The notes beneath the pieces were generated by a model. That model saw nothing but the letters and a program-made list of their open reading frames with translations, had not been told where the DNA came from and made no database searches. Source: Promethearchaeota archaeon (GTDB taxonomy: Archaea > Asgardarchaeota > Lokiarchaeia > Sigyniarchaeales > SOKP01). From it: 64,000 nt of DNA. Shown one piece after another: positions 1 through 64,000 of this stretch (positions are counted from its first letter, which is position 1; each line of letters begins with the position of its first letter). The stretch covers positions 288,001-352,000 of the forward strand of contig JAUVNS010000002.1 in the NCBI GenBank assembly GCA_030599585.1, given 5' to 3'. The translations under genes and the position numbers were made by a program.

Positions 1-1
1 T

Positions 2-1003
2 CTCGTAAACATTTTTGTGTTGGAAAGACCAACTTTGCTAAATACGAGCTCGAGTGTAATGTATGTCACCCAAAATATCTACGTACAAGAAGCGTATAAC
101 TTCACTTTTGAATTTATTGACCTTTTGACTTCAAATCTTATAGAAAGCGCTGACGAAATGAGCTTTACCTTGCAGAAATTCGACGATAATGGAGCTCCCA
201 TTTCAGGAGAATCAATTTCAGGAACTTTATTAGAGACTATTAATCATAGATATGTTCTGGATCTTAATACAGAAACGCTTGTTTACGGAGAATATTCGGT
301 TATTGTTACGCTTAACAAAGAGAATTACGATTTTAAAGTAGCAATAGTTTCATTAACCATAAACAAAAGAGTATTTACAGATTTATTATCAATAGATACT
401 TTTACGGAGATTGATTCGGGCGGAAGATTAACATTCACTGTTACTCTTACTGACCCTAATAACAACTCAGTCCCAGTTATCGGTGCTACTCTTTACTTTA
501 CTATACAGAGTAATAATGAGTCCCTTACTGATAATGGAGATGGTACTTATTCGTTAGATCTTGATCCTATAGCAGAGCCATTCTTTTTACCCGAGACTTT
601 AAGTGGAACTTTGACGATCGAGAAAGCCAATTTTATGACTAAAGAAATTTCAATTACTATAACTGTTAAAATGACTGAAATATTCGGATTTCCGATGTTC
701 TATTTCGTAATGATTGTAGGCGCTATTATAGCTGTTGTTGGGAGTCTGGTTGCTTATAGAATGATTCAACAAGCAAGAATTCCGACTTTTGTAAAGAAAG
801 TTAGAGAAATGAGCAAAAACATAAAGGGGAGAAAATCTATTTCAGACTCTCTTTTATATCCTTCGAAAGAGGAGTTCATTGTAAAGAAACTTGGAGACAG
901 ATGGGAAGTACTTGGTTTATCTCTGGATGATATTTTAGGACTTGATGCAAAAAGAAAAAAGAAATTACCAGAAACAACTGATTTTGAAGGAGGTAAGATG
1001 TAA
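2..1003 (+). CDS. C-terminal part of a large membrane-anchored surface protein (Ig-like beta domains, one TM helix, basic cytoplasmic tail); 5'-truncated by the window edge
   Basis: Frame is open from base 2. Beta-rich Thr/Ser segments with DNGDGTY-type turns, hydrophobic helix FGFPMFYFVMIVGAIIAVVGSLVAY, then a K/R-rich tail. Confidence 0.7.
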   Translation, partial: LVNIFVLERPTLLNTSSSVMYVTQNIYVQEAYNFTFEFIDLLTSNLIESADEMSFTLQKFDDNGAPISGESISGTLLETINHRYVLDLNTETLVYGEYSVIVTLNKENYDFKVAIVSLTINKRVFTDLLSIDTFTEIDSGGRLTFTVTLTDPNNNSVPVIGATLYFTIQSNNESLTDNGDGTYSLDLDPIAEPFFLPETLSGTLTIEKANFMTKEISITITVKMTEIFGFPMFYFVMIVGAIIAVVGSLVAYRMIQQARIPTFVKKVREMSKNIKGRKSISDSLLYPSKEEFIVKKLGDRWEVLGLSLDDILGLDAKRKKKLPETTDFEGGKM

Positions 1004-1005
1004 AA

Positions 1006-2106
1006 ATGCCAGTCGGATTAGTAGTAATGAGATGGGACGAGAGAGTTGGTACGGAAATCTTAGCAAAATATCCCGAAGAGATCGTAATCACAGATAAAAC
1101 ACTTATGCAAGTATACAGTACACACGAGTATAGTGGAGAGTCTGGGATGATAAGTCTAATGGTAGGATCGTTAAACATTGCATCCTACTACACAGGACCC
1201 GAAAAAGGATATTATGTACTTATGCTTTTGAACCTTGACGACGACCCTGATGCGTACGAAGGTGGATTGGCTGATGCGTCTAGAATAATCTTACAAAATC
1301 TTGAAGATGACGCCTATCTGAGTATGATCCCTTCGCTATTTAGGAGATTGTCTGTGTATCCTACGTTGAATAACGAACAACAATTGGCAATGACCTACCA
1401 AGACGAGATAAAAAGGATGATTATCAATCGCTTACGAGAAGAGGGCGCAGTTTCGAAATCAGAATTAATGGTATGGTTAAAAGATAGATACAAACAAGGA
1501 TTCGTCGATTTAGAAAGCGTCTTGATTGAATTGATTAAGCGGGAATTAATAAAGGAAACGTCAGTAAAAGGAATGCCATCAGAATTAATTTTTCTAACGA
1601 ACGACATTTTAATGTTACGAGTTCCCCCAGTTCAACTGCTCAAGGATCCTGCTGATAGAGGGTTGCCTTCGCAATTAGCGTCGGATTATAGGACTGAAAC
1701 TAAGAAGTTCTTTCAAAACTATAAACCATCAGATCAGGATAATCTCAGAGTGATTGAAATCATAATCAATCCTCAAGTCTACGAAACACTGCGTTTATTG
1801 CGAACAGCCATTGTCACCAAGAACGATCTTGAGAAACTGAAAAAGAAGGGCGTCGATGATATAGATGAAGTACTGAAAATGCTATGGGAGAGTCAGATGA
1901 TTCAGGTGTTCCAGGACGATAAAAGCAACGAATATTACGCATTGTTATCAGATTTTTATGTGGACAAAATATTTCCTAAGTACTTGTTGAATATCATAAA
2001 GGCAGAATACGATAAAAAATCTAAAGCGGATCAAGTTTTATTAGAATACTTAACTGTGCTGGAGAATACTTATATCAACTTAAAAACTGCAGTAAAAGCT
2101 GAATAA
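1006..2106 (+). CDS. Putative longin/uDENN-like domain protein with C-terminal winged-helix-like segments
   Basis: N-terminus GLVVMRWDERVGTEILAKYP resembles the first hairpin of uDENN/longin folds. Later segments (REEGAVSKSELMVWL, TAIVTKNDLEKL) look wHTH-like. GGAGGT SD upstream; 2 nt after the previous stop. Confidence 0.5.
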   Translation: MPVGLVVMRWDERVGTEILAKYPEEIVITDKTLMQVYSTHEYSGESGMISLMVGSLNIASYYTGPEKGYYVLMLLNLDDDPDAYEGGLADASRIILQNLEDDAYLSMIPSLFRRLSVYPTLNNEQQLAMTYQDEIKRMIINRLREEGAVSKSELMVWLKDRYKQGFVDLESVLIELIKRELIKETSVKGMPSELIFLTNDILMLRVPPVQLLKDPADRGLPSQLASDYRTETKKFFQNYKPSDQDNLRVIEIIINPQVYETLRLLRTAIVTKNDLEKLKKKGVDDIDEVLKMLWESQMIQVFQDDKSNEYYALLSDFYVDKIFPKYLLNIIKAEYDKKSKADQVLLEYLTVLENTYINLKTAVKAE

Positions 2107-2117
2107 TAAATCTTAAC

Positions 2118-2152
2118 TTTTTTTTATTTTATTTTTTTGTTTTGTTTTTTTT
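2118..2152 (+). terminator. Oligo-T tract, archaeal-type terminator
   Basis: About 35 nt almost entirely T, immediately after the stop at 2106. Confidence 0.5.
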
Positions 2153-2214
2153 ATATCTATTTGGAGAACAAATACATTTTTCAATATTCTAATATTACTT
2201 TCTTCGATATAATT

Positions 2215-3552
2215 ATGGCACCCGAAGAAGAATTATTTGAAAGTTGTAAACAATATTTGGACACTCCAGAGGCAATTGGTTTAGATGGTATTGATTTGGA
2301 GAAGTATATTATCGCGTCTTATACAATTAAGCGCCCTAAAGGAATGAACGTGAATTATTTATCCCGATTTGCCGCAATTGAACAATCTACAGGAACTTGG
2401 GTCAGAGTACCTGCAGAAACGGAGGAAGTACGAAAGAAGCATGTCGCACGAGTACTTGGAGTCTACGAACTGCCTCACTTAGAATATATTATACCCAAAG
2501 ATGTTAAGGAGAGAATTTATTTCGTTCAAATAGGTTTCCCTATAGTGAATATTAAAGGATGTGGTATTCCAATGCTACTAACATCAGTTATTGGAAATAT
2601 CAGTATTACGCACGGACTAAAATTAGTAGATCTCGCATTTCCAAAAGACTATTTAAAGGAATTCAAAGGTCCAAAATTCGGAATTGACGGTCTCCGAAAA
2701 CTCTTGAAAATACCCGAACGGCCTTTACTAAACAATATGGTAAAGCCATGTACGGGACACACTGCAGATGTAGCTGCTGATTTAGTTTATAAAGCTGCAG
2801 TAGGGGGTTGCGATGTTGTCAAAGATGACGAATTGATTTCAAATCCATCCTTCAATACTTTAGAAGATAGAATAGTTAAAGTTATGGAAGCAGTCGATAG
2901 AGCAGATTCTGAAAAAGGAGAAAAAACACTATATACAATTAACATAACAGGTAAATTTCCAGAGATGTTTGAATACGCTGATAAAATGATCGAGTTAGGC
3001 GCAAACGCACTTATGATAAATTATCTCACTGCAGGTTTTGAAGCTATGAGAGCCATTGCCGAGGACCCTTCTATAAAAGTACCGATTTTAGGTCACATGG
3101 ATTTTGCTGGCGCCTATTTTGGTGGTCACTGGACCGGGTTAACAAGTATGATAACTCTTGGAAAATTCCCGAGGATGTGTGGAGCGGACACAGTTGTAAT
3201 TCCAGCACCTTATGGAAAAGCAGAGATTTTAGACGAACGATACGAGCAAAACTTAAAAGTCCTAAGATACCCATTCCAACATATAAAACCTACGCTACCT
3301 ATGCCTAGTGGTGGTATTACGCAAGGTATGGTTGAAAAAACTATGAAAGAAGCAGGAAAGGATATTCTTATAGGAAGTGGTGGTGGAATTCATAGTCATC
3401 CAGATGGACCAACTGCGGGCGCGAAAGCATTTAGACAAGCGATTCATGCTGTAATGAATGGGATCGCCGTTAAACAGTATGCTAAAGACCATGAAGAATT
3501 AGGTAAAGCTCTTGGAGTATGGGGTACAGGAAAAACAGCTCTAATTGAATAA
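2215..3552 (+). CDS. RuBisCO-like protein (form IV RLP)
   Basis: Motifs EQSTGTW, FKGPKFGIDG, DVVKDDE, PSGGI, GGGIHSHPDG. It has KPCTG instead of KPKxG and GHMDF instead of HRA, so it is not a bona fide carboxylase. Start set at ATG 2215 because the upstream part of the ORF is a T-tract. Confidence 0.85.
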   Translation: MAPEEELFESCKQYLDTPEAIGLDGIDLEKYIIASYTIKRPKGMNVNYLSRFAAIEQSTGTWVRVPAETEEVRKKHVARVLGVYELPHLEYIIPKDVKERIYFVQIGFPIVNIKGCGIPMLLTSVIGNISITHGLKLVDLAFPKDYLKEFKGPKFGIDGLRKLLKIPERPLLNNMVKPCTGHTADVAADLVYKAAVGGCDVVKDDELISNPSFNTLEDRIVKVMEAVDRADSEKGEKTLYTINITGKFPEMFEYADKMIELGANALMINYLTAGFEAMRAIAEDPSIKVPILGHMDFAGAYFGGHWTGLTSMITLGKFPRMCGADTVVIPAPYGKAEILDERYEQNLKVLRYPFQHIKPTLPMPSGGITQGMVEKTMKEAGKDILIGSGGGIHSHPDGPTAGAKAFRQAIHAVMNGIAVKQYAKDHEELGKALGVWGTGKTALIE

Positions 3553-3587
3553 TTTTTTATTTTTTTATTTATTATCCTCAAAGCGAT

Positions 3588-4544
3588 TTATTGAATATAT
3601 CTATTCAACAGAACTCTACAATATGGGTTAAAATCTTTATTTTTAACACTTTTACTTATATCATTCCCACAAAGATCTACAAATTGAAGATTTGTAAGCT
3701 GATTAATATACTTTAAATTTTTTAGGTCACTAATCTGATTATTAGGTAAAACCAAATGTGTCAGATTCGCTAGTTCATTTATTCCCTCCAAATCCCCAAT
3801 TTGGTTATTTGATAAGTCTAAGGTTTTTAATTGCTTTAAATTGCTTAAACCGGTTATTTGAGAGAGGCTACGAATGTTGTTCTTCCACCCCCATGGCGTT
3901 CCTTTTACTTCAAATTCAAGATAATCGGATAGATCTAATTTATCTATCAATAATAGTTTTTCATCTAATTCGAAATAAGCATTAGGGATTTCTTCGATTA
4001 AATTTTTAATGGTTAAGAAATTGATGAGAATTGCTGCGAGTTGTTTGGGAGATAATTTGTTGATTAAGTTTCTCTTGAAATATGATTTTAACGCTTTACG
4101 ATATTTTTTATTCCCAAACCCTTTGTCAACATTGAGATATTTTATATCTCTAATTTTTCTTACTTGTTCAAGTAAAATAAACTTCGCTTCGCTTGTTTGT
4201 ATCTTAACTAGTGAATTTACTACTGTTACTAAACAATGGTAGGAAGTTTCGTGCTGGATAACCCATAGAAATACGGGAAGACTGATTTCAAGAAAATTAG
4301 TGCTAACATACTTTGCCGCAGCATTTCTTATAATTTCACTAGAGTCTGAAATAAGTAAGTTTTCAAAGAACTCAAACAAGGTTTTAGTTTTAATTTTTAA
4401 CGCATTAAGAACGTTAATGGCTTCCAATCTGAAATTTTCTTCGTCGTAATTTTCAATTATGGAGGTTAACAGTTTCGTTGCTGTAGATTTATCTATGGAA
4501 CTATTGTTATAATTTTCTAGCACGGTTTGAGGATTTAAAATCAT
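3588..4544 (-). CDS. HEAT-like N-terminal module plus short leucine-rich repeat protein
   Basis: ENLLISDSSEIIRNAAA module; C-terminal LxxLxLxxNxI repeats (LKTLDLSNNQI, LTHLVLPNNQI). Confidence 0.8.
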   Translation of the reverse strand: MILNPQTVLENYNNSSIDKSTATKLLTSIIENYDEENFRLEAINVLNALKIKTKTLFEFFENLLISDSSEIIRNAAAKYVSTNFLEISLPVFLWVIQHETSYHCLVTVVNSLVKIQTSEAKFILLEQVRKIRDIKYLNVDKGFGNKKYRKALKSYFKRNLINKLSPKQLAAILINFLTIKNLIEEIPNAYFELDEKLLLIDKLDLSDYLEFEVKGTPWGWKNNIRSLSQITGLSNLKQLKTLDLSNNQIGDLEGINELANLTHLVLPNNQISDLKNLKYINQLTNLQFVDLCGNDISKSVKNKDFNPYCRVLLNRYIQ

Positions 4545-4617
4545 GATGAGTGTAATTCGATATAATTAACTTCGCATTTAGGTGATTAAAAATTCTAGAT
4601 TTAAAAATAATATTTTG

Positions 4618-5796
4618 TTAACTAAATTTACGTTCTACTACATTTTTTATTAAATCCTTGAGTTGAGATTTTAATTTATTAAAAGGTCTCAAATTACCTG
4701 AAAATGGTGTATCTACCCCATTATTCAATATTGGCTCTAGTTGAGTTTCTAAAATGTCGATTTTCTTTAAATTTCCTTCGCTCAAACATGAAAGGAAATA
4801 ATCATTTCTGTATTTTTTAAAAGTTAAAAAGCGATAATTCTGGAAACCTAATTTTACAGCTATCCATCGGGGGTAAGCGCCGGTGTTTCCTAACGTGTTT
4901 GCCGCAATTGCTTCTACTTTTGCTGTAAGCAGTGATTCTTTCATTTCAAATTCTTCCGCTTGATCTTCAAATTCACCGGGAACTTTTACATTCAGCCTAT
5001 CTTCATCATCAAGTAAGAGGGAAATTACACCAATAGACATTGATGACAATCCAACATAATCTAATCGTAACCAATCCTCCACGTAAGGGATTTCTTGATC
5101 TGAAAATACATCCTGTAATTGTAAATATTCGTTTAATATGAACAGTAAATTACCTTTAAACTTTTTTTCTAGATCATACTTATCGAGATTACTTAAGTTA
5201 CTAATATCTTTATGTCGTATTACATCCGAAAAGTATTTAGCCATTTGCTCAAGAACCCATTTTCCTTTTTTATCGGGGAACTTGCCGTAGATTACGTAAA
5301 TAATCTTATTCTTCTCAAAGAACTGGCATTTTTCCTCTTCGTTATTTTCAGACTTAAGAAGCATTTTATCGAGATCTCCACCTAAAATACTAGTAGCGAT
5401 GAAATCTAAATTATTTGTCAATTCCAATAAATAGAGCCACTTAATATTGCTGGCAAATAGTTGAGTCCTATCTGTTGTCGTTATTCCGCAAAACTTTAGA
5501 TATTCATTATCTCCCTTTAAATTAATAATATCTTGGTTCAATGAAATATTTTTATCCTTTACTTTTTTTCTCACACCTGGTAATTTTTTTGCAGCGGTTT
5601 CCTTTTTAGGTACGAATTCTTGTGGAGTGGGTTTTTTAATTTCCGCATTGGTTGATTTTCCATATTGGAAGATATCAGCTAAAAATGTTCCACATCTAGG
5701 GCAAAGTTTGTCTTTTGGAAAAGGTTTTACGATCTTATATCCACAATTTTCACACTTAATACTATCGTCCCTTGGGTTAAAAAAAGGATTTGGAAT
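4618..5796 (-). CDS. Zinc-ribbon protein with two possible longin/roadblock-like domains; probable ATT start
   Basis: Frame extends 74 codons upstream of GTG 5574, through CENCG...CPRCG, to ATT at 5796. An in-frame TGA lies directly before it, and SD-like GAGTTGGTT is at 5809-5801. Confidence 0.6.
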   Translation of the reverse strand: MPNPFFNPRDDSIKCENCGYKIVKPFPKDKLCPRCGTFLADIFQYGKSTNAEIKKPTPQEFVPKKETAAKKLPGVRKKVKDKNISLNQDIINLKGDNEYLKFCGITTTDRTQLFASNIKWLYLLELTNNLDFIATSILGGDLDKMLLKSENNEEEKCQFFEKNKIIYVIYGKFPDKKGKWVLEQMAKYFSDVIRHKDISNLSNLDKYDLEKKFKGNLLFILNEYLQLQDVFSDQEIPYVEDWLRLDYVGLSSMSIGVISLLLDDEDRLNVKVPGEFEDQAEEFEMKESLLTAKVEAIAANTLGNTGAYPRWIAVKLGFQNYRFLTFKKYRNDYFLSCLSEGNLKKIDILETQLEPILNNGVDTPFSGNLRPFNKLKSQLKDLIKNVVERKFS

Positions 5797-5899
5797 TCAA
5801 AACCAACTCGAGAAAATTTCTAATATGATATGGATTATTAAACCTAATAAATAATTATTGCGTGAAATAAATAAAAAATTTTGCAAATACATCAAAACA

Positions 5900-6991
5900 T
5901 CATAAATATTTCTCAGCAATAGACGCAAAAGCGTCTAGAAATTTAGTATTTTCTTCTTCTGTTCCAACAGTGATTCTAATATAATTGTAAAGACCAGGTT
6001 TACTGAAATGCCTTACTAAAATTTTGAGATCTTTCAAATCCCATAAAAATTTTAGTGTTTTTGATTTGTCCTCAAATTTGACAAAGATAAAATTAGCATC
6101 TGATGGTAATACGCTAATTCCGGAATAATCATTCAATTTTTCTGATAGTCTGTTTCTTTCTGCTAATATTTTTTTATTCTGTTCGTAAACTTTATTCTTG
6201 TGTTTAATACAAGAAAGTGCAGCTATTTGCGCAATCTGATTAATGTTGTATGGTAATTTAACCCTATTCATCTCTTTAATTATCTCAGAATCAGCTAATG
6301 CGTAACCAATTCTCAACGAAGCAAGAGAAAATGTTTTTGAGAAACTTCGGCAAACGATTAAGTTTTTGACATCTTTCAATAATGGCAGGCAAGTATAATC
6401 GGAAAAATCGGCGTAGGATTCATCTACTACAACAATTCCAGGAAAATTGTAACATATTTTCAAAATCATATCATTATCGTACGATTTTCCATTAGGATCG
6501 TTTGGAGAATTAATAAACAGTAGTTTCCCTTTTTGGTCATAAACGCTTTCAGGTATACTGAAATCTTCGTTTAATTTTATTTCATTTATTTTAGCGTTAT
6601 AAAGATTAGCTAAAACATTATATAAGTTGTAAGTAGGGTAAAATATAGCAACTTCATCTCCAGGATCCACAAACACTTTGAAAATTACATCTAAAACATC
6701 TGCTGAACCATTTCCTAGGAAAACGGTGTTTCTATTAGTTAAAGTGTTTTTATCTCTTAACAGTTGATTAAGAATCGCCTTACGAACCTCAAGAGCACTT
6801 GGATCGGGATATTTTCTTAAGAGGTTTTTGTTTTTTAGTGCTGCATTTATATCCAATAGTATTTCTTCTATTGGTGGGTATGCATTTTCATTAATATTAA
6901 ATTTTACCCAATTTTCTCCAACGGGTTGTTCACCCGATTCAAAAGCTTTGTACTTGCTTAGGTTTTCTCTAAATAATTTTTCTAATTCCAT
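5900..6991 (-). CDS. hisC: Histidinol-phosphate aminotransferase
   Basis: NINENAY, YPD, GNGSAD, SPNDPNG, VVDESY, RSFSKTFSLASLRIGY (PLP lysine), IRITVG. Confidence 0.9.
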   Translation of the reverse strand: MELEKLFRENLSKYKAFESGEQPVGENWVKFNINENAYPPIEEILLDINAALKNKNLLRKYPDPSALEVRKAILNQLLRDKNTLTNRNTVFLGNGSADVLDVIFKVFVDPGDEVAIFYPTYNLYNVLANLYNAKINEIKLNEDFSIPESVYDQKGKLLFINSPNDPNGKSYDNDMILKICYNFPGIVVVDESYADFSDYTCLPLLKDVKNLIVCRSFSKTFSLASLRIGYALADSEIIKEMNRVKLPYNINQIAQIAALSCIKHKNKVYEQNKKILAERNRLSEKLNDYSGISVLPSDANFIFVKFEDKSKTLKFLWDLKDLKILVRHFSKPGLYNYIRITVGTEEENTKFLDAFASIAEKYL

Positions 6992-7173
6992 GATAAATAG
7001 ATTAAATACCAGTCAAATCTTAATTCTTTAATATTTTAAGTAACTTAATGCTTACATTTATTTTTTGTCTTTATCCTAAGTTTTTTCAAGCTTAAAAAAA
7101 GATAAAAAACTCAATTTTTAAATGTATGAAATTTATTAATTTTATAATATTATTTAAAGAAGTTTGATTTAAG

Positions 7174-8052
7174 ATGGATTTCGCTATAATGTTCAAAGTC
7201 TTGGAAGGGGGCGTAAGTGAACCAATTAAGTGGTCAAAAGACCATTTAAATCCTGAAAGTAACATTATCATTTTGGATGAAGGCTCTTCTTCAGTTTTTT
7301 TGTGGTATGGAGCCAAACAAGGTTTAGTTTCTAGACGAACTGCCCTTCGACAAGCAGAATCGCTTAAAGGGCACGGGTTTTCTGTAGGAAAAAGTATTGT
7401 GGGGAGAGATATAAAGGAGTTAATAGAAATCGATCAAAGAAAGATCGGTAGAGTTCCAGAAGTTGATGATCTACATGATAATTTACAAACTCTCCTTAGT
7501 AGAGGATTCAAATACTTAGATGATTATACTGTTACTTTTGACGTTGATGGAGATTTTCCCTCAGCAATTAAACCTACATCTAAGCCAGTCTCAACTAAAG
7601 CACCAAAACCTACGCCAGTAGCTATGTCAGTAGATAAACCAGAACCCGTAGTTATTAAAACGCAACCAGCAAAAGAAAAAATGAAACACGCTTCGGAATA
7701 TGACACCGAACCTGATCTTCCTAAGAAGACTATCCCTATTAGTAGTCAAAAAATTGCAGATACTCCAATGTCTACCATAGAGCAAGTTACTGCACCGGAA
7801 CCTAAATTAGACCTTTCAATACAAGCCAAAATAGGATTTGTTTTGATTGGCGTTTTAGATCACTACAATGATATTTGGATTTCAAAAAAAGAGGATGGCA
7901 GCTATTCTGTCGAACATATGGATGGAAAAGTATGTCAGTTTTCGAATTCTGAAGGAAAGATAAAATTCTCTAGTGACTCATTTACTGGTATATCAACTAA
8001 TATAAAAACTGAAATTCAGAAAAAATTTTTAGAAATGTCAAAATTATTATAG
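7174..8052 (+). CDS. Single gelsolin-like domain protein with Pro/Thr/Lys-rich linker and C-terminal domain
   Basis: HLNPESNIIILDEGSSSVFLWYGAKQGLVSRRTALRQAESL matches the gelsolin-domain pattern (LD...FxWxG, then a long helix). Low-complexity linker follows. Confidence 0.7.
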   Translation: MDFAIMFKVLEGGVSEPIKWSKDHLNPESNIIILDEGSSSVFLWYGAKQGLVSRRTALRQAESLKGHGFSVGKSIVGRDIKELIEIDQRKIGRVPEVDDLHDNLQTLLSRGFKYLDDYTVTFDVDGDFPSAIKPTSKPVSTKAPKPTPVAMSVDKPEPVVIKTQPAKEKMKHASEYDTEPDLPKKTIPISSQKIADTPMSTIEQVTAPEPKLDLSIQAKIGFVLIGVLDHYNDIWISKKEDGSYSVEHMDGKVCQFSNSEGKIKFSSDSFTGISTNIKTEIQKKFLEMSKLL

Positions 8053-8169
8053 TTTTTTTTTCCTATTTTTTTTTAATATTGGAGTTTAAATTTTAAGCCT
8101 TTTTCTTACATAATAAGAATTTCGATAGTGACATAACCTTAATTTTATATAAAAGAGTAAAGTTATATT

Positions 8170-9928
8170 ATGAGATTTAAAGCTTTAGCAATCCTTTTTT
8201 CAGAACTCGAATCTACTACAAAAAGGCTTGAAATGACTGATAAACTATCTTTATTTTTTGAAAACATAAAAAGAAGCAATGATTTCAAAGAGCTTGATAA
8301 GATTATTTATCTGTTGCAAGGACAATTAGTTTCAAACATTAAGCAATTTCCAAAAATTGGAATTGCGGAAAAAATGATAATTGAAGCCTTAGCTTTGCAT
8401 TCTGGCATTGAAAAAAAAAAAAATTAAGGAAATTCTAATAAAAAAAGGAGATATTGGAGCTACAGCAGAAGTAATACTCGCAAAAAAGAAAAAACAAAAA
8501 TCTTTGTTTGATTTTAAAGAAGATTTGAGTGAAACAGATTCGTCACTAGAAATATCAGAATTATATAGTGCGCTGCAAAAAATGGCACTTAGTGAAGGGA
8601 CAGGTTCACATGATGTAAAACTTGGGATTTTACGCGGTTTAATGAGAAAAACCTCACCCTTAGAGACAAAATACTTATTGCGGATAATTACATCAACTCT
8701 TAGAGTTGGTGTTTCTACGATGACAATCATAGATGGTTTAGCATTAGGATTTACAGGAGTGAAAAAGAATAGGGATTCTATAGAGAAAGCTTATAACCTG
8801 CATCCTGATTTAGGAGATGTTACATTAATTTTAGCAGAAAAAGGAATATCTGAAGTTGAAAGAATAGACATTGAGTATGGCGTTCCGATAAGAATGATGT
8901 TAGCATCAAGAGTTCCTTATGGCGAAATTATTGAAAAAACTGGAAGCCCTCTTACTGTGGAATATAAACTTGATGGTGAGAGGCTACAGATTCATAAGGA
9001 ACACGATAAAATAAAATTATTCTCTCGGAGATTATTAGATATTTCAAAACAATTCCCAGATGTGTGTCGAGTTATCAAGGATAATATTAGGGCTACTAAT
9101 GTTATTATGGAAGGTGAAGTCGTAGCGATGGATCATTTTTACGAAAAAATGCTTCCATTTCAAGTTTTAAGCAAACGTCGTCGTAAATATGATATTGATG
9201 ATATTATGAAGGAAGTACCTGTATGTTTATTTCTATTTGACATATTAAAATGCGATAACGAATCGTTCCTAAGTGAATCTTTCCTAGTTCGTAGAAAAAA
9301 ATTAGAAGAAATCGTCTCTGAAAGGGATGAATTACGCTTAGTAAAGTCGAAAACGATTAAACTTACAGAAGAATTGCTAGATTTTTTCAATGAAGCTCGA
9401 AAGGAAGGAAATGAAGGCATTATAGCAAAGTCTATTGAAGATAACTCTGTATATCAACCGGGAAATCGAGGATTTTTATGGATTAAATTAAAGGGATTAG
9501 AAGGGGGTAAATTAAAAGATTCTGTAGATGTAGCAATAATAGGCGCTTTCTATGGTAAGGGTCGAAGGACTGGCGTTTATGGAACTTATATTGGAGCGGT
9601 GTATGATCCAGTAAGTGGGAAGTTTATAGCTTTTACAAGGTTTTTTTCCGGATTGACAGATGAATTGTCAGAATCATTGACACAAGATATAGCGAAATAC
9701 ATAGTGAAAAAAAAACCGAATAATGTTATTTGTGAAGATATTCCAGATGTATGGCTCGAACCGGAAGTAGTGGTTGAAATCATTGGGGATGAAATAACGA
9801 TTTCTGAGAAGTTTCTAACTTTAGGATATTCTATGCGATTTCCAGTTTTCCAAAAATTCAGACCTGAAAAGGGTCCAAAAGATATAACTTATGTTAATGA
9901 AATTGACGAACTCTATAAATCTCAGTAA
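8170..9928 (+). CDS. lig: ATP-dependent DNA ligase, split by a +1 frameshift at the A13 run 8411-8423
   Basis: ORFs 8170-8427 and 8408-9928 join into one ligase if one A is removed. Motifs EYKLDGERLQIH, EGIIAK, WIKLK, SMRFPVF. Confidence 0.9.
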
Positions 9929-9945
9929 TTTTGTAATTTATATGA

Positions 9946-11277
9946 TTATAAATAGATTCTGACACCCCTATCTTCCATTTTCTTTAAAAATTGAGGTATT
10001 GTTTCAAAATTATTTTCATTTAAATATAATTCTTCTAAACTTTCGAGAGATTGAAGAGATTCTGGAATTATTTTTAATTTATTTCTCGAAATATTTAAGA
10101 TTTTTAAATTTTTCAACTTTTCTATGGCTTTCGGAATAAATACCAACTTATTATCGCATAAGTTCAATACTTCTAAAGAAGTAAGAGAACCAATTGATGA
10201 TGGTATAGTGGATAACTCATTTCTTTCTAGGTCTAATAATTTTAGTGATTTTAATTCAGTTATTTGTTTTGATAATGTTGTTAATAAATTCCAACTTAAG
10301 TTTAGTTCTTTTAAAGATATTAAGGAGGAGAAAGATATTGGTAGATTAGTCAATTTATTATCGTGAAGATTGAGTTCTTCAAGGTTTTGAAGACTTCCAA
10401 ATTCTTCTGGTAACATGTAGAGCTGATTTAGCCTTAAATTCAATGTTTTCAGCGATTTTAAAGAAGAAATTGAGGATGGGAGTTCTTGAAGTTCATTCTT
10501 CCAAAGGGTTAGTTTTTTTAAATGCTGTAGCGAACCAAGTGTAATTGGAAGCTTATTAATATTGTTAATATTTAAATTTAGGGATTCTAAGGAATGAAAA
10601 TTGCTTATCCACTCAGGTAATTCCGTGATTTGGTTATATCTCAAAGATAAAATTCTTAAGTTGAGAAGGTGACTGATAGCTATAGGTAATTTAGTCAATC
10701 CCTTGAATATAAAATTCAATTCAACAATTCTACAGTCCTCAATGGTATATTTGAGTCTAAAATGTAATTTTTTCAAATACACTAAAGAGTAATAATTGAT
10801 TAAAATTTCAGTCAATTCACTGTGAGAGCAATCTTTTACATCGTTTTGAGATTTCAGATTTTCAATACCAATTTTAAAGTCTCTATCTTTAATTTGATCT
10901 ATTTCTTGAAGTAAAGCTATTTTTCCAAAAGAATCCTCTTTTTTTTCAATGAATTTAAGTATAGAAATTAATGAATTATAAGTGGTACTCAATATAGTTG
11001 AAGATTCTTCATGATTGAGAGTCCACCTCATAAGCTTTAATGCTTTATCTTTAAAATTCTGATGTAGCATTATTGCCGCTTCGTTTCGAATTTTAGCATC
11101 AGAATCAGAGATAAGTAAGTTTTCGATGAAGTTATATATTGTTTCTTTTTCAATCCCGGCATTCCCAAATGTATCGTAGATTTTTTTTAAAGTTTGAAGA
11201 CTTTCAACACGTTGCTTAGTTAGATTGCTGTGTTCTATTAATGAAATTAACTGTTGTATCGCTGTTGAAACATCCAT
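9946..11277 (-). CDS. HEAT-like module plus leucine-rich repeat protein
   Basis: ENLLISDSDAKIRNEAA; a long run of 23-aa LxxLxLxxNxLxxLP repeats. Confidence 0.9.
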   Translation of the reverse strand: MDVSTAIQQLISLIEHSNLTKQRVESLQTLKKIYDTFGNAGIEKETIYNFIENLLISDSDAKIRNEAAIMLHQNFKDKALKLMRWTLNHEESSTILSTTYNSLISILKFIEKKEDSFGKIALLQEIDQIKDRDFKIGIENLKSQNDVKDCSHSELTEILINYYSLVYLKKLHFRLKYTIEDCRIVELNFIFKGLTKLPIAISHLLNLRILSLRYNQITELPEWISNFHSLESLNLNINNINKLPITLGSLQHLKKLTLWKNELQELPSSISSLKSLKTLNLRLNQLYMLPEEFGSLQNLEELNLHDNKLTNLPISFSSLISLKELNLSWNLLTTLSKQITELKSLKLLDLERNELSTIPSSIGSLTSLEVLNLCDNKLVFIPKAIEKLKNLKILNISRNKLKIIPESLQSLESLEELYLNENNFETIPQFLKKMEDRGVRIYL

Positions 11278-11341
11278 TGTATTCTTTTTTATCTCGTCAA
11301 AAATTTTAACTGGAGTACGTTCTGTAATGCTATTACCTCGG

Positions 11342-12796
11342 TTATTTATATATTATTAATCCCTTCTTCTCTAATTTATTTAAGAAAGGAGGAATTTCGT
11401 CTATATTATTAAAATTCAGATTTAAAATTTTTAAATTCGTTAAGTTCTCAAGAGATTTTGGCAGCAACGTTAGAGCATTCCCCCATAAACTTAATACTTC
11501 AAGAGATTTAAGTGAACCAATCCAATAGGGCAACTCAGTAAAATTATTCCAATTTAAATTTAATATTTTCAATTTAGTAAAATTACGAAAAGATTCAGGA
11601 AGAGTAGATAGTTGATTATTCCATAAAGTTAATTCTTCAAGTTTAGAAATTGTACCAATTGATCCTGGAAGTTCATGCAATTTGTTGTCGAATAAATGCA
11701 GTGATTGCAAAAGACTAAAAGATCCTATCCATTTAGGAAGGGTTTTCAATTTGTTTCCCCCTAAACCTAAATATCTAAGACCCTTGAGGCTTTTAAGCCA
11801 CTTAGGTAGCTTTTTGATGCTATTCAAACCCATATCTAATCGTCTGATTTTGTTGCTTCCTTTAAGTGATAATTTAGTGTCGTGTAATTTATTTCCATGT
11901 AAGTCTAACACTTCCAAATTTAGAATGTTTTTAATTGTTTTTGGGAGGTTTTTTAAGGAGTTTGCTCTTAAATTTAAATTTGTAAGCGAATTTAAGGAAC
12001 CAATTGAAGCAGGTAAATCTTTAATTTTATTATATCTCAAATTTAATAATCTTAAAGATTTAAGAGAACTAATTGATGATGGAATTGATTTTATTTTATT
12101 ATAGCTTAAATCTAATTTAATTAATGATGTTAGGGAACCAATGGATTCTGGAATTGTAATTAACCTATTAAATTTAAGGTCGAGGTTTTCGAGCGACGTT
12201 AAAAATTCGATGAATTCAGGGAATTTATTTAGTATCGTCCATCCAAATATATGGCTACTAACATCAGACAAATCTAATTGAAGAATCAACCCATCTTTAA
12301 CTTTAAAATTTATTTGCCCAAACTTGTTTTCCAAATCTTTTATTATGAAAGAATTTTCTACAATCCTCGAAAGCGCATAACTCGAGAGGTTTTCAAGTTC
12401 TCCCTCTATATAGAGATCCTGTAAACTTTCTACTATTTTTTTGTTTCTTATTTCTCCTATTTTTTCTATTATCAGCGATTTAGATTGCACTGTATCAATT
12501 TTACCTAATATTTTTGATATCGCTAACAAACATTTTAGAGACTCTTCGTGCTTAAAAGCCCACCTTAAAGGTTCGAGAGCATCATCTAGAAATATTTTTT
12601 CTATAATGGAAGCTGCAGCTAAGCGTATGGATTCATTCGCATCAGAAATTAATAAATTTTCCACGAGTTTGAAAACACTATTAGTGTTTGCACTCATTTG
12701 AGCTAATGTGTTAATACTTTCTATTCTGATACTCAAATTCTCGCTATTTTCTATAATTGAAATTAGATGATTAATAGCTGAGGTGGATGATTCCAT
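11342..12796 (-). CDS. HEAT-like module plus leucine-rich repeat protein (tandem paralog)
   Basis: ENLLISDANESIRLAAA; a long run of 23-aa LRRs. Start at ATG 12796 chosen by alignment with the downstream paralog. Confidence 0.9.
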   Translation of the reverse strand: MESSTSAINHLISIIENSENLSIRIESINTLAQMSANTNSVFKLVENLLISDANESIRLAAASIIEKIFLDDALEPLRWAFKHEESLKCLLAISKILGKIDTVQSKSLIIEKIGEIRNKKIVESLQDLYIEGELENLSSYALSRIVENSFIIKDLENKFGQINFKVKDGLILQLDLSDVSSHIFGWTILNKFPEFIEFLTSLENLDLKFNRLITIPESIGSLTSLIKLDLSYNKIKSIPSSISSLKSLRLLNLRYNKIKDLPASIGSLNSLTNLNLRANSLKNLPKTIKNILNLEVLDLHGNKLHDTKLSLKGSNKIRRLDMGLNSIKKLPKWLKSLKGLRYLGLGGNKLKTLPKWIGSFSLLQSLHLFDNKLHELPGSIGTISKLEELTLWNNQLSTLPESFRNFTKLKILNLNWNNFTELPYWIGSLKSLEVLSLWGNALTLLPKSLENLTNLKILNLNFNNIDEIPPFLNKLEKKGLIIYK

Positions 12797-12902
12797 TAAT
12801 CTTCGAAAGATAGTTTTATTTTTTAGATTAATTATTATATTCAATCAAGATTTTACAACTTTATTTTATTTACTCTATTTGTCTAAATGTAAGTAGCGGT
12901 AA

Positions 12903-13397
12903 TTATTCTTTATCTGGTGGATTTCTACCTAACCACTTCTCGTAGAACGCATCGATATCTGGTAAAAAATTGAATATAATCGGATATCCCGGAGGTACAG
13001 CCTCAACATCTAACAGGGTAAAACAATTAGGGCAGAAAAATTCTCGAAGTTCTTCCCACTCTGGATCGCTGCCCATCATTTTAGGATAAAGTTTTTCGAT
13101 AGATTCAAATGTGTCCCTTACTCTGATTTTGCATTTGTGCTTCCAATTTATCTGATAATCGCCGAATTCGAAACCACAATCACATTTAACTATTCTTTCA
13201 CCTTCTTTTGCTACGATGTAAAGGTGTTCGTGAAGAGGGAGGAGTATTTTTTCTTTCCAATTGAGTTTCTCTTGAAGAATTTCCATAATTTTGTCAAATC
13301 TATTTTGATCTTTTCTACCACTAATGATTGGTTTGAGCTCTTCCCATTTTAAATCGCCCTCCATCATTCTTTCCAAGGTTTTTTTATCGACATCCAT
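12903..13397 (-). CDS. acxC: Acetone carboxylase gamma subunit
   Basis: LPLHEHLYIV, KCDCGFEFGDY..NWK, REFFCPNCFTLLDVEAVPPGYP, FLPDIDAFY. Confidence 0.85.
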   Translation of the reverse strand: MDVDKKTLERMMEGDLKWEELKPIISGRKDQNRFDKIMEILQEKLNWKEKILLPLHEHLYIVAKEGERIVKCDCGFEFGDYQINWKHKCKIRVRDTFESIEKLYPKMMGSDPEWEELREFFCPNCFTLLDVEAVPPGYPIIFNFLPDIDAFYEKWLGRNPPDKE

Positions 13398-13400
13398 TTT

Positions 13401-15617
13401 TTATTTCACCTCCAATTGAAAATCTTCATCCAAATTCCAAAATTCCCTAAATTCTCTACCCCATTTAGTAGACAATCTTAAGCTCTCTAAGTACATTGTT
13501 GTTACCGCTTCATAAAAATCTCCTTTTAATATCCTGTCTCGCTCTTTTTTCCAAAATTCTTCAAATGATAAAGATTCGCTTTTTCTCTCATCCATAATCC
13601 TTTGTTTTTGTATTTTTGTAGCTTCGTTATCTATCTCCCATTCATTCTTATCATCATCAAAGTTTGCGACCACACCATATACGTTTTTTACGATATCCGA
13701 GGTATATAACCCCTCATCGAGGTCTTTTTTAACACTTTCTAATTTCCGTTCCATTGGATCTCCATAACCTGGCCCCCCGCTCTCAGAAAAATGAATAACA
13801 TCGTAATTTTCGAGCGCAATTGGATAAATTGTGCCTATTGGTATTCTTGTAATATCAGCTTTTAGATATCTTTCAAATTCGCCGTCAGTTGGATCAGGAT
13901 CCCCCAACGGATAATTTTGTTGTTGTCGGAAAATTTCTTCCAAATTCGTATTTTTTGCAATTAATCGATAACTCGTAGCGTTAGGATATCCTCCGTGCAT
14001 TCCGCCGGAACCATGAAAGACTAATCCTTCCCTACCGGCGAAAAATTCTACTTTTTCAGAATTGGCGATGAAGGCAACACCTGCGTAATTTGCCCCACCA
14101 CGGTATTTACCGTGACCCGGAGTATTCGGTTTCACTTTTCGGGATAAATAAGGAATACCTCCTTGAAATAATTCCCATGTCTCAACATCTCCTAAATCTG
14201 ATTCAGGATTCCACATAGCATACCCCCAGTTAAGACCATCTTTAACGGCACTTGCTCCTAACCCTTGACCAGATATTTCGAATGTTGACAACATCCATCT
14301 TTCACCTTTTAATGGTCCAGCTGAATAGATACCACCACCTTGAATGGAGTCTCCTGTAAATCCGTAACCTGGCACGACTTCTTCTCGAAAACCTCGGGAA
14401 AACAACGCGTACGACAAAGACTTCATCACGGTTGTATATGCAGGTATTAAATTACCCCATGGGGCTTGATATGAAAGGTAAGGATCTCCTGGGTTTGCCC
14501 ATGATCCCAACGGGTAGTATTTCTCTACGGCGTAATAAGCTCCATCATTAACTTTATCACCATAGATCAAAATTTGAGTTAACAACACCCATTGCCCACC
14601 TTCCATTGCTCCCTTATCGCAATTAAACGCGTTGGCACCTGCTGCGCTAGCGCCATCAAACGAAATAGATAAACCACCATCTTCCTTTACTATCATTTCC
14701 ATGGGTTGATTTGAGATTTTATCAACTCTTGCGAGTGGTAACCAAGCCTGATCTTTCATAGGAAGGTCCATAAAAGAAGCAGCCCGGTATCTTCCAGGGA
14801 TTAAACGCTCTTTTACTCTTTCAAGAACAATTCTTCTTCCTTCTTCAATTGCTTCCCGCATAAATTTCTTGTAAAATTCAATCCCTTCTCTTTCTATGAA
14901 CTCGTAAACGGCGTCCCTTATCATTAAATTTCCTGCTAATCGACATTTTTCATCTAATTCCCAATACATCGGGCTTCTAACCGATTTCTTCGCGCCAATC
15001 ATGTGGTCGCGCCAAATTTTATCGTTAGAACCAATTTTTCTGCAGGTATAATATACTCCGTCATCAAATCGTTGGGTTGAAGACACTAAGGTATGTCCCG
15101 GAGTAATACCACCTATATCGATTTGGTGTGTGACACCACCCGCCCAACCAATTAATTCTTTTTCCCAAAATATCGGAATGAGAGTTTGAACATCAGTAGT
15201 ATGGACATTCCCACATTGAGGATCGTTATTTAGGAAAATATCTCCTTGATTTATCGACGGATCTTCCTCATATCCTTCTCTAATCATGAATTTAATTCCT
15301 TCGCTCATTGTATGGACATGCACCAAAATACCAGTAGAAACTACTATTGAATCACCTTCGGGAGTATATAATGCGAAGCAAAGTTCACCAATCTCTGTAA
15401 CTATTGGAGATGCTGCGATATGCAGTGCAGTTTCTCTTGCTGAAACTAGTGCTCCTCTTAAGCTTGCGTAAGCCTTCTCGTATTTGAAAGGATCCTCTTC
15501 CTTTAAACTGAGTCTTTCAATTCCATGATACTTCTTGCTGTCCTTTAGCAGCTTCTCACTTTCTTCTAGCATTTCTTTAATTGTTTTTCCATCCCATCCA
15601 ATTGGTTTTATTGACAT
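13401..15617 (-). CDS. acxB: Acetone carboxylase alpha subunit (hydantoinase B/oxoprolinase family)
   Basis: ELCFALY...STGILVHV, NNDPQCGNVHTTD, HQIDIGG metal-site motifs, GGPGYGDP. Confidence 0.85.
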   Translation of the reverse strand: MSIKPIGWDGKTIKEMLEESEKLLKDSKKYHGIERLSLKEEDPFKYEKAYASLRGALVSARETALHIAASPIVTEIGELCFALYTPEGDSIVVSTGILVHVHTMSEGIKFMIREGYEEDPSINQGDIFLNNDPQCGNVHTTDVQTLIPIFWEKELIGWAGGVTHQIDIGGITPGHTLVSSTQRFDDGVYYTCRKIGSNDKIWRDHMIGAKKSVRSPMYWELDEKCRLAGNLMIRDAVYEFIEREGIEFYKKFMREAIEEGRRIVLERVKERLIPGRYRAASFMDLPMKDQAWLPLARVDKISNQPMEMIVKEDGGLSISFDGASAAGANAFNCDKGAMEGGQWVLLTQILIYGDKVNDGAYYAVEKYYPLGSWANPGDPYLSYQAPWGNLIPAYTTVMKSLSYALFSRGFREEVVPGYGFTGDSIQGGGIYSAGPLKGERWMLSTFEISGQGLGASAVKDGLNWGYAMWNPESDLGDVETWELFQGGIPYLSRKVKPNTPGHGKYRGGANYAGVAFIANSEKVEFFAGREGLVFHGSGGMHGGYPNATSYRLIAKNTNLEEIFRQQQNYPLGDPDPTDGEFERYLKADITRIPIGTIYPIALENYDVIHFSESGGPGYGDPMERKLESVKKDLDEGLYTSDIVKNVYGVVANFDDDKNEWEIDNEATKIQKQRIMDERKSESLSFEEFWKKERDRILKGDFYEAVTTMYLESLRLSTKWGREFREFWNLDEDFQLEVK

Positions 15618-15620
15618 TTT

Positions 15621-17807
15621 TTATCCCACCTCCATGTGAAATATCCTGTGTTTATCTAATTTTACTCTATAATTCGGGGGAACTACTAAAGTAGTTGCGG
15701 GGGCCTCTATTACAGCTGGACCGTCGACAATATTTCCTGCATCGAGTAATTTCATTTCCCATATCGAAGCATTATACCATTTTTTACCCCAAAACATTTC
15801 TCTCAATCCTTTTGACGCATCATCATTTGGTCTTTCACTGCTAAGCTCAAGCTTCGGTAACTCTGGTTTTGGTACGGGAACGACGCCGGTTCCTATAGCC
15901 TTAGTAATGTGATATCCCAGTTCAGGACTTTTCGTTCCTCTTCGAAATATCTTCTCGAAAAGATCGTCGTATCTACGAAGAAGATCGTTTAATTCAACGG
16001 AATCAAAACGATCCAATTCTTCTGAATGCTCAATTGTTAATTCCTCATAAGGAGATTGTACTTCTAAGTCGTCTAACATGCCAAAATATTGCAGCTTAAG
16101 AGATGGTCTAAACTCCATCTCATTTGGATCTCTACCTTCTTTTTCAAATTCTTTCATAATTTTAATCTTTAAATCTCTCCATGTGGAAGTTATCATTGAT
16201 GCTACAAATGAGGTCATCTTTCTATCAGGATCAATAACCATATCAACGGATATTTCGTGCCTGTAAGAGTGATCTGCACAAGCACATCCGTAAGCTGAAA
16301 ACGCAGCAGCCCACTCAGGTATCATTATATTTTGAAAGGACAACCCTTTAGAATATCCTGCTACATGAAGTGGCCCACCACCACCAAACGATATGAGAGT
16401 ATAATTCTCAGGCCGATATCCAAGTCCTTGGATCATTCCATTAAGGTGGTTTTTCATGTTGATTTCAATCAAATCTAAAGCCCCCCTTGCCGCTTCGTAT
16501 GGATCCGCATTGAAAGGTTTAGCAATCTGATCGTCAATATAATCATAAGCCCTTTTTTTGTTCAGTGGGACTTTACCACCGAGAAAGTAATCTGGATTAA
16601 GATACCCTAATATTACACTACAATCAGTCATTGTTACGGTTTCTACTCCAGATTGCTCATTGCACACTCCAATTTTATATCCTGCACTTTCAGGTCCAAA
16701 TTCTAATCTGCTTGATACATCGTTATATCGTACATACATCCCAGTCCCAGCACCAATAGAGTCCAATGCAATCATTGGGATGTTCAAGATAAATCCGCCG
16801 AGTGAACTTTCCCACTTTGTGGGGACATATTTTTCCATTGTTAATCCCACATCAAAAGATGTTCCCCCCACATCGGAGGATACTAGGTTTTTAATCCCAT
16901 ATTTCTCAGCGATGAATTTGCTTCCTATCATACCACCAATAGGACCTGAAACCATTGTTGGAATAAGTGATTTAGCATAAGGAGACATCGTTCCTCCATA
17001 AGATGTTAAAATTCTTAGAGGAGCTGGCACTCCCTTTTCTTTAAGTTTTTTAGCAATCGCTATTAATTGTTCCCTTGAAGGTTCTGCAGCATATTGTTCG
17101 ATTAGAAGGGCGTTTAATCTTGGGGTTTCGCCTCTTACTGGGTTGTGTTCAGAAGAAAGAATTATTGGAACCTCCCTGCCGTATTCCTTCATAACTTCTT
17201 TGGCTATTTTTTCAACTTCCATTTCGTGCCTTGAATTCATATAAGAACAGAGTAAACATACACATATGCTTTCGACATCCATATCTAATAATTCTTTTAC
17301 GACTTCTACTACATCCTTTTCATATAAGGGTATTAGTTCATCTCCCCAAAAATTAATTCTTCCGCGTACACCTTTAATATTATTTCTACGAACCAAAGGT
17401 TGCGGATGCTCGTGTTCTCTGGCGTGTAGTCGCCCCGCATAATCAAGCCACATCCAGCATTGTAAAGCCCTCCCCAATCGATGGAGATCCTCAAACCCAG
17501 CATTAACAATAACGCCGATATTATCATTTCCTTCTCTTTCTAAAAGTCGATTTAGCATAGCTGTACCCGAATACACTAAAGCTTCCACACCGGCACTAGT
17601 TTCTTCTAATTTTTTATCCCATTCATTTAAGGCATCTGATATTGAATTTATTATGCCTACAAATTCTTCTTCTCCAGTAGTTAAAGCTTTCCCTATGACA
17701 AAACTACCTTTCTCATCAATAAGAAACGAATCTGTCATTGTACCACCAGTATCTAACGCTATAGCTTTTAACAGATGTTGTTTACTTTCATTATTTGGTA
17801 TTACCAT
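15621..17807 (-). CDS. acxA: Acetone carboxylase beta subunit (hydantoinase A family)
   Basis: DTGGTMTD, SGPIGG, SDVGGTSFD, GPESAG, FGGGGPLH, GPAVIE. Forms an operon with acxB and acxC (3-nt gaps). Confidence 0.85.
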   Translation of the reverse strand: MVIPNNESKQHLLKAIALDTGGTMTDSFLIDEKGSFVIGKALTTGEEEFVGIINSISDALNEWDKKLEETSAGVEALVYSGTAMLNRLLEREGNDNIGVIVNAGFEDLHRLGRALQCWMWLDYAGRLHAREHEHPQPLVRRNNIKGVRGRINFWGDELIPLYEKDVVEVVKELLDMDVESICVCLLCSYMNSRHEMEVEKIAKEVMKEYGREVPIILSSEHNPVRGETPRLNALLIEQYAAEPSREQLIAIAKKLKEKGVPAPLRILTSYGGTMSPYAKSLIPTMVSGPIGGMIGSKFIAEKYGIKNLVSSDVGGTSFDVGLTMEKYVPTKWESSLGGFILNIPMIALDSIGAGTGMYVRYNDVSSRLEFGPESAGYKIGVCNEQSGVETVTMTDCSVILGYLNPDYFLGGKVPLNKKRAYDYIDDQIAKPFNADPYEAARGALDLIEINMKNHLNGMIQGLGYRPENYTLISFGGGGPLHVAGYSKGLSFQNIMIPEWAAAFSAYGCACADHSYRHEISVDMVIDPDRKMTSFVASMITSTWRDLKIKIMKEFEKEGRDPNEMEFRPSLKLQYFGMLDDLEVQSPYEELTIEHSEELDRFDSVELNDLLRRYDDLFEKIFRRGTKSPELGYHITKAIGTGVVPVPKPELPKLELSSERPNDDASKGLREMFWGKKWYNASIWEMKLLDAGNIVDGPAVIEAPATTLVVPPNYRVKLDKHRIFHMEVG

Positions 17808-17967
17808 ATACGATCGCCTTGAATGTTTTTCACATTAATATTTCATAATTAGATTTAATGCTATATATAACTGAAGTATAAGTGAAAAAAAATTTAAAAA
17901 TATGACCACTCGAGTGGAGTTTTATCCAATTGTCGAATGTCCGATCAGAAAAATAAGGTTATTTAAC

Positions 17968-19506
17968 TCAAATCCTTTCAATCATCATTCCACCTAAGAT
18001 GATTGGCCCACCGGTTGAATTATAGATTTTTTCAGCTTTTTTCATTTTATTCTGGCTGTCAGAATATATTTTAAAGATTAAATCCCCTTCCTTGATTCTT
18101 GCTCCCTGTTTTTTAAAAATTTCAACACCTGATTGTTTTGAATGAGGACAACCTGTAGCTTTCGCTATCTGATTAATTATCGCATTATTTACACCAGTTA
18201 TGTGGCCAGCTTTTGTGGTGAAAAATTCTTTAGAATAGGGCCCTAATTTAATATCTTCAGGTTTTATTTCTGGGTTTCCACCCTGAATCTCAATAATTCG
18301 CTTCATTTTGTCGTAAGCTTTCCCTGAATGTAGTATTTCTTTTGCTAAACTTTGACCTTTTCCTTTTTGAACTTTTCCCCCCATTTCAAGCAATATACCT
18401 GCTAAATCAGTGGATTTTTCAATAAGAGAATTAGGACCAGCAGTATAATCATTAAGTAAGGTCAAAGCCTCTCTTGCTTCTAAACCGGGACCTATGGCGT
18501 GTCCGATAGGCTGATGAGCTAATGTTAAAGCACACTCCGCTTGAATCCCAACATTTTTGGCAATCTCTTTAAATATATAAGCAAATTGTTTACCCTTATC
18601 GGTGGTAGGAAATTTAGTTCCTTCTCCAACTGGTATATCTAAAACGAGTTTTTTGACGCCCAGGCTTAATTTTTTAGTGATTATGGAAGGAATCATAAGT
18701 CCTATAGGATCCATATGTAATGGACGCTCGATTTCAATTAAAATATTATCTGCTGGAGATGTATTTAGAGCACCACCCCAAATTATGCAAGCATTTTCCT
18801 TAGATATAATGCTTTTTAATACATCAGCTTCGAATGTTACAGGAGCTAAAACTTCCATTGAATCAGCGGTACCAGAGGGGGAAGTAATAGCTCTTGTTGA
18901 TGATTTTGGTATTGTTAAACCAGCAGCCGCAACGATTGGAACTATTATAAGCGTAACTTTATTGCCAGGAACGCCTCCAGTTGAATGTTTGTCATAAACT
19001 TCTGGACCGAAATCAAAAACTTCTCCACTTCTTGCTTCTGCATAAGTCAATGAAGTCATCTCTTCATTATCCATCCCATTTATTGAAACAGCTGTTATAA
19101 ATGCTGCTAAATCTATTTTTGATAATGAACCAGAGACCGTATCCGTAACAATTTCGTTAATTTCTTCTGCGGTAAGCTTATTTCCCCTTATTTTCTTCTG
19201 AATAAACTTAAAAGAATCGGGAGGGTCTGCTGGTTTCACGGATATTATAGTGTCATCTCGGAGATTCTTTTTTTCTTTAATAATATCCATAAAAATTCCT
19301 ATTTCTCCTGGATTCACGAGAGAGTTGGAATAATCAATTTGCAATATAGCAATCCAATATTTCTCTTCTATATTTTTAGTTTCTAAATTTTTGATGATGA
19401 TACGGTCACCTGCTTTTTGACCCAATTTTACCGCATCTTCAATATTTAAAACTACATCTTTAGTATTTCCGGTCTCAAAGTTAATTGTTTTTACTTTTAG
19501 CTTCAT
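17968..19506 (-). CDS. AMP phosphorylase (thymidine phosphorylase family, archaeal long form)
   Basis: DKHSTGGVPGNK, PKSSTRAITSPSGTAD, QPIGHAIGPGLEA; has the extra N-terminal domain of archaeal AMP phosphorylases. Confidence 0.9.
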   Translation of the reverse strand: MKLKVKTINFETGNTKDVVLNIEDAVKLGQKAGDRIIIKNLETKNIEEKYWIAILQIDYSNSLVNPGEIGIFMDIIKEKKNLRDDTIISVKPADPPDSFKFIQKKIRGNKLTAEEINEIVTDTVSGSLSKIDLAAFITAVSINGMDNEEMTSLTYAEARSGEVFDFGPEVYDKHSTGGVPGNKVTLIIVPIVAAAGLTIPKSSTRAITSPSGTADSMEVLAPVTFEADVLKSIISKENACIIWGGALNTSPADNILIEIERPLHMDPIGLMIPSIITKKLSLGVKKLVLDIPVGEGTKFPTTDKGKQFAYIFKEIAKNVGIQAECALTLAHQPIGHAIGPGLEAREALTLLNDYTAGPNSLIEKSTDLAGILLEMGGKVQKGKGQSLAKEILHSGKAYDKMKRIIEIQGGNPEIKPEDIKLGPYSKEFFTTKAGHITGVNNAIINQIAKATGCPHSKQSGVEIFKKQGARIKEGDLIFKIYSDSQNKMKKAEKIYNSTGGPIILGGMMIERI

Positions 19507-19680
19507 AATGAACAAAATTCGCTTATTTAATTATAAATTAGATAAATTGGTTATATAACTTTAAGTAAAATTTCTTAATATGCATGTATTTTGCTTTATT
19601 TACTCAAGTTATTATTTTTCCATTTAATTTATTTATATCTTTTAATAAAGTTAATTAAATACTACATACTGAGATTGATT

Positions 19681-20820
19681 ATGAATAAGTTTGAAAAAGC
19701 TCAAGAAGTACTCCATGAACTAGGTGGAGACGGTTGGTTAATAATATGCGTAGAGGCTAATGATATTAATTCCCGTTTCATGCTAGGAGTCGATTCTCCC
19801 TCTCGTCATTATATATATGTTGCGGCAGATGGAAATCATAAGATAATTGCAGTTGAAATGGAGGCTCCTATGATAGAACGCTCTTTAAAAAAGAAAGGAG
19901 TAAAAGCTGAGGTATTTTCTTACAAATCTATGAAAGAATTAGATAGGTTTCTGAGTCCTATTGTTAAAAAAACACGTGTAGCTTTAAATTTCGGAGAAAA
20001 TGTTTTGAGCCCAGAGGGAACGGGATTTGCAGATTTTATTAATGCTGGAGATTATTTGTCCATGAAAAAAATAGCACCCCAAACAGAATTTATATCAGCA
20101 GCTCCAATTATAGAAGCCTTAAGACGTGTAAAAACTCAAGATGAATTAACTGATTTACGAAATGTATGTAAAGCTACTATAGAAATTCTAGAGGCAATAC
20201 CCGATTGGGTAAAAGTTGGTATGACAGAAAATGATATAAAAGCGAAATTAGAATATGAATACATGAAATTAGGACGGCCCTCATTTGGATCAATAGTTGC
20301 TACTGGAACTCATTCGGCGGATCCACACCACAATACATCTTTGAAGAAAATCGAACCAGGAGTCTTGTTAATCGATTCGGGTTTACAAATAGATGAAATG
20401 AGTTCTGATATTACTAGGACATTCTGGGTCGGTGCAAATCCTCCTGAAGATTTCAAAAAAGCATATACGGCTCTATACGAAGCGAAGGATGTTGCTAATG
20501 ATTACTTTACTGATGGAACTCCAAAAAATGTACCTGGGTTAAAATGCAGAGAACATCTAACTACAAAAGGGTACGATCATGAAAAACTCTTTATCCATGG
20601 GTTAGGACATTCCCTTGGATTTGTAGCTCACGATATTGGGGGGAGCGTAAGCTGGAAAGTGCCTGAAACTTATAAATTTGAAGAAAACATGGTGTTTACC
20701 AACGAACCGGGTTTATATTGGAAAGATAAATGGGGAATTAGATTGGAAGATGATGTAATAATTGGTAAGGGCAAATGCGAACAAGTTACCAAAGTATCAG
20801 AAATTCCTGTTCTAATTTGA
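19681..20820 (+). CDS. Xaa-Pro peptidase (M24B family)
   Basis: DPHH, IDSG, SDITRT, HGLGHSLG...HD, TNEPGLY, GIRLEDD. Start at ATG 19681. Confidence 0.9.
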   Translation: MNKFEKAQEVLHELGGDGWLIICVEANDINSRFMLGVDSPSRHYIYVAADGNHKIIAVEMEAPMIERSLKKKGVKAEVFSYKSMKELDRFLSPIVKKTRVALNFGENVLSPEGTGFADFINAGDYLSMKKIAPQTEFISAAPIIEALRRVKTQDELTDLRNVCKATIEILEAIPDWVKVGMTENDIKAKLEYEYMKLGRPSFGSIVATGTHSADPHHNTSLKKIEPGVLLIDSGLQIDEMSSDITRTFWVGANPPEDFKKAYTALYEAKDVANDYFTDGTPKNVPGLKCREHLTTKGYDHEKLFIHGLGHSLGFVAHDIGGSVSWKVPETYKFEENMVFTNEPGLYWKDKWGIRLEDDVIIGKGKCEQVTKVSEIPVLI

Positions 20821-20837
20821 TTTGAAATAAAAACTTT

Positions 20838-22145
20838 TTACAACTTGATAGAAAAAGGAAAATCCTTTATTTCTTCTATTTTATTCTGGTCTGGATCCAT
20901 AAATTTAATTAAAATTCTAATTACATAATCTCCCGCTTCAAGGGGTTTAAGGTTAATCTCCCATTTTATATCTTCGTTAGATTTAAGGGAGTAAATCTGC
21001 TTATTCGTGGTTCCCCTCATAACTTTTAATTGTTCCGGAAATTCAACATCCAACTTCAAATCTAAAGCTTCTCCTTCGCTCTGGTTTTCAATAGTAAACT
21101 CGAGTGGAAATGTTTTTTCGAGGAGAGGAGGTCTTAAATTTCTTATTGATGCTGTTAATGTAGCAGGAGGAGAAATTAAGTTAGGTATTAATGATTGAGT
21201 TTCATATAGAAAAATCAAATCGTTATTTAACTCACAGGTGAGTACCATAGGACCAATACTTGACTTGTCGACTTGAAAATGAGGTTTAATTTTGAATTGT
21301 AAATGAGTTTCTTTACCTATATCTAATGGTAACGGAACGCTTGGTTTATTGTGTGTTGCTAAATTATCAGACAAATTTATTAAAAATTTTGTGATGTTAA
21401 ACTGGTTCAATTCAAACTTATAGAAAGGGTTGTTTATGATTTCCACTAGAGGTTTCGTATCAAGTTTTAAATCTAAATTAAGAATTTCATTTGTGGTATA
21501 AATGTCTTTGTCTAATTTAAATGAGGTCGTAATGCTAAGCTTGATATGTGTTATAATTAATACCAATTTTAAGAGTTTTAATTCTGCTTCTCTAAATTTG
21601 TAATTTCCAACTTTATCTTTGATTTTTTTTACATATTTAGATTCATTTTTTCTCAAAGCTAGAGTAATTTCTGAAACAAGCTTAATCAGTTGATGCTCCT
21701 TAAAAAATTCTTTATCAACCTTCTTGCTAGTTTTCTTTAAAAACTCCAATCCTTCGTTTGGAGTTCCTTTAACATAGGAACACATGTAAGAAAGCACGGA
21801 GAATAGAACATAATTCGAGTTTCTATCCCCTTCACTCTTGAGTTTAGGAATGAGATTTAATGCTTCCTTATAAACGGGGTTTGCATCTCTAAAGTTATTT
21901 GCCCATAAACAAGCTTCTCCAGATTGTCTCAATAATTCTACACTGGTGTCAAAGCGTCCGATTTCAGTAAAAATTTTAGCACTGTTCATGAAACATACTT
22001 TTGCTTTTTCGTATTCATTCAAATTAAGCAATAACTTCCCAGCGGAATGGTAACTTTTACCTGCTTTTTTAAATTGTTTCGCTCTATATAGTTGCTCAGC
22101 TTTTAGTATCAGTTTTTCAACAGCTAATCTTTGGTCTTTTCCCAT
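20838..22145 (-). CDS. TPR/SNAP-like helical repeats plus C-terminal Ig-like beta-sandwich domains
   Basis: N-terminal Ala-patterned helical repeats (KKAGKSYHSAGK, EKAKVCFMNSAK). C-terminal FTIENQS...LKPLEAGDY Ig-like strands. Confidence 0.6.
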   Translation of the reverse strand: MGKDQRLAVEKLILKAEQLYRAKQFKKAGKSYHSAGKLLLNLNEYEKAKVCFMNSAKIFTEIGRFDTSVELLRQSGEACLWANNFRDANPVYKEALNLIPKLKSEGDRNSNYVLFSVLSYMCSYVKGTPNEGLEFLKKTSKKVDKEFFKEHQLIKLVSEITLALRKNESKYVKKIKDKVGNYKFREAELKLLKLVLIITHIKLSITTSFKLDKDIYTTNEILNLDLKLDTKPLVEIINNPFYKFELNQFNITKFLINLSDNLATHNKPSVPLPLDIGKETHLQFKIKPHFQVDKSSIGPMVLTCELNNDLIFLYETQSLIPNLISPPATLTASIRNLRPPLLEKTFPLEFTIENQSEGEALDLKLDVEFPEQLKVMRGTTNKQIYSLKSNEDIKWEINLKPLEAGDYVIRILIKFMDPDQNKIEEIKDFPFSIKL

Positions 22146-22352
22146 TTAAAATCACTATTGTTATAAATTAAACGTGAAATTAATAATTGAGGGATTGTTT
22201 TGACTTATTGGCATCTAAAACCAATAATTCTTCACAAGAGTGTGTTAAATACTAGAACAAGAAATCTTAATATTATATATTTACAAAAATATGAAAAAGA
22301 AGTTTAATTGAGTTAAACTTCAAAAAATTAAAAAATAGGGGGTAAAACTTTT

Positions 22353-22429
22353 ATTACCGAAACCATGACAATATGGTTCGTCTTCTTGCGACTAATATTT
22401 TCTCGCAAGATTCATCCTTTCGGTTTAAT
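22353..22429 (-). promoter_or_regulatory. SECIS element (eukaryote-type) in the 3' UTR of hdrA-mvhD
   Basis: Minus strand reads ACCGAAA-gg-AUGAA-UCUUGCGA-GAAAAUAUUAG-UCGCAAGA-AGAC-...-UUUCGGU. This gives helix I, an AUGA/GA core, a perfect 8-bp helix II and an apical A-run, starting a few nt after the mvhD stop. Confidence 0.85.
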
Positions 22430-22430
22430 G

Positions 22431-22898
22431 TTATTTCTTTTTTTCTTCAGAATCTTTTTTCTCAGCTTCTTTGATCAGTGATGCTTTAATGGGGTTAGTT
22501 CCTAGATTCTCTATTATTTCAGTTACTCGGATAACTTCTTCTTGAAATTTTTGACCTTCAGCTGCACTACAGCTAAACATTTGGATTCTCTCGGGTGCTA
22601 CTCCTGCTGTTTTTAAAATTTCCTTTGTGTATTCTACATTCTTCGCCGCTACTAAATTCCCAGTTTCGTAATCACATTCTCCTTTATATCATCCAGCAAC
22701 TATTACGCCATCTGCTCCCTTTCCAATAGCTCTCATCATTAAACTAGGTGTAACTCTCCCCGTGCAATTTATCCTTATTGGTCTAATTGTTGCGGGATAT
22801 TGAGCTCGAATCGTACCGGCCATGTCTCCAGCGCCATAACCTCATTTCCAACACATAAAGGCTAAAATTTTTACTTGGTCTTTTACATTCGCTGTCAT
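22431..22898 (-). CDS. mvhD: Hydrogenase iron-sulfur subunit MvhD/VhuD, selenoprotein with 2 Sec (155 aa); absent from the ORF track
   Basis: Hand translation: MTANVKDQVKILAFMCWK-U-GYGAGDMAGTIRAQYPATIRPIRINCTGRV...GADGVIVAG-U-YKGECDYETGN...ERIQMFSCSAAEGQKF. TGA at 22842-22844 and 22689-22691. GAGGTG SD 6 nt before the ATG. Confidence 0.93.
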
Positions 22899-22911
22899 AT
22901 TTTACACCTCT

Positions 22912-24888
22912 CTATATATTTTCCAATATAGCATCAATTTGTTTTTCGTATTGGGGTTCACGATAGTATCTTAAAGTTATTGCTTCTGAGGGACAATTAG
23001 CTAAACAAGCGCCACATCCTCTACATAGAATTTCATCAACTTCAGCACCATCAGGTTCTACTTTAATAGCGTCGTAAGGGCAGTTAAGTTGACATAATCC
23101 ACATTTCGCACACTTTTCATTATCAACAGTTGCACGGATTAAGAGAATTCGGTATTTATCCTTCATCATTAACCGTGCTAAAGAAGAAGCAGCTGCTCTT
23201 CCTGACGCTATTGAGTCCGAAATCGCTTTAGGCCCTTGAGACACCCCAGCTAGCACAATTCCTGGAATTTTCGTATCGATAGGGTTTAATCTCGAATGAA
23301 ATTCCTTGAAAAAACCATCATGACTTTTTTCAAGTTTTAAGATGCTTGCGATTTTTTCGATTCCTTTAGCTGGCACCATGGCACTAGATAAAACAACTAA
23401 ATCGTACTCAAATTCTTTTAATTTAGTAGTTCCAACCGTGTTTTGTAACGCAACCTTAAGATTGTGTGTTTCGGGATCTTCTTGAAGTCGGGAAACATTT
23501 GTTCTAATGTATTTTATTCCCTCTTTTCGAGACGCTGTGAAGTATTCCTCGTAATCTTTCCCCGCTGCTCTTATATCCATGTAGGCTACAGTGACATCTA
23601 TATGGGGAGAGTGTTGCTTAATGAGTTTTGTATTCTTAACAGAAATCATACAACACACACCTGCACTGCAGTACGTCTTCCGAGTTAAATCTCTTGAACC
23701 AACGCATTGAATGAACAAGACACTTTTCGGTTCTTTTCCATCAGAGGGACGCTTTAAATGTCCAATCGTAGGCCCGTTAGGTGCTAATATCCGTTCAAGT
23801 TTTAATTGAGTGATTACATTAGGATAGACATTGTATCCTAAATAACCCGTTTCAGGTTCGTATTCGTCCCATCCCGTTGCTACGACTATCGACCCAACCT
23901 TAACTTCCAGAAGTTCGTCTTCTTGATCGAAATCAATTGCATCCACTTCACACGCTTTTATACACAAACCACACTTAATACATTGCGTCATATCGATTTG
24001 TGCCAACATTGGAACTGCCTGTGCGAATGAGGCATAAATTGCTCTCCGGGGATCCAAACCTTCGTTAAATTCGTTATATCCGTAAGCAGGACAGACCTCC
24101 CAACAAGCACCACAACCGTTACATTCGTTATTTACGTATCTTGCTCTTTTCCGGATCTTAACCTCAAAATTACCTACAAATCCAGTTACTTCTTCTACTT
24201 CACTGTATGTATGTAAGTTTAATCCCGGAGTTCTAGCTGTTTGAAGCATTACTGGCCCGAGAATTCAGATACTACAATCGTCCGTAGGGAAAGTTCGGTC
24301 AAGCATTGCCATTTTACCGCCAATCGTTGGTTTCTTTTCAACTAAGTGCACTTCAAATCCTTCTTCAGCTAAATCGATTCCTGCTGATAATCCAGCGACC
24401 CCACCACCAATAATAAGAGCCTTTTTTGTAATATCCACTTCTTTAATTAAGATTTTTTCTAAAGTGGAAGCTCGAGCAACTCCAGCGCGAATAGCGTCTT
24501 CAGCAGTACTCTTTGCCCCCGGTCTATCGTTTCTATGAACAAAACTTGAGTGTTCTCGAATATTAACGAATTCTAAGTAAGATGGATCCAAATTCATATC
24601 TTCCAACACGCTTTTAAAAACGGGCTCGTGAGTTTTTGGTGTACACGCTGCCATAAGTAATCGATTAGCATTAAATTCAATCATCTTTTCCTTAATGAAC
24701 TCAGCACCGGACTGTGTTCATAGCGATATATAATCTACTGCTTCGACGACATTCGGTAAAGCTTTCGAATATTCTGCTAACGCTTTTGTATCGATTATTT
24801 CAGCGATATTAAGACCTCATCGGCAGATAGTAATTAAGATTCTGACTTCATCATTTTCAGTCATTACTTTGTCTTTAGTTTCTACCAT
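22912..24888 (-). CDS. hdrA: Heterodisulfide reductase subunit A, selenoprotein with 3 Sec (658 aa)
   Basis: One frame from ATG 24888: ITICR-U-GLNIA (TGA 24817-24819), YISL-U-TQSG (24718-24720), FPTDDCSI-U-ILGP (24265-24267). Joins ORFs 24265-24684 and 22912-24249. IIGGGVAG FAD motif, QCVGSRD, ferredoxin motifs. Confidence 0.93.
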
Positions 24889-25096
24889 TGCATAATTCTC
24901 CTTGTGTTATTTTGTTAGTTCCTCCAATAATTTTACGCTAATTATTATACATGAAATATTTTATTCTAATTTAAAATAACGATTAAAAAAATTAACTTTA
25001 AATCAGTATTCTTTTATATATCTTTTATTATTGATGGAATTAAAAATATTCGATTAAATCAAATTTAAATAGATTTTCCACGGTTATTACTTTAAG

Positions 25097-25510
25097 ATGC
25101 TATTTACTTTTTTACAGATGGGAACTCCTTCAATAGATGAACTACTCCCATTTATCATTATGGGCGCGTTCGCTGCAGGAGATATATTGTTATTAAAGTT
25201 AGCATTAGTGGTAACTAAAGCCCAGAAAAGAACACGGATGAAATGGGTTGCGGGAAGTTTTGCTATTCAATTTGGAATAATTTTTATTATTAGTTCTCCC
25301 TTGTTTTTGCAAGCTTTTATGGGTTCATTTAAAGGAGAACTTGATGTAATAATTCCTATCGTTATCCTTTCATTATTTATAGATCTCAACGTGATAAACG
25401 TCTTACATCAAGTAGGTCTAAAGCGTTCATTTGGCATTCTTTTGATTACTTTCGTTCCTATAATTATCGTAATGATTATATTAGGAAACACATTTGCACG
25501 AATGCCATAG
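25097..25510 (+). CDS. Small membrane protein (about 4 TM helices)
   Basis: Hydrophobic ORF of 137 aa. Confidence 0.7.
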   Translation: MLFTFLQMGTPSIDELLPFIIMGAFAAGDILLLKLALVVTKAQKRTRMKWVAGSFAIQFGIIFIISSPLFLQAFMGSFKGELDVIIPIVILSLFIDLNVINVLHQVGLKRSFGILLITFVPIIIVMIILGNTFARMP

Positions 25511-25524
25511 AATCAATATGTGAC

Positions 25525-26442
25525 TCATAAATTAATTTCTTTGTTGATTTGCTGGTTCATGGCTATTACTTCTTCTCTTGCGGCCTCACCAAATTTATGT
25601 GGTAATAGCCTTTTATAATGGTAAGAAAACATTATTCTCCTTGAAGAATTTACAATACCACCTAAACCATTACTATTAAATCCAACCTTAATTTCTTTCG
25701 CAATACCGCCTTGCGCGCCAAAGCCAGGAATTAAAACATACGAATTTTTCACAATACTTCTTATCGATTTTAACTCTTGTGGGAAAGTTGCGCCTACTAC
25801 TACGCCTAAATTATGAAATTGTGAAAATTGGGTTAAATTTTCTCCCCAATCTACTACGAGTCGAGCCATTTTTATATAATTCCTTTCTAGGGTTACATTT
25901 TCTACGTTGACTTCTATATCAGATTCTAAAGCATTTGGAATTCTGGCACTAAAAAGGTTCTGGAAATCTTTGCTACTAGGATTCGAAGTCTTAACAAGAA
26001 CGAATATTCCTTTTTCTTTATATTCTAAAAAAGGTTTAACTCCGTCAATTCCAAGGTACGCGTTTATAGTACACGCATCTGCATTATATACTTTAAATGT
26101 GGAATGGGCGTAAGCTTCTGAAGTCGCCCCAATATCGTTTCTTTTTGAGTCTAAAATGACGAGCAAATCTTTCTTGTGAGCATACTTTATGGTTTCTTTT
26201 AAGGCAGATAATGCATCATATTTCTCATAAAATGCAATTTGGGGCTTAACAACTGGGATTAAATCTGATGTATTATCAATTAATATTTTATTAAATTCAA
26301 GAATGACCTTGTTTGGGTCTTCAAATTCTTTAATAAGGAATTTTGGAATTTCCCCTTCCTTATCCATCCGGGGATCTAAACCCATGCATACAACACTATG
26401 TTTATCAATGATAGATTGGATTAGGTCTTCAATAAAATTCAT
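25525..26442 (-). CDS. pyrF: Orotidine 5'-phosphate decarboxylase
   Basis: CMGLDP, KPQIAFYE, DSKRNDIGAT, KTSNP, VVGAT, LIPGFGAQGG, NSSR. Confidence 0.92.
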   Translation of the reverse strand: MNFIEDLIQSIIDKHSVVCMGLDPRMDKEGEIPKFLIKEFEDPNKVILEFNKILIDNTSDLIPVVKPQIAFYEKYDALSALKETIKYAHKKDLLVILDSKRNDIGATSEAYAHSTFKVYNADACTINAYLGIDGVKPFLEYKEKGIFVLVKTSNPSSKDFQNLFSARIPNALESDIEVNVENVTLERNYIKMARLVVDWGENLTQFSQFHNLGVVVGATFPQELKSIRSIVKNSYVLIPGFGAQGGIAKEIKVGFNSNGLGGIVNSSRRIMFSYHYKRLLPHKFGEAAREEVIAMNQQINKEINL

Positions 26443-26615
26443 AACTCTTGTCCTTTAAAGTTTTTATACTGATCTTTTACCTCATCAATATCTAGGGTTA
26501 TAAGAGTGTGTCCTCTATGATTTGCTTCAAAAACCCTTAAAAGATTCTGATTTTCTGGATCATTTGGATAAATATGTACATATTCTTGACACTTTATACA
26601 TGCTCGAACCCTAAT
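26439..26615 (-). CDS. Small CxxC/His putative zinc-binding protein; probable ATT start
   Basis: RACIKC...HRGH. GAGGTG (26627-26622) lies 6 nt before an in-frame ATT at 26615. The stop overlaps the pyrF start (ATGA). Confidence 0.6.
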   Translation of the reverse strand: MRVRACIKCQEYVHIYPNDPENQNLLRVFEANHRGHTLITLDIDEVKDQYKNFKGQEL

Positions 26616-26687
26616 TTTTAACACCTCAAAACATAATTCACTAAAGAAAATATAAGAATATGGCATATATAATTTTATAATCGTGTT

Positions 26688-27308
26688 TTAAACAAATGTT
26701 ATATCTTGATACTCTACATTTTCTTCATTTATTTTAGCGATGCCTAGTTCCCGTACTTTCGCATTTAAATTTATAAACGCTTCTTTCACGAATTTCTTAT
26801 TTTTTGCTCCTGTACAAACAACTTTTCCAGTGGAAAATATTAGGAAAACAGTTTTAGGGTCTTTCATGCGATAAATTAAACCGGGAAAGACTTCTGGCTC
26901 GTACATAGCATTTTCCATTATAATTGCTGCCATATTTAAATCAATAAATGTGTGTAAATCTCCACTTGCAACAATATTCTGAACCGTTATTATTGGATTA
27001 GACACATTAATTCCTGCTTTTTTAATAGCTTTTACAATTTTTTTTACTCCAGCGCTTGCCTGATCTGCTCTTCTAAGTCCTGTAATAACCATTTTTCCTG
27101 TAGAAAATATGAGAAATGTTGCTTTTGGGTCAGTAATTCTCATAACAAGACCCGGAAACCTTTCGGGATTATACTCTACATCTTCAAACTTGCGGGCGAT
27201 TTTGACAAGGTCAATCTTTTCAGTAATCTCCATTACAACTGTGGCAACTACATTTTCGATTTTATAATCTAATTTTAAATCAGATTCTTCACTTTTTTCT
27301 TCTGACAT
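26688..27308 (-). CDS. tbp: TATA-box binding protein
   Basis: Two repeats: IENVVAT...YNPERFPGLV...LIFSTGKMVITG and VQNIVAS...YEPEVFPGLI...LIFSTGKVVCTG. Confidence 0.97.
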   Translation of the reverse strand: MSEEKSEESDLKLDYKIENVVATVVMEITEKIDLVKIARKFEDVEYNPERFPGLVMRITDPKATFLIFSTGKMVITGLRRADQASAGVKKIVKAIKKAGINVSNPIITVQNIVASGDLHTFIDLNMAAIIMENAMYEPEVFPGLIYRMKDPKTVFLIFSTGKVVCTGAKNKKFVKEAFINLNAKVRELGIAKINEENVEYQDITFV

Positions 27309-27405
27309 AATTCATTACCTAAAAGAAATAATTGTTAATTAAACATAATTTTTTCTATAAAAATAATTTATTTATTAAAAAAACATTCGATTGAGTTAAA
27401 GATTT

Positions 27406-28374
27406 TTATTCTGTTTCTCCAATATCCTCTGATGTTCTTATCTCACGGATTTCTTTCTTAATTTTTTTTATTGTTATTCCTTTAAGTTTAATGAATTGAT
27501 GAATTAATATAGCGGTGGAGATAAGGATTCCAATTAAGTAAAATACCTGAATAGTCCAGAAAAATGGCTCGATAGATGTAAAGAATACAAGTTTGAAGGT
27601 GTAAGACAAACATGCGATTGTTGTGATGCAAATCATAGAGATAAGTAAAGCTATTCTTTCATAAAACTTAGGCTCGCCTTTATCAAAAACAATTATTTTT
27701 AGCCAAAAGATTACGCAAATAAATGCTATAGGTGTAAAGACAAGCGAACCTATGGCAATCGGGATAAGCAAATACACTGCAAATTGATTTCTCCAGATAT
27801 CTAGGACTTCTCCTAATGTCATCTGATCTTGAATTTGAGCTTTCGCGTACTTTCCTCTCCAGTTAAAGTATCCTCTCTTCATTTTTCGTCCTATTTCTTT
27901 TGTTTCTCTCTTCACACGCTTAAATATCCCCATATCTACAGCTTCTTGAAATTCTTCTCTAATTAAGGGAATTATGTATAATGTTAGCATTAAAGAGATA
28001 ATACCGTAAAGAAATACTAGAAGATCAAGCCAATATTGTATACCGGTTGGAGGTATTGCGGGAGGTAAGCTTGAAATTATGCTATAAATAGCGTATCCTA
28101 CGAAAATTCCTGGAACTATCACTTGAATAATTATAAGAGCCTGAACGTGTTTTTTAGTAAATTTTTCAGTGAAACGACTAAGAATCCACAAAATACCATT
28201 AGAAACAGTTAGTATCAACCCAAAACCTGAAAGAAGCTTCATTGTCCAAAAGAATATTAAGAAAGTAGTAGTCAATGCAATAAATCCAAAGATAAATTCA
28301 AGAATCATGAAAATAGTAGTTGCAACTAAACCAATTATATAAAGTATATCAAATTTTTTGAGATTTAGATTCAT
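27406..28374 (-). CDS. Multi-pass membrane protein, unknown function
   Basis: About 7 hydrophobic helices with a basic cytoplasmic loop. Confidence 0.7.
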   Translation of the reverse strand: MNLNLKKFDILYIIGLVATTIFMILEFIFGFIALTTTFLIFFWTMKLLSGFGLILTVSNGILWILSRFTEKFTKKHVQALIIIQVIVPGIFVGYAIYSIISSLPPAIPPTGIQYWLDLLVFLYGIISLMLTLYIIPLIREEFQEAVDMGIFKRVKRETKEIGRKMKRGYFNWRGKYAKAQIQDQMTLGEVLDIWRNQFAVYLLIPIAIGSLVFTPIAFICVIFWLKIIVFDKGEPKFYERIALLISMICITTIACLSYTFKLVFFTSIEPFFWTIQVFYLIGILISTAILIHQFIKLKGITIKKIKKEIREIRTSEDIGETE

Positions 28375-28412
28375 AAATAAATATAGATTTAGTGTTTATA
28401 TTAATTTTAGGT

Positions 28413-30572
28413 TTAGGATGCCGATTCGTCGATTATATCGTAAATCTTATCAATAAGGGCACTAATCTTTATTGTTTCTTGCTCTTCAGTTTTCATATTT
28501 TTTATCGTAACTTCGTTTTGTTCCATCTCTTTTGGACCAATGATCAATACGATCAAAACTCCAAGTTCATTGGCTTTACTCAATTGATTTTTAAGATTAG
28601 AAAATCGATAATCTACGATACATGGAAAATCTTCACCTCTTACCATTCGAGCTAGTTTCAAAGCATAATCTGATACATTTGCTTTAATAGAAGCAATATA
28701 AATAGTGTCGGTATAATCAGGTTCCCGAATTTCTTCTGGGATTAAGTTATATGTTTTTAGAAATAAAGAGAACATTAAAACGCCCATTCCAAATCCAGTT
28801 CCTGTTATTTTTTCGTCAGAAAATAGAGAAAGTAAGTCATCATAGCGTCCACCACCAAAAATACTCCTAATGTTTTCTTTTCCTGTATCAAAAACTTCAT
28901 ATACGATTCCGGTATAATAATCCAGACCGCGTAAAACTCCAGGTGAAAAGGTACAATACTCTGAGAGCTCAGCATCTTCTAGAAGTTGTATAAATGAAGT
29001 TAGCTCTTTATATCCTATTGTATCGTAAAATTCTTCAGAAATCTCTTCAAATTGGTTTAAAAGGTCTTTTAAACTTGTCGCGTCTTTTAACTTAGATATA
29101 CCTTGAATAATAATCTCGTCTTGAAAAATATCTAATACGTACTTCTCGTATTCCGAGTCTTCCATTTTATCAGCTTTATCTAAAATTTTATACACTAAAG
29201 GTATTTTTTCTTTAGGCACATTCAATATTAATTCGCAAACCGAATCTATGAAGCGACGATTATTGTAATAAATTTGAAATTGCTCAGGTGTAGCACCAAA
29301 TTCAGTAAAAATGTTAACGATAATGGTAAATATTTCTAAATCAGCATAAAGACTATCTTCTCCTAAAATATCTGCGTTAAATTGATAAAATTCCCTACGA
29401 CGTCCTTTTTGTGGCTGTTCATACCGATAACATTTTGGGATGGAATACCATCGTATTGGCTTCTTCAGTTCTTGACTTTTCTTAGCGACCATTCTAGCTA
29501 AAGATGGAGTAAGTTCAGGTTTAAGAATCAACTGAATATCCTCGATTTTTTCAACATAAAAAGATTGTTCATTCACTAACTCATCAGATGATTTTGCTGC
29601 GTATATCTCAATTGGTTCTAGCAATGGCGTTTCAAATGCCTCATAACCAAATAATTCCACGACATCTTTTATATTATCAAGAATCCAGTTTAATTCACGA
29701 AAATCTGAAGGATAATAATCATTCATTCCCTTTACAGGTTCGGGTGAAAATTTTAAATCTGGTAATGACTTCTCCCAAATTCTAAATTTCTCTTGAATAT
29801 ATTTATACTTAAAATCTAATGTAAGTATATTTCCTTTATTTTTAATGTCAAAATAAAAGAAATCTTCGAAAATTACCATATAATTGGGTATTCTTGGCGA
29901 TAAGATCGCTTGATTGGTTTTTTTTTGAAGCTGATTTCGATATTGTAGAGCTTTATTATATGCTTTTAAAGCAAAACTGGCTTCTTGTATATATTCGGTC
30001 TTTTTTTTCTTTGAATAATATTTTAATAAAGCTATTTTTTGGATTCGTAAATCTCCAAGAATTTCATAGAAGTATAATAATTGTCTAATATTGCTTTCTT
30101 TGTTGAATTTCTCAATCTTAGAAGCTGTTAATAAAATAGCGTTATCTAAATTTGAAATCATTTGATCAATTTTCAAAGGATAAGTTTCTTTAAAAAATTC
30201 TTCTGGACTTTTTGAGATCATTTCGTGAGCTACTAAATTCCTCTCCTTTGAAATAAAATTGAAAATGTAATTATTTAACCGTAAATAATAAGAAAAATCA
30301 ATATATTCAATTCCATAAAATTTTCTGTTTAAAACAAGATAATTATTAAAAATATTGATCTGTTTTAATTCATAATTTCTTATTTGGCTTAAATATGACT
30401 CTATAGAAAAATCACTCAAAAATTTATATTCTAGAATAATTTTCTTTACTTTCTGTAATAAGACCATATAATAATTAACGAACTCCGCTTCACCAATTTG
30501 ATTGAACAGTTTCGAGTTTTTAATCTCTTCAATTTTTTCTTCTAACGATTCAATTTCAAAATTTAGTTTCAA
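28413..30572 (-). CDS. hisS: Histidyl-tRNA synthetase with a long helical N-terminal extension
   Basis: Core PVKGMNDY, LKPELTPSLAR, YRYEQPQKGRRREFYQ, RGLDYYTG, GGGRYD, anticodon domain. About 275 extra N-terminal aa. Frame is open up to ATT 30623. Confidence 0.9.
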   Translation of the reverse strand: MKLNFEIESLEEKIEEIKNSKLFNQIGEAEFVNYYMVLLQKVKKIILEYKFLSDFSIESYLSQIRNYELKQINIFNNYLVLNRKFYGIEYIDFSYYLRLNNYIFNFISKERNLVAHEMISKSPEEFFKETYPLKIDQMISNLDNAILLTASKIEKFNKESNIRQLLYFYEILGDLRIQKIALLKYYSKKKKTEYIQEASFALKAYNKALQYRNQLQKKTNQAILSPRIPNYMVIFEDFFYFDIKNKGNILTLDFKYKYIQEKFRIWEKSLPDLKFSPEPVKGMNDYYPSDFRELNWILDNIKDVVELFGYEAFETPLLEPIEIYAAKSSDELVNEQSFYVEKIEDIQLILKPELTPSLARMVAKKSQELKKPIRWYSIPKCYRYEQPQKGRRREFYQFNADILGEDSLYADLEIFTIIVNIFTEFGATPEQFQIYYNNRRFIDSVCELILNVPKEKIPLVYKILDKADKMEDSEYEKYVLDIFQDEIIIQGISKLKDATSLKDLLNQFEEISEEFYDTIGYKELTSFIQLLEDAELSEYCTFSPGVLRGLDYYTGIVYEVFDTGKENIRSIFGGGRYDDLLSLFSDEKITGTGFGMGVLMFSLFLKTYNLIPEEIREPDYTDTIYIASIKANVSDYALKLARMVRGEDFPCIVDYRFSNLKNQLSKANELGVLIVLIIGPKEMEQNEVTIKNMKTEEQETIKISALIDKIYDIIDESAS

Positions 30573-30815
30573 GATTTTATTTAATCTTTCTTCTTCAAAT
30601 ATATTATTATTATTCTCTACAATCCTTCACCATTTTTGTTATACATCCACGATGGATACTTTTAAAGCAAATATCTATCCTTATCACAGAGTCTTTTAAG
30701 AAATTTTTTTGATTGGTGTTATTACGAATTGATATGAATAGAATCAAATTAAGTTTACTACTTGATTATTAGTGAAAAATATATCTAATAGAAAAGAAAG
30801 AAACTGAAATGCGAT

Positions 30816-32363
30816 TTAAAAAAAATTCTCAAAATCTTTTTGTTGTTCTGCTCTAACCCCATATTTAATAATTAATTTTCTATAGAAATTATTAGATAAA
30901 GTTCTTAATTCTTCAAATGAAGAAGGAGAATAAATAGCTTTATTTGCAAGTGCAATAATTGTTTTTACAACTTCTCTAATTTTAGGTTTATAATTGAAAT
31001 TTTTAAGAAACTCTGAAATGTTAATTATTTTAATATTATATTTATAATCAATATCAAGAGGTATCATAAAAGTTTTAATAGTAGTGAATAAAGTTATTAT
31101 AATCAACATCATGCTATTATCATGATATCCTTTTCGAAATTTGCGATAAATAGTAGATAACCGAGATGTAATTGTATAATCAAAATTTATAGCTCGAATA
31201 TTTGAAGGGATTCTAATTTTAGTTAAATTCAGAAATTCTTGAGTAAGGATTATAGAATTATCTACGCGATAAGATTTATTAGGACTAATCTCATAAAATG
31301 AAAGAATTCCCTTATCTTTGTAATTTTCCATAAAAAGAAATTCTAAGATTTTATGAATCATTTTACCAATTGTTACAACTATATCACTTAATGTGAATTC
31401 TCTTATCCAAGTATCATAATTTTCACCTGATTCAAAAATGAATCTCTTGACAACCTTTCTTATCTGGGACGCAGAGGGAGATTTTTCTTTATAAATATGT
31501 TTAATTTCATTCTTTACTTCATTAAAGTTTCCAACTTCTTCGAATATTTGTTTCCATAATATTGCATCTTCAATAACCCACTTTCTTTCATGATGTTTTG
31601 AATTTCTTTCATACCATAGGTCATAATTTTTTCCTAGCAATTTTTTTAAAGATTTTTTTATAGCTTTTGCATCATGACTTGTTCTTTCAGAAAGCCTTTT
31701 TAGTGTACCATATTCTTCAAAAAGGGTTTTCCAATATATTACGGTTTCTACTGGAAATGAATATTTAGCATTTTCAAGCAACCAATTCTCATATTCTTCT
31801 TTTAAAATCTTTTGTAATCCTTTTCTTATCGTAAATGCATCTGGAGGGTTTTCTTTAGCCGAAATTCTTAATTGATCTCTTACATCTTTTAAACTTCCAA
31901 GTTCTTGATATAATTTTTTCCAATAATGATAATCAGCTTCTGAATAAATTTTATGTCTCTCTCTTCTACTTCTCTCATGTTGTTTTAACCAAACATCATA
32001 ATTAACCTCAAGAACTTTTGTGATATAATTGTTCACATAATTAGAAATCGTTCCCCAGTGAGGTCCATGAATATTCCCATCTTCTTTTAAGTGATCTTCT
32101 ACAGCTTTATAGCTATGTAATTTTTCGTATAATTCCTTCCACGACTTTGCATCATCCCAAGAATATTTCCCCATTATTTTATATTTATTATACCAAGTAT
32201 TGAAATTGGAACCAATAAATTCTTTTAATTTGCGCTTTATAGTATTAGGGGGGACATTTATCTTAAATTCTTTATAGTACTTTTTACTAGCTTCATTCAA
32301 GTTACCAAATCTTTCATATAATCTTTTCCATTTAAGAACTTCTTCATTATTGTACTTACTCAT
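30816..32363 (-). CDS. Orphan protein: five tandem HTH-like repeats plus putative PD-(D/E)xK-like nuclease domain
   Basis: Five repeats with W-K-x-L/I-Y/F...I-K/R/S...Y/F-x-x-W. C-terminal GKMIHKILE...YE...RVD...FDYT. Confidence 0.55.
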   Translation of the reverse strand: MSKYNNEEVLKWKRLYERFGNLNEASKKYYKEFKINVPPNTIKRKLKEFIGSNFNTWYNKYKIMGKYSWDDAKSWKELYEKLHSYKAVEDHLKEDGNIHGPHWGTISNYVNNYITKVLEVNYDVWLKQHERSRRERHKIYSEADYHYWKKLYQELGSLKDVRDQLRISAKENPPDAFTIRKGLQKILKEEYENWLLENAKYSFPVETVIYWKTLFEEYGTLKRLSERTSHDAKAIKKSLKKLLGKNYDLWYERNSKHHERKWVIEDAILWKQIFEEVGNFNEVKNEIKHIYKEKSPSASQIRKVVKRFIFESGENYDTWIREFTLSDIVVTIGKMIHKILEFLFMENYKDKGILSFYEISPNKSYRVDNSIILTQEFLNLTKIRIPSNIRAINFDYTITSRLSTIYRKFRKGYHDNSMMLIIITLFTTIKTFMIPLDIDYKYNIKIINISEFLKNFNYKPKIREVVKTIIALANKAIYSPSSFEELRTLSNNFYRKLIIKYGVRAEQQKDFENFF

Positions 32364-32750
32364 TACTATAATCTCAATTTAAGTCTCATTTTATATTAAA
32401 TCCATTTAAGATTTAGGCTTCTTAATTGATCCCAAAATTTATTTTACGAGTAGAAGTTGATAAATATATAATTATTTTTACTGTATTAAAAAATTACACC
32501 TTATAGATTTTCTGATTTAAAAATAAAAAGCAGGAATTTAAAGTCATACCTATTCCTCTTAGTGGTTTGGGTGATAGTTTCTTAGACATAATATTGCTCA
32601 CTTAAATTAGCGCTTGTAATATTTAAAAAAGCGATCATTTACAATTATCTTTTTCGTTTTTATTGGATTAAGGAAAGTTACTTTAGTCTTTCCTTCTCTA
32701 ATACCATTCAAGATAAAAATCTATTAAAATAATTAAGCGTTAAAATAAAT

Positions 32751-33128
32751 ATGTCAAATATTGAAACAATTAACCCGGGAATCCCCGTAGCAGGCCCTTA
32801 TAATCCAGGTATAAAAACAGGTAATTTTCTATTTATTTCTGGTCAAGGTTCGGCTCAATCTAAAGAAGATATTAAAGAACAGACATTAACTACACTCAAT
32901 AAAATAAAAACAATTGTAGAGGCTGGAGGCGGTAAAATTTCTAACATCGTTAAAGCAACCGTTTATTTAAAAGATATCAACGACTTTAGCAAAATGAACA
33001 CTGTTTACAAGAAATTTTTTAATGATAACGGCGTTTCAGAAGCTTACCCTTCAAGAGCAGCATTAGAAGTATCGAATTTACCTTTACCTAACATGTTAAT
33101 AGAAATAAGTGCAATCGCTGTGTTATAA
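32751..33128 (+). CDS. ridA: RidA/YjgF family enamine deaminase
   Basis: GPYNPG, LFISGQ, VKATVYL, FSKMNTVY, PSRAALEV, IEISAIA. Confidence 0.88.
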   Translation: MSNIETINPGIPVAGPYNPGIKTGNFLFISGQGSAQSKEDIKEQTLTTLNKIKTIVEAGGGKISNIVKATVYLKDINDFSKMNTVYKKFFNDNGVSEAYPSRAALEVSNLPLPNMLIEISAIAVL

Positions 33129-33217
33129 TTCAGTATAATGTATTTTTTTTAACAAAAACTAAAAAGCAATTTTCATCTATTATCACTTAATTACTAATTA
33201 CGTAGGTTGAATGATAT

Positions 33218-34402
33218 TTGATTTTAACATCTAGTTATGAAGAATTAAAGAATTTAGTAAAAAACAAGAAGTTTCCTTTGGCGATATGTGATCTTGATGC
33301 TTTCAATCAGAATTTAGAGAGAGTTGGTAAATTTCTTAGAACAACAAAGAAAAATTTAAGATTATGTACTAAATCTGTCAGAGTTCCTGAACTGGTAAAT
33401 AAAGTTGAAAAAGAAGATTTTGTTAACGGCATCTTTACCTATAACTCAGCAGAAGCATTATTCTACTCAGAAAATTATCGGATTAAAGATATTTTGATGG
33501 GTTATCCAACGATGTCTAAAGTCGATGTCGAAGAATTATGTCAAGCGGCAAAAGTAGATGGAGTAAGGATTTCAGTAATGGTAGATGATACTAAACAGAT
33601 CAATCTTTTAGATGAGGCTGCAACTAAGAATAGCGTTGAGTTTGATATTTTGATTGAAATTGATGTTGCTGACAAATTACTTGGAAGAAATATTGGCGTT
33701 TTAAGAAGTTCCATAAGGGATCCTGAAGTTGTAGTAAGCCTTGCACGCCTTATCAATAAAAAATCTCAGTTGCATTTTCGAGGGATTATGGGTTATGAAG
33801 CTCAGAATGCGAGTATAGGAGATGATAAAATGTTGTTTAGATATGTGAAGAAGAGATCAAGGAAAAAAGTTAATATGTGGCGTCAAAATACTGTAGATGC
33901 CCTTAATACTGCGGGATTTCAACCAGAAGTTGTAAATGGGGGAGGTTCAGGATGCTTCCAAGAAACAGCTACCGAGTCCTCTATAACTGAAATAGGTATA
34001 GGATCATTACTTTTTAAATCGCATATTTTTGACACAATTAATTCTTTAAACGAGTTCCTACCATCTATGTTCTTTGTTCTACAAATTGTCAGAAAACCAC
34101 GAATAAATATTGCCACTGCTTTTTCAGGAGGGTATGTGAGTTCTGGAAGTGTGAGAGCATTGCCTATATCGGTTATTCCGAAGAATTTGAAATTAACTAA
34201 AGACGAAGGTTTTGGAGAAGTTCAAACACCCTTTATTTTTGATCCAAACCAAATTGAATTAAACCTTGGAGATCCAATATTTTGTAGGTTTGGTAAAGCA
34301 GGGGAACCATTAGAACACTTTAATGACGTATTGATTTATAGCAAGGGTGAACTAATAGATAGTTATAAAACTTACCGTGGACACGGCAAAAGATTTTCTT
34401 GA
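33218..34402 (+). CDS. Fold-type III PLP enzyme (alanine racemase/DSD1/D-threonine aldolase-like)
   Basis: LRLCTKSVR (PLP lysine), GIMGYEAQ, VNGGGSG, EGFGEVQTP, KAGE, TYRG. Confidence 0.8.
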   Translation: MILTSSYEELKNLVKNKKFPLAICDLDAFNQNLERVGKFLRTTKKNLRLCTKSVRVPELVNKVEKEDFVNGIFTYNSAEALFYSENYRIKDILMGYPTMSKVDVEELCQAAKVDGVRISVMVDDTKQINLLDEAATKNSVEFDILIEIDVADKLLGRNIGVLRSSIRDPEVVVSLARLINKKSQLHFRGIMGYEAQNASIGDDKMLFRYVKKRSRKKVNMWRQNTVDALNTAGFQPEVVNGGGSGCFQETATESSITEIGIGSLLFKSHIFDTINSLNEFLPSMFFVLQIVRKPRINIATAFSGGYVSSGSVRALPISVIPKNLKLTKDEGFGEVQTPFIFDPNQIELNLGDPIFCRFGKAGEPLEHFNDVLIYSKGELIDSYKTYRGHGKRFS

Positions 34403-34437
34403 AATATCTTTTTAAAAAAGAAAAAAAGAAAAAATAA

Positions 34438-36276
34438 TTAGTAAAGGTCTTTAATTACAAAATCCAAATTTAATTCTGAAAGAGTTTCTTTAAGAGGTTT
34501 TCCATTTTCAGGGTCCCATCCGAAGCTTTCACAGTAAACTCTGTAGTCTGCTACATAATCTACCCCTACAGCCCTTTCTGGTAACTTGTTTTTAGTCATG
34601 TTGATGCCTTCTCTAATATTGAACGATTGTCTTAGTGTTTGAATACGCTTTCCTATTTTTACGATATCATCCATAGTAATATCCCAACCAGCAATGCTTT
34701 TTATAAATTCTATGAGAGGATATTTCTGGAAGAAGTAAGCAAATTCACACAAACCAGTACAACTTGTAGCTTGCCATAGAGCTGAAACCGATTTAAGTGC
34801 TTCATTACGATCCTCGCTTGGTCTTTTAAACTTTTTAGGTAAACTAAATCCTGAAAATAAACCATCAGGTTTCATCAACGGTCCTCCAACCATTATGTCT
34901 AAACATCCTGAGGTGTGTCTACCCGGAGTTGGATCGAAAGCATATGACATTCCTAGCGATTTATAATATTTAGGTGAATGCATAGCAAGTTCTTGACCCA
35001 TCGAATGTATTGCGTATTCAGCGCCCTTTCCAAGTTTTTCTGAAGCAATTTTCGAACCATCAGCTAAAATATCTCCTATTCCATTGCGGTTTATAATCTT
35101 TTTCACTAACTCGACGATTGCTTTTGAATTTCCCCAGTTCAATTCAAGGCCATCTACATCATCGTTATTTAGTAAACCATTTTCATAGCATTCAATAGTG
35201 TATGCTACAGTTCCACCAACTGAAATTGTATCAATCCCTCCTCGATTGCATAATTCATTAATTTCAATTATCGAAAGCAAATCGTCGTTTAACAAAAGAT
35301 GTCCAAAAGATGCACAAGTTTCATATTCAGGTCTGTGTGTTTCTTTAATATTAATTTGGGGTACTTTCAGTATAGCTCCGCATTGAACAGGGCAACCAAA
35401 ACAACCGTATTTTTTTTCTTTAAATTTATCTAATTCTAAACCGGTAATTTTATTTAGATTTTCCACCGTAAAATCTTCGGCAGAAGTTCCACCCCAATTC
35501 TTTATCGGAGCATCACCTGTTTTTGCTACAATGTCATTCATCCATGGTGTACCCAAATCACTCCATAACTTTATTGAACCTACTGAAGCAGTGCTTATTC
35601 CATTATTATATTCTTTCACTAATTGAGTAAGAGCATCTTTATCTTCCAACTCAATTTTTTGATTTCCTTTTAGTACTATTGCTTTAAGTTTTTTAGAACC
35701 CATTACAGCACCTAAACCAGATCTAGCTGCTATCCTTCCCTTGTCATTTACGATTCCTGAGATTAAAGAAAGTTTTTCACCAGCAACCCCGATACTAGCA
35801 ATTCTGGAACCTGAATACCTATCTAATAATCTCTCTTCCGTTTCTATGGTATCTAAACCCCATATATCTGCTGCATCAATAATTTGCTTCTCATTATTGA
35901 TTATCGTTATAATTTTTGGACTACTTGCTATACCTTTAATTAATATTCCATCATATCCAGATTTCTTTATTTCAGGTCCGAAAAAACCTCCACAGTGAGA
36001 ATCACCCCATGTTCCCGTAAGAGGCGACTTACCTGCCACCATATATCTCCCCGTGAGAGGTGCCAATGTTCCAGTTAAGAAACCTGGAAAAAAGCCTAAT
36101 ATAGCATCTGGACCTAAAGGGTCTACATTTTTAGGCGTATTTTCATAAATATACTTCGCTGCTAATCCAAAACCGCCTAAATATTGTTGATATAACTCTT
36201 CTGGTACATCCACCTCTTTAAAAGTCCCATCAGTAAGATCCACCCATAAAATTTTTCCCATATAACCATTTGGCAA
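34438..36276 (-). CDS. aor: Aldehyde:ferredoxin oxidoreductase family (W/Mo-pterin)
   Basis: GYMGKILWVDL, KSPLTG, AARSGLGAVMGSKKLKAI, CFGCPVQC, PEYET, GIDTIS. TTG start. Confidence 0.9.
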   Translation of the reverse strand: MPNGYMGKILWVDLTDGTFKEVDVPEELYQQYLGGFGLAAKYIYENTPKNVDPLGPDAILGFFPGFLTGTLAPLTGRYMVAGKSPLTGTWGDSHCGGFFGPEIKKSGYDGILIKGIASSPKIITIINNEKQIIDAADIWGLDTIETEERLLDRYSGSRIASIGVAGEKLSLISGIVNDKGRIAARSGLGAVMGSKKLKAIVLKGNQKIELEDKDALTQLVKEYNNGISTASVGSIKLWSDLGTPWMNDIVAKTGDAPIKNWGGTSAEDFTVENLNKITGLELDKFKEKKYGCFGCPVQCGAILKVPQINIKETHRPEYETCASFGHLLLNDDLLSIIEINELCNRGGIDTISVGGTVAYTIECYENGLLNNDDVDGLELNWGNSKAIVELVKKIINRNGIGDILADGSKIASEKLGKGAEYAIHSMGQELAMHSPKYYKSLGMSYAFDPTPGRHTSGCLDIMVGGPLMKPDGLFSGFSLPKKFKRPSEDRNEALKSVSALWQATSCTGLCEFAYFFQKYPLIEFIKSIAGWDITMDDIVKIGKRIQTLRQSFNIREGINMTKNKLPERAVGVDYVADYRVYCESFGWDPENGKPLKETLSELNLDFVIKDLY

Positions 36277-36399
36277 CTATTTTTAACTCCTATGATTTAA
36301 TTTTTATAAATATGTTTCAAGTGTATTTATTAAATAATTAAATGTTTAGAATGTTTAAAAAGATTATAAACGAGAAAATTATAAAATAGCTAACAAATC

Positions 36400-36690
36400 A
36401 TGCCTAAACATCAAAATAATTTTATTATTATGAATCCAGATGATAATTGTGTTACTGCTCTCGAAGATATATCAGAAGGCTCACAAATTCAAATAAGAGA
36501 AAGTTCCATTGTCATTAACCAAAATATATCTTTAGGGCATAAAATCGCTTTAGAAGACATTAAAAAAGGCGATTTGGTTAAAAAATATGGTCACTCTATA
36601 GGAATTGCTACAGCTGATATAAAGAAGGGAGATTGGATACATACTCATAATCTTACAAGTCAGTATCTCAAGGAGGTAGCGAAAATATGA
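36400..36690 (+). CDS. UxaA/SuyA-type dehydratase small (SAF) subunit
   Basis: NPDDNCVTAL, GHKIAL, KYGHSIG, WIHTHNL. Confidence 0.88.
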   Translation: MPKHQNNFIIMNPDDNCVTALEDISEGSQIQIRESSIVINQNISLGHKIALEDIKKGDLVKKYGHSIGIATADIKKGDWIHTHNLTSQYLKEVAKI

Positions 36691-37874
36691 TTGAAGAATT
36701 TATGGGATATCAACGACCGAATGGAGAAGTTGGAATTAGAAATAAGATCGCAATAATTTCTTCTGTTGTATGCGTAAATCACGTAGTCCAGCAAATCGCT
36801 AATAAAATTAAGGGTGCGGTGCCTATTACTCATCCTTTAGGATGTGGTCAATTTGGACCCGATTATAAAAACACTTTGAATACTTTAATTGGTTTAGGAA
36901 AGAATCCTAACGTTTTTGGAGCTGTAGTTGTTGGTTTAGGATGTGAAAATATTAGTAGTAGATTAATAGCTAAAAATATCATGAAATCAAAAAAGCCAGT
37001 TGAATTTTTTGACTTACAAGAAGTTAAAGGAGGATCACCAGCTGCAATAGAAAAAGGTATTATCCTTGGGAACAGAATTTCTGAAGAAGCAAGAGAATTG
37101 AAAAGAGAACCATTTGATTTCTCCCATATCGTTTTAGGGTTAGAATGTGGAGGATCAGATTCAATTTCTGGAATATCTGCGAATCCAGCTTTAGGAATTG
37201 TATCTGATAGAATTGTTAATTTTGGAGGAACTTCCATTTTAGCAGAATTTACGGAATGGATTGGGACTGAACATTTATTAATTGAACGAGCAATAAATAA
37301 AAATGTCGCGGAACAAATACATGAGTTACTCTCCGGTTTTTTAGAAAATCTAAATGATCTAGGCATTAATTTTCTTGGAGTACAACCCACGCCTGGGAAT
37401 ATTCAAGGCGGTTTAACAACCATAGAAGAAAAAAGTTTAGGTTCCATAGCAAAAGCGGGAAAATCTCCTATCCAAGGGTTAATTCAATATACAGAAAAAC
37501 CTAAAGGGAAGGGGCTGTGGTTAATGATCGAACCAAGTTTGGATGTTGAATCTATGACAGGATTGGCCGCAGTAGGAGCAAATGTTATTGCCATGACGAC
37601 AGGAAGAGGTAGCCCTTGTGGAAACCCTGTGGCTCCTGTGATAAAATTATGCGGTAATCCAAAAACTTGTGAATGGATGGCAGAAAACATCGATGTTGAT
37701 GTTAGTTCAATAATTAAAGGAGAAAACTCCGTGGAGGAACTTGCTGAAGTTCTGTGGTTAAGAATGAAGAATGTATTGAACGGTGAAAAAACTCAAGCAG
37801 AAAAATTAGGTTTTAACGATATTGCGATTTGGAGAAATACAGCAGCACCGTTTCAATACATGCATTGTAAATAA
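36687..37874 (+). CDS. UxaA/SuyB-type dehydratase or sulfo-lyase large subunit
   Basis: GYQRPNGEVGIRN, HPLGC, GLGCE, ECGGSD, TPGNIQGGLTTIEEKSLG, TTGRG. ATGA overlap with the small subunit. Confidence 0.88.
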   Translation: MIEEFMGYQRPNGEVGIRNKIAIISSVVCVNHVVQQIANKIKGAVPITHPLGCGQFGPDYKNTLNTLIGLGKNPNVFGAVVVGLGCENISSRLIAKNIMKSKKPVEFFDLQEVKGGSPAAIEKGIILGNRISEEARELKREPFDFSHIVLGLECGGSDSISGISANPALGIVSDRIVNFGGTSILAEFTEWIGTEHLLIERAINKNVAEQIHELLSGFLENLNDLGINFLGVQPTPGNIQGGLTTIEEKSLGSIAKAGKSPIQGLIQYTEKPKGKGLWLMIEPSLDVESMTGLAAVGANVIAMTTGRGSPCGNPVAPVIKLCGNPKTCEWMAENIDVDVSSIIKGENSVEELAEVLWLRMKNVLNGEKTQAEKLGFNDIAIWRNTAAPFQYMHCK

Positions 37875-37886
37875 AAATAGGATAAC

Positions 37887-39188
37887 CTATAAAAATGGAT
37901 TTTTATCTCTAAATATCTTCTCTTTGTATTGTTCCAGATGTGGGGGCGCTAAACCTTTTTCCGTTGCTTCTTTTTTCATATCTTTTAGAATTTCCCCACA
38001 ATTTATTGAAACGGGGCACCAATGATAGCAATTTTCACATCCCGTACAGAGAAAAAGACCATCATTTACAGCAGCTTCGATTCCATTGTGAATGTAGTCT
38101 CGAATAATTGCTGTAGCACCCAACCCATACTTAGAGGCATAGATATTTCCAAAAGCTCGTGAAGCAGTACATGGATAAATACAGGATTTACAGCCAATGC
38201 ATTTCAAGAAATCAGCGTAGATGAGACTTTCGTTAACAGCTTTAGTTCTCCAATCATCGACAAGGATAACGACTACTTCCTTTGCTCCATACATGCCTTG
38301 AACACTTGTGCCTTGTATATCAGATGTATTTGACGGTCCTGAAATGAGGCTTATGTAATTATACGAAACATTGTTAATCCGAGACTGTGATTTAGTAACA
38401 AGTATTGCATCGAATATAGTAGGAACAATTTTAGTTATACCACAAACTACTATGTGTTTATCAGTTGCTCTTGTTATAAGACTAATGTTACCTTCATTTT
38501 CTCCTAAAACAATAGTACCATCTTCAGCAGATATTGCATTTGCAGAAGTTAAAGATATTTTCACATCGTTGAGTAATTCTTTTCTATAAGTACTTCTAAA
38601 ATAGTTAACAATTGCTTGAGCTTTAGGTTCGAGTTCCACACCATATACTTCTTTTATTTTCTTAGCTATTTCTTCTTCCGTAAAGTGAGCCCCTGGACCT
38701 ACTTGAAAACTAGGTAATTTATAATCAAATAATTGAACGAGTACATCGCCCAAGTCAGTTTCTTTAATTATTATCTCATTCTTCTTCAAAACATCAATAA
38801 TCCCAATGTCTTTAGCTTCATTCGATTTTGACTTATAGATGATTCTAGCATCTCCTAATTCTTCCATGAAAATCTTTTGAGCTTGTTCGTTTGTTTTTGC
38901 GTAATGAACAGTGAAATTCTTCTTGCGCATGATATTAATGCATTTTTCTACGTAAGCATCCATGTTATTGACAAACTCTTCTCGCATTTCAATAAGGTTA
39001 TCACGATTTTTATCCACAAATTCTCGACTCGTATCGTCGTATAAGTACCTTAAATCATGCTGTCTGGTTTTTATCACGCAAGCAAATTTCCAGAAATCTC
39101 CAAATTGCTTTTCTAAAGTCCCTTCTTCCTGAGAATCTTCAATTTTCTTCTTAACTTTCTCATATAGCCCCTTTCCGCTTTCACTCAC
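37887..39188 (-). CDS. LutB/LldF-like LUD-domain iron-sulfur protein
   Basis: KSKS, ETDLG, ENEGN, ISGPSNTSDI, CIGCKSC and CTGCENC...CP clusters. Confidence 0.8.
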   Translation of the reverse strand: MSESGKGLYEKVKKKIEDSQEEGTLEKQFGDFWKFACVIKTRQHDLRYLYDDTSREFVDKNRDNLIEMREEFVNNMDAYVEKCINIMRKKNFTVHYAKTNEQAQKIFMEELGDARIIYKSKSNEAKDIGIIDVLKKNEIIIKETDLGDVLVQLFDYKLPSFQVGPGAHFTEEEIAKKIKEVYGVELEPKAQAIVNYFRSTYRKELLNDVKISLTSANAISAEDGTIVLGENEGNISLITRATDKHIVVCGITKIVPTIFDAILVTKSQSRINNVSYNYISLISGPSNTSDIQGTSVQGMYGAKEVVVILVDDWRTKAVNESLIYADFLKCIGCKSCIYPCTASRAFGNIYASKYGLGATAIIRDYIHNGIEAAVNDGLFLCTGCENCYHWCPVSINCGEILKDMKKEATEKGLAPPHLEQYKEKIFRDKNPFL

Positions 39189-39921
39189 TTAGTGGATCAA
39201 CTCCTTCCATAATGTTTACTATAAAATCTTCAAACTTAATCACAGGTTTTTTTATTTGATTCTCATCTCTAATTCGTGCTAATGCTGTAAAACAAAATGG
39301 ACATGCCGTTAGTAGTAATTTACCACGATTAAGTTGATCAAAAATTAATTTTGAATTGTAATCGCTATTTTCTTTAAATATTGAATAAACACCTCCCCCA
39401 GCGCCACAACAGATACTATTAGTTTTACTACTTTCCATCTCCTTGAGTTCAACATTTTCAATTGAATTCAGAATCCGTCTTGGTTCATCAATAATAGGAA
39501 TCACAGCATTTCTTAAATGGCAAGCATCGTGATAACTTACTTTTAATTTCTTACCAGTATGCTTTAAGTCTAGTTTTGATAAATTGTCTGGTTCAGTGAG
39601 AAATTGAAGGAAGTGAGTAACTTTAACTTTGAAGTCTTGTCCTAAAAATTGAGCGTAATATTTCGTCAAATAGTTATAGCATCCAGCGCAAGTAGTCACG
39701 AGTTCAGAAATATCATTTAACTCGAACCAGCTATTAACATTTTTTACATGATCTTTTAGCTCGATATCACTGCCGATGTGATAAGATAAAGCTCCACAGC
39801 ATGGAACATCGTCTAGAACGGTGTAACTTGGATCTAAAAAATTGATAATTTTAATAGCATTTTTACACGTCTCTTGATAACGAGTGTTCGATAAACATCC
39901 TAAATAAATCAATTTAGTCAA
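39181..39921 (-). CDS. CCG-domain Fe-S protein (LutA/GlpC/HdrD-like)
   Basis: YLGC, PCCG, CAGC, YHDACHL, CCGAGGG, ACPFC. Confidence 0.85.
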   Translation of the reverse strand: MTKLIYLGCLSNTRYQETCKNAIKIINFLDPSYTVLDDVPCCGALSYHIGSDIELKDHVKNVNSWFELNDISELVTTCAGCYNYLTKYYAQFLGQDFKVKVTHFLQFLTEPDNLSKLDLKHTGKKLKVSYHDACHLRNAVIPIIDEPRRILNSIENVELKEMESSKTNSICCGAGGGVYSIFKENSDYNSKLIFDQLNRGKLLLTACPFCFTALARIRDENQIKKPVIKFEDFIVNIMEGVDPLSE

Positions 39922-40137
39922 TTTTTAATCGTATCTCACTAATTTCTTAATAATTTATGATAGAATTTTGCTATTAAAAATATTTACTGATTCCTATAAT
40001 TTAGAATATATACTACGGTTCAAAGAAATTATATACTATAACATTTTATTCAAAAATGCTTAATAACGAATAGATTGAAATTTATAATTATTAGAATATT
40101 AAAACTAAATATTAGATAATAACTGAGTTGGTTCAAT

Positions 40138-40416
40138 ATTCCAAAAATATTAGAAAACAAGGAGAAGAATTTTTCGCTATTCCTAAATAAAAATAGGTGT
40201 GGGGGCTGTCAAGCTTGCGTATATGTGTGTCCAACGGGAATTCTAGAGATGGGAGATGAATTAAATATGAGAATCGCTTATACACCCCAAGTTAAAGAAG
40301 GAAAAGCAAAGTATTGCACTGCATGTAAACGATGTGAATATGGATGCCCAGATTGGTGTATTTATATTTTGGATGAATCAGATAATGAAACTACAGCAAA
40401 AAAAGCTAAGGTTTAA
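40138..40416 (+). CDS. 2x[4Fe-4S] ferredoxin / 2-oxoacid oxidoreductase delta subunit; probable ATT start
   Basis: First cluster motif CGGCQACVYVCP begins upstream of GTG 40225. There is no ATG/GTG/TTG between TAA 40120 and it. ATT 40138 follows GAGTTGGTT. Second motif CTACKRCEYGCP. Confidence 0.85.
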   Translation: MPKILENKEKNFSLFLNKNRCGGCQACVYVCPTGILEMGDELNMRIAYTPQVKEGKAKYCTACKRCEYGCPDWCIYILDESDNETTAKKAKV

Positions 40417-40429
40417 CGAGGTTAGAAAA

Positions 40430-41599
40430 ATGGATATAGGATATAACAAAAGATTCTTACCAGAAGGAAAACATTTAATGATGGGAAACATAGCAATGTC
40501 AGAAGGTGCTCTCGCTGCGGGATTGAAATTCTTTGGAGGGTACCCTATCACTCCAAGCACGGAAGTTATTGAGCATCTTGCTGTGAGATTACCACAAATT
40601 GGTGGAGTATGTATGCAGATGGAAGACGAATTAGCATCAATCAATGCTGTGATTGGAGCTTCTTTGGTCGGAAGCAAAGCTATGACAGCAACCTCTGGAC
40701 CGGGTATTTCTTTAATGACTGAAACTATCTCAATGGCTGCAAACCTAGAAGTACCATTTGTATTCTGTGATGTACAGCGTAATGGTCCTGGAACAGGGTT
40801 TGTAACTGAGCCACATCATAACGATATAGGGTTAATGCGATTTGCTGGAAACGGCGAGTTTCAAGTGATAACTTTAGCCCCAATGAGTTGTCAAGAATTA
40901 TATGATTTAACTATTACTGCTTTTAATTTTGCAGAGACTTACCGTTGCCCGGTATTTATTATGTCAGATGCTTATCTAGGACACATTCACGAAGTGGTAA
41001 CCATACCTTCAAAGGAAGAAATATTAAAGAAAGTAATTGACCGGGAAATACCCGATGAAATTACTAAAAAATTCTCCTATAAAGATGATATTACAGGAAA
41101 ATATGTTATCCCTAAACCACCAATTATAGGTACGGATTACTGTCCAGGCATGTTTCTTTCTCAACCTCATAGCTCTGAAGGATTACCAACACCTAAACCT
41201 CAATTATTCACTGAAATGATGATTAAAAAAATCACTAGCAACATAGATAAAATTTCTCTAACCGAATCGTATAAACTAGAAGACGCAGAGTTAATTATAA
41301 TAGCTTATGGCTTACCAGTCAGAGCGAGTTATCGCGCGGTTGATTTAGCTCGAAAAGAAGGGATAAGAGTTGGAATTTTTAGGTTGATAACAATATGGCC
41401 TTTTCCAGACGAAAAGGTTAAAGAAACTGTTAAAGATGCAAAAGCGGTTATCGTTCCAGAATTAAATTACACCGGAGTTATAGCAGAACAAGTTGAAAGG
41501 GTTACTAAACTCAGTACACCTGTAATTCGAATTCCAAATGTATGTGAAATTCATCATCCACACGATATTTTAAAAGTTATAAAGGAGGTGGCTAAATAA
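40430..41599 (+). CDS. korA: 2-oxoacid:ferredoxin oxidoreductase alpha subunit
   Basis: GYPITPSTE, QMEDE, TATSGPG, QRNGPGTG. ATG 40430 follows GAGGT. Confidence 0.88.
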   Translation: MDIGYNKRFLPEGKHLMMGNIAMSEGALAAGLKFFGGYPITPSTEVIEHLAVRLPQIGGVCMQMEDELASINAVIGASLVGSKAMTATSGPGISLMTETISMAANLEVPFVFCDVQRNGPGTGFVTEPHHNDIGLMRFAGNGEFQVITLAPMSCQELYDLTITAFNFAETYRCPVFIMSDAYLGHIHEVVTIPSKEEILKKVIDREIPDEITKKFSYKDDITGKYVIPKPPIIGTDYCPGMFLSQPHSSEGLPTPKPQLFTEMMIKKITSNIDKISLTESYKLEDAELIIIAYGLPVRASYRAVDLARKEGIRVGIFRLITIWPFPDEKVKETVKDAKAVIVPELNYTGVIAEQVERVTKLSTPVIRIPNVCEIHHPHDILKVIKEVAK

Positions 41600-42516
41600 T
41601 GTCGGGAATAGGACCTTTGTATCCAAATGAGAAACCAGAGAATCCATATGTTTTAGTATCATACGCGGGACATTTATTAGGAAACTATTCGTCTAGATTG
41701 TGCGCAGGATGTGGATATGGAATCATCGGGCATATTTTTACAAGACTATTTGAAGACGAAAAACTTGATCCGAAACTATATCCATTAGTTCTTGGTATAG
41801 GATGTTATTCTCAAATGTTATTAACAGTACACTACGCAACCCAAAAAGTTTTATCTCTGCACGGCCGTGCACCAGCTTTAGCGACAGGTATGAAAATGGC
41901 AAATCCTCTGATGAAACCAATAATTTTCACTGGTGATGGTGATTGTTTAGGGATCGGAGGTAATCATTTTATACACACATGTCGTCGAAATTTAGATTGT
42001 ATTATATTAATTTTCAACAATAGCATTTACGCAATGACGGGTGGACAAGGTGCACCTACAACATTATATGGTGCCAACAGTACAACGACACCATATAAAA
42101 TGTTTGAAAATCGGAGTGATGGAATTAAACTTGCTTTGGCTGCGGGAGCTACTTATGTAGCACGAACAACAGTTGCTCACCCACGCACTTTTATGAAATA
42201 TTTTAGAAAGGCACTAAAGCATAAGGGAACCTCTGTAATAGAATTAATTACTCCTTGTGTTACTTACTTCGGGAGAAAAAATTTAAATAACCTTGGAGCA
42301 GAACACTTAGGAATGAAAGGAGAAAAGATGGATACAGCGGGTAAAATGATAGATTGGATTAAAAGAAATAGTGTGAGAGTAAACCAAGCCAAGTTCATGA
42401 ACGAAGAAGAACTATTTAACAAATATGTTATTGGAGAATTTAGATACGCCCCAGATCAACCGGAGTATTCCGAAGAATACGCTAAAATACAAAAAATAGC
42501 AAGAGGAGGTAGCTGA
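41599..42516 (+). CDS. korB: 2-oxoacid:ferredoxin oxidoreductase beta subunit
   Basis: CAGCG, GIGC, LHGRA, TPP motif GDGD...NN, MTGGQ. Confidence 0.88.
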   Translation: MSGIGPLYPNEKPENPYVLVSYAGHLLGNYSSRLCAGCGYGIIGHIFTRLFEDEKLDPKLYPLVLGIGCYSQMLLTVHYATQKVLSLHGRAPALATGMKMANPLMKPIIFTGDGDCLGIGGNHFIHTCRRNLDCIILIFNNSIYAMTGGQGAPTTLYGANSTTTPYKMFENRSDGIKLALAAGATYVARTTVAHPRTFMKYFRKALKHKGTSVIELITPCVTYFGRKNLNNLGAEHLGMKGEKMDTAGKMIDWIKRNSVRVNQAKFMNEEELFNKYVIGEFRYAPDQPEYSEEYAKIQKIARGGS

Positions 42517-42520
42517 AATC

Positions 42521-43120
42521 GTGTCTCGGTATGAGTTTCGCGTAAGTGGGTTTGGTGGGCAGGGAGTTATAACTCTTAGTAAAATGATAATAATGGCAAG
42601 CTCAATCTATGAAGGCCTTGCTGCTACGCAAACTGAAGCCTATTCCGCCGCTGCAAGAGGGGGAAAATGCTGGGCAGAAGTAGTTGTTGACTTAGATAAA
42701 AAAATAGAGTTTATAGACTACCCTAAAGCTTTAACGCCCTACGATTTTTTAATCGTCTTATCAGAAGAATCTGCTAATGGTGTTAAGGTTGATTTTGTAA
42801 AAGATGAGGAAAACACAGGATTTTTAATATGGGACACCTCTACAATTAGAAAATTTAGGGTAGCAAAAAAAATTACTAAGGTTTTGGGTATACCAATTCA
42901 AAAATTAGCGGTTGAAAAGTTCGGGAATATTGTTTTTGGAAACTCAATTTTATTTGGTATCTTTACGATACTTTCGGGAATCTTTTCCGAAGAATCTGCT
43001 TCAGAAACTCTTAAGAAGTTTGTTCCGAATTCTACTTTAGATAAAAATTTAGAAGCCTTTGAATTAGGGAAACAAGAAGCAATGAATTTTTTAGAACAAA
43101 TAAAGGGTGTGAACAATTAG
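42521..43120 (+). CDS. korC: 2-oxoacid:ferredoxin oxidoreductase gamma subunit
   Basis: SGFGGQGVI, YSAAARGG, N...G, NLEAFELG. GTG start. Confidence 0.85.
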   Translation: MSRYEFRVSGFGGQGVITLSKMIIMASSIYEGLAATQTEAYSAAARGGKCWAEVVVDLDKKIEFIDYPKALTPYDFLIVLSEESANGVKVDFVKDEENTGFLIWDTSTIRKFRVAKKITKVLGIPIQKLAVEKFGNIVFGNSILFGIFTILSGIFSEESASETLKKFVPNSTLDKNLEAFELGKQEAMNFLEQIKGVNN

Positions 43121-43121
43121 A

Positions 43122-44939
43122 ATGTTTATCGGGAAAGTTCAAAAAGGTTGGAAAGAGTTATATGAAGAAGTAATTCAAACGGGGAAATGTGTATACTGTG
43201 GAGCTTGTGGGGCATTCTGTGCCAACATTCTATTTGATAAAGAAAAGGAGATCCCAATAGAAGATGGGTCCTGTAAAGATATAAACACATGTAGAGATGG
43301 TTACGGACTTTGCTATAATCTCTGTCCAAAAACGGAAACTGAGACGATTCCTTTGTCATTATTGGACAATTGGGTTTTTGGAAAGAAACGCGATAAGATT
43401 CTTGGACATTATCTCAAAATTGTTTCAATTAAGCTAACAGATAAAGCAAGAAAAAGCATACCAGCTAAAGCGGGACCTTTAACAGGACTATTATGGTTGG
43501 CTATGGAAAACGGTTTAGTCGACTCCTCTATTATTACTGATAAAGACGATAACTTTAGACCTCTCCCTATGATCGCCCAGAATTCACAAGATATATTCAA
43601 AGGAGTAGGGTATAAACCAAGTCAAGGTCCTTTACTCTCACTTTTAGGAGATGCTATTAATAAAGAAAGCGTAGATATTGCTGTAGTAGGGACTCCTTGC
43701 CAAATTCAAGCTCTAAGAAAGCTACAGAACCACCCCGCATTTGATTACGAAGCATACGATTTAGTATCGCTTGCTATTGGGACTTTTTGCTTCGGAACTT
43801 ATTACAACCAATTATTAGAAATGGTTTTTGAGGAATTTGGGGTTAAATCAAGTGAAATAAATAAAATAGACACCGATAAAGACAACTTTAAGGTGAAAAT
43901 TATTAGTAATTCTACTGTTAAAGAAATACCACTAAATTATTTATACGAAAAAGCAATAAGAAAAGCTTGTTTTTCCTGTTCAGATTACACAGCTTCCTTT
44001 GCGGATTTATCAATTGGAAAATTTGGCAGTAAAGACGGTTGGAATACGCTAATTGTAAGAACAGAAAGAGGAAAACAAGTTTATGATTTAGCCATTGAAC
44101 AAGGGTTCATCAAAACAATACCATTAGAACACGATAAGAAAGAACTTATTTTGGATTTAACCAGAAATAAAACTGATATAGTCAAGATAGAATCAATAAC
44201 TGAACTTTCCCCCGAAATCAAAAGTTTTATGGTTAGAAACGCGAGGATTGCAGGCGCTTACAAACCGGGGATGTTTGTTATTTTATGGCTTCCCGATGTT
44301 GACTTCTTACCAATGTCCATCTCGAGCATAAACGAAGACCTTATCGAAATAACCGTTAAAAAAATAGGAGAGGGAACCTCCAAATTATTTGATCTAACTA
44401 AAGGAGACGCAATTGGAATTAGAGGTCCTTTTGGGAATTCGTTTAGTTACGAGGAATCGAAAAATATTCTTGTCGTAGGAGGAGGGATGGGAATCGCAGC
44501 CTTAACAACATTAATAGAAACTCTTAAACAAAACAAAGCAAACGTACAAGTAGCAATTGGAGCTAAAGATGAAGATTCGTTAATATTCGCTGAGAGACTG
44601 TTGAAATTGATTCCAAATACGATGTGTACTACTGATGACGGATCTTTTGGTAAGAAATGCGTCGTAACTGATCCCGTAGAAGATCTAATTAATAAAAAAC
44701 ACTTCGATTTGATTGTTACATGTGGTCCTGAAATTATGATGAAAAAAGTTCTTGAACTAGCAGAATCAAAGAATATTGAACTTCAAGCCAGCTTGGAACG
44801 AAAAATGAAATGTGGTGTAGGTTTATGTGGCTCTTGCTGCGTAGGAGTAGAGAATAATATAACCATTTGTAAAGATGGACCCGTGTTTAATTCAGATCAA
44901 TTAAAAAATTATCCGAAATTTGGAACTTATTCTAAATAA
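43122..44939 (+). CDS. Fusion of FrhB/FdhB-family (F420-interacting) beta subunit and PyrK-like FAD/NAD/[2Fe-2S] electron-transfer domain
   Basis: N-terminal half: CVYCGAC, VVGTPCQ, IGTFC, CFSCSD. C-terminal half: RGPFG, VGGGMG, TDDGS, CGPEIMM, ERKMKCGVGLCGSC, CKDGPVF. Confidence 0.85.
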   Translation: MFIGKVQKGWKELYEEVIQTGKCVYCGACGAFCANILFDKEKEIPIEDGSCKDINTCRDGYGLCYNLCPKTETETIPLSLLDNWVFGKKRDKILGHYLKIVSIKLTDKARKSIPAKAGPLTGLLWLAMENGLVDSSIITDKDDNFRPLPMIAQNSQDIFKGVGYKPSQGPLLSLLGDAINKESVDIAVVGTPCQIQALRKLQNHPAFDYEAYDLVSLAIGTFCFGTYYNQLLEMVFEEFGVKSSEINKIDTDKDNFKVKIISNSTVKEIPLNYLYEKAIRKACFSCSDYTASFADLSIGKFGSKDGWNTLIVRTERGKQVYDLAIEQGFIKTIPLEHDKKELILDLTRNKTDIVKIESITELSPEIKSFMVRNARIAGAYKPGMFVILWLPDVDFLPMSISSINEDLIEITVKKIGEGTSKLFDLTKGDAIGIRGPFGNSFSYEESKNILVVGGGMGIAALTTLIETLKQNKANVQVAIGAKDEDSLIFAERLLKLIPNTMCTTDDGSFGKKCVVTDPVEDLINKKHFDLIVTCGPEIMMKKVLELAESKNIELQASLERKMKCGVGLCGSCCVGVENNITICKDGPVFNSDQLKNYPKFGTYSK

Positions 44940-45784
44940 TTAGTTTTCTCGGGAATCCCATTCGAGCAGGAAACTCCCACTTGACATAATCCACATCCAT
45001 AAATGTTAATTCCATAATTTTTTTTTATATATGGAATGGTTCCCGTAACGTGGTTGGAGCATATAATTTTATCGTGGCGGTTTTCGGAAGTTATTGCGTT
45101 AACTGGGCATCGGTCGATACAATCTCCACAATTATTACAATATTTGTAGGGATCTGAAGGTCTCTTGGCAGCGTCAGAGGGTAAACTATAATCAACAATT
45201 ATACTTCCACACCTCATTGCTTTACCCCTTGAGTTAATAAAACCATCGGATAAACCAAACGACCCTAAACCAGACGCAAAGCAGCAATGTCTGTGAGACC
45301 AGTTAGAAACCCAGATCTTACGGTTGATTTTAAATAAGGGCTTTTCCTGAGTAGGTGCCATTGCTTTTATTCCTAACTTTTTTAACTCGTCAATTAAATG
45401 TGTTTGAGCTTTCACATTTGCTTGTTCTCCGAATAATCGCGTATTCGCCCATCTTTCTGAAGGATAAACTTTAGAATATTCAAAATTCTCTTCCTTGGTT
45501 CTCTTGTTTATCGGGAGGATGTAGGTCACTACGCTTAGATTTTCGGTTGAGAGAGGTATGCCATTTTTTTCGCAATACCACGAGTAAGCTTCTATTGGTG
45601 TGAGATAAAATTCTCCTATAATATTCTTATATTCGCTAAAAATGGGATCGTCTCCAGAAACAAACCCAACAATTACATCAGGTTCAAAAATGAGAGAACT
45701 GTCCACCATTTTCATCTTATTACTTTCGTCACTTTCTAGGAAACTATTTATCTTTTCAACGAACCAATCTTTATTTATCCCCAT
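44927..45784 (-). CDS. Epoxyqueuosine reductase/reductive dehalogenase-like Fe-S protein
   Basis: SNWSHRHCCFASGLGSFG, CNNCGDCIDRCP, CGLCQVGVSC. Confidence 0.75.
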   Translation of the reverse strand: MGINKDWFVEKINSFLESDESNKMKMVDSSLIFEPDVIVGFVSGDDPIFSEYKNIIGEFYLTPIEAYSWYCEKNGIPLSTENLSVVTYILPINKRTKEENFEYSKVYPSERWANTRLFGEQANVKAQTHLIDELKKLGIKAMAPTQEKPLFKINRKIWVSNWSHRHCCFASGLGSFGLSDGFINSRGKAMRCGSIIVDYSLPSDAAKRPSDPYKYCNNCGDCIDRCPVNAITSENRHDKIICSNHVTGTIPYIKKNYGINIYGCGLCQVGVSCSNGIPEKTNYLE

Positions 45785-45909
45785 AAGAAAGTAAAACCTT
45801 CCTTAAATCAAATTTATCTATTTACTTATATATTTAATTACCCTTTAACTTTATTCATCATTCCTTAAATTCGGAAATTATTAGTTAATAAGGTTTTGTT
45901 CTATAGATT

Positions 45910-46875
45910 ATGGAAAATTACGATCTTAGAAAGGGTTTAATTAACGGAATTATTACCGTACTGTTAATAGGATTACAACCAGTCATTTCACTTTCGAGGC
46001 CGCCGATAATTGACGCTTTTACCTTTTCTACCATCACGGCACTATTTATGGCTATAATATTTTTTCCTTTATTCTTAATCGAAAGATTTAAAATGAAAAA
46101 CTTAGTTAAAACAGAATCGAATGACAGGATACATTCTCTTTTGAGTGGTTGGAAGCAACCAAGGAATATTAGATTACTTGTTGGAATTGGAATTGTTTTT
46201 TCTATTGTTCCTGTATTATTAATAGTGGGTTACGATCTCGCTGGAGCAGTTAATAGCTCACTCGCATTAAAAAGTGAAGTTATCATTGCTCTACTATCAG
46301 GTTATATCTTTTTAAATGAAAAACGAATATCTAAAACCCAGATTTTTTTCAGTATAATTTTAATTTTAGGATTATTTATCGCAATTACGCAAGGATTTTC
46401 AGAATTGTTTGAAATTAACCTCGGGGTTCTTATAATTGTAGTGGCGGTTATTATCTTTACTATTACGCATGCATTTACTAAATCAGGATTCGATAGAAAC
46501 GAAATTAGCCCTATTCAAGTAGTTTTTATTCGGAACGTATTAAGTGGAACAATATTGTTGTTAACTTATTTCATTTTTTTCCCCTTAGAAGGATTAATAA
46601 CCGTGCTTAAACCGGAATATCTTATATATCCTTTTATTATGGCATTAGATTGGGGATTTTCTTTATTATTCTGGTATAGAACATTGTCTTACATCTCTAT
46701 TGGAAAAGCGGGTGTTATTATGTCCTTAACACCAATCACATCAGCTTTTTTTTCCTGGATCATTCTCGGGGATGAGATCACATATTTCCACCTCATAGGA
46801 ATAACGATAGTAATTGTTTCGATTTACATGATCATTCGAGAAAGAAAAAATGAAAAGGAAATTAAAAGCAGTTAG
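45910..46875 (+). CDS. DMT/EamA family transporter
   Basis: About 10 TM helices in two EamA repeats. Confidence 0.85.
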   Translation: MENYDLRKGLINGIITVLLIGLQPVISLSRPPIIDAFTFSTITALFMAIIFFPLFLIERFKMKNLVKTESNDRIHSLLSGWKQPRNIRLLVGIGIVFSIVPVLLIVGYDLAGAVNSSLALKSEVIIALLSGYIFLNEKRISKTQIFFSIILILGLFIAITQGFSELFEINLGVLIIVVAVIIFTITHAFTKSGFDRNEISPIQVVFIRNVLSGTILLLTYFIFFPLEGLITVLKPEYLIYPFIMALDWGFSLLFWYRTLSYISIGKAGVIMSLTPITSAFFSWIILGDEITYFHLIGITIVIVSIYMIIRERKNEKEIKSS

Positions 46876-46897
46876 CAAAAATTAAATAATTAATGTA

Positions 46898-48046
46898 TTA
46901 TAAAGGGTATACACCAAATTTGTTAGCGGCTTCTATCATCCATCTCAAATGCTCAACTGACATCTTGGGATGAAAATTAGCCGGAGATATCATACCACCT
47001 CCTCCAGGACCCAGTGCGTTTATTGCATTTTTAACGGCTTGTTCCACTTCCTCTTTTGTAGCATCTACGAGAATATGTCTTGTATCGATATTTCCAGATA
47101 AACAGAGTTTGTCACCTATTTTCTTTTTGACTAAATACGGATCTACCAAAGGTGGTTCAAGACATTGCAGACCATCAAATCCTGACTCGACGATGAAGTC
47201 TAAGAGATCAGTAACATCACCATCAGTATGCAATATATATTTCCCACCCCACTCGTGAATCTGTTCTGAAACTTCTTGATAACGGGGAAGTAAATATTCA
47301 TTAAAGTTTTTGTGGCTCATAAATTGACCTCCCGAATGTGCAATATCTCCCCCTTCAAGAAAAATTTTAGCTCCGCAATCATGATAGGCTTTAAAAGTAG
47401 TTAATGTATAGTCAGTAGTGAAGCGAAACCGTTCTTTAACAAGTTTCGGATCATTTTTAAGAGCCCGAGCGAAATAAGCCATCCCCATCCCCTGCCAAAC
47501 TGGGGGAAACACTGAAGTTAATGCATTTTGAGCAAAAAGGCAAATGTCATCCTTTATATCACGGCATTTTCTCAAAACGCCCTTATAAAATTTTTTAGCC
47601 TTGTTGTATTCCTCCTTCATATCAGGCTTAGGATACGCTTCCCAATCTTCTCGATTTTTAATATATCCTCCATAGTAATCTGGATAAGGGTTTCCATCAA
47701 TATTACGGACTCTATGCCTCTTTCCAAATATATCTGTCATTTCTGTTTGGCTTTCAAGGATAAAGGGGATGTACTGTACTCCCACTCCATCAAATCCCAG
47801 ATCTAGCCCTGCTCTTACTGCTTTTGAAAATGTCGAAATTTCAATGTCAAGAAGGATATCGTTAATTTTATCTACCCAATCATCTGGATACTGTTTTTCC
47901 AGATCATCAAATATATCAAAAGCATTTCGCTTCGGACGACCTAAGATTTGATCAGCGACATTTCCATCAATATTAATGGTGTGGATTGGAATTCTATCCG
48001 GCTCCTCGAGATTTAACGCCGTCCATATCCGTTCGAAACTTTTCAT
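46898..48046 (-). CDS. Uroporphyrinogen decarboxylase / MtaA-CmuA family protein
   Basis: EEPDRIP, LHTDGD, GFDGLQCLEP, LSGNID, GGMISPAN. Confidence 0.82.
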   Translation of the reverse strand: MKSFERIWTALNLEEPDRIPIHTINIDGNVADQILGRPKRNAFDIFDDLEKQYPDDWVDKINDILLDIEISTFSKAVRAGLDLGFDGVGVQYIPFILESQTEMTDIFGKRHRVRNIDGNPYPDYYGGYIKNREDWEAYPKPDMKEEYNKAKKFYKGVLRKCRDIKDDICLFAQNALTSVFPPVWQGMGMAYFARALKNDPKLVKERFRFTTDYTLTTFKAYHDCGAKIFLEGGDIAHSGGQFMSHKNFNEYLLPRYQEVSEQIHEWGGKYILHTDGDVTDLLDFIVESGFDGLQCLEPPLVDPYLVKKKIGDKLCLSGNIDTRHILVDATKEEVEQAVKNAINALGPGGGGMISPANFHPKMSVEHLRWMIEAANKFGVYPL

Positions 48047-48157
48047 AATCAATGTTTTAAGGGTTGAATAAATTAATAATATTTTTCTTTATAGTGAGTT
48101 CTTCTTTTCTTCTTCATTATAAAAGTTTTTAATTTTTTCTAGTTTTTCTTAGATATC

Positions 48158-49099
48158 TTGAGTAATAATCTGAAAAAAGGCTTAATTTTTGGAGTTATCG
48201 GAACTATCCTTGTTGGATTTCAACCGATTATAGCAAATTCGGCTAAATCAATCGATTCTCATGTATTTGCAGCTATGACATGTTTGATTGAAGCAACAAT
48301 ATTTCTCCCTCTCATGATTTTAGAGATGCGAATCAACAAAAGGAAAGAAAGGAGAAATCCTGATGTAATGTCAAATAACTCAATTTTGACAAGTTTGAAG
48401 AAAAATTTTTGGGTAATAGCTTTTATCGGGATAATCTTTAGTATTAATCAACTTCTATTTTTTGTGGGATATCGATTAGCAGGGGCTATAAATGGATCTT
48501 TAACTCAAAAAACTTCCGTATTCTTTGGATTATTGTTTGGTTTTTTGTTATTAAAAGAAAAAATTTCAAAAATTCAAATCGTATTTTCCATCGTGTTATT
48601 TTTCGGTTTAGTAATAGCAATAACTCAAGGTTCGTTGAATTTTCTGAGCTTTAACACCGAAATTTTGATTGGTGTATTGATTGTATTATTAATTACAGCT
48701 CTATGGATGTTTGGCCACTCAATGACGAAACCATTGTTTAGTCGAAACGACTTTACCCCAACTCAAATGGTTTTCATCCGAAATATGTTAAGTGGAGTCA
48801 TATTAATAATTACTTACTTTACTTTTTCTCCTGTTGATTTAAGTGTATTTTTTAATCCATATAATCAATTCTTCTTTATATTAATGGGAACTGTATATGG
48901 CGGCGGTTTATTCTGTTGGTACAAGACACTTTCATATTTAGATGTCTCGAATGCTACCATTGTCTTATCTCCCACTCCAATTATTACCGCAATCTTTGCT
49001 ACATTTATATTAGGAGCGATTTTTACACTCTTTCATTTAATTGGTTTGATATTGGTTATCTTCTCTATTATTATAATTATGAAACAAAAAAAAGATTGA
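48158..49099 (+). CDS. DMT/EamA family transporter (paralog of 45910-46875)
   Basis: Shares GxQP, LAGAxN, QxVFIRNxLSG, WYxTLSY and PIxxA with the upstream paralog. Confidence 0.85.
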   Translation: MSNNLKKGLIFGVIGTILVGFQPIIANSAKSIDSHVFAAMTCLIEATIFLPLMILEMRINKRKERRNPDVMSNNSILTSLKKNFWVIAFIGIIFSINQLLFFVGYRLAGAINGSLTQKTSVFFGLLFGFLLLKEKISKIQIVFSIVLFFGLVIAITQGSLNFLSFNTEILIGVLIVLLITALWMFGHSMTKPLFSRNDFTPTQMVFIRNMLSGVILIITYFTFSPVDLSVFFNPYNQFFFILMGTVYGGGLFCWYKTLSYLDVSNATIVLSPTPIITAIFATFILGAIFTLFHLIGLILVIFSIIIIMKQKKD

Positions 49100-49354
49100 A
49101 AATTTATCCCTTCATTCCAATTTTCATAGTTTTATGGTTTATAGATATATTTTAGGTAAATGATATTCAAAAATATATTCTTATATGTTTTTCACTTCCC
49201 CACTAAGAATTGTTCACATGTCAATTTATAAAGGAATTAGATAATTCAGAACATTTATATATCGAAGGAATATAGTTATAAATATAAAAAAATATATTTC
49301 AAGAATCGAAATTCTTGCTTAAACTGTAGTTTAGACTATAAAGGAAGTAATAAA

Positions 49355-50161
49355 ATGATAGATGATAGTATAATCTCTGTGAGAGATTTAAAAAAGTATT
49401 TTGGCGAAGTTAAAGCGGTTAACGGCGTTTCTTTTGATGTCCATAAAGGAGAGATTTTTGGACTTCTGGGACCAAACGGGGCTGGAAAAACAACTACGAT
49501 TAAACTTTTATTAGGATTGCTTGAACCTCTAGAAGGGGAAATCAGTATTTTCGGGTTAAATCCCGAACGTGAAGAGGTTCTAATGAAAAAGAAAGTAGGT
49601 TATGTTTCTGAAGAAGCGTTAATATTTAAATCACTTACGCCTAAGGACCTGTTTAACTTTATTGCTTCAATTCGTAGATTAGATTCAAAAGAAGCAACCA
49701 AGCGGGTATCTGAATACCTTGAAAGTTTAGGGGCGACGGAACATTACGAACAAATGATCGCAACTTTATCGCATGGGAACAAACAAAAAATGCAAATCAT
49801 TGCATCCTTACTACATGAACCAGAGCTCTTGATATTAGATGAACCATTAGCAGGGCTTGACGCAAAATCTGTAAGAGTAGTAAAAGAATTATTGGATATG
49901 CATGTTGAAAAAGGTGGAGCAGTGCTTTTCTCTACCCATATTATGGAAGTAGCAGAAGATCTATGTGATCGCATAGCGATAATAAATAAAGGTAAGTTAG
50001 TAGGTCTTGGAACGATTGAAGAGCTTAGGAGTCAAGCAGATAAAGTTGGTGCAAGCCTCGAAGAAGTTTTTCTTAGATTAACTGAGCAAGACTCTTCAGT
50101 AGAAGAGATTGTAAAAAAGTTAAGGAAATCTTATAAGAAAAGAATAGAGGAGTCTGCTTAA
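49355..50161 (+). CDS. ABC transporter ATP-binding protein
   Basis: GPNGAGKTT, LSHGNKQK, LILDEP, STH. Confidence 0.95.
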   Translation: MIDDSIISVRDLKKYFGEVKAVNGVSFDVHKGEIFGLLGPNGAGKTTTIKLLLGLLEPLEGEISIFGLNPEREEVLMKKKVGYVSEEALIFKSLTPKDLFNFIASIRRLDSKEATKRVSEYLESLGATEHYEQMIATLSHGNKQKMQIIASLLHEPELLILDEPLAGLDAKSVRVVKELLDMHVEKGGAVLFSTHIMEVAEDLCDRIAIINKGKLVGLGTIEELRSQADKVGASLEEVFLRLTEQDSSVEEIVKKLRKSYKKRIEESA

Positions 50162-50162
50162 A

Positions 50163-52805
50163 TTGGAAGAGAAAAAAGGACTAAAGCTTTTTTCTTTGTC
50201 AAAATTTACTAATTTTGAAATGATAATGGACTCTCAGCTTGCTTCTTCCGGAGCCCATCAAGCAAAAATACTTGAGAAGTACGCGAAAAATAACAAATAC
50301 ATAAGAAACCAAGCAATATCGTTAAAATTTATTTCAGCTCTATTGATGGTTCTTATGCCCTTCCTTTCGATTATAATGTATTTTGAAATTTTGGAAAATA
50401 TGCACCCGTTCTATCCTATACAGGGGAGGATATTTGTATTTAGTTTTTTTATCTTGATATCTTTGGTAATTTCGATATTATATTTATTCCTTTTTGGGTT
50501 GTTTACAACAAGTTCATTAATGTCTGGTTCTGCGTTTAAATGGTTGCACACGCTACCATTATCTCGAAAAGATTTAAAAAAGTTAGGATTTATGACTCTG
50601 TTCAGAAACCTAAATGTACAAATAATAGTCATGACACTTGCTTTTCCAATAATATTACTTATTTTAACACAAAATATTTTTGCATTTTTTATGTGTCTTA
50701 TTTCCTCATTTCTTATAACTATTATTGGAGTGAGTATTTTAATTATTGTTGCAGAAAAGTTCAGCCGTGTGTTCTCAGAATCGAATAGACAATCAAGTAA
50801 AGCTAATCTTTTAAGAATGGTCTCACTGATGGGTTTTTTCATCATAGCGTTTGGTTCGAGTTTTATTATGCAATTTGGTCTAAATGCTATATACGATCTT
50901 ATAGCTAATTTTAGTTTAAATCCTCCTACAATAGGTTTAAACATGATGCTAAGTATGATCCCATTACCATTTGCACCGGGATATTTAGTGAGCTTAAGTT
51001 TGGCCCCTGACCAAATTCCGTTAAGCCTATGGGGTTCAACTTTAGTGGGGATGGGGCTTTTAGCGGGACTAACTTTTCTCACTTATAAAATAGCAATCAA
51101 ATCTTTATCGAGCGTTGCTACTTTTGAAGTGGATTACTCAAAAACTAAAAAAGATGCAAAAAAAAAGATTAAACCAATCTTAATAGAAGTAAAATCAACA
51201 TCCCCTCTTAAATCATATATTCGTAAGGATTTAATCTCTTCGACGCGAGATTATCAATCATTAATCTTTGTTCTCATGCCTCTTGTTTACCCTATAATCT
51301 TGATTTTCTCGATGCAAGGTGTTATAACTGGAGAAGTATCTTCTACTTTTGGCAATATGATTTTATGGGCAATTATTATAATAGTAAGCCAATTTATACC
51401 CCTGATGTTAGTAGGAGGTTTACTGAATATGGAAGAATCTGGTTCCTCCACGCTTGCATCGCTGCCTCTTTTACCCCGGGATCAAGCGAAAGCAAAATTA
51501 GTACTTATGTTAATCATCCATGGAATTTCTATGAGTCTCATGGCCATTGTTTTAACATTGATAACCCAATCTGTAAATATGTTGATTTTGATACTAGGTA
51601 GTTTACCGATTACATGGGCTTTACTTTTATTTGTATTTCAAATGAAGGTGCGATTATTTGGGACAATGAAATACAAATATGTTCTTGAAGAAGTTAATGT
51701 TAATAATAAATTATTGAAATGGGTATCTATAGTTGCTGCTGACGTAGGTGTCTGTATTTTTGTTCTAATCCTTGGATTTACATTCTTCATTACTCTAGGA
51801 TTTATACCTACCACAATCATATTGTTTTTCTTAGGATTAGTTGGAACATCTGTGCTTATTTACACTTTCATAAAAATGTTCCCTAAACTTGGTAGGACGC
51901 CACAATTTGAAACAAGAGGATTACTCAGAAACAATCCAATTCTTGGTGGAATAGTAATAATGCTTTTATTCGCATTTTTTCCATGGATTGCAACTTTTAT
52001 TGAGGTTATTTTTCTTCCTCTCATATTGAATTTAGAATTTATAGGAATCTTATTCTTCGAATTTTTTTATACAGAAGGTTTTTTTATACTATTATTACTC
52101 CTTATCGTTCCAAAAGGGATGAAATTACCTCGTAAAGATGAAACCATTTTAGGTTATACTAAAACAATCGGATTGACAAGGATCAAACCTTTAGGTCGAA
52201 ACCTTATTGTTGGATTTGGCTCTGCTTTTATTCTTTGTTGTTCCTTGATTATTGGTGCTAACCTTTTAGGAGTATTTATTTTTGCTCCTGATTTTTTGTT
52301 TTGGGATCCAAATCCTATTTATGGGGGAATTGCCAGTTTTGGCTGGTTTATTTGGATTTTTATGATTAGACCGGGATTATGGGAGGAAGTTGCATTTCGA
52401 GGCATTGTTATACCTTTACTTTCAAGAAAGTATAAAAAATTATGCACGATTCTAATAAGCGGAGTCATATTTGGATTAGCACACGCATTTAATATCATAG
52501 GGGTTTTATTATCGGGTGGAAATCATCTTTTTACGCTATTTCAGGTGATATACGCGACACTTATCGGTTTCTCAATGGGATATATGTATCTAAAAACTAA
52601 AAGTTTACTTCCAAGCATAATATATCATTATTTAATTGATACAGTGGGACTGATATTTCTAAATGTTTATATCGAAAATATATTTCTCGTGGGAGTATTT
52701 TTGATTGTATTTCTAGGCGTTATTCCTGCAATTCTGAATATAGGTTTAACAAAATTGATTTTTTGGAAGGATCAAAATGAAGATTTTATAATTAATAAAC
52801 GATAA
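50163..52805 (+). CDS. ABC exporter permease fused to a C-terminal CPBP (Abi/CAAX type II) intramembrane metalloprotease
   Basis: About 20 TM helices; WEEVAFRG, FGLAH and YHYLID motifs. TTG start 1 nt after the ATPase stop. Confidence 0.8.
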   Translation: MEEKKGLKLFSLSKFTNFEMIMDSQLASSGAHQAKILEKYAKNNKYIRNQAISLKFISALLMVLMPFLSIIMYFEILENMHPFYPIQGRIFVFSFFILISLVISILYLFLFGLFTTSSLMSGSAFKWLHTLPLSRKDLKKLGFMTLFRNLNVQIIVMTLAFPIILLILTQNIFAFFMCLISSFLITIIGVSILIIVAEKFSRVFSESNRQSSKANLLRMVSLMGFFIIAFGSSFIMQFGLNAIYDLIANFSLNPPTIGLNMMLSMIPLPFAPGYLVSLSLAPDQIPLSLWGSTLVGMGLLAGLTFLTYKIAIKSLSSVATFEVDYSKTKKDAKKKIKPILIEVKSTSPLKSYIRKDLISSTRDYQSLIFVLMPLVYPIILIFSMQGVITGEVSSTFGNMILWAIIIIVSQFIPLMLVGGLLNMEESGSSTLASLPLLPRDQAKAKLVLMLIIHGISMSLMAIVLTLITQSVNMLILILGSLPITWALLLFVFQMKVRLFGTMKYKYVLEEVNVNNKLLKWVSIVAADVGVCIFVLILGFTFFITLGFIPTTIILFFLGLVGTSVLIYTFIKMFPKLGRTPQFETRGLLRNNPILGGIVIMLLFAFFPWIATFIEVIFLPLILNLEFIGILFFEFFYTEGFFILLLLLIVPKGMKLPRKDETILGYTKTIGLTRIKPLGRNLIVGFGSAFILCCSLIIGANLLGVFIFAPDFLFWDPNPIYGGIASFGWFIWIFMIRPGLWEEVAFRGIVIPLLSRKYKKLCTILISGVIFGLAHAFNIIGVLLSGGNHLFTLFQVIYATLIGFSMGYMYLKTKSLLPSIIYHYLIDTVGLIFLNVYIENIFLVGVFLIVFLGVIPAILNIGLTKLIFWKDQNEDFIINKR

Positions 52806-52838
52806 AACTTTTAAAAAATAATAATAAGATGATGTAGA

Positions 52839-53633
52839 ATGAACGATAGTATCATGATATCCGTAAGTAGGTTAAAGAAATTTTTTGGGGATGTAAAGGC
52901 AGTCAATGGGATTTCGTTTGATGTAAAAAAGGGAGAAGTTTTTGGTCTTTTAGGACCAAATGGAGCCGGAAAAACAACCACTATTAAATTATTATTAGGG
53001 TTACTCGAGCCAAACGAAGGCACCATTGAAATTATGGGTTTAAATCCCGAAATAGATGAAGTTCAAATAAAAAGTCGTGTGGGTTATGTATCTGAAGAAC
53101 CTCTGATTTTCAAATCTTTGACACCTAAGGACTTATTTAACTTTATTGCGTCAATACGCAAATTAAACGCTGAAGAAACTTCAGTAAGAGCCCAAGAATA
53201 TATGGAGAGTTTAGGTGCTTTAGAATACTACGATCAGTTAGTTGCTACTCTTTCCCATGGCAATAAACAAAAAATTCAATTAATATCTTCTATCCTCCAC
53301 GACCCTGATTTACTCATTTTGGACGAACCACTTTCGGGGCTTGACGCAAAATCTGTAAAAGTTGTTAAAGAAATTATAGATATCCATATCGAAAATGGTG
53401 GTGCTGTATTATTTTCAACACATATTATGGAAATTGCAGAGGATTTGTGTGATCGCATTGCGATATTAAATCGAGGAAAAATTGTTGGTATTGGATCGAT
53501 GGATGAATTAAGACAGCAAGCAGATCATTTAGGAGCTAATTTAGAAGATGTATTCTTAAGATTAACAGAACAAGATGTAAGTGTAAACGAGATAGTAAAG
53601 AAGTTGAGAAAATCTTTTAGCGACAGAAGTTAA
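52839..53633 (+). CDS. ABC transporter ATP-binding protein (close paralog of 49355-50161)
   Basis: Same Walker and signature motifs, with long identical stretches. Confidence 0.95.
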   Translation: MNDSIMISVSRLKKFFGDVKAVNGISFDVKKGEVFGLLGPNGAGKTTTIKLLLGLLEPNEGTIEIMGLNPEIDEVQIKSRVGYVSEEPLIFKSLTPKDLFNFIASIRKLNAEETSVRAQEYMESLGALEYYDQLVATLSHGNKQKIQLISSILHDPDLLILDEPLSGLDAKSVKVVKEIIDIHIENGGAVLFSTHIMEIAEDLCDRIAILNRGKIVGIGSMDELRQQADHLGANLEDVFLRLTEQDVSVNEIVKKLRKSFSDRS

Positions 53634-53646
53634 GGGTAGTTCAATC

Positions 53647-56262
53647 ATGACAGAAAAGGAAATGGGACTTTATAAGCTTGCCAAGTTTACGAATTTAGAG
53701 ATTGTAATGGAGGCGCAAGTTCAATCTAGTGGTGCAAACCAAGCTCGTCTTATGGAGAAATACAAGAAAAATAAGGGCTCAATTAAACAGCAAGCGTTTG
53801 CAATGAAAGTAGTATTTGCAGTGATGCTTTTATTCGTGGCTATGTTACCAATTAGTACCTACTTTCAAGTAAGAGATATGCTTAGCAATCCACTGGTAAT
53901 TCCAGATTCTGTATTGCTTCCCGGAAGCATTCTATTTGGAACTTTTAATTTAATGCAAATGCTTTACCTTATCATGCTCGGTATGTTCGCTATCGGTGCC
54001 ATGATGTCTGGAGATGCATTTAGGTGGTATGAGACCCTTCCGTTATCCAAAAAAAGGTTACGAAAGTTAGGTTTTATGACCGTTTTCCGAAATTTAGATG
54101 TAGGACTAATTACGATGATGCTTGCTTTTCCGATAATAATATTCGCATTCTCTCTTAACATTCTGTTAGCATTAGTCGCTCTAATGATTTCTGTTATTAA
54201 CGTTATGTTTTCTTTTAGCGTACTTGTATTAATAGCAGGAAAGATTAGTAAGGTACTGAAAATTAGCGAAGCAGGTTCTAGGAAAGCCACGCTCATTCGA
54301 ATTTTCACAATGTTAAGTTATATGGTAGTCATTTTTTCTGCTTCAATTTTCGTGCAATGGATAGCCACTTCAGCAGGAGATTTTTTTGATTTGATGGTAT
54401 CTTCAAATATTCCACTGATAGTCAACATAATCATGAGTTTGATTCCGTTTCCGTTTTCTTCTGGATATTTAATGACTATGTCCATGGAGCCTTCAAGTTT
54501 TACTCCAATTTTGTGGGTTTCAGCTTTATTTGGAGTTGGTATTTCTATATTGTTAACATTTTTTACTTATAAGAAAGCTTTGAAAGCTATGAGATCGGTA
54601 ACTTCATCAGCGTCTCTTGAAGCTAAACAATCATCTTCTTCAAAAATTATCTCTGAAAAACCTATTATTGTTCTTATCGAGCCCCGAACGCCAGTTAAAG
54701 CCTTTATCCGTAAGGATTTATCTACTGCTACAAGAGATATTCAAACTTTTATGTTCATTATAATGCCCTTTGTTCTTCCATTTATGGTGTTAATTCCACT
54801 ACTAATGACTCCAACAGGGCTTATGGATTCATTTAATGAAGGTTATGTTACGGTTTGGGCCTTGGCAACTATGTATCAACCTATGATTTCAATGATGCTT
54901 ACTTCGGGATTTTTAAATATGGAGGATACTGGCGCATCAATTCTCTCGTCCTTACCAATCCGTATTCGCGACCAAGCGAAAGGGAAATTATTATTAATGG
55001 GTTCAATCCAGACAATTTCTTTTTTCTTGCCTATTATTTTGTTCATTGGAAATCCAGATTTCCTTAGTTATTTGTTTTCATTTATTTCTTTTTTTCCCGT
55101 TGTACTAATCCTACTACTTTCAATGTTTCAGATGAAGATAAGATTTTTTGGCAGAATGAGATATAAATTTGTTGTAGAAGAATTTAATCCAGAGAAAAAG
55201 GTAACAAAATGGTTAATAATGGGAGTAAGCCAATATCTAATTTATTTTGCTTTCAACTTCATGGGTAGTATTTTGTTATTATTTTTTGGTCCGATTATGA
55301 TGTTTTTAGCAACTTTTATTGGTGGAATCATCGCTTTAGGTGTTTTATTACTTTCTTTCAATAATATGTTTCCAAAAGGTTTGGAAAAAAAAGAAACAAT
55401 AAGCATAAGAGAAATTTTTAGAAAACACACCTTTTTTGGAACATTTAATCTCTTGGTTTTATATGCAGGGTTCTTATTACTACCAGGGCTTATTCAATTA
55501 CCCTTACTATTCTTTGTTGATTTACTCCCTGTAATAGTTATATTGTTTATCGATTTCTTTGTTAATTTTGGATTAATGATATTGCTATGGCTGTTCATAG
55601 TTCCAAGATCCTTAGGTCTCCCAAACGGAAAGATGCATCTAAAAGAATATATAAAGACAATTGGGATAAAAAATGATGGTAAGCTTGTTCGTAACATATT
55701 ACTCGGAATAAGTTGCTCTGCAATAGCTTTCTTATGCAGATTTATTACTGCAAATATATTTGGAAACTATGTTTTCGATCCAGATGTAATTTTTGGGACT
55801 CCGGGTTCGAGCATTTCGTTTTATGGATGGTTTTTGTTTATATTTATGTTAATACCGGGTATATGGGAGGAAGTCTCTTTCAGAGGTGTAATGATAACAC
55901 TGAATATGAGAAAGTACTCTCGTACAACTGCGTTTATAGTCGTGTCACTTCTATTCGGATTGTTCCACTATTTTAATTTACTATCAGGCGCTAGTTTATT
56001 TGCTACTAATTTACAGGTGATACACGCAGCACTGTTAGGTTTTCTATCTGGATATATGTTTATAAAAACAAGGAGTCTGATACCATCAATTATATTACAT
56101 TATTTCGTAAATACTCTCGGACAATTATTTATACCCGCTTCATTTGATAACGCGATTCAATTAAGTTTATTTGCAATATTTGGTCTTGGGTTACTTCCAA
56201 CAGTTTTCGGGATGATATTAGTTAAATTAGTAGTTAAAAAAGAACCAAGGGAGATAATGTAA
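53647..56262 (+). CDS. ABC exporter permease-CPBP protease fusion (paralog of 50163-52805)
   Basis: WEEVSFRG, FGLFH, LHYFVN; same architecture as the first copy. Confidence 0.8.
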   Translation: MTEKEMGLYKLAKFTNLEIVMEAQVQSSGANQARLMEKYKKNKGSIKQQAFAMKVVFAVMLLFVAMLPISTYFQVRDMLSNPLVIPDSVLLPGSILFGTFNLMQMLYLIMLGMFAIGAMMSGDAFRWYETLPLSKKRLRKLGFMTVFRNLDVGLITMMLAFPIIIFAFSLNILLALVALMISVINVMFSFSVLVLIAGKISKVLKISEAGSRKATLIRIFTMLSYMVVIFSASIFVQWIATSAGDFFDLMVSSNIPLIVNIIMSLIPFPFSSGYLMTMSMEPSSFTPILWVSALFGVGISILLTFFTYKKALKAMRSVTSSASLEAKQSSSSKIISEKPIIVLIEPRTPVKAFIRKDLSTATRDIQTFMFIIMPFVLPFMVLIPLLMTPTGLMDSFNEGYVTVWALATMYQPMISMMLTSGFLNMEDTGASILSSLPIRIRDQAKGKLLLMGSIQTISFFLPIILFIGNPDFLSYLFSFISFFPVVLILLLSMFQMKIRFFGRMRYKFVVEEFNPEKKVTKWLIMGVSQYLIYFAFNFMGSILLLFFGPIMMFLATFIGGIIALGVLLLSFNNMFPKGLEKKETISIREIFRKHTFFGTFNLLVLYAGFLLLPGLIQLPLLFFVDLLPVIVILFIDFFVNFGLMILLWLFIVPRSLGLPNGKMHLKEYIKTIGIKNDGKLVRNILLGISCSAIAFLCRFITANIFGNYVFDPDVIFGTPGSSISFYGWFLFIFMLIPGIWEEVSFRGVMITLNMRKYSRTTAFIVVSLLFGLFHYFNLLSGASLFATNLQVIHAALLGFLSGYMFIKTRSLIPSIILHYFVNTLGQLFIPASFDNAIQLSLFAIFGLGLLPTVFGMILVKLVVKKEPREIM

Positions 56263-56270
56263 AATTAGAT

Positions 56271-57575
56271 TTACTTTTGTTTGTTATCTATTAAAGTGAT
56301 GTAAGCAATACATAGTTTTAAGACTTCTTCAAGACTCCCGTGTTCAATTTTATCTATTGTATCAGTAGGTTGGTGATAAAACTGGAGCATTTCTTTTAGA
56401 TTCATTGCTGAAATATTAAGTGCTTTTATTCCTGCCTTTGAAAAGGCTGTAGCGTCAGTACCTCCAGTAATTTGACCAATAATCTTCTCAATTTTCCCCG
56501 ATCCTCCGAGCGCAGACTCATTCACTTTGATTTTCACACTTTTTGCAGCTTTTGTTAATTTTCTAACCATAACATCGGAATGCTTAGTTCTCGTTGAAGG
56601 CTCAAAATCGATGATAGAAACTTTCTCTTTGCTCTGGATAGCGTCCATATTTACACACTCCGCGTCGTACTTTATTAATTCGTCAAAATGAGCGGAAACA
56701 TATCTAAAAGCTCCTCTTAGACCAGCTTCTTCACATCCGAAAGAAATTAATCTGATTTCAGTGTTTTTAGGAACAATATCTTTATGCGAACTCAAATATT
56801 TTCCTATTGCTAATACGATTGCCACAGCACTTAAATTGTCAACAGCGCCCGGTACTGTGTTTGCTTTATCTCCGAAGGATACGAAGTAAAACAAGCCTAA
56901 AAACGCAGGGATACCGATAATGAAAAGAATGAGGATAAATACGATAAATAATTCGTAAAAAAATAAGTTAATTAGTATTAACAGAACTATTATTAGTGAC
57001 GTAGCAAGCCATATAAGCATTATACCAATGCCAAGTAAAATCAGTATGGGATAACCTAACTTTAAACGGGTTAATAAATTAAATTCAAGTGCACTATCGT
57101 GGTGCCCTGAAAAAATTATTATCTTTTTAACCTCTTCTTTTGGATATATTCTTCCTACCACATTTTGAGAGCTTTTAGATTTAAATAAAGGATCAATAAA
57201 CTCACGATAATTGAAAAATTCGTTCCATAAAATTAAAAACGAAATTAGATTTAGAGAGAAGGAAATAAATGTCATTAGGTACCCCCAATAATTCGTTAGA
57301 TTAAGTGGTATTAGAAAAAACGCTAAAAAAGATGTAAGAACTAATATTATATCAATTTTTATATATCCTAAAAACGCTCGAGGGTTGCATGAGAAAGATT
57401 CTATTGTTGCAGCATCACAAGTTTTTTCTAATTCCATTTTGATGATTTCCGCACTTTGAGCTTCTTGCGAACTACATGGCATTCTAGGTCCACATTCATC
57501 AATTATTCTTTTAATGATTTCGTACATATACTCTGAATCTTCTTTACTGATATTGAGTTCCAAGTTAATTATCAT
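56271..57575 (-). CDS. Membrane-embedded M28 family peptidase
   Basis: SGHHDS, GAVDNLSAV, GCEEAGLRG, NMD, GGTDA, YHQPTD, plus inserted TM helices. Confidence 0.85.
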   Translation of the reverse strand: MIINLELNISKEDSEYMYEIIKRIIDECGPRMPCSSQEAQSAEIIKMELEKTCDAATIESFSCNPRAFLGYIKIDIILVLTSFLAFFLIPLNLTNYWGYLMTFISFSLNLISFLILWNEFFNYREFIDPLFKSKSSQNVVGRIYPKEEVKKIIIFSGHHDSALEFNLLTRLKLGYPILILLGIGIMLIWLATSLIIVLLILINLFFYELFIVFILILFIIGIPAFLGLFYFVSFGDKANTVPGAVDNLSAVAIVLAIGKYLSSHKDIVPKNTEIRLISFGCEEAGLRGAFRYVSAHFDELIKYDAECVNMDAIQSKEKVSIIDFEPSTRTKHSDVMVRKLTKAAKSVKIKVNESALGGSGKIEKIIGQITGGTDATAFSKAGIKALNISAMNLKEMLQFYHQPTDTIDKIEHGSLEEVLKLCIAYITLIDNKQK

Positions 57576-57627
57576 CTCGCGTTCTGAATTGTGAATTTAG
57601 ATATATATGAGTATTAAGTTATAAATT

Positions 57628-57651
57628 ATATATCAATATTGATTGATATAT
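57628..57651. promoter_or_regulatory. Inverted repeat ATATATCAAT-N4-ATTGATATAT in a divergent promoter region
   Basis: Perfect 10-bp arms, but in an AT-rich context. Confidence 0.35.
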
Positions 57652-57741
57652 CTTATAAAATAATTGATTTAGTGAGTGAAAAATCATAATTTTTTTTATT
57701 TTTTGAACTATTCGTCTTTTTATGTTTTAGAGGTGTAGTTA

Positions 57742-58467
57742 ATGAATTTATTTGAAAAAGAACAATACGTATGCAAAGTTTGTGGTTTTAATATTATAGG
57801 ATATTTTCCTGAACGGTGTCCTTTCTGCGGTGCTTTAAACGTAAATTTCATAACAGCCGAGAATTGTTCCGAAAATTATAAGGTTTTAGAAACGAAAATA
57901 ACGGATAAAGTTATACGGCTGAATACTACACCCCCGTTAGGCTTAGAACACGCAGCCTATGGTATAAAAACAGAAAATCAAACCATCTGGATAGATTGTC
58001 CTTCTACTTTTGATAGTTCGTTAGAAAAAATGGACAAAATCATATTCACGCATCACCACTTTCTTGGAGCATCAAATCTATATCGAAGTTACAACACCGC
58101 ATTTGTTTGGATTCACATTGAGGATTCAAAGCACGATATGTCTCAAAAACACACATTTGATAAGAGGTTTGATACTGATTTTCAGTTATCGGGAATTAAG
58201 GCTTTTCATATCAACGGCCATACGCCTGGATTTACATTTTATACTTACGAGAACATAGTTTTTATATGCGATTATGTTTCTCTATCGGAAGGGAGAATGA
58301 AATTTAATCCCTATGGTCCTCTCAGAAAAACGATTGAAGGAGGAAAATTAATTAAAAAATTACTTGAAAATGGAAATTACCAGAAAGTTTGTGGTTTCGA
58401 TTATGATGTAGCTTTTTCAGAATGGAGTAGCCTGCTTAACGATCTTCTGAACTCTTCAACTAACTAA
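57742..58467 (+). CDS. Rubredoxin-like domain plus metallo-beta-lactamase-fold protein
   Basis: CKVCG...CPFCG; THHHFLG (atypical HxHxDH), GHTPG. Confidence 0.75.
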   Translation: MNLFEKEQYVCKVCGFNIIGYFPERCPFCGALNVNFITAENCSENYKVLETKITDKVIRLNTTPPLGLEHAAYGIKTENQTIWIDCPSTFDSSLEKMDKIIFTHHHFLGASNLYRSYNTAFVWIHIEDSKHDMSQKHTFDKRFDTDFQLSGIKAFHINGHTPGFTFYTYENIVFICDYVSLSEGRMKFNPYGPLRKTIEGGKLIKKLLENGNYQKVCGFDYDVAFSEWSSLLNDLLNSSTN

Positions 58468-58489
58468 GTATAATAACATTTAAGACCGT

Positions 58490-58714
58490 TTATTCAAGAT
58501 TTACATGGTGCTTGGGTTTGAACTCAAGTGCATTGGTAGGACAAACATCGATGCATATTCCACAACGCGTACATTTATCTTCTGGATCAATGAAATCCAA
58601 TTTGCGCTTTTCGCCTATAGGAGTAGGAGGAGAAAAAAATAGGTTTTCAGGACATTCTTCTACACAATCTCTACATTTAATACATAAAATATTATCTACG
58701 ATAATTACCTTCAA
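58490..58714 (-). CDS. 2x[4Fe-4S] ferredoxin
   Basis: CIKCRDCVEECP and CTRCGICIDVCP. Confidence 0.9.
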   Translation of the reverse strand: MKVIIVDNILCIKCRDCVEECPENLFFSPPTPIGEKRKLDFIDPEDKCTRCGICIDVCPTNALEFKPKHHVNLE

Positions 58715-58955
58715 AGAAATTCACTATAATTCGTTTATTGCCTATTTATTCACTACTTTACACTTAAAATTAAGTAAAACTAAGTTCAATTTTATTCCTA
58801 CTACATGTAAATTTTTTCTAAATGTTTAAGTTTTTTAATAAGAATTTTTTTACTATTTTTAACAAAAAAAAATATGAATATATCACATGTAATTAAATTA
58901 GAATTTAGGCTAATAAGTAATCAATATAATATTACAAAATGGTTTTATAGAGATA

Positions 58956-59807
58956 ATGGAAAGCGCTAGACTGAAACAATTTGATGTTACTTGCCCGAAA
59001 TGTGGAAGCGGGAAAATCATATCTGTTCCGGATTCACTGTTTGTCCAAAAAAAGTTTGGAACGGTCAAGATTAAAGTCCCTCAAGGAGCAGTATGTAAAG
59101 ATCACAATTTTATAGTTTTTATCTCCACTAAAGGTCAAATAATTGGATATGATATAATAGACGCTTCTGTGTCACTAGACCATAAAGAAAAGCTTCCTGA
59201 GAATTTATCTGATCTAACTTTGGACGAAGTTATTGATGCATTCGGATTTAATTGTGTCGCTGGTTTTTTACATGCTAAATTATTCGATTACCCTTCTTTT
59301 GTTGTTAGAAACGAAGAATTTGCCCTTGATATTAAACAATTAAATGAATTGTTTGATAAGTTAATGCCTCCGAATTATCGAAATTCAAATGCCATAATGG
59401 ACGAGGAATTTGATTCTTATGTGTTTCCTAATCCTAATTATTATTACACATCTATTAAAAGAGAACATGCAGACGCTTTTTTAATCAATAATCGAAAATT
59501 AGTTATTCAAGTACCATGGCGGACACATAGTGATTTTGAGAAGTCAATTTTAACCAATGCCATAGGTAAAAAAGATAAAAGTGAGCAGTTACAATATTTA
59601 GCTCAATATATCTACCAATTTATTAGTGATGTAGAATTTACACAAACCCTTCTAGAAAATGTTAAGTCCATTAGTGAAAAGGAATTAATTAAGAAGCTCA
59701 AAGAGAATTTGATTGTATCTACGATTAATAAAAATCGAATCCTATCAATAAAAGAATTCATAACCAGAAGGATCTCAAAGGAATTAGGTAGTAAGATTAA
59801 AAAGTAA
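58956..59807 (+). CDS. Hypothetical protein with N-terminal zinc ribbon
   Basis: CPKCG...CKDH motif, then a helical C-terminal domain. Confidence 0.7.
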   Translation: MESARLKQFDVTCPKCGSGKIISVPDSLFVQKKFGTVKIKVPQGAVCKDHNFIVFISTKGQIIGYDIIDASVSLDHKEKLPENLSDLTLDEVIDAFGFNCVAGFLHAKLFDYPSFVVRNEEFALDIKQLNELFDKLMPPNYRNSNAIMDEEFDSYVFPNPNYYYTSIKREHADAFLINNRKLVIQVPWRTHSDFEKSILTNAIGKKDKSEQLQYLAQYIYQFISDVEFTQTLLENVKSISEKELIKKLKENLIVSTINKNRILSIKEFITRRISKELGSKIKK

Positions 59808-59968
59808 TAAAATTCATCGCTAATAGGAAATTTAGCATCAAAAGCCCTCAAAACCTATTTTTAAGATTTTATCCTAATTAGGTAAAATACAAAAAAGATA
59901 ATGAATTAATTATTTCAATAATTTAACTTTACTACATAATTAGAAGAAGAAGAAGAAGTGATGAACAT

Positions 59969-60751
59969 ATGGACTGGGGAATGAAAAACCGATTAGCAAG
60001 AATAATCAAACCTAAATCTGGACGATGTGTGATGCTTGCTGTCGATCATGGATATTTTGGTAATATTCCGGGGGCACTTAAGTGTTTTGGAGATTTGAAC
60101 CCTTTATTTCAACACGCTGACGCGTTAATGTTAACCAGAGGGATGCTGAGAAGCTGTGTTTCTGCTGATTTCGACATTCCAATTGTTTTAAGGGCATCAG
60201 CAGGAGCTAGTATGTTAAAGGAGCTTTCAAACGAAGAAATCAATATTACGATTGAAGAAGCTATAAGGTTAAATGTTTCAGCCATGACTTGCTCAATTTT
60301 CGTAGGAGGCGAGTACGAAAAACATAGTTTAATGAATTTGTCTAAATTAGTAAACTGGGGGCAGGAATATGGCATCCCAACATTAGCAGTCACTGCTGTT
60401 GGTAGGGAAATGGTAAGAGATCACAGATACTTAGGTATGGCAAGTAGAATGGCTGCCGAGTTAGGAGCTACTTTTGTAAAGACATATTACTGTGATGATT
60501 TTGAAAATGTTACGAGTATTTGTCCCGTACCAGTTGTTATTGCCGGTGGTAAAAAATTACCCGAAAAGGATGCCTTGCAAATGGCTAAAAACGCCATCAA
60601 TGCAGGAGCCGTAGGGGTAGACATGGGAAGGAATATTTTCCAATCAGAAAAACCTATCGGAATGATTAAAGCAGTGAGAGCTATAGTCCACGAGAACGCC
60701 TCTGTGGATGAAGCTTATGGCATTTATCAAGATGGTCCAATAGGGCTATAA
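59969..60751 (+). CDS. lsrF: LsrF-like thiolase / DhnA-type class I aldolase
   Basis: MDWGMKNRLARI, MLAVDHGYF, ELGATFVKTYY, VVIAGGKK, GVDMGRNIFQS. Confidence 0.85.
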   Translation: MDWGMKNRLARIIKPKSGRCVMLAVDHGYFGNIPGALKCFGDLNPLFQHADALMLTRGMLRSCVSADFDIPIVLRASAGASMLKELSNEEINITIEEAIRLNVSAMTCSIFVGGEYEKHSLMNLSKLVNWGQEYGIPTLAVTAVGREMVRDHRYLGMASRMAAELGATFVKTYYCDDFENVTSICPVPVVIAGGKKLPEKDALQMAKNAINAGAVGVDMGRNIFQSEKPIGMIKAVRAIVHENASVDEAYGIYQDGPIGL

Positions 60752-60800
60752 TTTTTTAGATTTTTAGTTTAAATTAAACTATATACTTTTTTTTTATTCA

Positions 60801-61760
60801 ATGACTACATCAAAAATAGATAATCTAGAGATTAGGAAGTTAACAGAAGATATATTACTTGTTCACCAGAAAAAACCTCCCTTTTATTTTTCTTGTAGTG
60901 ACGGTATTATTATTTTGCCAAAAAAAAGGAGAAATGATAGTTCAATTGTATTAGATTTAAATGTAGAACCTCAACTTGTAGATGAATTGGACGATGTTTA
61001 CGGTCCTTTTACAAATTACATATGCTCACATGGACATATGGATCATATAGCCCATGTCCATCAATGGGAGTCGCTTGGAGCTAAAATTCACGCCCCTTTT
61101 CCAGAACACGCAAATTTATTAAATCTTCGCAATTTTTATGAAGGGTTTGGCTTTTTTGAAGAAATAGATTTTTCAGTGATAAATAAGTTTGCAAAAAAAA
61201 ATGGTTATAAAGAATGTCAAGATGTTATGTCCTTCAAACCCGGTCATATTTTTAAATTTGAAGACTTAATAATTGAAACTATTCCATTAATAGGTCATTC
61301 TAAAGCTCATGTAGGCTTTTTGATCCCTGAAGAAAGATTATTTCACATAAGCTGCTTAGGTTTTGATAAAGCTAGACCTGAAAAAGATGGATTTGGTCCA
61401 TGGTACGGATTTAAAGAATGTTCTATTGAACAATATCTAATAGATATTACGCAGGCGGAGTTAATTTTCCTAGAACGGGCTAATTTCTTAACTTCTAGCC
61501 ATTCTTATATTGTAAAAAGCCCCGATAGAACTCCATTTATTTACATGAGAGAAAAAATCGCGAAAAATCAAGATCTTGTTGATAATGCAATCAAATCTCA
61601 TAACTTGACAAGTAAATCTATTGATACGATAAACTATTTACTTAGTCTAGACATTTTCTTTCCAAAAAGGAAAATGGGGGGCTATTTATTGGAAATTTAC
61701 AATTTTTGGGAATCTGGAATTATTCGTAAGCATGTCGAACGGAGTGAATTTCTTAGTTAA
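60801..61760 (+). CDS. Metallo-beta-lactamase-fold protein
   Basis: SHGHMDH, GHSKAH, SSH. Confidence 0.8.
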   Translation: MTTSKIDNLEIRKLTEDILLVHQKKPPFYFSCSDGIIILPKKRRNDSSIVLDLNVEPQLVDELDDVYGPFTNYICSHGHMDHIAHVHQWESLGAKIHAPFPEHANLLNLRNFYEGFGFFEEIDFSVINKFAKKNGYKECQDVMSFKPGHIFKFEDLIIETIPLIGHSKAHVGFLIPEERLFHISCLGFDKARPEKDGFGPWYGFKECSIEQYLIDITQAELIFLERANFLTSSHSYIVKSPDRTPFIYMREKIAKNQDLVDNAIKSHNLTSKSIDTINYLLSLDIFFPKRKMGGYLLEIYNFWESGIIRKHVERSEFLS

Positions 61761-61775
61761 TATTTGATTTAGGAG

Positions 61776-61850
61776 TTATTTATCTGGTTCGATAATAACC
61801 TTAGAAAACTCAGTAGGATGGTCCAATAGGGGTTCATTTTCCTATTTTTT
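61776..61850 (-). pseudogene. Highly decayed 3' remnant of a Zn-dehydrogenase gene
   Basis: Reads ...PTEFSKVIIEPDK*, matching ATESLKVVIEPD at 62552-62599 and ASESLKVILEPN at 63355-63402. Confidence 0.45.
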
Positions 61851-62052
61851 TAATGTTTTATTATAATTTTTTTAAGAGAAAAGAACCAAAATTTTCTTAG
61901 TTGAAATTTAGAACTGGTATATTTAAACGAAGTTTAAACTTAAAACACTTATTAGGATTATCATAAATGAGATTCCAATATTTATAAGCTAGTTAAAATT
62001 ATTATTCAAGATTATTTAATAAAAAATAATCCATAAAAAAGTGATTTAAAAA

Positions 62053-62457
62053 ATGGCTGAAGAAATATTAAAATTTACGAAGTTAACTTTTATAATCCAT
62101 TTTATAACAGGGCTTATTTTTACCATTTTGTTTTGGCTTCCAGAGATTACGGCTCCTCTTTTTGGTTTTACTTACACACCAGGATTGGGAGCTGTTACCA
62201 TGACGCTCGGTGCAACTTTCGTAGGGCTTACTGTTGGTTCACTCCTAGGAATTTTAGCTAAAGAATGGAAAGAAATAAAAATTGTAGTACTAATCGAATC
62301 ATTTTGGCTAGTTGCTAGTTTTATTTCTACTACTATTAATCTCTCTGCATATAGCGCAATGGTATACGTCTCGATGGCACTAAGCATAATTTTACTTGTG
62401 CTATTTTGCCTAACATTTTTACAGCAGGAAGATAAAATGAAACCACTATTCAAGTAG
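62053..62457 (+). CDS. 4-TM membrane protein (paralog of 62858-63265)
   Basis: EEIxKFTKLTFIIHFI...FLQQEDK shared with the paralog. Confidence 0.85.
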   Translation: MAEEILKFTKLTFIIHFITGLIFTILFWLPEITAPLFGFTYTPGLGAVTMTLGATFVGLTVGSLLGILAKEWKEIKIVVLIESFWLVASFISTTINLSAYSAMVYVSMALSIILLVLFCLTFLQQEDKMKPLFK

Positions 62458-62551
62458 ATAAGTGTCCATTTAAATTTATTTTTTTTTTATTTTTATCGTA
62501 TAATCCTTAAAAATTTGAGATAAATGTATATGTAATAAATAAATTTCTGGA

Positions 62552-62713
62552 TTATTCAACCATGTCAGGTTCAATAACAACCTTTAGAGACTCAGTAGCC
62601 TAACTAACAATTTTAAATGCATTTCCTACTTGATTTAGAGGAAATCGATGAGAATTTAAGTCGGTTATGTTAATTATTTTAGAAAATATCCACACATATG
62701 ACTCTTGGAGATT
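62552..62713 (-). pseudogene. 3' fragment of a Zn-dependent dehydrogenase paralog with an internal stop
   Basis: Translates NLQESYVWIFSKIINITDLNSHRFPLNQVGNAFKIVS*ATESLKVVIEPDMVE*, colinear with the end of 63355-64000. TAG at 62600-62602. Confidence 0.85.
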
Positions 62714-62857
62714 TTTAGAAGTTATAAATTTAATTTCTTTTTCTATTTATCCTTTCATTTCATATTAAACCGAGTATCATTAAAAGTTCAACCTTTATAT
62801 AAAAGGAAACATAAATAATCAAGATTTTACAATTTTGTAAAAAATAGTGAAGAAAAG

Positions 62858-63265
62858 ATGGTTGAAGAAATTCAAAAATTTACGAAGTTAACTTTTATAA
62901 TCCATTTTATAATTGGAATTATATTTTCAGCTCTATTTTGGTTACCTGACATTACACTTCCGCTTTTAGGAATAGTGCTCACATTAGATACTCGCACTTT
63001 GAGTTTAAGCGTAGGAGCGTTATTTACAGGATTAACTATTGGTTGTCTTCTCGGAATTTTCGCTAAAACATGGAAAGAGGTTCGAATTGTAGTAATTACA
63101 GGAATTATCTATTTATTTCTTTTACCAGTTACCAGTATTATATGCTTCAGCGCTTACGATCCAATGATGGCAATAATGATGATTGTTCAGACAGTTATTA
63201 TCTTAGCTCTTTATGTACTATCCTTTTTACAACAAGAAGATAAGTTAAAACCCATATTAAAGTAA
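62858..63265 (+). CDS. 4-TM membrane protein (paralog of 62053-62457)
   Basis: Near-identical N- and C-termini to 62053-62457. Confidence 0.85.
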   Translation: MVEEIQKFTKLTFIIHFIIGIIFSALFWLPDITLPLLGIVLTLDTRTLSLSVGALFTGLTIGCLLGIFAKTWKEVRIVVITGIIYLFLLPVTSIICFSAYDPMMAIMMIVQTVIILALYVLSFLQQEDKLKPILK

Positions 63266-63354
63266 TAGAGTTTACAATAAAATTCTTCTTTTTTTTTTAA
63301 TGAAAAACCCTAAATACTTTTAGAATTCTGTAGATTCATTAATAGAATTTTAAA

Positions 63355-64000
63355 TTATTCAACAGTATTCGGTTCTAAAATAACTTTTAATGATTCTGAT
63401 GCTTCGTTAACAATTTTAAATGCATCACCTATTTGATTTAGAGGAAATCGATGAGTTATTAAGTCTGTTACATTAATTTTTTTTGACAATATCCACACAT
63501 ATGACTCTTGGAGATCTTCAGGTGCAGCGCCGTATGAAGTTGTAATTGTTATTTCGTTCCTCCAATAATCGTTTATTGGAACCTCCAAATTGACACCAGG
63601 TCCGGGAACTGCGAAGAATATCACGGTACCTCCCGGTGCTACACAATTTAAAGCTTGCTTCGCCGCCGATAAAGCGCCTGTGCATACAATAATAATGTCA
63701 GCTAATTTATTATCATTGGTTCTCAGAAGTTTCGAAGGAATATCCTCGCTTGCATGAATTATTTCATCCGCTCCAAAATCTTGAATTTTCCTCAACCTAT
63801 AATCGTTTATATCGGTTGCAAAGACTTTTTTTGCCCCTCTAAGTTTTGCTAATTGAGCATGTAAGATTCCGGATACTCCACTTCCTAATATTAAGACTGT
63901 TAATCCTTTTTTTACATTTGCTAATCTTTGTGCTCTACAAACACAGCCAAACGGTTCAATAAATACTCCATCTTCATAGGTAACTGACTTATCTAACACA
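63355..64000 (-). CDS. Zn-dependent (MDR) alcohol/polyol dehydrogenase, 5'-truncated by the window edge
   Basis: IEPFGC, ILGSGVSG Rossmann motif, ITHRFPL, KVILEP. Confidence 0.88.
   Translation of the reverse strand, partial: VLDKSVTYEDGVFIEPFGCVCRAQRLANVKKGLTVLILGSGVSGILHAQLAKLRGAKKVFATDINDYRLRKIQDFGADEIIHASEDIPSKLLRTNDNKLADIIIVCTGALSAAKQALNCVAPGGTVIFFAVPGPGVNLEVPINDYWRNEITITTSYGAAPEDLQESYVWILSKKINVTDLITHRFPLNQIGDAFKIVNEASESLKVILEPNTVE

Follow-up and report, generated by a model that had tools for sequence, protein, structure and literature searches.

The closest described relatives of the locus studied here are the hdrA-vhuD gene pairs of Lokiarchaeota. Mariotti et al. 2016 (PMC4989117) reported an HdrA with several Sec residues, drawn from five possible sites that all fall on conserved Cys, and a VhuD gene that always lies downstream, with a very short spacer or an overlap. 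A single lokiSECIS was found behind VhuD and none elsewhere, and a polycistronic mRNA was inferred, on which up to six UGAs across about 2 kb share one lokiSECIS. More recently, Huang, Xiao and Zhang 2024 (PMC11227280) reported that Asgard hdrA and frhD (the same gene as vhuD or mvhD) are always same-strand neighbours with a common eSECIS-like structure. Orthologues of both proteins occur in Methanococcus maripaludis, whose HdrA carries one Sec (Sec197) and whose VhuD carries two (PDB 9sfi, PMC13518236).

How does the present locus compare with these systems? The window, by which we mean the whole stretch of 64,000 nucleotides that was analysed, part of a Promethearchaeota (Lokiarchaeota) genome, holds a pair that differs in nothing essential from those of PMC4989117: gene order, short spacer, a multi-Sec HdrA that includes the canonical site and a two-Sec VhuD are all the same, here with 3+2 UGAs. 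The canonical HdrA position and both VhuD positions coincide with the Sec residues of the M. maripaludis enzyme. M. maripaludis differs in having a single HdrA Sec and a euryarchaeal GAA_A SECIS, whereas the window operon has three HdrA Sec and no GAA_A. With the eukaryotic SECIS (RF00031) and SELENOP the locus shares the 3'-UTR position, the AUGA/GA kink-turn core, the unpaired loop A and the use of one element for several distant UGAs. It differs from them in a shorter helix II, a polycistronic mRNA and the lack of any Rfam match at E<=10, and in having one element where SELENOP uses two (PMC4989117).

Since the arrangement was published in 2016 and extended across the Asgard archaea in 2024, the window locus is a rediscovery, and a correct one. 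The original prediction had cited Mariotti et al. for eukaryote-like SECIS elements. The same paper already gives the single shared SECIS, the polycistronic mRNA and the extra HdrA Sec positions.

The hdrA-vhuD pair and its UGA codons

With TGA read as U, and with the spacer read directly from the sequence, the gene models are as follows.

22912-24888, minus strand: hdrA, 658 codons including three in-frame UGA, with stop TAG at 22912-22914
22899-22911, minus strand: hdrA-vhuD spacer, 13 nt, with a GAGGUG Shine-Dalgarno sequence at 22905-22910
22431-22898, minus strand: vhuD (mvhD), 155 codons including two in-frame UGA, with stop TAA at 22431-22433

The HdrA product has Pfam FAD/NAD and 4Fe-4S (ferredoxin) domains and matches PDB chains 9sfi_A and 5odc_A over its full length at E about 1e-195; its residues 16-656 align to 9sfi_A at E 4.6e-195, which is the full-length HdrA selenoprotein architecture. 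The VhuD product contains the FlpD domain (PF02662, 1.7e-42), matches the VhuD chain 9sfi_K at 1e-36 and has Sec at both VhuD positions, as a VhuD/MvhD selenoprotein does. Under translation table 11 the genes break up, hdrA into pieces of 139 and 445 aa and vhuD into pieces of 44 and 49 aa. The public gene calls for this contig store the 139- and 445-aa HdrA fragments as separate predicted proteins, so that standard gene callers do fragment the two genes, as had been anticipated.

The five UGA codons, with the residues that correspond to them, are listed next; chains 9sfi_A and 9sfi_K are the Methanococcus HdrA and VhuD, in which X marks Sec.

24817-24819, minus strand: UGA at HdrA codon 24 (CRUG), equivalent to Cys13 of 9sfi_A; U in all 12 full-length orthologues, Cys in the paralogues on contigs C13, C18 and C52
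24718-24720, minus strand: UGA at HdrA codon 57 (SLUT), equivalent to Cys46 of 9sfi_A; variable between Sec and Cys among orthologues
24265-24267, minus strand: UGA at HdrA codon 208 (DDCSIU), the canonical Sec position, equivalent to X (Sec197) of 9sfi_A; U in all orthologues
22842-22844, minus strand: UGA at VhuD codon 19 (CWKUG), equivalent to X in 9sfi_K; Cys in the Cys-paralogues
22689-22691, minus strand: UGA at VhuD codon 70 (AGUYKGEC), equivalent to X in 9sfi_K; Cys in the Cys-paralogues

Translation and location of the triplets place the UGAs at the HdrA codons (24, 57 and 208) and MvhD codons (19 and 70) of the original prediction, and its non-UGA stops and 13-nt gap are likewise read directly from the sequence. 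Its further claim, that every UGA stands where homologues have Cys, was checked by aligning the HdrA and MvhD families: all five fall on Cys or Sec columns in the PDB alignments, and in the paralogues of this genome that have Cys only (contigs C13, C18 and C52) all five columns are Cys. Among the 12 full-length orthologues, which come from sister genomes and are 77-97% identical, both vhuD U are kept throughout. Codon 57 is U in the window copy and its 3-4 closest orthologues and Cys in the remaining 8. One relative carries 5+2 UGAs.

The frames of the orthologues are otherwise open. TAA or TAG ends hdrA in all of them, and in all Sec pairs. From this same pattern, a non-UGA stop of HdrA, Mariotti et al. 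2016 (PMC4989117) argued that a UGA there would be recoded.

The genes that flank the pair, for a TPR protein, an M24 peptidase, OMP decarboxylase and TBP, are unrelated to it, which argues that the two genes make up a transcription unit of their own. Because 13 nt are too few to hold a promoter or a terminator between the genes, one bicistronic mRNA is most likely; the gap is 4-15 nt at all the orthologous loci. Translation of vhuD would start from its own Shine-Dalgarno sequence in the spacer, where GAGGUG is read 6 bases ahead of the vhuD AUG.

The lokiSECIS behind vhuD

As published (PMC4989117), the lokiSECIS has AUGA on the 5' side and GA (or AA) on the 3' side of its stem, and a loop-final G that usually follows an A. 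An element of this kind follows vhuD in the window.

22356-22424, minus strand: whole SECIS fold, a three-way junction, fold z-score -3.6; helix I pairs 22420-22424 with 22356-22360
22381-22415, minus strand: lokiSECIS core, with AUGA at 22412-22415, an A.A pair and 8-bp helix II (22403-22411 with 22383-22391), loop at 22392-22402 and GA at 22381-22382
22361-22378, minus strand: side hairpin (third arm), placed after GA and before the 3' strand of helix I
22322-22335, minus strand: two U6 tracts 3' of the SECIS, read from the sequence; a likely archaeal transcription terminator

Helix I begins 7 nt past the vhuD TAA. AUGA directly precedes the main stem and GA directly follows it; the stem has nine positions per strand (the A.A pair and eight Watson-Crick pairs) and is closed by an apical loop of 11 nt, GAAAAUAUUAG, with A at four of its first five bases and a final G preceded by A. 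The AUGA, the 9-position stem, the 11-nt A-rich loop ending in AG, the GA and the place behind vhuD are all as in the published lokiSECIS, and the AUGA_GA core and A-rich loop are also those of the type I eSECIS-like structure of PMC11227280. From this element the UGAs lie 276, 429, 1,852, 2,305 and 2,404 nt upstream, the last being hdrA codon 24 measured to the SECIS AUGA, so that the hairpin predicted after mvhD, about 2.4 kb from the first UGA, has been located. The U6 tracts just past the element are likely to terminate the bicistron, judging by the sequence, and several orthologues have the same U-tract motif 3' of theirs.

A covariance model, R1, was built from 11 elements of this genome that a genome-wide pattern scan had found, and it then found 1 more. 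Run with filters off over the 64-kb window, R1 gave 52.4 bits for the element behind vhuD, which was the sole match above 15 bits (next best 14.7); since the window element was among the 11 seed sequences, its own score is partly circular. Such circularity does not affect the 13 orthologous elements and 1 paralogous element (L081) that stand outside the seed. At each of these 14 loci R1 found one match, which lies behind vhuD in every case and scores 39-52 bits; the runner-up reaches 15. The whole fold is conserved, with a mean column identity of 81% across the 13 orthologues, and helix II shows compensatory double changes at four of its eight pairs among them. Paralogous elements share the architecture.

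It is predicted that the element at 22356-22424 directs Sec insertion at the upstream UGAs. In the sole reported test, a lokiarchaeal SECIS was non-functional in Methanococcus maripaludis (PMC11881835), so function stands here as a prediction, and neither a SECIS-binding protein nor a homologue of SBP2 is known from Asgard archaea (PMC4989117, PMC11881835).

A probable shared element for two cistrons

Does one lokiSECIS serve both genes? We think it probable, at roughly 85%, that all five UGAs are decoded as Sec through the one lokiSECIS on a shared hdrA-vhuD mRNA. If it is the sole Sec signal of that mRNA, with its kink-turn core (AUGA...GA), its 8-bp helix and A.A pair and its A-rich loop, it has to serve UGAs that lie between 276 and 2,404 nt upstream, the three in hdrA being across a cistron boundary. 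It would do so by recruiting EFSec and Sec-tRNA-Sec to these codons, including the three of the preceding cistron.

Comparison of loci supports this cross-cistron reading, which the original prediction had put forward. There is a single element, behind vhuD, in the window and in each of the 14 related loci, with no other match in any of them. In the same genome, a lokiSECIS closes the 3' end of the unit at every one of the five hdrA loci with Sec, in four cases behind vhuD, and the Cys-only hdrA-vhuD pairs on C13, C18, C52 and C9 have none. A sister-genome Cys-only pair, whose hdrA ends with a genuine UGA stop, is also without a SECIS. A candidate exception, a sister-genome hdrA with one UGA and no SECIS, was rejected, as the gene is all-Cys and the UGA is its real stop.

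The explanation that survives best beside this one, though it is improbable, is that hdrA has a signal of its own, of an undescribed type, inside the coding sequence of hdrA or vhuD, and that the 3' element serves vhuD only. Euryarchaeal hdrA does have its own SECIS, and there is no experimental precedent for action over 2.4 kb and past a stop codon. A second signal was therefore sought in several ways. The Infernal-type search proposed with the original prediction, run with R1 and filters off, found only the one element in the operon and no further lokiSECIS within or upstream of hdrA. Rfam, searched over 21500-25500 at E<=10, returned no SECIS family, RF00031 included, and only chance-level snoRNA and sRNA matches, in keeping with the remark of Mariotti et al. 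2016 (PMC4989117) that the usual SECIS programs fail on this type of element. The euryarchaeal GAA_A pattern, scanned over the mRNA strand of the operon, had zero matches. Model and pattern searches of this sort find known shapes only, and this leaves some room for an undescribed one. Variation at synonymous sites would reveal only a strongly conserved hidden element: across hdrA and vhuD of the 12 orthologues no trough was seen, the minimum over 20 codons being 0.69-0.78 against means of 1.08-1.12, so that synonymous variation is not markedly depressed in any run of 20 codons. RNAz over coding regions likewise found nothing else in the work of Mariotti et al. 2016 (PMC4989117).

A lone Sec-hdrA on contig C20 is followed, 105 nt after its own stop, by a standard lokiSECIS; the HdrA family thus uses the same type of element, and this speaks against a separate signal of another type. 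A pair that combined Sec-hdrA, Cys-only vhuD and a SECIS was sought as well, and there is none among the loci listed.

Probable reading of UGA as selenocysteine

In the favoured explanation the five in-frame UGAs are read as Sec by the archaeal/eukaryal pathway, that is, by tRNA-Sec, PSTK, SepSecS, SelD and EFSec. The genome encodes all of these, which answers the demand for Sec machinery that came with the original prediction. EFSec has the Pfam aSelB_III domain and its best PDB match is archaeal SelB 4ac9 (2.6e-86). PSTK matches PSTK/KTI12 at 4.3e-35 and SepSecS is present at 1e-112. Two SelD genes lie above the cut-off, each with one UGA and hence Sec-containing.

The tRNA-Sec gene was more elusive. 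A whole-genome search with Rfam RF01852 gave no tRNA-Sec, its one match being a tRNA-Leu at 30 bits; on the unspliced genome ARAGORN proposed no credible tRNA-Sec, whether or not introns were allowed, and a strict cloverleaf regular expression for it had no match. BLAST with the tRNA-Sec of a sister genome found it at G000:C28:16776-16925, between EFSec and SepSecS. It had escaped the annotation tools because it has two introns, one of 28 nt at the canonical 37/38 position and one of 30 nt in the T-loop; for Loki tRNA-Sec, an intron in the T-arm has been published before. Once spliced, the sequence is called tRNA-SeC(UCA) by ARAGORN and is identical to the sister gene at 81 of 89 positions, with compensatory changes in the acceptor stem.

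Could the UGAs be read by other means, either through genome-wide reassignment or through near-cognate read-through that gives Cys or Trp? Translation alone cannot tell Sec from another residue. We nevertheless regard this as very improbable. UGA ends 11.5% of the long ORFs in the genome, so that it is normally an ordinary stop, and it ends the all-Cys hdrA of the sister genome. The in-frame UGAs also sit on Cys/Sec columns only, their presence goes with the presence of a SECIS, and a complete Sec pathway is encoded. Decay to pseudogenes, or UGAs introduced as assembly errors, would agree with the mere fragments that gene callers return, but is the least credible explanation of all and is ruled out by Sec/Cys interchange in otherwise intact frames, the same UGAs being found in 12 independent genomes at 77-97% identity and the same pattern at four other Sec-containing hdrA loci of this genome.

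A third arm in the lokiSECIS

The element behind vhuD does depart in one respect from the published descriptions. Its lower part is not a simple internal loop, as a second hairpin (22361-22378) is inserted there. The type I model of PMC11227280 has a simple lower stem and an internal loop, whereas in the window element the 3' side of that loop is itself a hairpin; the main text of PMC4989117 makes no mention of a three-way junction with a side hairpin. Equivalent side hairpins, differing in sequence, are found in nearly all of the lokiSECIS elements sampled from this genome and from sister genomes. Since a MAFFT alignment of 11 paralogous SECIS with their flanks misaligned two of the elements, the three-way junction was scored instead with a parser of our own against shuffled flanks. 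By this test, which is permissive, the junction was present in 74% of cases across paralogues and in 29% in the shuffles.

A possible role for selenocysteine at the N-terminal HdrA cluster

What might the two extra Sec residues of HdrA do? The original prediction had them probably ligate Fe-S clusters. Mariotti et al. 2016 (PMC4989117), writing before there was an HdrA structure, said that the Cys at the extra Sec positions are not cluster ligands. Later work has Cys197 of one HdrA ligating the N-terminal [4Fe-4S] cluster of its partner in "a combination" with Cys of the N-terminal domain, and methanogen Cys197 corresponds to U208 of the window HdrA. A cryo-EM study of 2026 shows Sec197 in a selenosulfide with a Cys. 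In the literature on which N-terminal Cys ligate the HdrA cluster, the Cys197 statement is the only ligand statement that we found.

The N-terminal domain of the window HdrA has Cys or Sec at residues 22, 24, 57 and 82 only. If this domain supplies the other three ligands, at least one of U24 and U57 should be a ligand, and it is reasonable to suppose from the sequence that the N-terminal Sec residues may ligate Fe-S clusters. A more tentative proposal, which we think rather less likely to be right than wrong, is that residues 22, 24, 57 and 82, together with 208 from the partner subunit, would make a five-residue Cys/Sec group round the N-terminal [4Fe-4S] cluster, with at least two selenolate ligands. 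Some paralogues have U at four of these five residues, and in them such a group might then also form a selenosulfide or diselenide relay between FAD and the cluster, beyond the ligand set. Were this so, the alternation of Sec and Cys that one genus shows at codon 57 would amount to a natural redox-tuning series.

Significance for the family

It is unusual for one SECIS to serve many UGAs spread across more than 2 kb and lying on both sides of a cistron boundary, and such an arrangement bears on the origin of the eukaryotic Sec system. To this the locus adds one more clean example, of use in mending the fragmented annotation of hdrA, and the genome shows that a tRNA-Sec can escape detection when it carries two introns. 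The series of orthologues, with its Sec/Cys switching and its conserved three-armed SECIS, is a resource for tests of mechanism.

SECIS elements and tRNA-Sec

Nearly all elements of the lokiSECIS type, with its AUGA...GA core, form a three-way junction in which a small covarying side hairpin lies 3' of the GA. Stem pairings such as ACCC/GGGU, CCUU/AAGG, AACCAU/AUGGUU and AUGG/CCAU exemplify the side hairpin, which is absent from the main texts of the 2016 (Mariotti et al., PMC4989117) and 2024 (Huang et al., PMC11227280) papers.

lokiSECIS elements, nearly all with a three-way junction
22356-22424, window element, behind vhuD
L039-L067, further loci
C20:52503, C20:389154, C21:176757, C24:250883, C26:252454, same genome as the window (G000)
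C26:75979, C34:226786, C40:117301, C50:64939, G000

How far does this element type extend? R1, a covariance model built from 11 lokiSECIS elements of G000, had no match at E<=0.001 in any of 12 genomes from other genera of the same order (G019-G030). Yet these genomes possess a tRNA-Sec, together with hdrA/vhuD genes that contain UGA; the SECIS elements there must be divergent enough to evade a model trained on one genus.

Within G000, small ORFs with an in-frame UGA lie directly upstream of lokiSECIS matches; among them are a 67-aa membrane-like protein containing SAUGS and a 64-aa protein containing GGGUPSTC. It is possible that these ORFs are unlisted small selenoproteins. A gene is also present upstream of the twelfth R1 match in this genome.

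Small UGA-containing ORFs and R1 matches, G000
C21:176540-176743
C34:226586-226780
C26:252292-252414
C26:110503-110552

The tRNA-Sec gene of G000, undetected by Rfam and by ARAGORN, encodes its CCA, is interrupted by two introns and sits between the EFSec and SepSecS genes. In the literature compared, a T-arm intron is the sole intron type reported for Loki tRNA-Sec.

tRNA-Sec locus, G000, outside the window
C28:16776-16925 (L002:1128-1277), tRNA-Sec gene
C28:16817-16844, 28-nt intron, position 37/38
C28:16879-16908, 30-nt intron, T-loop
C28, about 11.5-13.0 kb, minus strand, EFSec
C28:17149-18306, SepSecS

Variation among hdrA-vhuD pairs

Other hdrA-vhuD pairs
G011:C5:960-3700, paralogous pair (L081)
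G017:C17:399200-402400, all-Cys pair (L082)

At L081 a single lokiSECIS accompanies seven UGAs, five of them in hdrA (codons 16, 49, 74, 199 and 300) and two in vhuD. With seven predicted Sec codons per element, this pair exceeds by one the maximum given by Mariotti et al. (PMC4989117). Codon 152 of vhuD is another UGA in frame, probably the stop of that gene. At L082, which has no SECIS, hdrA overlaps vhuD and ends in a genuine UGA stop. This pair is well suited as a negative control against which to judge the rule that hdrA of Sec pairs never ends in UGA.

When the window was compared with orthologous loci (L068-L078), HdrA codons 24 and 208 were Sec without exception. At codon 57 (24718-24720) the window shares Sec with the three orthologues closest to it, and eight further orthologues from this genus have Cys. 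This mixture beside two constant positions points to recent Sec/Cys switching at a single HdrA site.

Follow-up and report, generated by a model that had tools for sequence, protein, structure and literature searches.

Free-standing endonucleases cleave away from their own gene and co-convert the intervening DNA (PMC2988022). SegF, SegG and MobE of T-even phages work in this manner, and the locus analysed here resembles theirs in that the nuclease gene neighbours its presumed target and does not interrupt it, its presence is polymorphic at a fixed site, the flank of the target gene is co-converted over hundreds of bases, and most adjoining alleles appear to differ from naive ones (PMC2988022). 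SegF, SegG and MobE are, however, phage proteins of the GIY-YIG or HNH type, whereas the putative enzyme considered here joins a PD-(D/E)xK-like fold to a five-fold HTH-like array and is encoded in an archaeal chromosome. Unlike the phage systems, it also belongs to a cassette that leaves a 5′ remnant of its target behind and fuses an N-terminal extension to the target protein. PD-(D/E)xK homing endonucleases such as I-Ssp6803I constitute one of six recognised homing endonuclease families (PMC6083498). By fold, the protein described here falls into the same catalytic superfamily, but searches returned neither a sequence match nor a close structural match to I-Ssp6803I, and its motif III is devoid of lysine. 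I-Ssp6803I is a small, intron-encoded enzyme that is not known to have a separate DNA-binding array.

The window, that is, the whole stretch of DNA that was analysed, comprises 64,000 nucleotides of a Promethearchaeota genome (contig JAUVNS010000002.1). All positions given below are counted from its first letter.

An insertion that replaces the 5′ end of hisS

The sequence-only reading of the window had called attention to a 515-aa open reading frame containing five tandem repeats, both of which proved real. The frame (P0001, 30816–32363, minus strand) encodes five HTH-like repeats and a PD-(D/E)xK-like domain. It is AT-rich, as had been remarked, with 26.4% GC compared to 33.1% across the window, and is flanked by spacers, of which the downstream one measures 243 nt and the upstream one 387 nt. 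Its dN/dS is 0.24–0.29 in comparison to the two closest copies, and both parts of the protein show values of 0.24–0.31. The gene is the only long reading frame within an insertion of 2.8 kb with 25% GC (29754–32551, no strand) that is absent from seven syntenic congeners. In the presence/absence comparison that the sequence-only reading had proposed for the hisS–ridA locus, these seven fully syntenic congeners have neither the nuclease gene nor the N-terminal extension of HisRS, and only about 160 nt separate the start of hisS from that of ridA.

On its far side, the insertion is bordered by a remnant of the original hisS start (32552–32589, minus strand), which consists of the ATG and 12 further codons, MSKKLSPKPLRG, and is still located behind the old hisS promoter. 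This remnant now begins a 31-codon reading frame that ends at 32494. A search of the window's genome for further hisS fragments returned none at an E-value of 1e-3, and only the 13-codon remnant under relaxed settings. On its near side, the insertion continues into hisS, as an extension of 273 aa (29754–30572, minus strand) is fused in frame to HisRS and is part of the cassette. The extension has a dN/dS of 0.38 and no match in Pfam or PHROG, and its Atlas neighbours were uninformative.

The hisS gene itself is chimeric. Its first segment (29372–29753, minus strand, core codons ~4–130) is only 68–75% identical to the congeners, which are 91–95% identical among themselves across the same segment, whereas the resident 3′ part (28413–29371, minus strand) is 92.6% identical to the closest congener. 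The mismatch to congeners is 0.29–0.32 to the left of codon 131 and 0.07–0.13 to the right of it (chi2 54–112), while control hisS pairs subjected to the same break test gave chi2 values of at most 8. The cassette consists of the nuclease gene, a spacer and a replacement hisS 5′ end, here with the 273-aa extension; it is an insertion missing from relatives, and it exchanges codons 1–130 of hisS for its own version, with the break at codon 131. Elsewhere, a second tract of this kind, found in L004 and L008, ends at codon ~132, the extra hisS copy of L005 starts near residue 122, and the hisS remnant of L006 stops at codon 103. A search for a close donor of the foreign segment was without success; apart from L022, the best match reached 75%. 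We also considered codons 131–150 as a conserved nucleotide island serving as an att core or recognition site. This was dropped because third-position identity in these codons is unremarkable (0.53, where the gene as a whole averages 0.49 and peaks at 0.60).

The foreign segment carries a change in motif 2 of HisRS, where a Gln codon (29415–29417, minus strand) replaces that of the conserved Arg (YEQPQ instead of YERPQ). The Arg is replaced in eight of nine hisS alleles adjacent to a nuclease gene and in six of the 59 others, a contrast that a Fisher p-value of 3e-6 overstates because the compared sequences are related. The exception is G182/L006, where the nuclease is intact, yet the adjoining hisS retains YERPQ and shows no chimeric break. 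The six other alleles that have lost the Arg are nuclease-free.

The repeat array and the nuclease-like domain

The five repeats are encoded on the minus strand at 32166–32348 (repeat 1, aa 6–66), 31971–32159 (repeat 2, aa 69–131), 31755–31940 (repeat 3, aa 142–203), 31590–31751 (repeat 4, aa 205–258, the shortest) and 31389–31574 (repeat 5, aa 264–325). They are about 60 aa long and start at W12, W75, W148, W211 and W270. All five display the W-K-x-L-Y/F-E core and the closing W that had been noticed before, together with a conserved I within the third helix. The similarity between them is beyond chance, as out-of-register tblastn matches between repeats of different orthologues reached E-values of 1e-15 to 5e-19. 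AlphaFold, which the sequence-only reading had recommended, modelled every repeat with three helices as an HTH-type bundle. In structure searches with the predicted model, repeats 1, 3, 4 and 5 individually matched HTH domains of LysR, GerE/NarL, Myb/SANT, small-terminase and resolvase proteins; the superpositions comprised 45–57 residues with an rmsd of 1.4–3 Å and Z-scores of 5.2–6.8, which are below 8. The nearest protein-language-model neighbours were all multi-HTH proteins (score 0.85), which we take as a lead only. Searches with the whole protein and 30 single repeats returned no curated HTH family in Pfam or NCBIfam at E ≤ 0.01, and a profile search against the PDB gave no E-value under 0.3. 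Single repeats superpose on those of tandem HTH binders (Myb R2R3, paired/Tc3-type and LysR-type proteins) but differ from them in lacking a match to a curated HTH profile. The repeat family has no existing name, and its five copies bear a W...W signature of their own. We did not favour interpreting the first two helices (‘LYExxGSLxxV’, compare ERCC1, UvrC and Topo V) as a helix-hairpin-helix, since the sequence matches were insignificant (TopoV_HHH at an E-value of 0.036; 0.77–0.95 against Topo V chains) and the structures were of the HTH type, with no helix-hairpin-helix protein among the structural matches listed for the repeats.

The array is a candidate DNA-binding region. An arrangement of tandem repeats ahead of a nuclease is reminiscent of TALE arrays and TALENs; however, the array does not behave as an interchangeable code of the TALE type. 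The repeats lack a hypervariable di-residue, are only 16–31% identical to each other, and each of them is conserved position by position across species. Homologues with differing repeat counts, for which the sequence-only reading had proposed a search, did not appear among the eight orthologues examined, all of which have exactly five repeats.

The C-terminal domain (30819–31388, minus strand, aa 326–515) was modelled by AF2 with high confidence (pLDDT 96.1, pTM 0.91) as an alpha-beta-beta-beta-alpha-beta core in the order H-E-E-(h)-E-H-E. Its conserved residues are G333, H337, E341, E358, D368, D395, K408, K411 and Y413. The motifs singled out in the sequence-only reading (G..H...E, E, RVD and D-Y-T) correspond to residues that are invariant across eight orthologues and that vary little or not at all in an alignment of 54 sequences of the domain: D368 is invariant, conservation is 90% or higher for E341, E358 and D395, and all of them occur in every orthologue. 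His337 and the four acidic residues are (near-)invariant in a family of 54 members with varied N-termini. About 45 of the 50 best structural (VIA) matches to the model were PD-(D/E)xK nucleases with Z-scores of 4.5–6.5, among them AF1548 (Z 6.5, 129 aa, 4.0 Å), Can2 (Z 6.4) and Bse634I (Z 5.8); Z-scores of 5–7 are modest and, according to the tool's own guide, lie in a range that possibly reflects a common arrangement. In the BFVD, viral proteins matched the domain with E-values around 2e-4 (best 1.9e-4) and probabilities of 0.98–1.0, and the best named match was a PD-(D/E)xK nuclease.

The assignment to the PD-(D/E)xK nucleases was sustained with regard to fold and to the conserved acidic residues, which are expected on strands 2 and 3 along with a Glu in helix 1, but not with regard to the canonical lysine two residues after the second acidic residue, (D/E)xK. 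Motif III reads D395-Y-T without a lysine, with a family consensus of I-D-Y-x-L, and since this position deviates we file the domain as PD-(D/E)xK-like by fold. K408 and K411, which are conserved in the next helix, are candidates that could stand in for the lysine, as in known variants. The domain is a candidate nuclease. Separate sequence-reading modules joined to a PD-(D/E)xK cleavage domain are also found in the R2 retrotransposon protein (Myb, zinc-finger and RLE) and in the Type IIS enzyme FokI. Both are among the structural matches of the domain (Z 4.8–5.0), a likeness at the level of fold only, with 7–17% identity. Unlike these, the protein has neither a reverse transcriptase nor a methylase partner, and its DNA-binding modules differ in order and type.

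Distribution, transfer and decay of the cassette

The sequence-only reading had described the protein as an orphan. This impression did not last: we detected seven full-length homologues and 152 profile matches for the C-terminal domain (about 150 protein clusters). In relatives, the domain is joined to HTH_32, Myb, treble-clef zinc-finger and TFIIB modules. P0001 as such has no match among curated families, and the phage library returned one marginal PHROG match, for which PHROG assigns no function. Full-length orthologues occur at more than 10 loci within one family of Promethearchaeota, with 39–88% identity. Every one of them immediately precedes hisS and shares its orientation, even at 39% identity, while the other cargo varies. 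The site is occupied in 7 of 118 genomes with hisS, spanning four genera, and genus g12 contains about 31 empty hisS sites.

The cassette of the window is ~92% (88–95%) identical to that of the metagenome contig L023, whereas the flanking ridA is just 77% identical; G248, which is much closer to the window (ridA 93%), has an empty site. This demonstrates that the cassette has moved between diverged hosts. It also decays in some lineages, as a series of degraded copies beside hisS includes an N-truncated (G226), a frameshifted (G171) and a repeats-only version (G228) as well as a 69-aa remnant (G162). Displaced 5′ remnants of hisS of 13, 34–37 and 101–103 codons are found at the far end of inserts, and inserts of 9 kb are flanked by direct repeats of hisS sequence. 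Furthermore, the 5′ end of hisS can harbour insertions without the nuclease, namely in G191 (a DUF285 gene) and G215 (an SBBP gene and a gene for a 1885-aa protein), each of which is accompanied by a hisS remnant. Paralogues of the nuclease likewise adjoin conserved genes, pyrG and rps4e. For pyrG, the pair G162 and G163 is just 75% identical and too distant for a comparison of chimerism, and the comparison of a paralogue site between G268 and G000 revealed no clean empty site.

A possible homing function and its alternatives

We propose, at about even chances, that the repeat-nuclease is the enzyme of a small, selfish, free-standing homing-type cassette that targets hisS. The five HTH-like repeats would recognise a long site where naive hisS encodes motif 2, around core codons 103–131, and the PD-(D/E)xK-like domain would cleave hisS at this site. 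Repair of the cut from a cassette-bearing copy would then transfer the nuclease gene jointly with the adjoining hisS 5′ end, which may itself resist the nuclease since its sequence would not be cut. Such a process would correspond to intronless homing with co-conversion, as practised in T-even phages by Seg and Mob enzymes. The cassette may be hard to delete because it separates an essential gene from its old promoter, and in longer versions the stretch from the hisS remnant to the nuclease gene may hold defence-like cargo. Three features by which free-standing homing endonucleases are recognised occur together at this locus, namely presence or absence at a fixed site, co-conversion of hisS, and host-discordant spread with degenerate copies. 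The earlier guess of a selfish, homing-endonuclease-like element is thereby strongly backed by the empty sites, the co-replaced hisS 5′ end, the horizontal transfer and the decayed copies. The duplicated hisS remnant counts against homing, as classical homing does not leave such remnants. The G182/L006 exception, the six nuclease-free alleles devoid of the Arg, the missing lysine of motif III, the modest structural Z-scores and the fruitless search for a close donor of the foreign segment weigh on the same side.

The nuclease-free insertions in G191 and G215, with their hisS remnants, imply that the nuclease may instead be a passenger. The 5′ end of hisS would then be a recombination hot spot that trades flexible DNA, such as defence operons and genes for surface proteins, by ordinary or illegitimate recombination, and the nuclease would be cargo, for example a defence or restriction-like effector, without a role in movement. 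Several neighbours of the orthologues are indeed defence-like (a JetC/LmuB-like four-gene set, a GajA/AbiL-like ATPase, PDC-S39/DUF4209 and HEPN), and Can2, Card1, Avs3, Cap4, McrC and MspJI, which are defence nucleases, rank among the closest structural matches. We nevertheless regard this as unlikely: the defence library PADLOC returned no match to the repeat-nuclease protein, the nuclease keeps its place and orientation next to hisS where other cargo varies, it is the only gene in the insertion of the window, break points cluster at hisS codon ~131, and motif 2 is changed in occupied alleles.

A decayed integrative element is quite improbable in our view. A recombinase would have driven its entry into hisS together with a replacement 5′ end, much as tRNA-gene-targeting elements bring a replacement 3′ end, and the nuclease would be an accessory near the attachment site, the integrase being lost or supplied in trans. 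The displaced hisS remnants at the far end of inserts, the common, sharp right-hand boundary and the direct repeats bordering the 9-kb inserts are in line with this, and in tRNA-gene-targeting elements, too, one border shows a displaced copy of the target end while a replacement supplied by the element keeps the gene whole. However, Pfam detected no integrase or recombinase family in any insert examined (L005, L006, L007, G191 and G215), although an enzyme acting in trans may be involved, a protein-coding gene is targeted, at its 5′ end, and the remnants differ in length, so that the left junction is not fixed at one point. In the window, the insert contains the nuclease gene alone, and its surroundings gave only short, chance-like matches in place of terminal direct or inverted repeats. 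Even less credible, and in our estimate very improbable, is a non-catalytic DNA-binding protein that regulates hisS or the expression of the cassette and uses its nuclease-like domain for dimerisation or binding only. The gene is located directly upstream of hisS and possibly co-transcribed with it, the canonical lysine is missing, and the third helix of each repeat is strongly conserved by position, all of which would suit a regulator. Such a role is at odds with the conservation of His337 and the four acidic residues in spite of varied N-termini, and with the absence of the gene from most relatives, in which hisS is expressed all the same, and it leaves the horizontal spread and the replaced hisS end unexplained.

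Returning to the homing reading, we suggest more tentatively, and at somewhat less than even chances, that the protein represents an undescribed homing endonuclease family confined to a single family of Lokiarchaeia. Its members would combine arrays of multiple HTH or other DNA-binding modules with a variant PD-(D/E)xK domain, and would reside beside essential genes, namely hisS, pyrG and the rps4e end of the ribosomal protein cluster, in free-standing cassettes that bring cut-resistant replacement gene ends and defence cargo. If true, a new architecture of five HTH-like repeats and a variant PD-(D/E)xK domain would join the few known homing endonuclease families, and intronless homing would extend beyond phages to chromosomes of those archaea that are most closely related to eukaryotes. 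No free-standing homing system would have been shown in archaeal chromosomes before, and nucleases that target long DNA sites could be drawn from a natural source; engineering would gain useful raw material in a putative long-site nuclease for which both the natural target and the immune allele would be known. A directly testable target is offered by hisS core codons ~100–135 in empty and occupied alleles. The cassette accounts for the odd 273-aa N-terminal extension of HisRS, and it hints at a mechanism by which an essential gene would have its 5′ end rewritten and defence genes would pass from one Asgard lineage to another.

Repeat architecture, predicted fold and relatives of the protein

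P0001 is a 515-aa protein encoded at 30816-32363 (-) of the window. Its five repeats, located by regular expression and MAFFT alignment, begin at W12, W75, W148, W211 and W270. They share the pattern W-K-x-L-Y/F-E and a glycine turn; the last helix contains a conserved Ile, and a Trp ends the repeat. The gene has a GC content of 26.4% compared to 33.1% for the window, and spacers of 243 and 387 nt separate it from its neighbours, which confirms the sequence-only reading of an AT-rich, isolated five-repeat ORF. Despite a mutual identity of only 16-31%, the repeats are clearly homologous, because out-of-register repeat-versus-repeat matches among orthologues reach tblastn E-values of 1e-15 to 5e-19. 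As to homologues with differing repeat counts, which that reading had proposed to look for, all eight orthologues compared carry exactly five repeats, each conserved by position. Such constancy is more in keeping with a single conserved target than with a code that is shuffled. The dN/dS ratio is 0.24-0.31 for both the repeats and the C-domain.

An AlphaFold2 model of P0001 based on eight orthologues (pLDDT 84.5) predicts three helices per repeat. Single repeats of this model superpose on helix-turn-helix (HTH) domains of the LysR, GerE/NarL, Myb/SANT, small-terminase, resolvase and transposase types (Z 5.2-6.8, rmsd 1.4-3 Å, 45-57 residues), so that the proposed HTH fold is borne out by the predicted structure. 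Support for a helix-hairpin-helix reading was insignificant. The C-domain, modelled with 54 relatives (pLDDT 96.1, pTM 0.91), has a predicted alpha-beta-beta-beta-alpha-beta core. Foldseek returned only weak matches in the PDB (E at least 4e-3), nearly all of them restriction-type nucleases, and in an exhaustive VIA search about 45 of the top 50 were PD-(D/E)xK proteins; VIA matches included AF1548 (Z 6.5), Can2 (6.4), the Avs3 nuclease (6.4) and Bse634I (5.8), and further EcoRII, McrC, NucS, Bax1, R2 and FokI. Viral proteins in BFVD matched with E 2e-4 and a probability of 0.98-1.0, the best named one being a PD-(D/E)xK nuclease. In the 54-sequence alignment D368 and Y413 are invariant, and conservation is 90% or more at G333, H337, E341, E358 and D395. 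The suggested PD-(D/E)xK likeness thus holds for the predicted fold and the acidic residues, but not for the canonical lysine, which is missing from motif III (D395-Y-T); K408 and K411 of the next helix are conserved.

Searches against Pfam, NCBIfam, PHROGs, PADLOC and PDB sequences gave nothing significant. The protein is nevertheless not an orphan, as had been assumed: a word-indexed search found seven full-length homologues (43-88% identity) and a profile search of 1.8 billion representatives found 152 proteins at E ≤1e-3. Most of the latter cover only positions ~325-515, the C-domain, with varied N-termini; Pfam modules in 71 such relatives include HTH_32, DUF4379 treble-clef fingers, TFIIB repeats, Tc3-type HTH and Myb. 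The homologues come from Promethearchaeota/Promethearchaeia MAGs, and among 400 genomes of the phylum profile matches are confined to one family (54/134 versus 0/266 elsewhere).

A paralogue clade (27% identity to P0001, 44% within the pair) lies tail-to-tail with the CTP synthase gene pyrG in two different MAGs (L010:7986-9485 and L011:7932-9458); a replaced pyrG 3' end was sought by comparing genomes that are only 75% identical. The window's own genome, G000, encodes a 669-aa paralogue with the same C-domain (G000:C11:32971-34980, corresponding to L044:4971-6980, (+)), tail-to-tail with rps4e. In three congeners (G248, G268, G236) the ribosomal protein cluster runs on past rps4e with rpl5 and its remaining genes; in G000, rpl5 and the later genes lie on contig C28 from 3338, and the cluster is split at the paralogue. 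One open frame of the same genome spans 14,550 aa (G000:C47:27050-70702, (-)), and its last ~200 residues are a P0001-type C-domain (E 4e-17 to the domain profile).

Insertion of the cassette and replacement of the hisS 5' end

At every locus of a P0001 orthologue (≥39% identity), the window included, the gene lies directly upstream of the histidyl-tRNA synthetase gene hisS on the same strand, while the genes on its other side vary. This linkage was read from DNA at L002/L003, L004, L005, L006, L007, L008, L009, L022 and L029; at L023 the contig ends after the first 25 residues of hisS, and for the orthologue P0005 it was taken from the gene table only. HisRS is ~450 aa long and lacks the N-extension in 35 other genomes of the window's genus. 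The seven congeners examined among them all keep the order membrane protein, hisS, divergent ridA, PLP enzyme, AOR and so on, and in each hisS and ridA are immediate neighbours, which answers the proposed presence/absence check with an empty site. In genus g12, about 31 genomes are likewise empty, the B12-binding gene and hisS being 154-181 nt apart.

Blastn alignments to the closest congener, G248, cover 33268-32552 (92.8%) and 29753-28402 (87.1%) of the window; they stop at 32552 and resume at 29753, and 29754-32551 is therefore a 2.8-kb insertion. Its ridA-side edge keeps the original hisS promoter and ATG plus 12 codons (MSKKLSPKPLRG). The cassette's own version of these displaced codons forms the end of a 273-aa N-terminal extension fused in frame to HisRS (29754-30572, (-)). 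The extension has no relative in Pfam, PHROG or Atlas; homologous extensions (30-34% identity) occur at L002 and L007. Among 118 family genomes, long hisS frames (639-744 aa) are present only in G000, G186, G162 and G226, all with a nuclease cassette or remnant.

The insertion was accompanied by replacement of the hisS 5' end. Over its first ~390 nt, the window's hisS core shares 68-75% identity with congeners, which are 91-95% identical among themselves there; beyond this point identity rises to 92-94%. A maximum-chi-square scan of the window and L022 against three congeners placed the break at codon 131 (chi2 54-112; control pairs ≤8). The pattern is mirrored in L004 and L008: within loci otherwise 76-91% identical, a tract of 94-96% identity spans the final 120 nt of the nuclease gene and continues to hisS codon ~135. 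The hisS remnant in L006 ends at codon 103, and a second, 5'-truncated hisS (L005:11202-11747), 5.7 kb downstream of the full gene, starts near core residue 122. The break zone coincides with the sequence that encodes HisRS motif 2. An island of conserved nucleotides, suspected at the break, was not borne out. Separate from the main copy, extra hisS 3' fragments (residues ~273/280-446) occur at G159:C157:1519-2040 and G186:C103:7492-7992, and hint at a second break zone.

The cassette has spread and decayed. The L023 cassette is 88-95% identical to the window's, yet its ridA is only 77% identical; the ridA of G248 is 93% identical and its site is empty. Although hisS is detectable in 118 of 135 family genomes, only seven, in four genera, carry the nuclease or its remnant beside it. 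Among these, G226 is N-truncated and G171 frameshifted, G228 retains about three repeats only, and in G162 just the final 69 residues survive, encoded 1 kb upstream of hisS.

Cargo, motif 2 and the possible role of the nuclease

In longer inserts, cargo separates the nuclease gene from the hisS remnant. In L006 this cargo is four genes (355, 898, 201 and 475 aa; L006:598-6940, (-)) that correspond in size and order to a JetABCD/Wadjet-like set, the 898-aa product matching JetC and LmuB models; L007 carries an LRR kinase. At L005, DUF4209/PDC-S39 precedes the nuclease gene, no hisS remnant being found on that upstream side, and between full and truncated hisS come a GajA/AbiL-like ATPase of 885 aa and two uncharacterised genes. 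A HEPN gene follows hisS on the P0005 contig.

Two inserts at the hisS 5' end lack the nuclease. One, in G191 (L036:1618-4519), holds a DUF285 surface-repeat gene and a 34-codon hisS remnant; the other, in G215 (L037:1010-10768), holds SBBP-repeat, 1885-aa and 225-aa genes and a 101-codon remnant with stop codons. Insertion at the hisS 5' end is therefore not limited to the nuclease cassette, and the nuclease may be carried as a passenger; that it is a passenger or defence gene nonetheless appears rather unlikely to us. A decayed integrase element is still less probable, as no integrase was found in any insert examined.

Motif 2 reads YERPQ in 53 of 59 nuclease-free hisS alleles, while eight of nine nuclease-bearing ones have Q, T, A or G in place of its Arg (Fisher p 3e-6, overstated because the sequences are related), which is also replaced in the remnant-bearing G162. 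In the exception, G182 (L006), a nuclease that is intact and keeps every predicted catalytic residue lies beside a YERPQ allele without chimeric break. In genus g13, the nuclease-free hisS of L083 (G273) and L081 (G276) has the motif-2 region RWYSIPKCYRYEQPQ / ...REEPQ, which closely resembles the window's foreign segment at the protein level, with DNA identity below 75%.

Homing endonucleases, including PD-(D/E)xK members, and free-standing homing in phages are already known (PMC6083498, PMC2988022). Neither this protein family nor its architecture was described in the literature searched, which also gave no account of hisS as a target or of a free-standing system in an archaeal chromosome. 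A non-catalytic regulator seems very improbable. The fold, the conserved acidic residues, the invariable position of even deeply diverged orthologues next to hisS, the clustering of break points and the changes in motif 2 together suggest, at about even chances, that the protein cuts naive hisS and would thereby drive intronless homing (PMC2988022) of the cassette.
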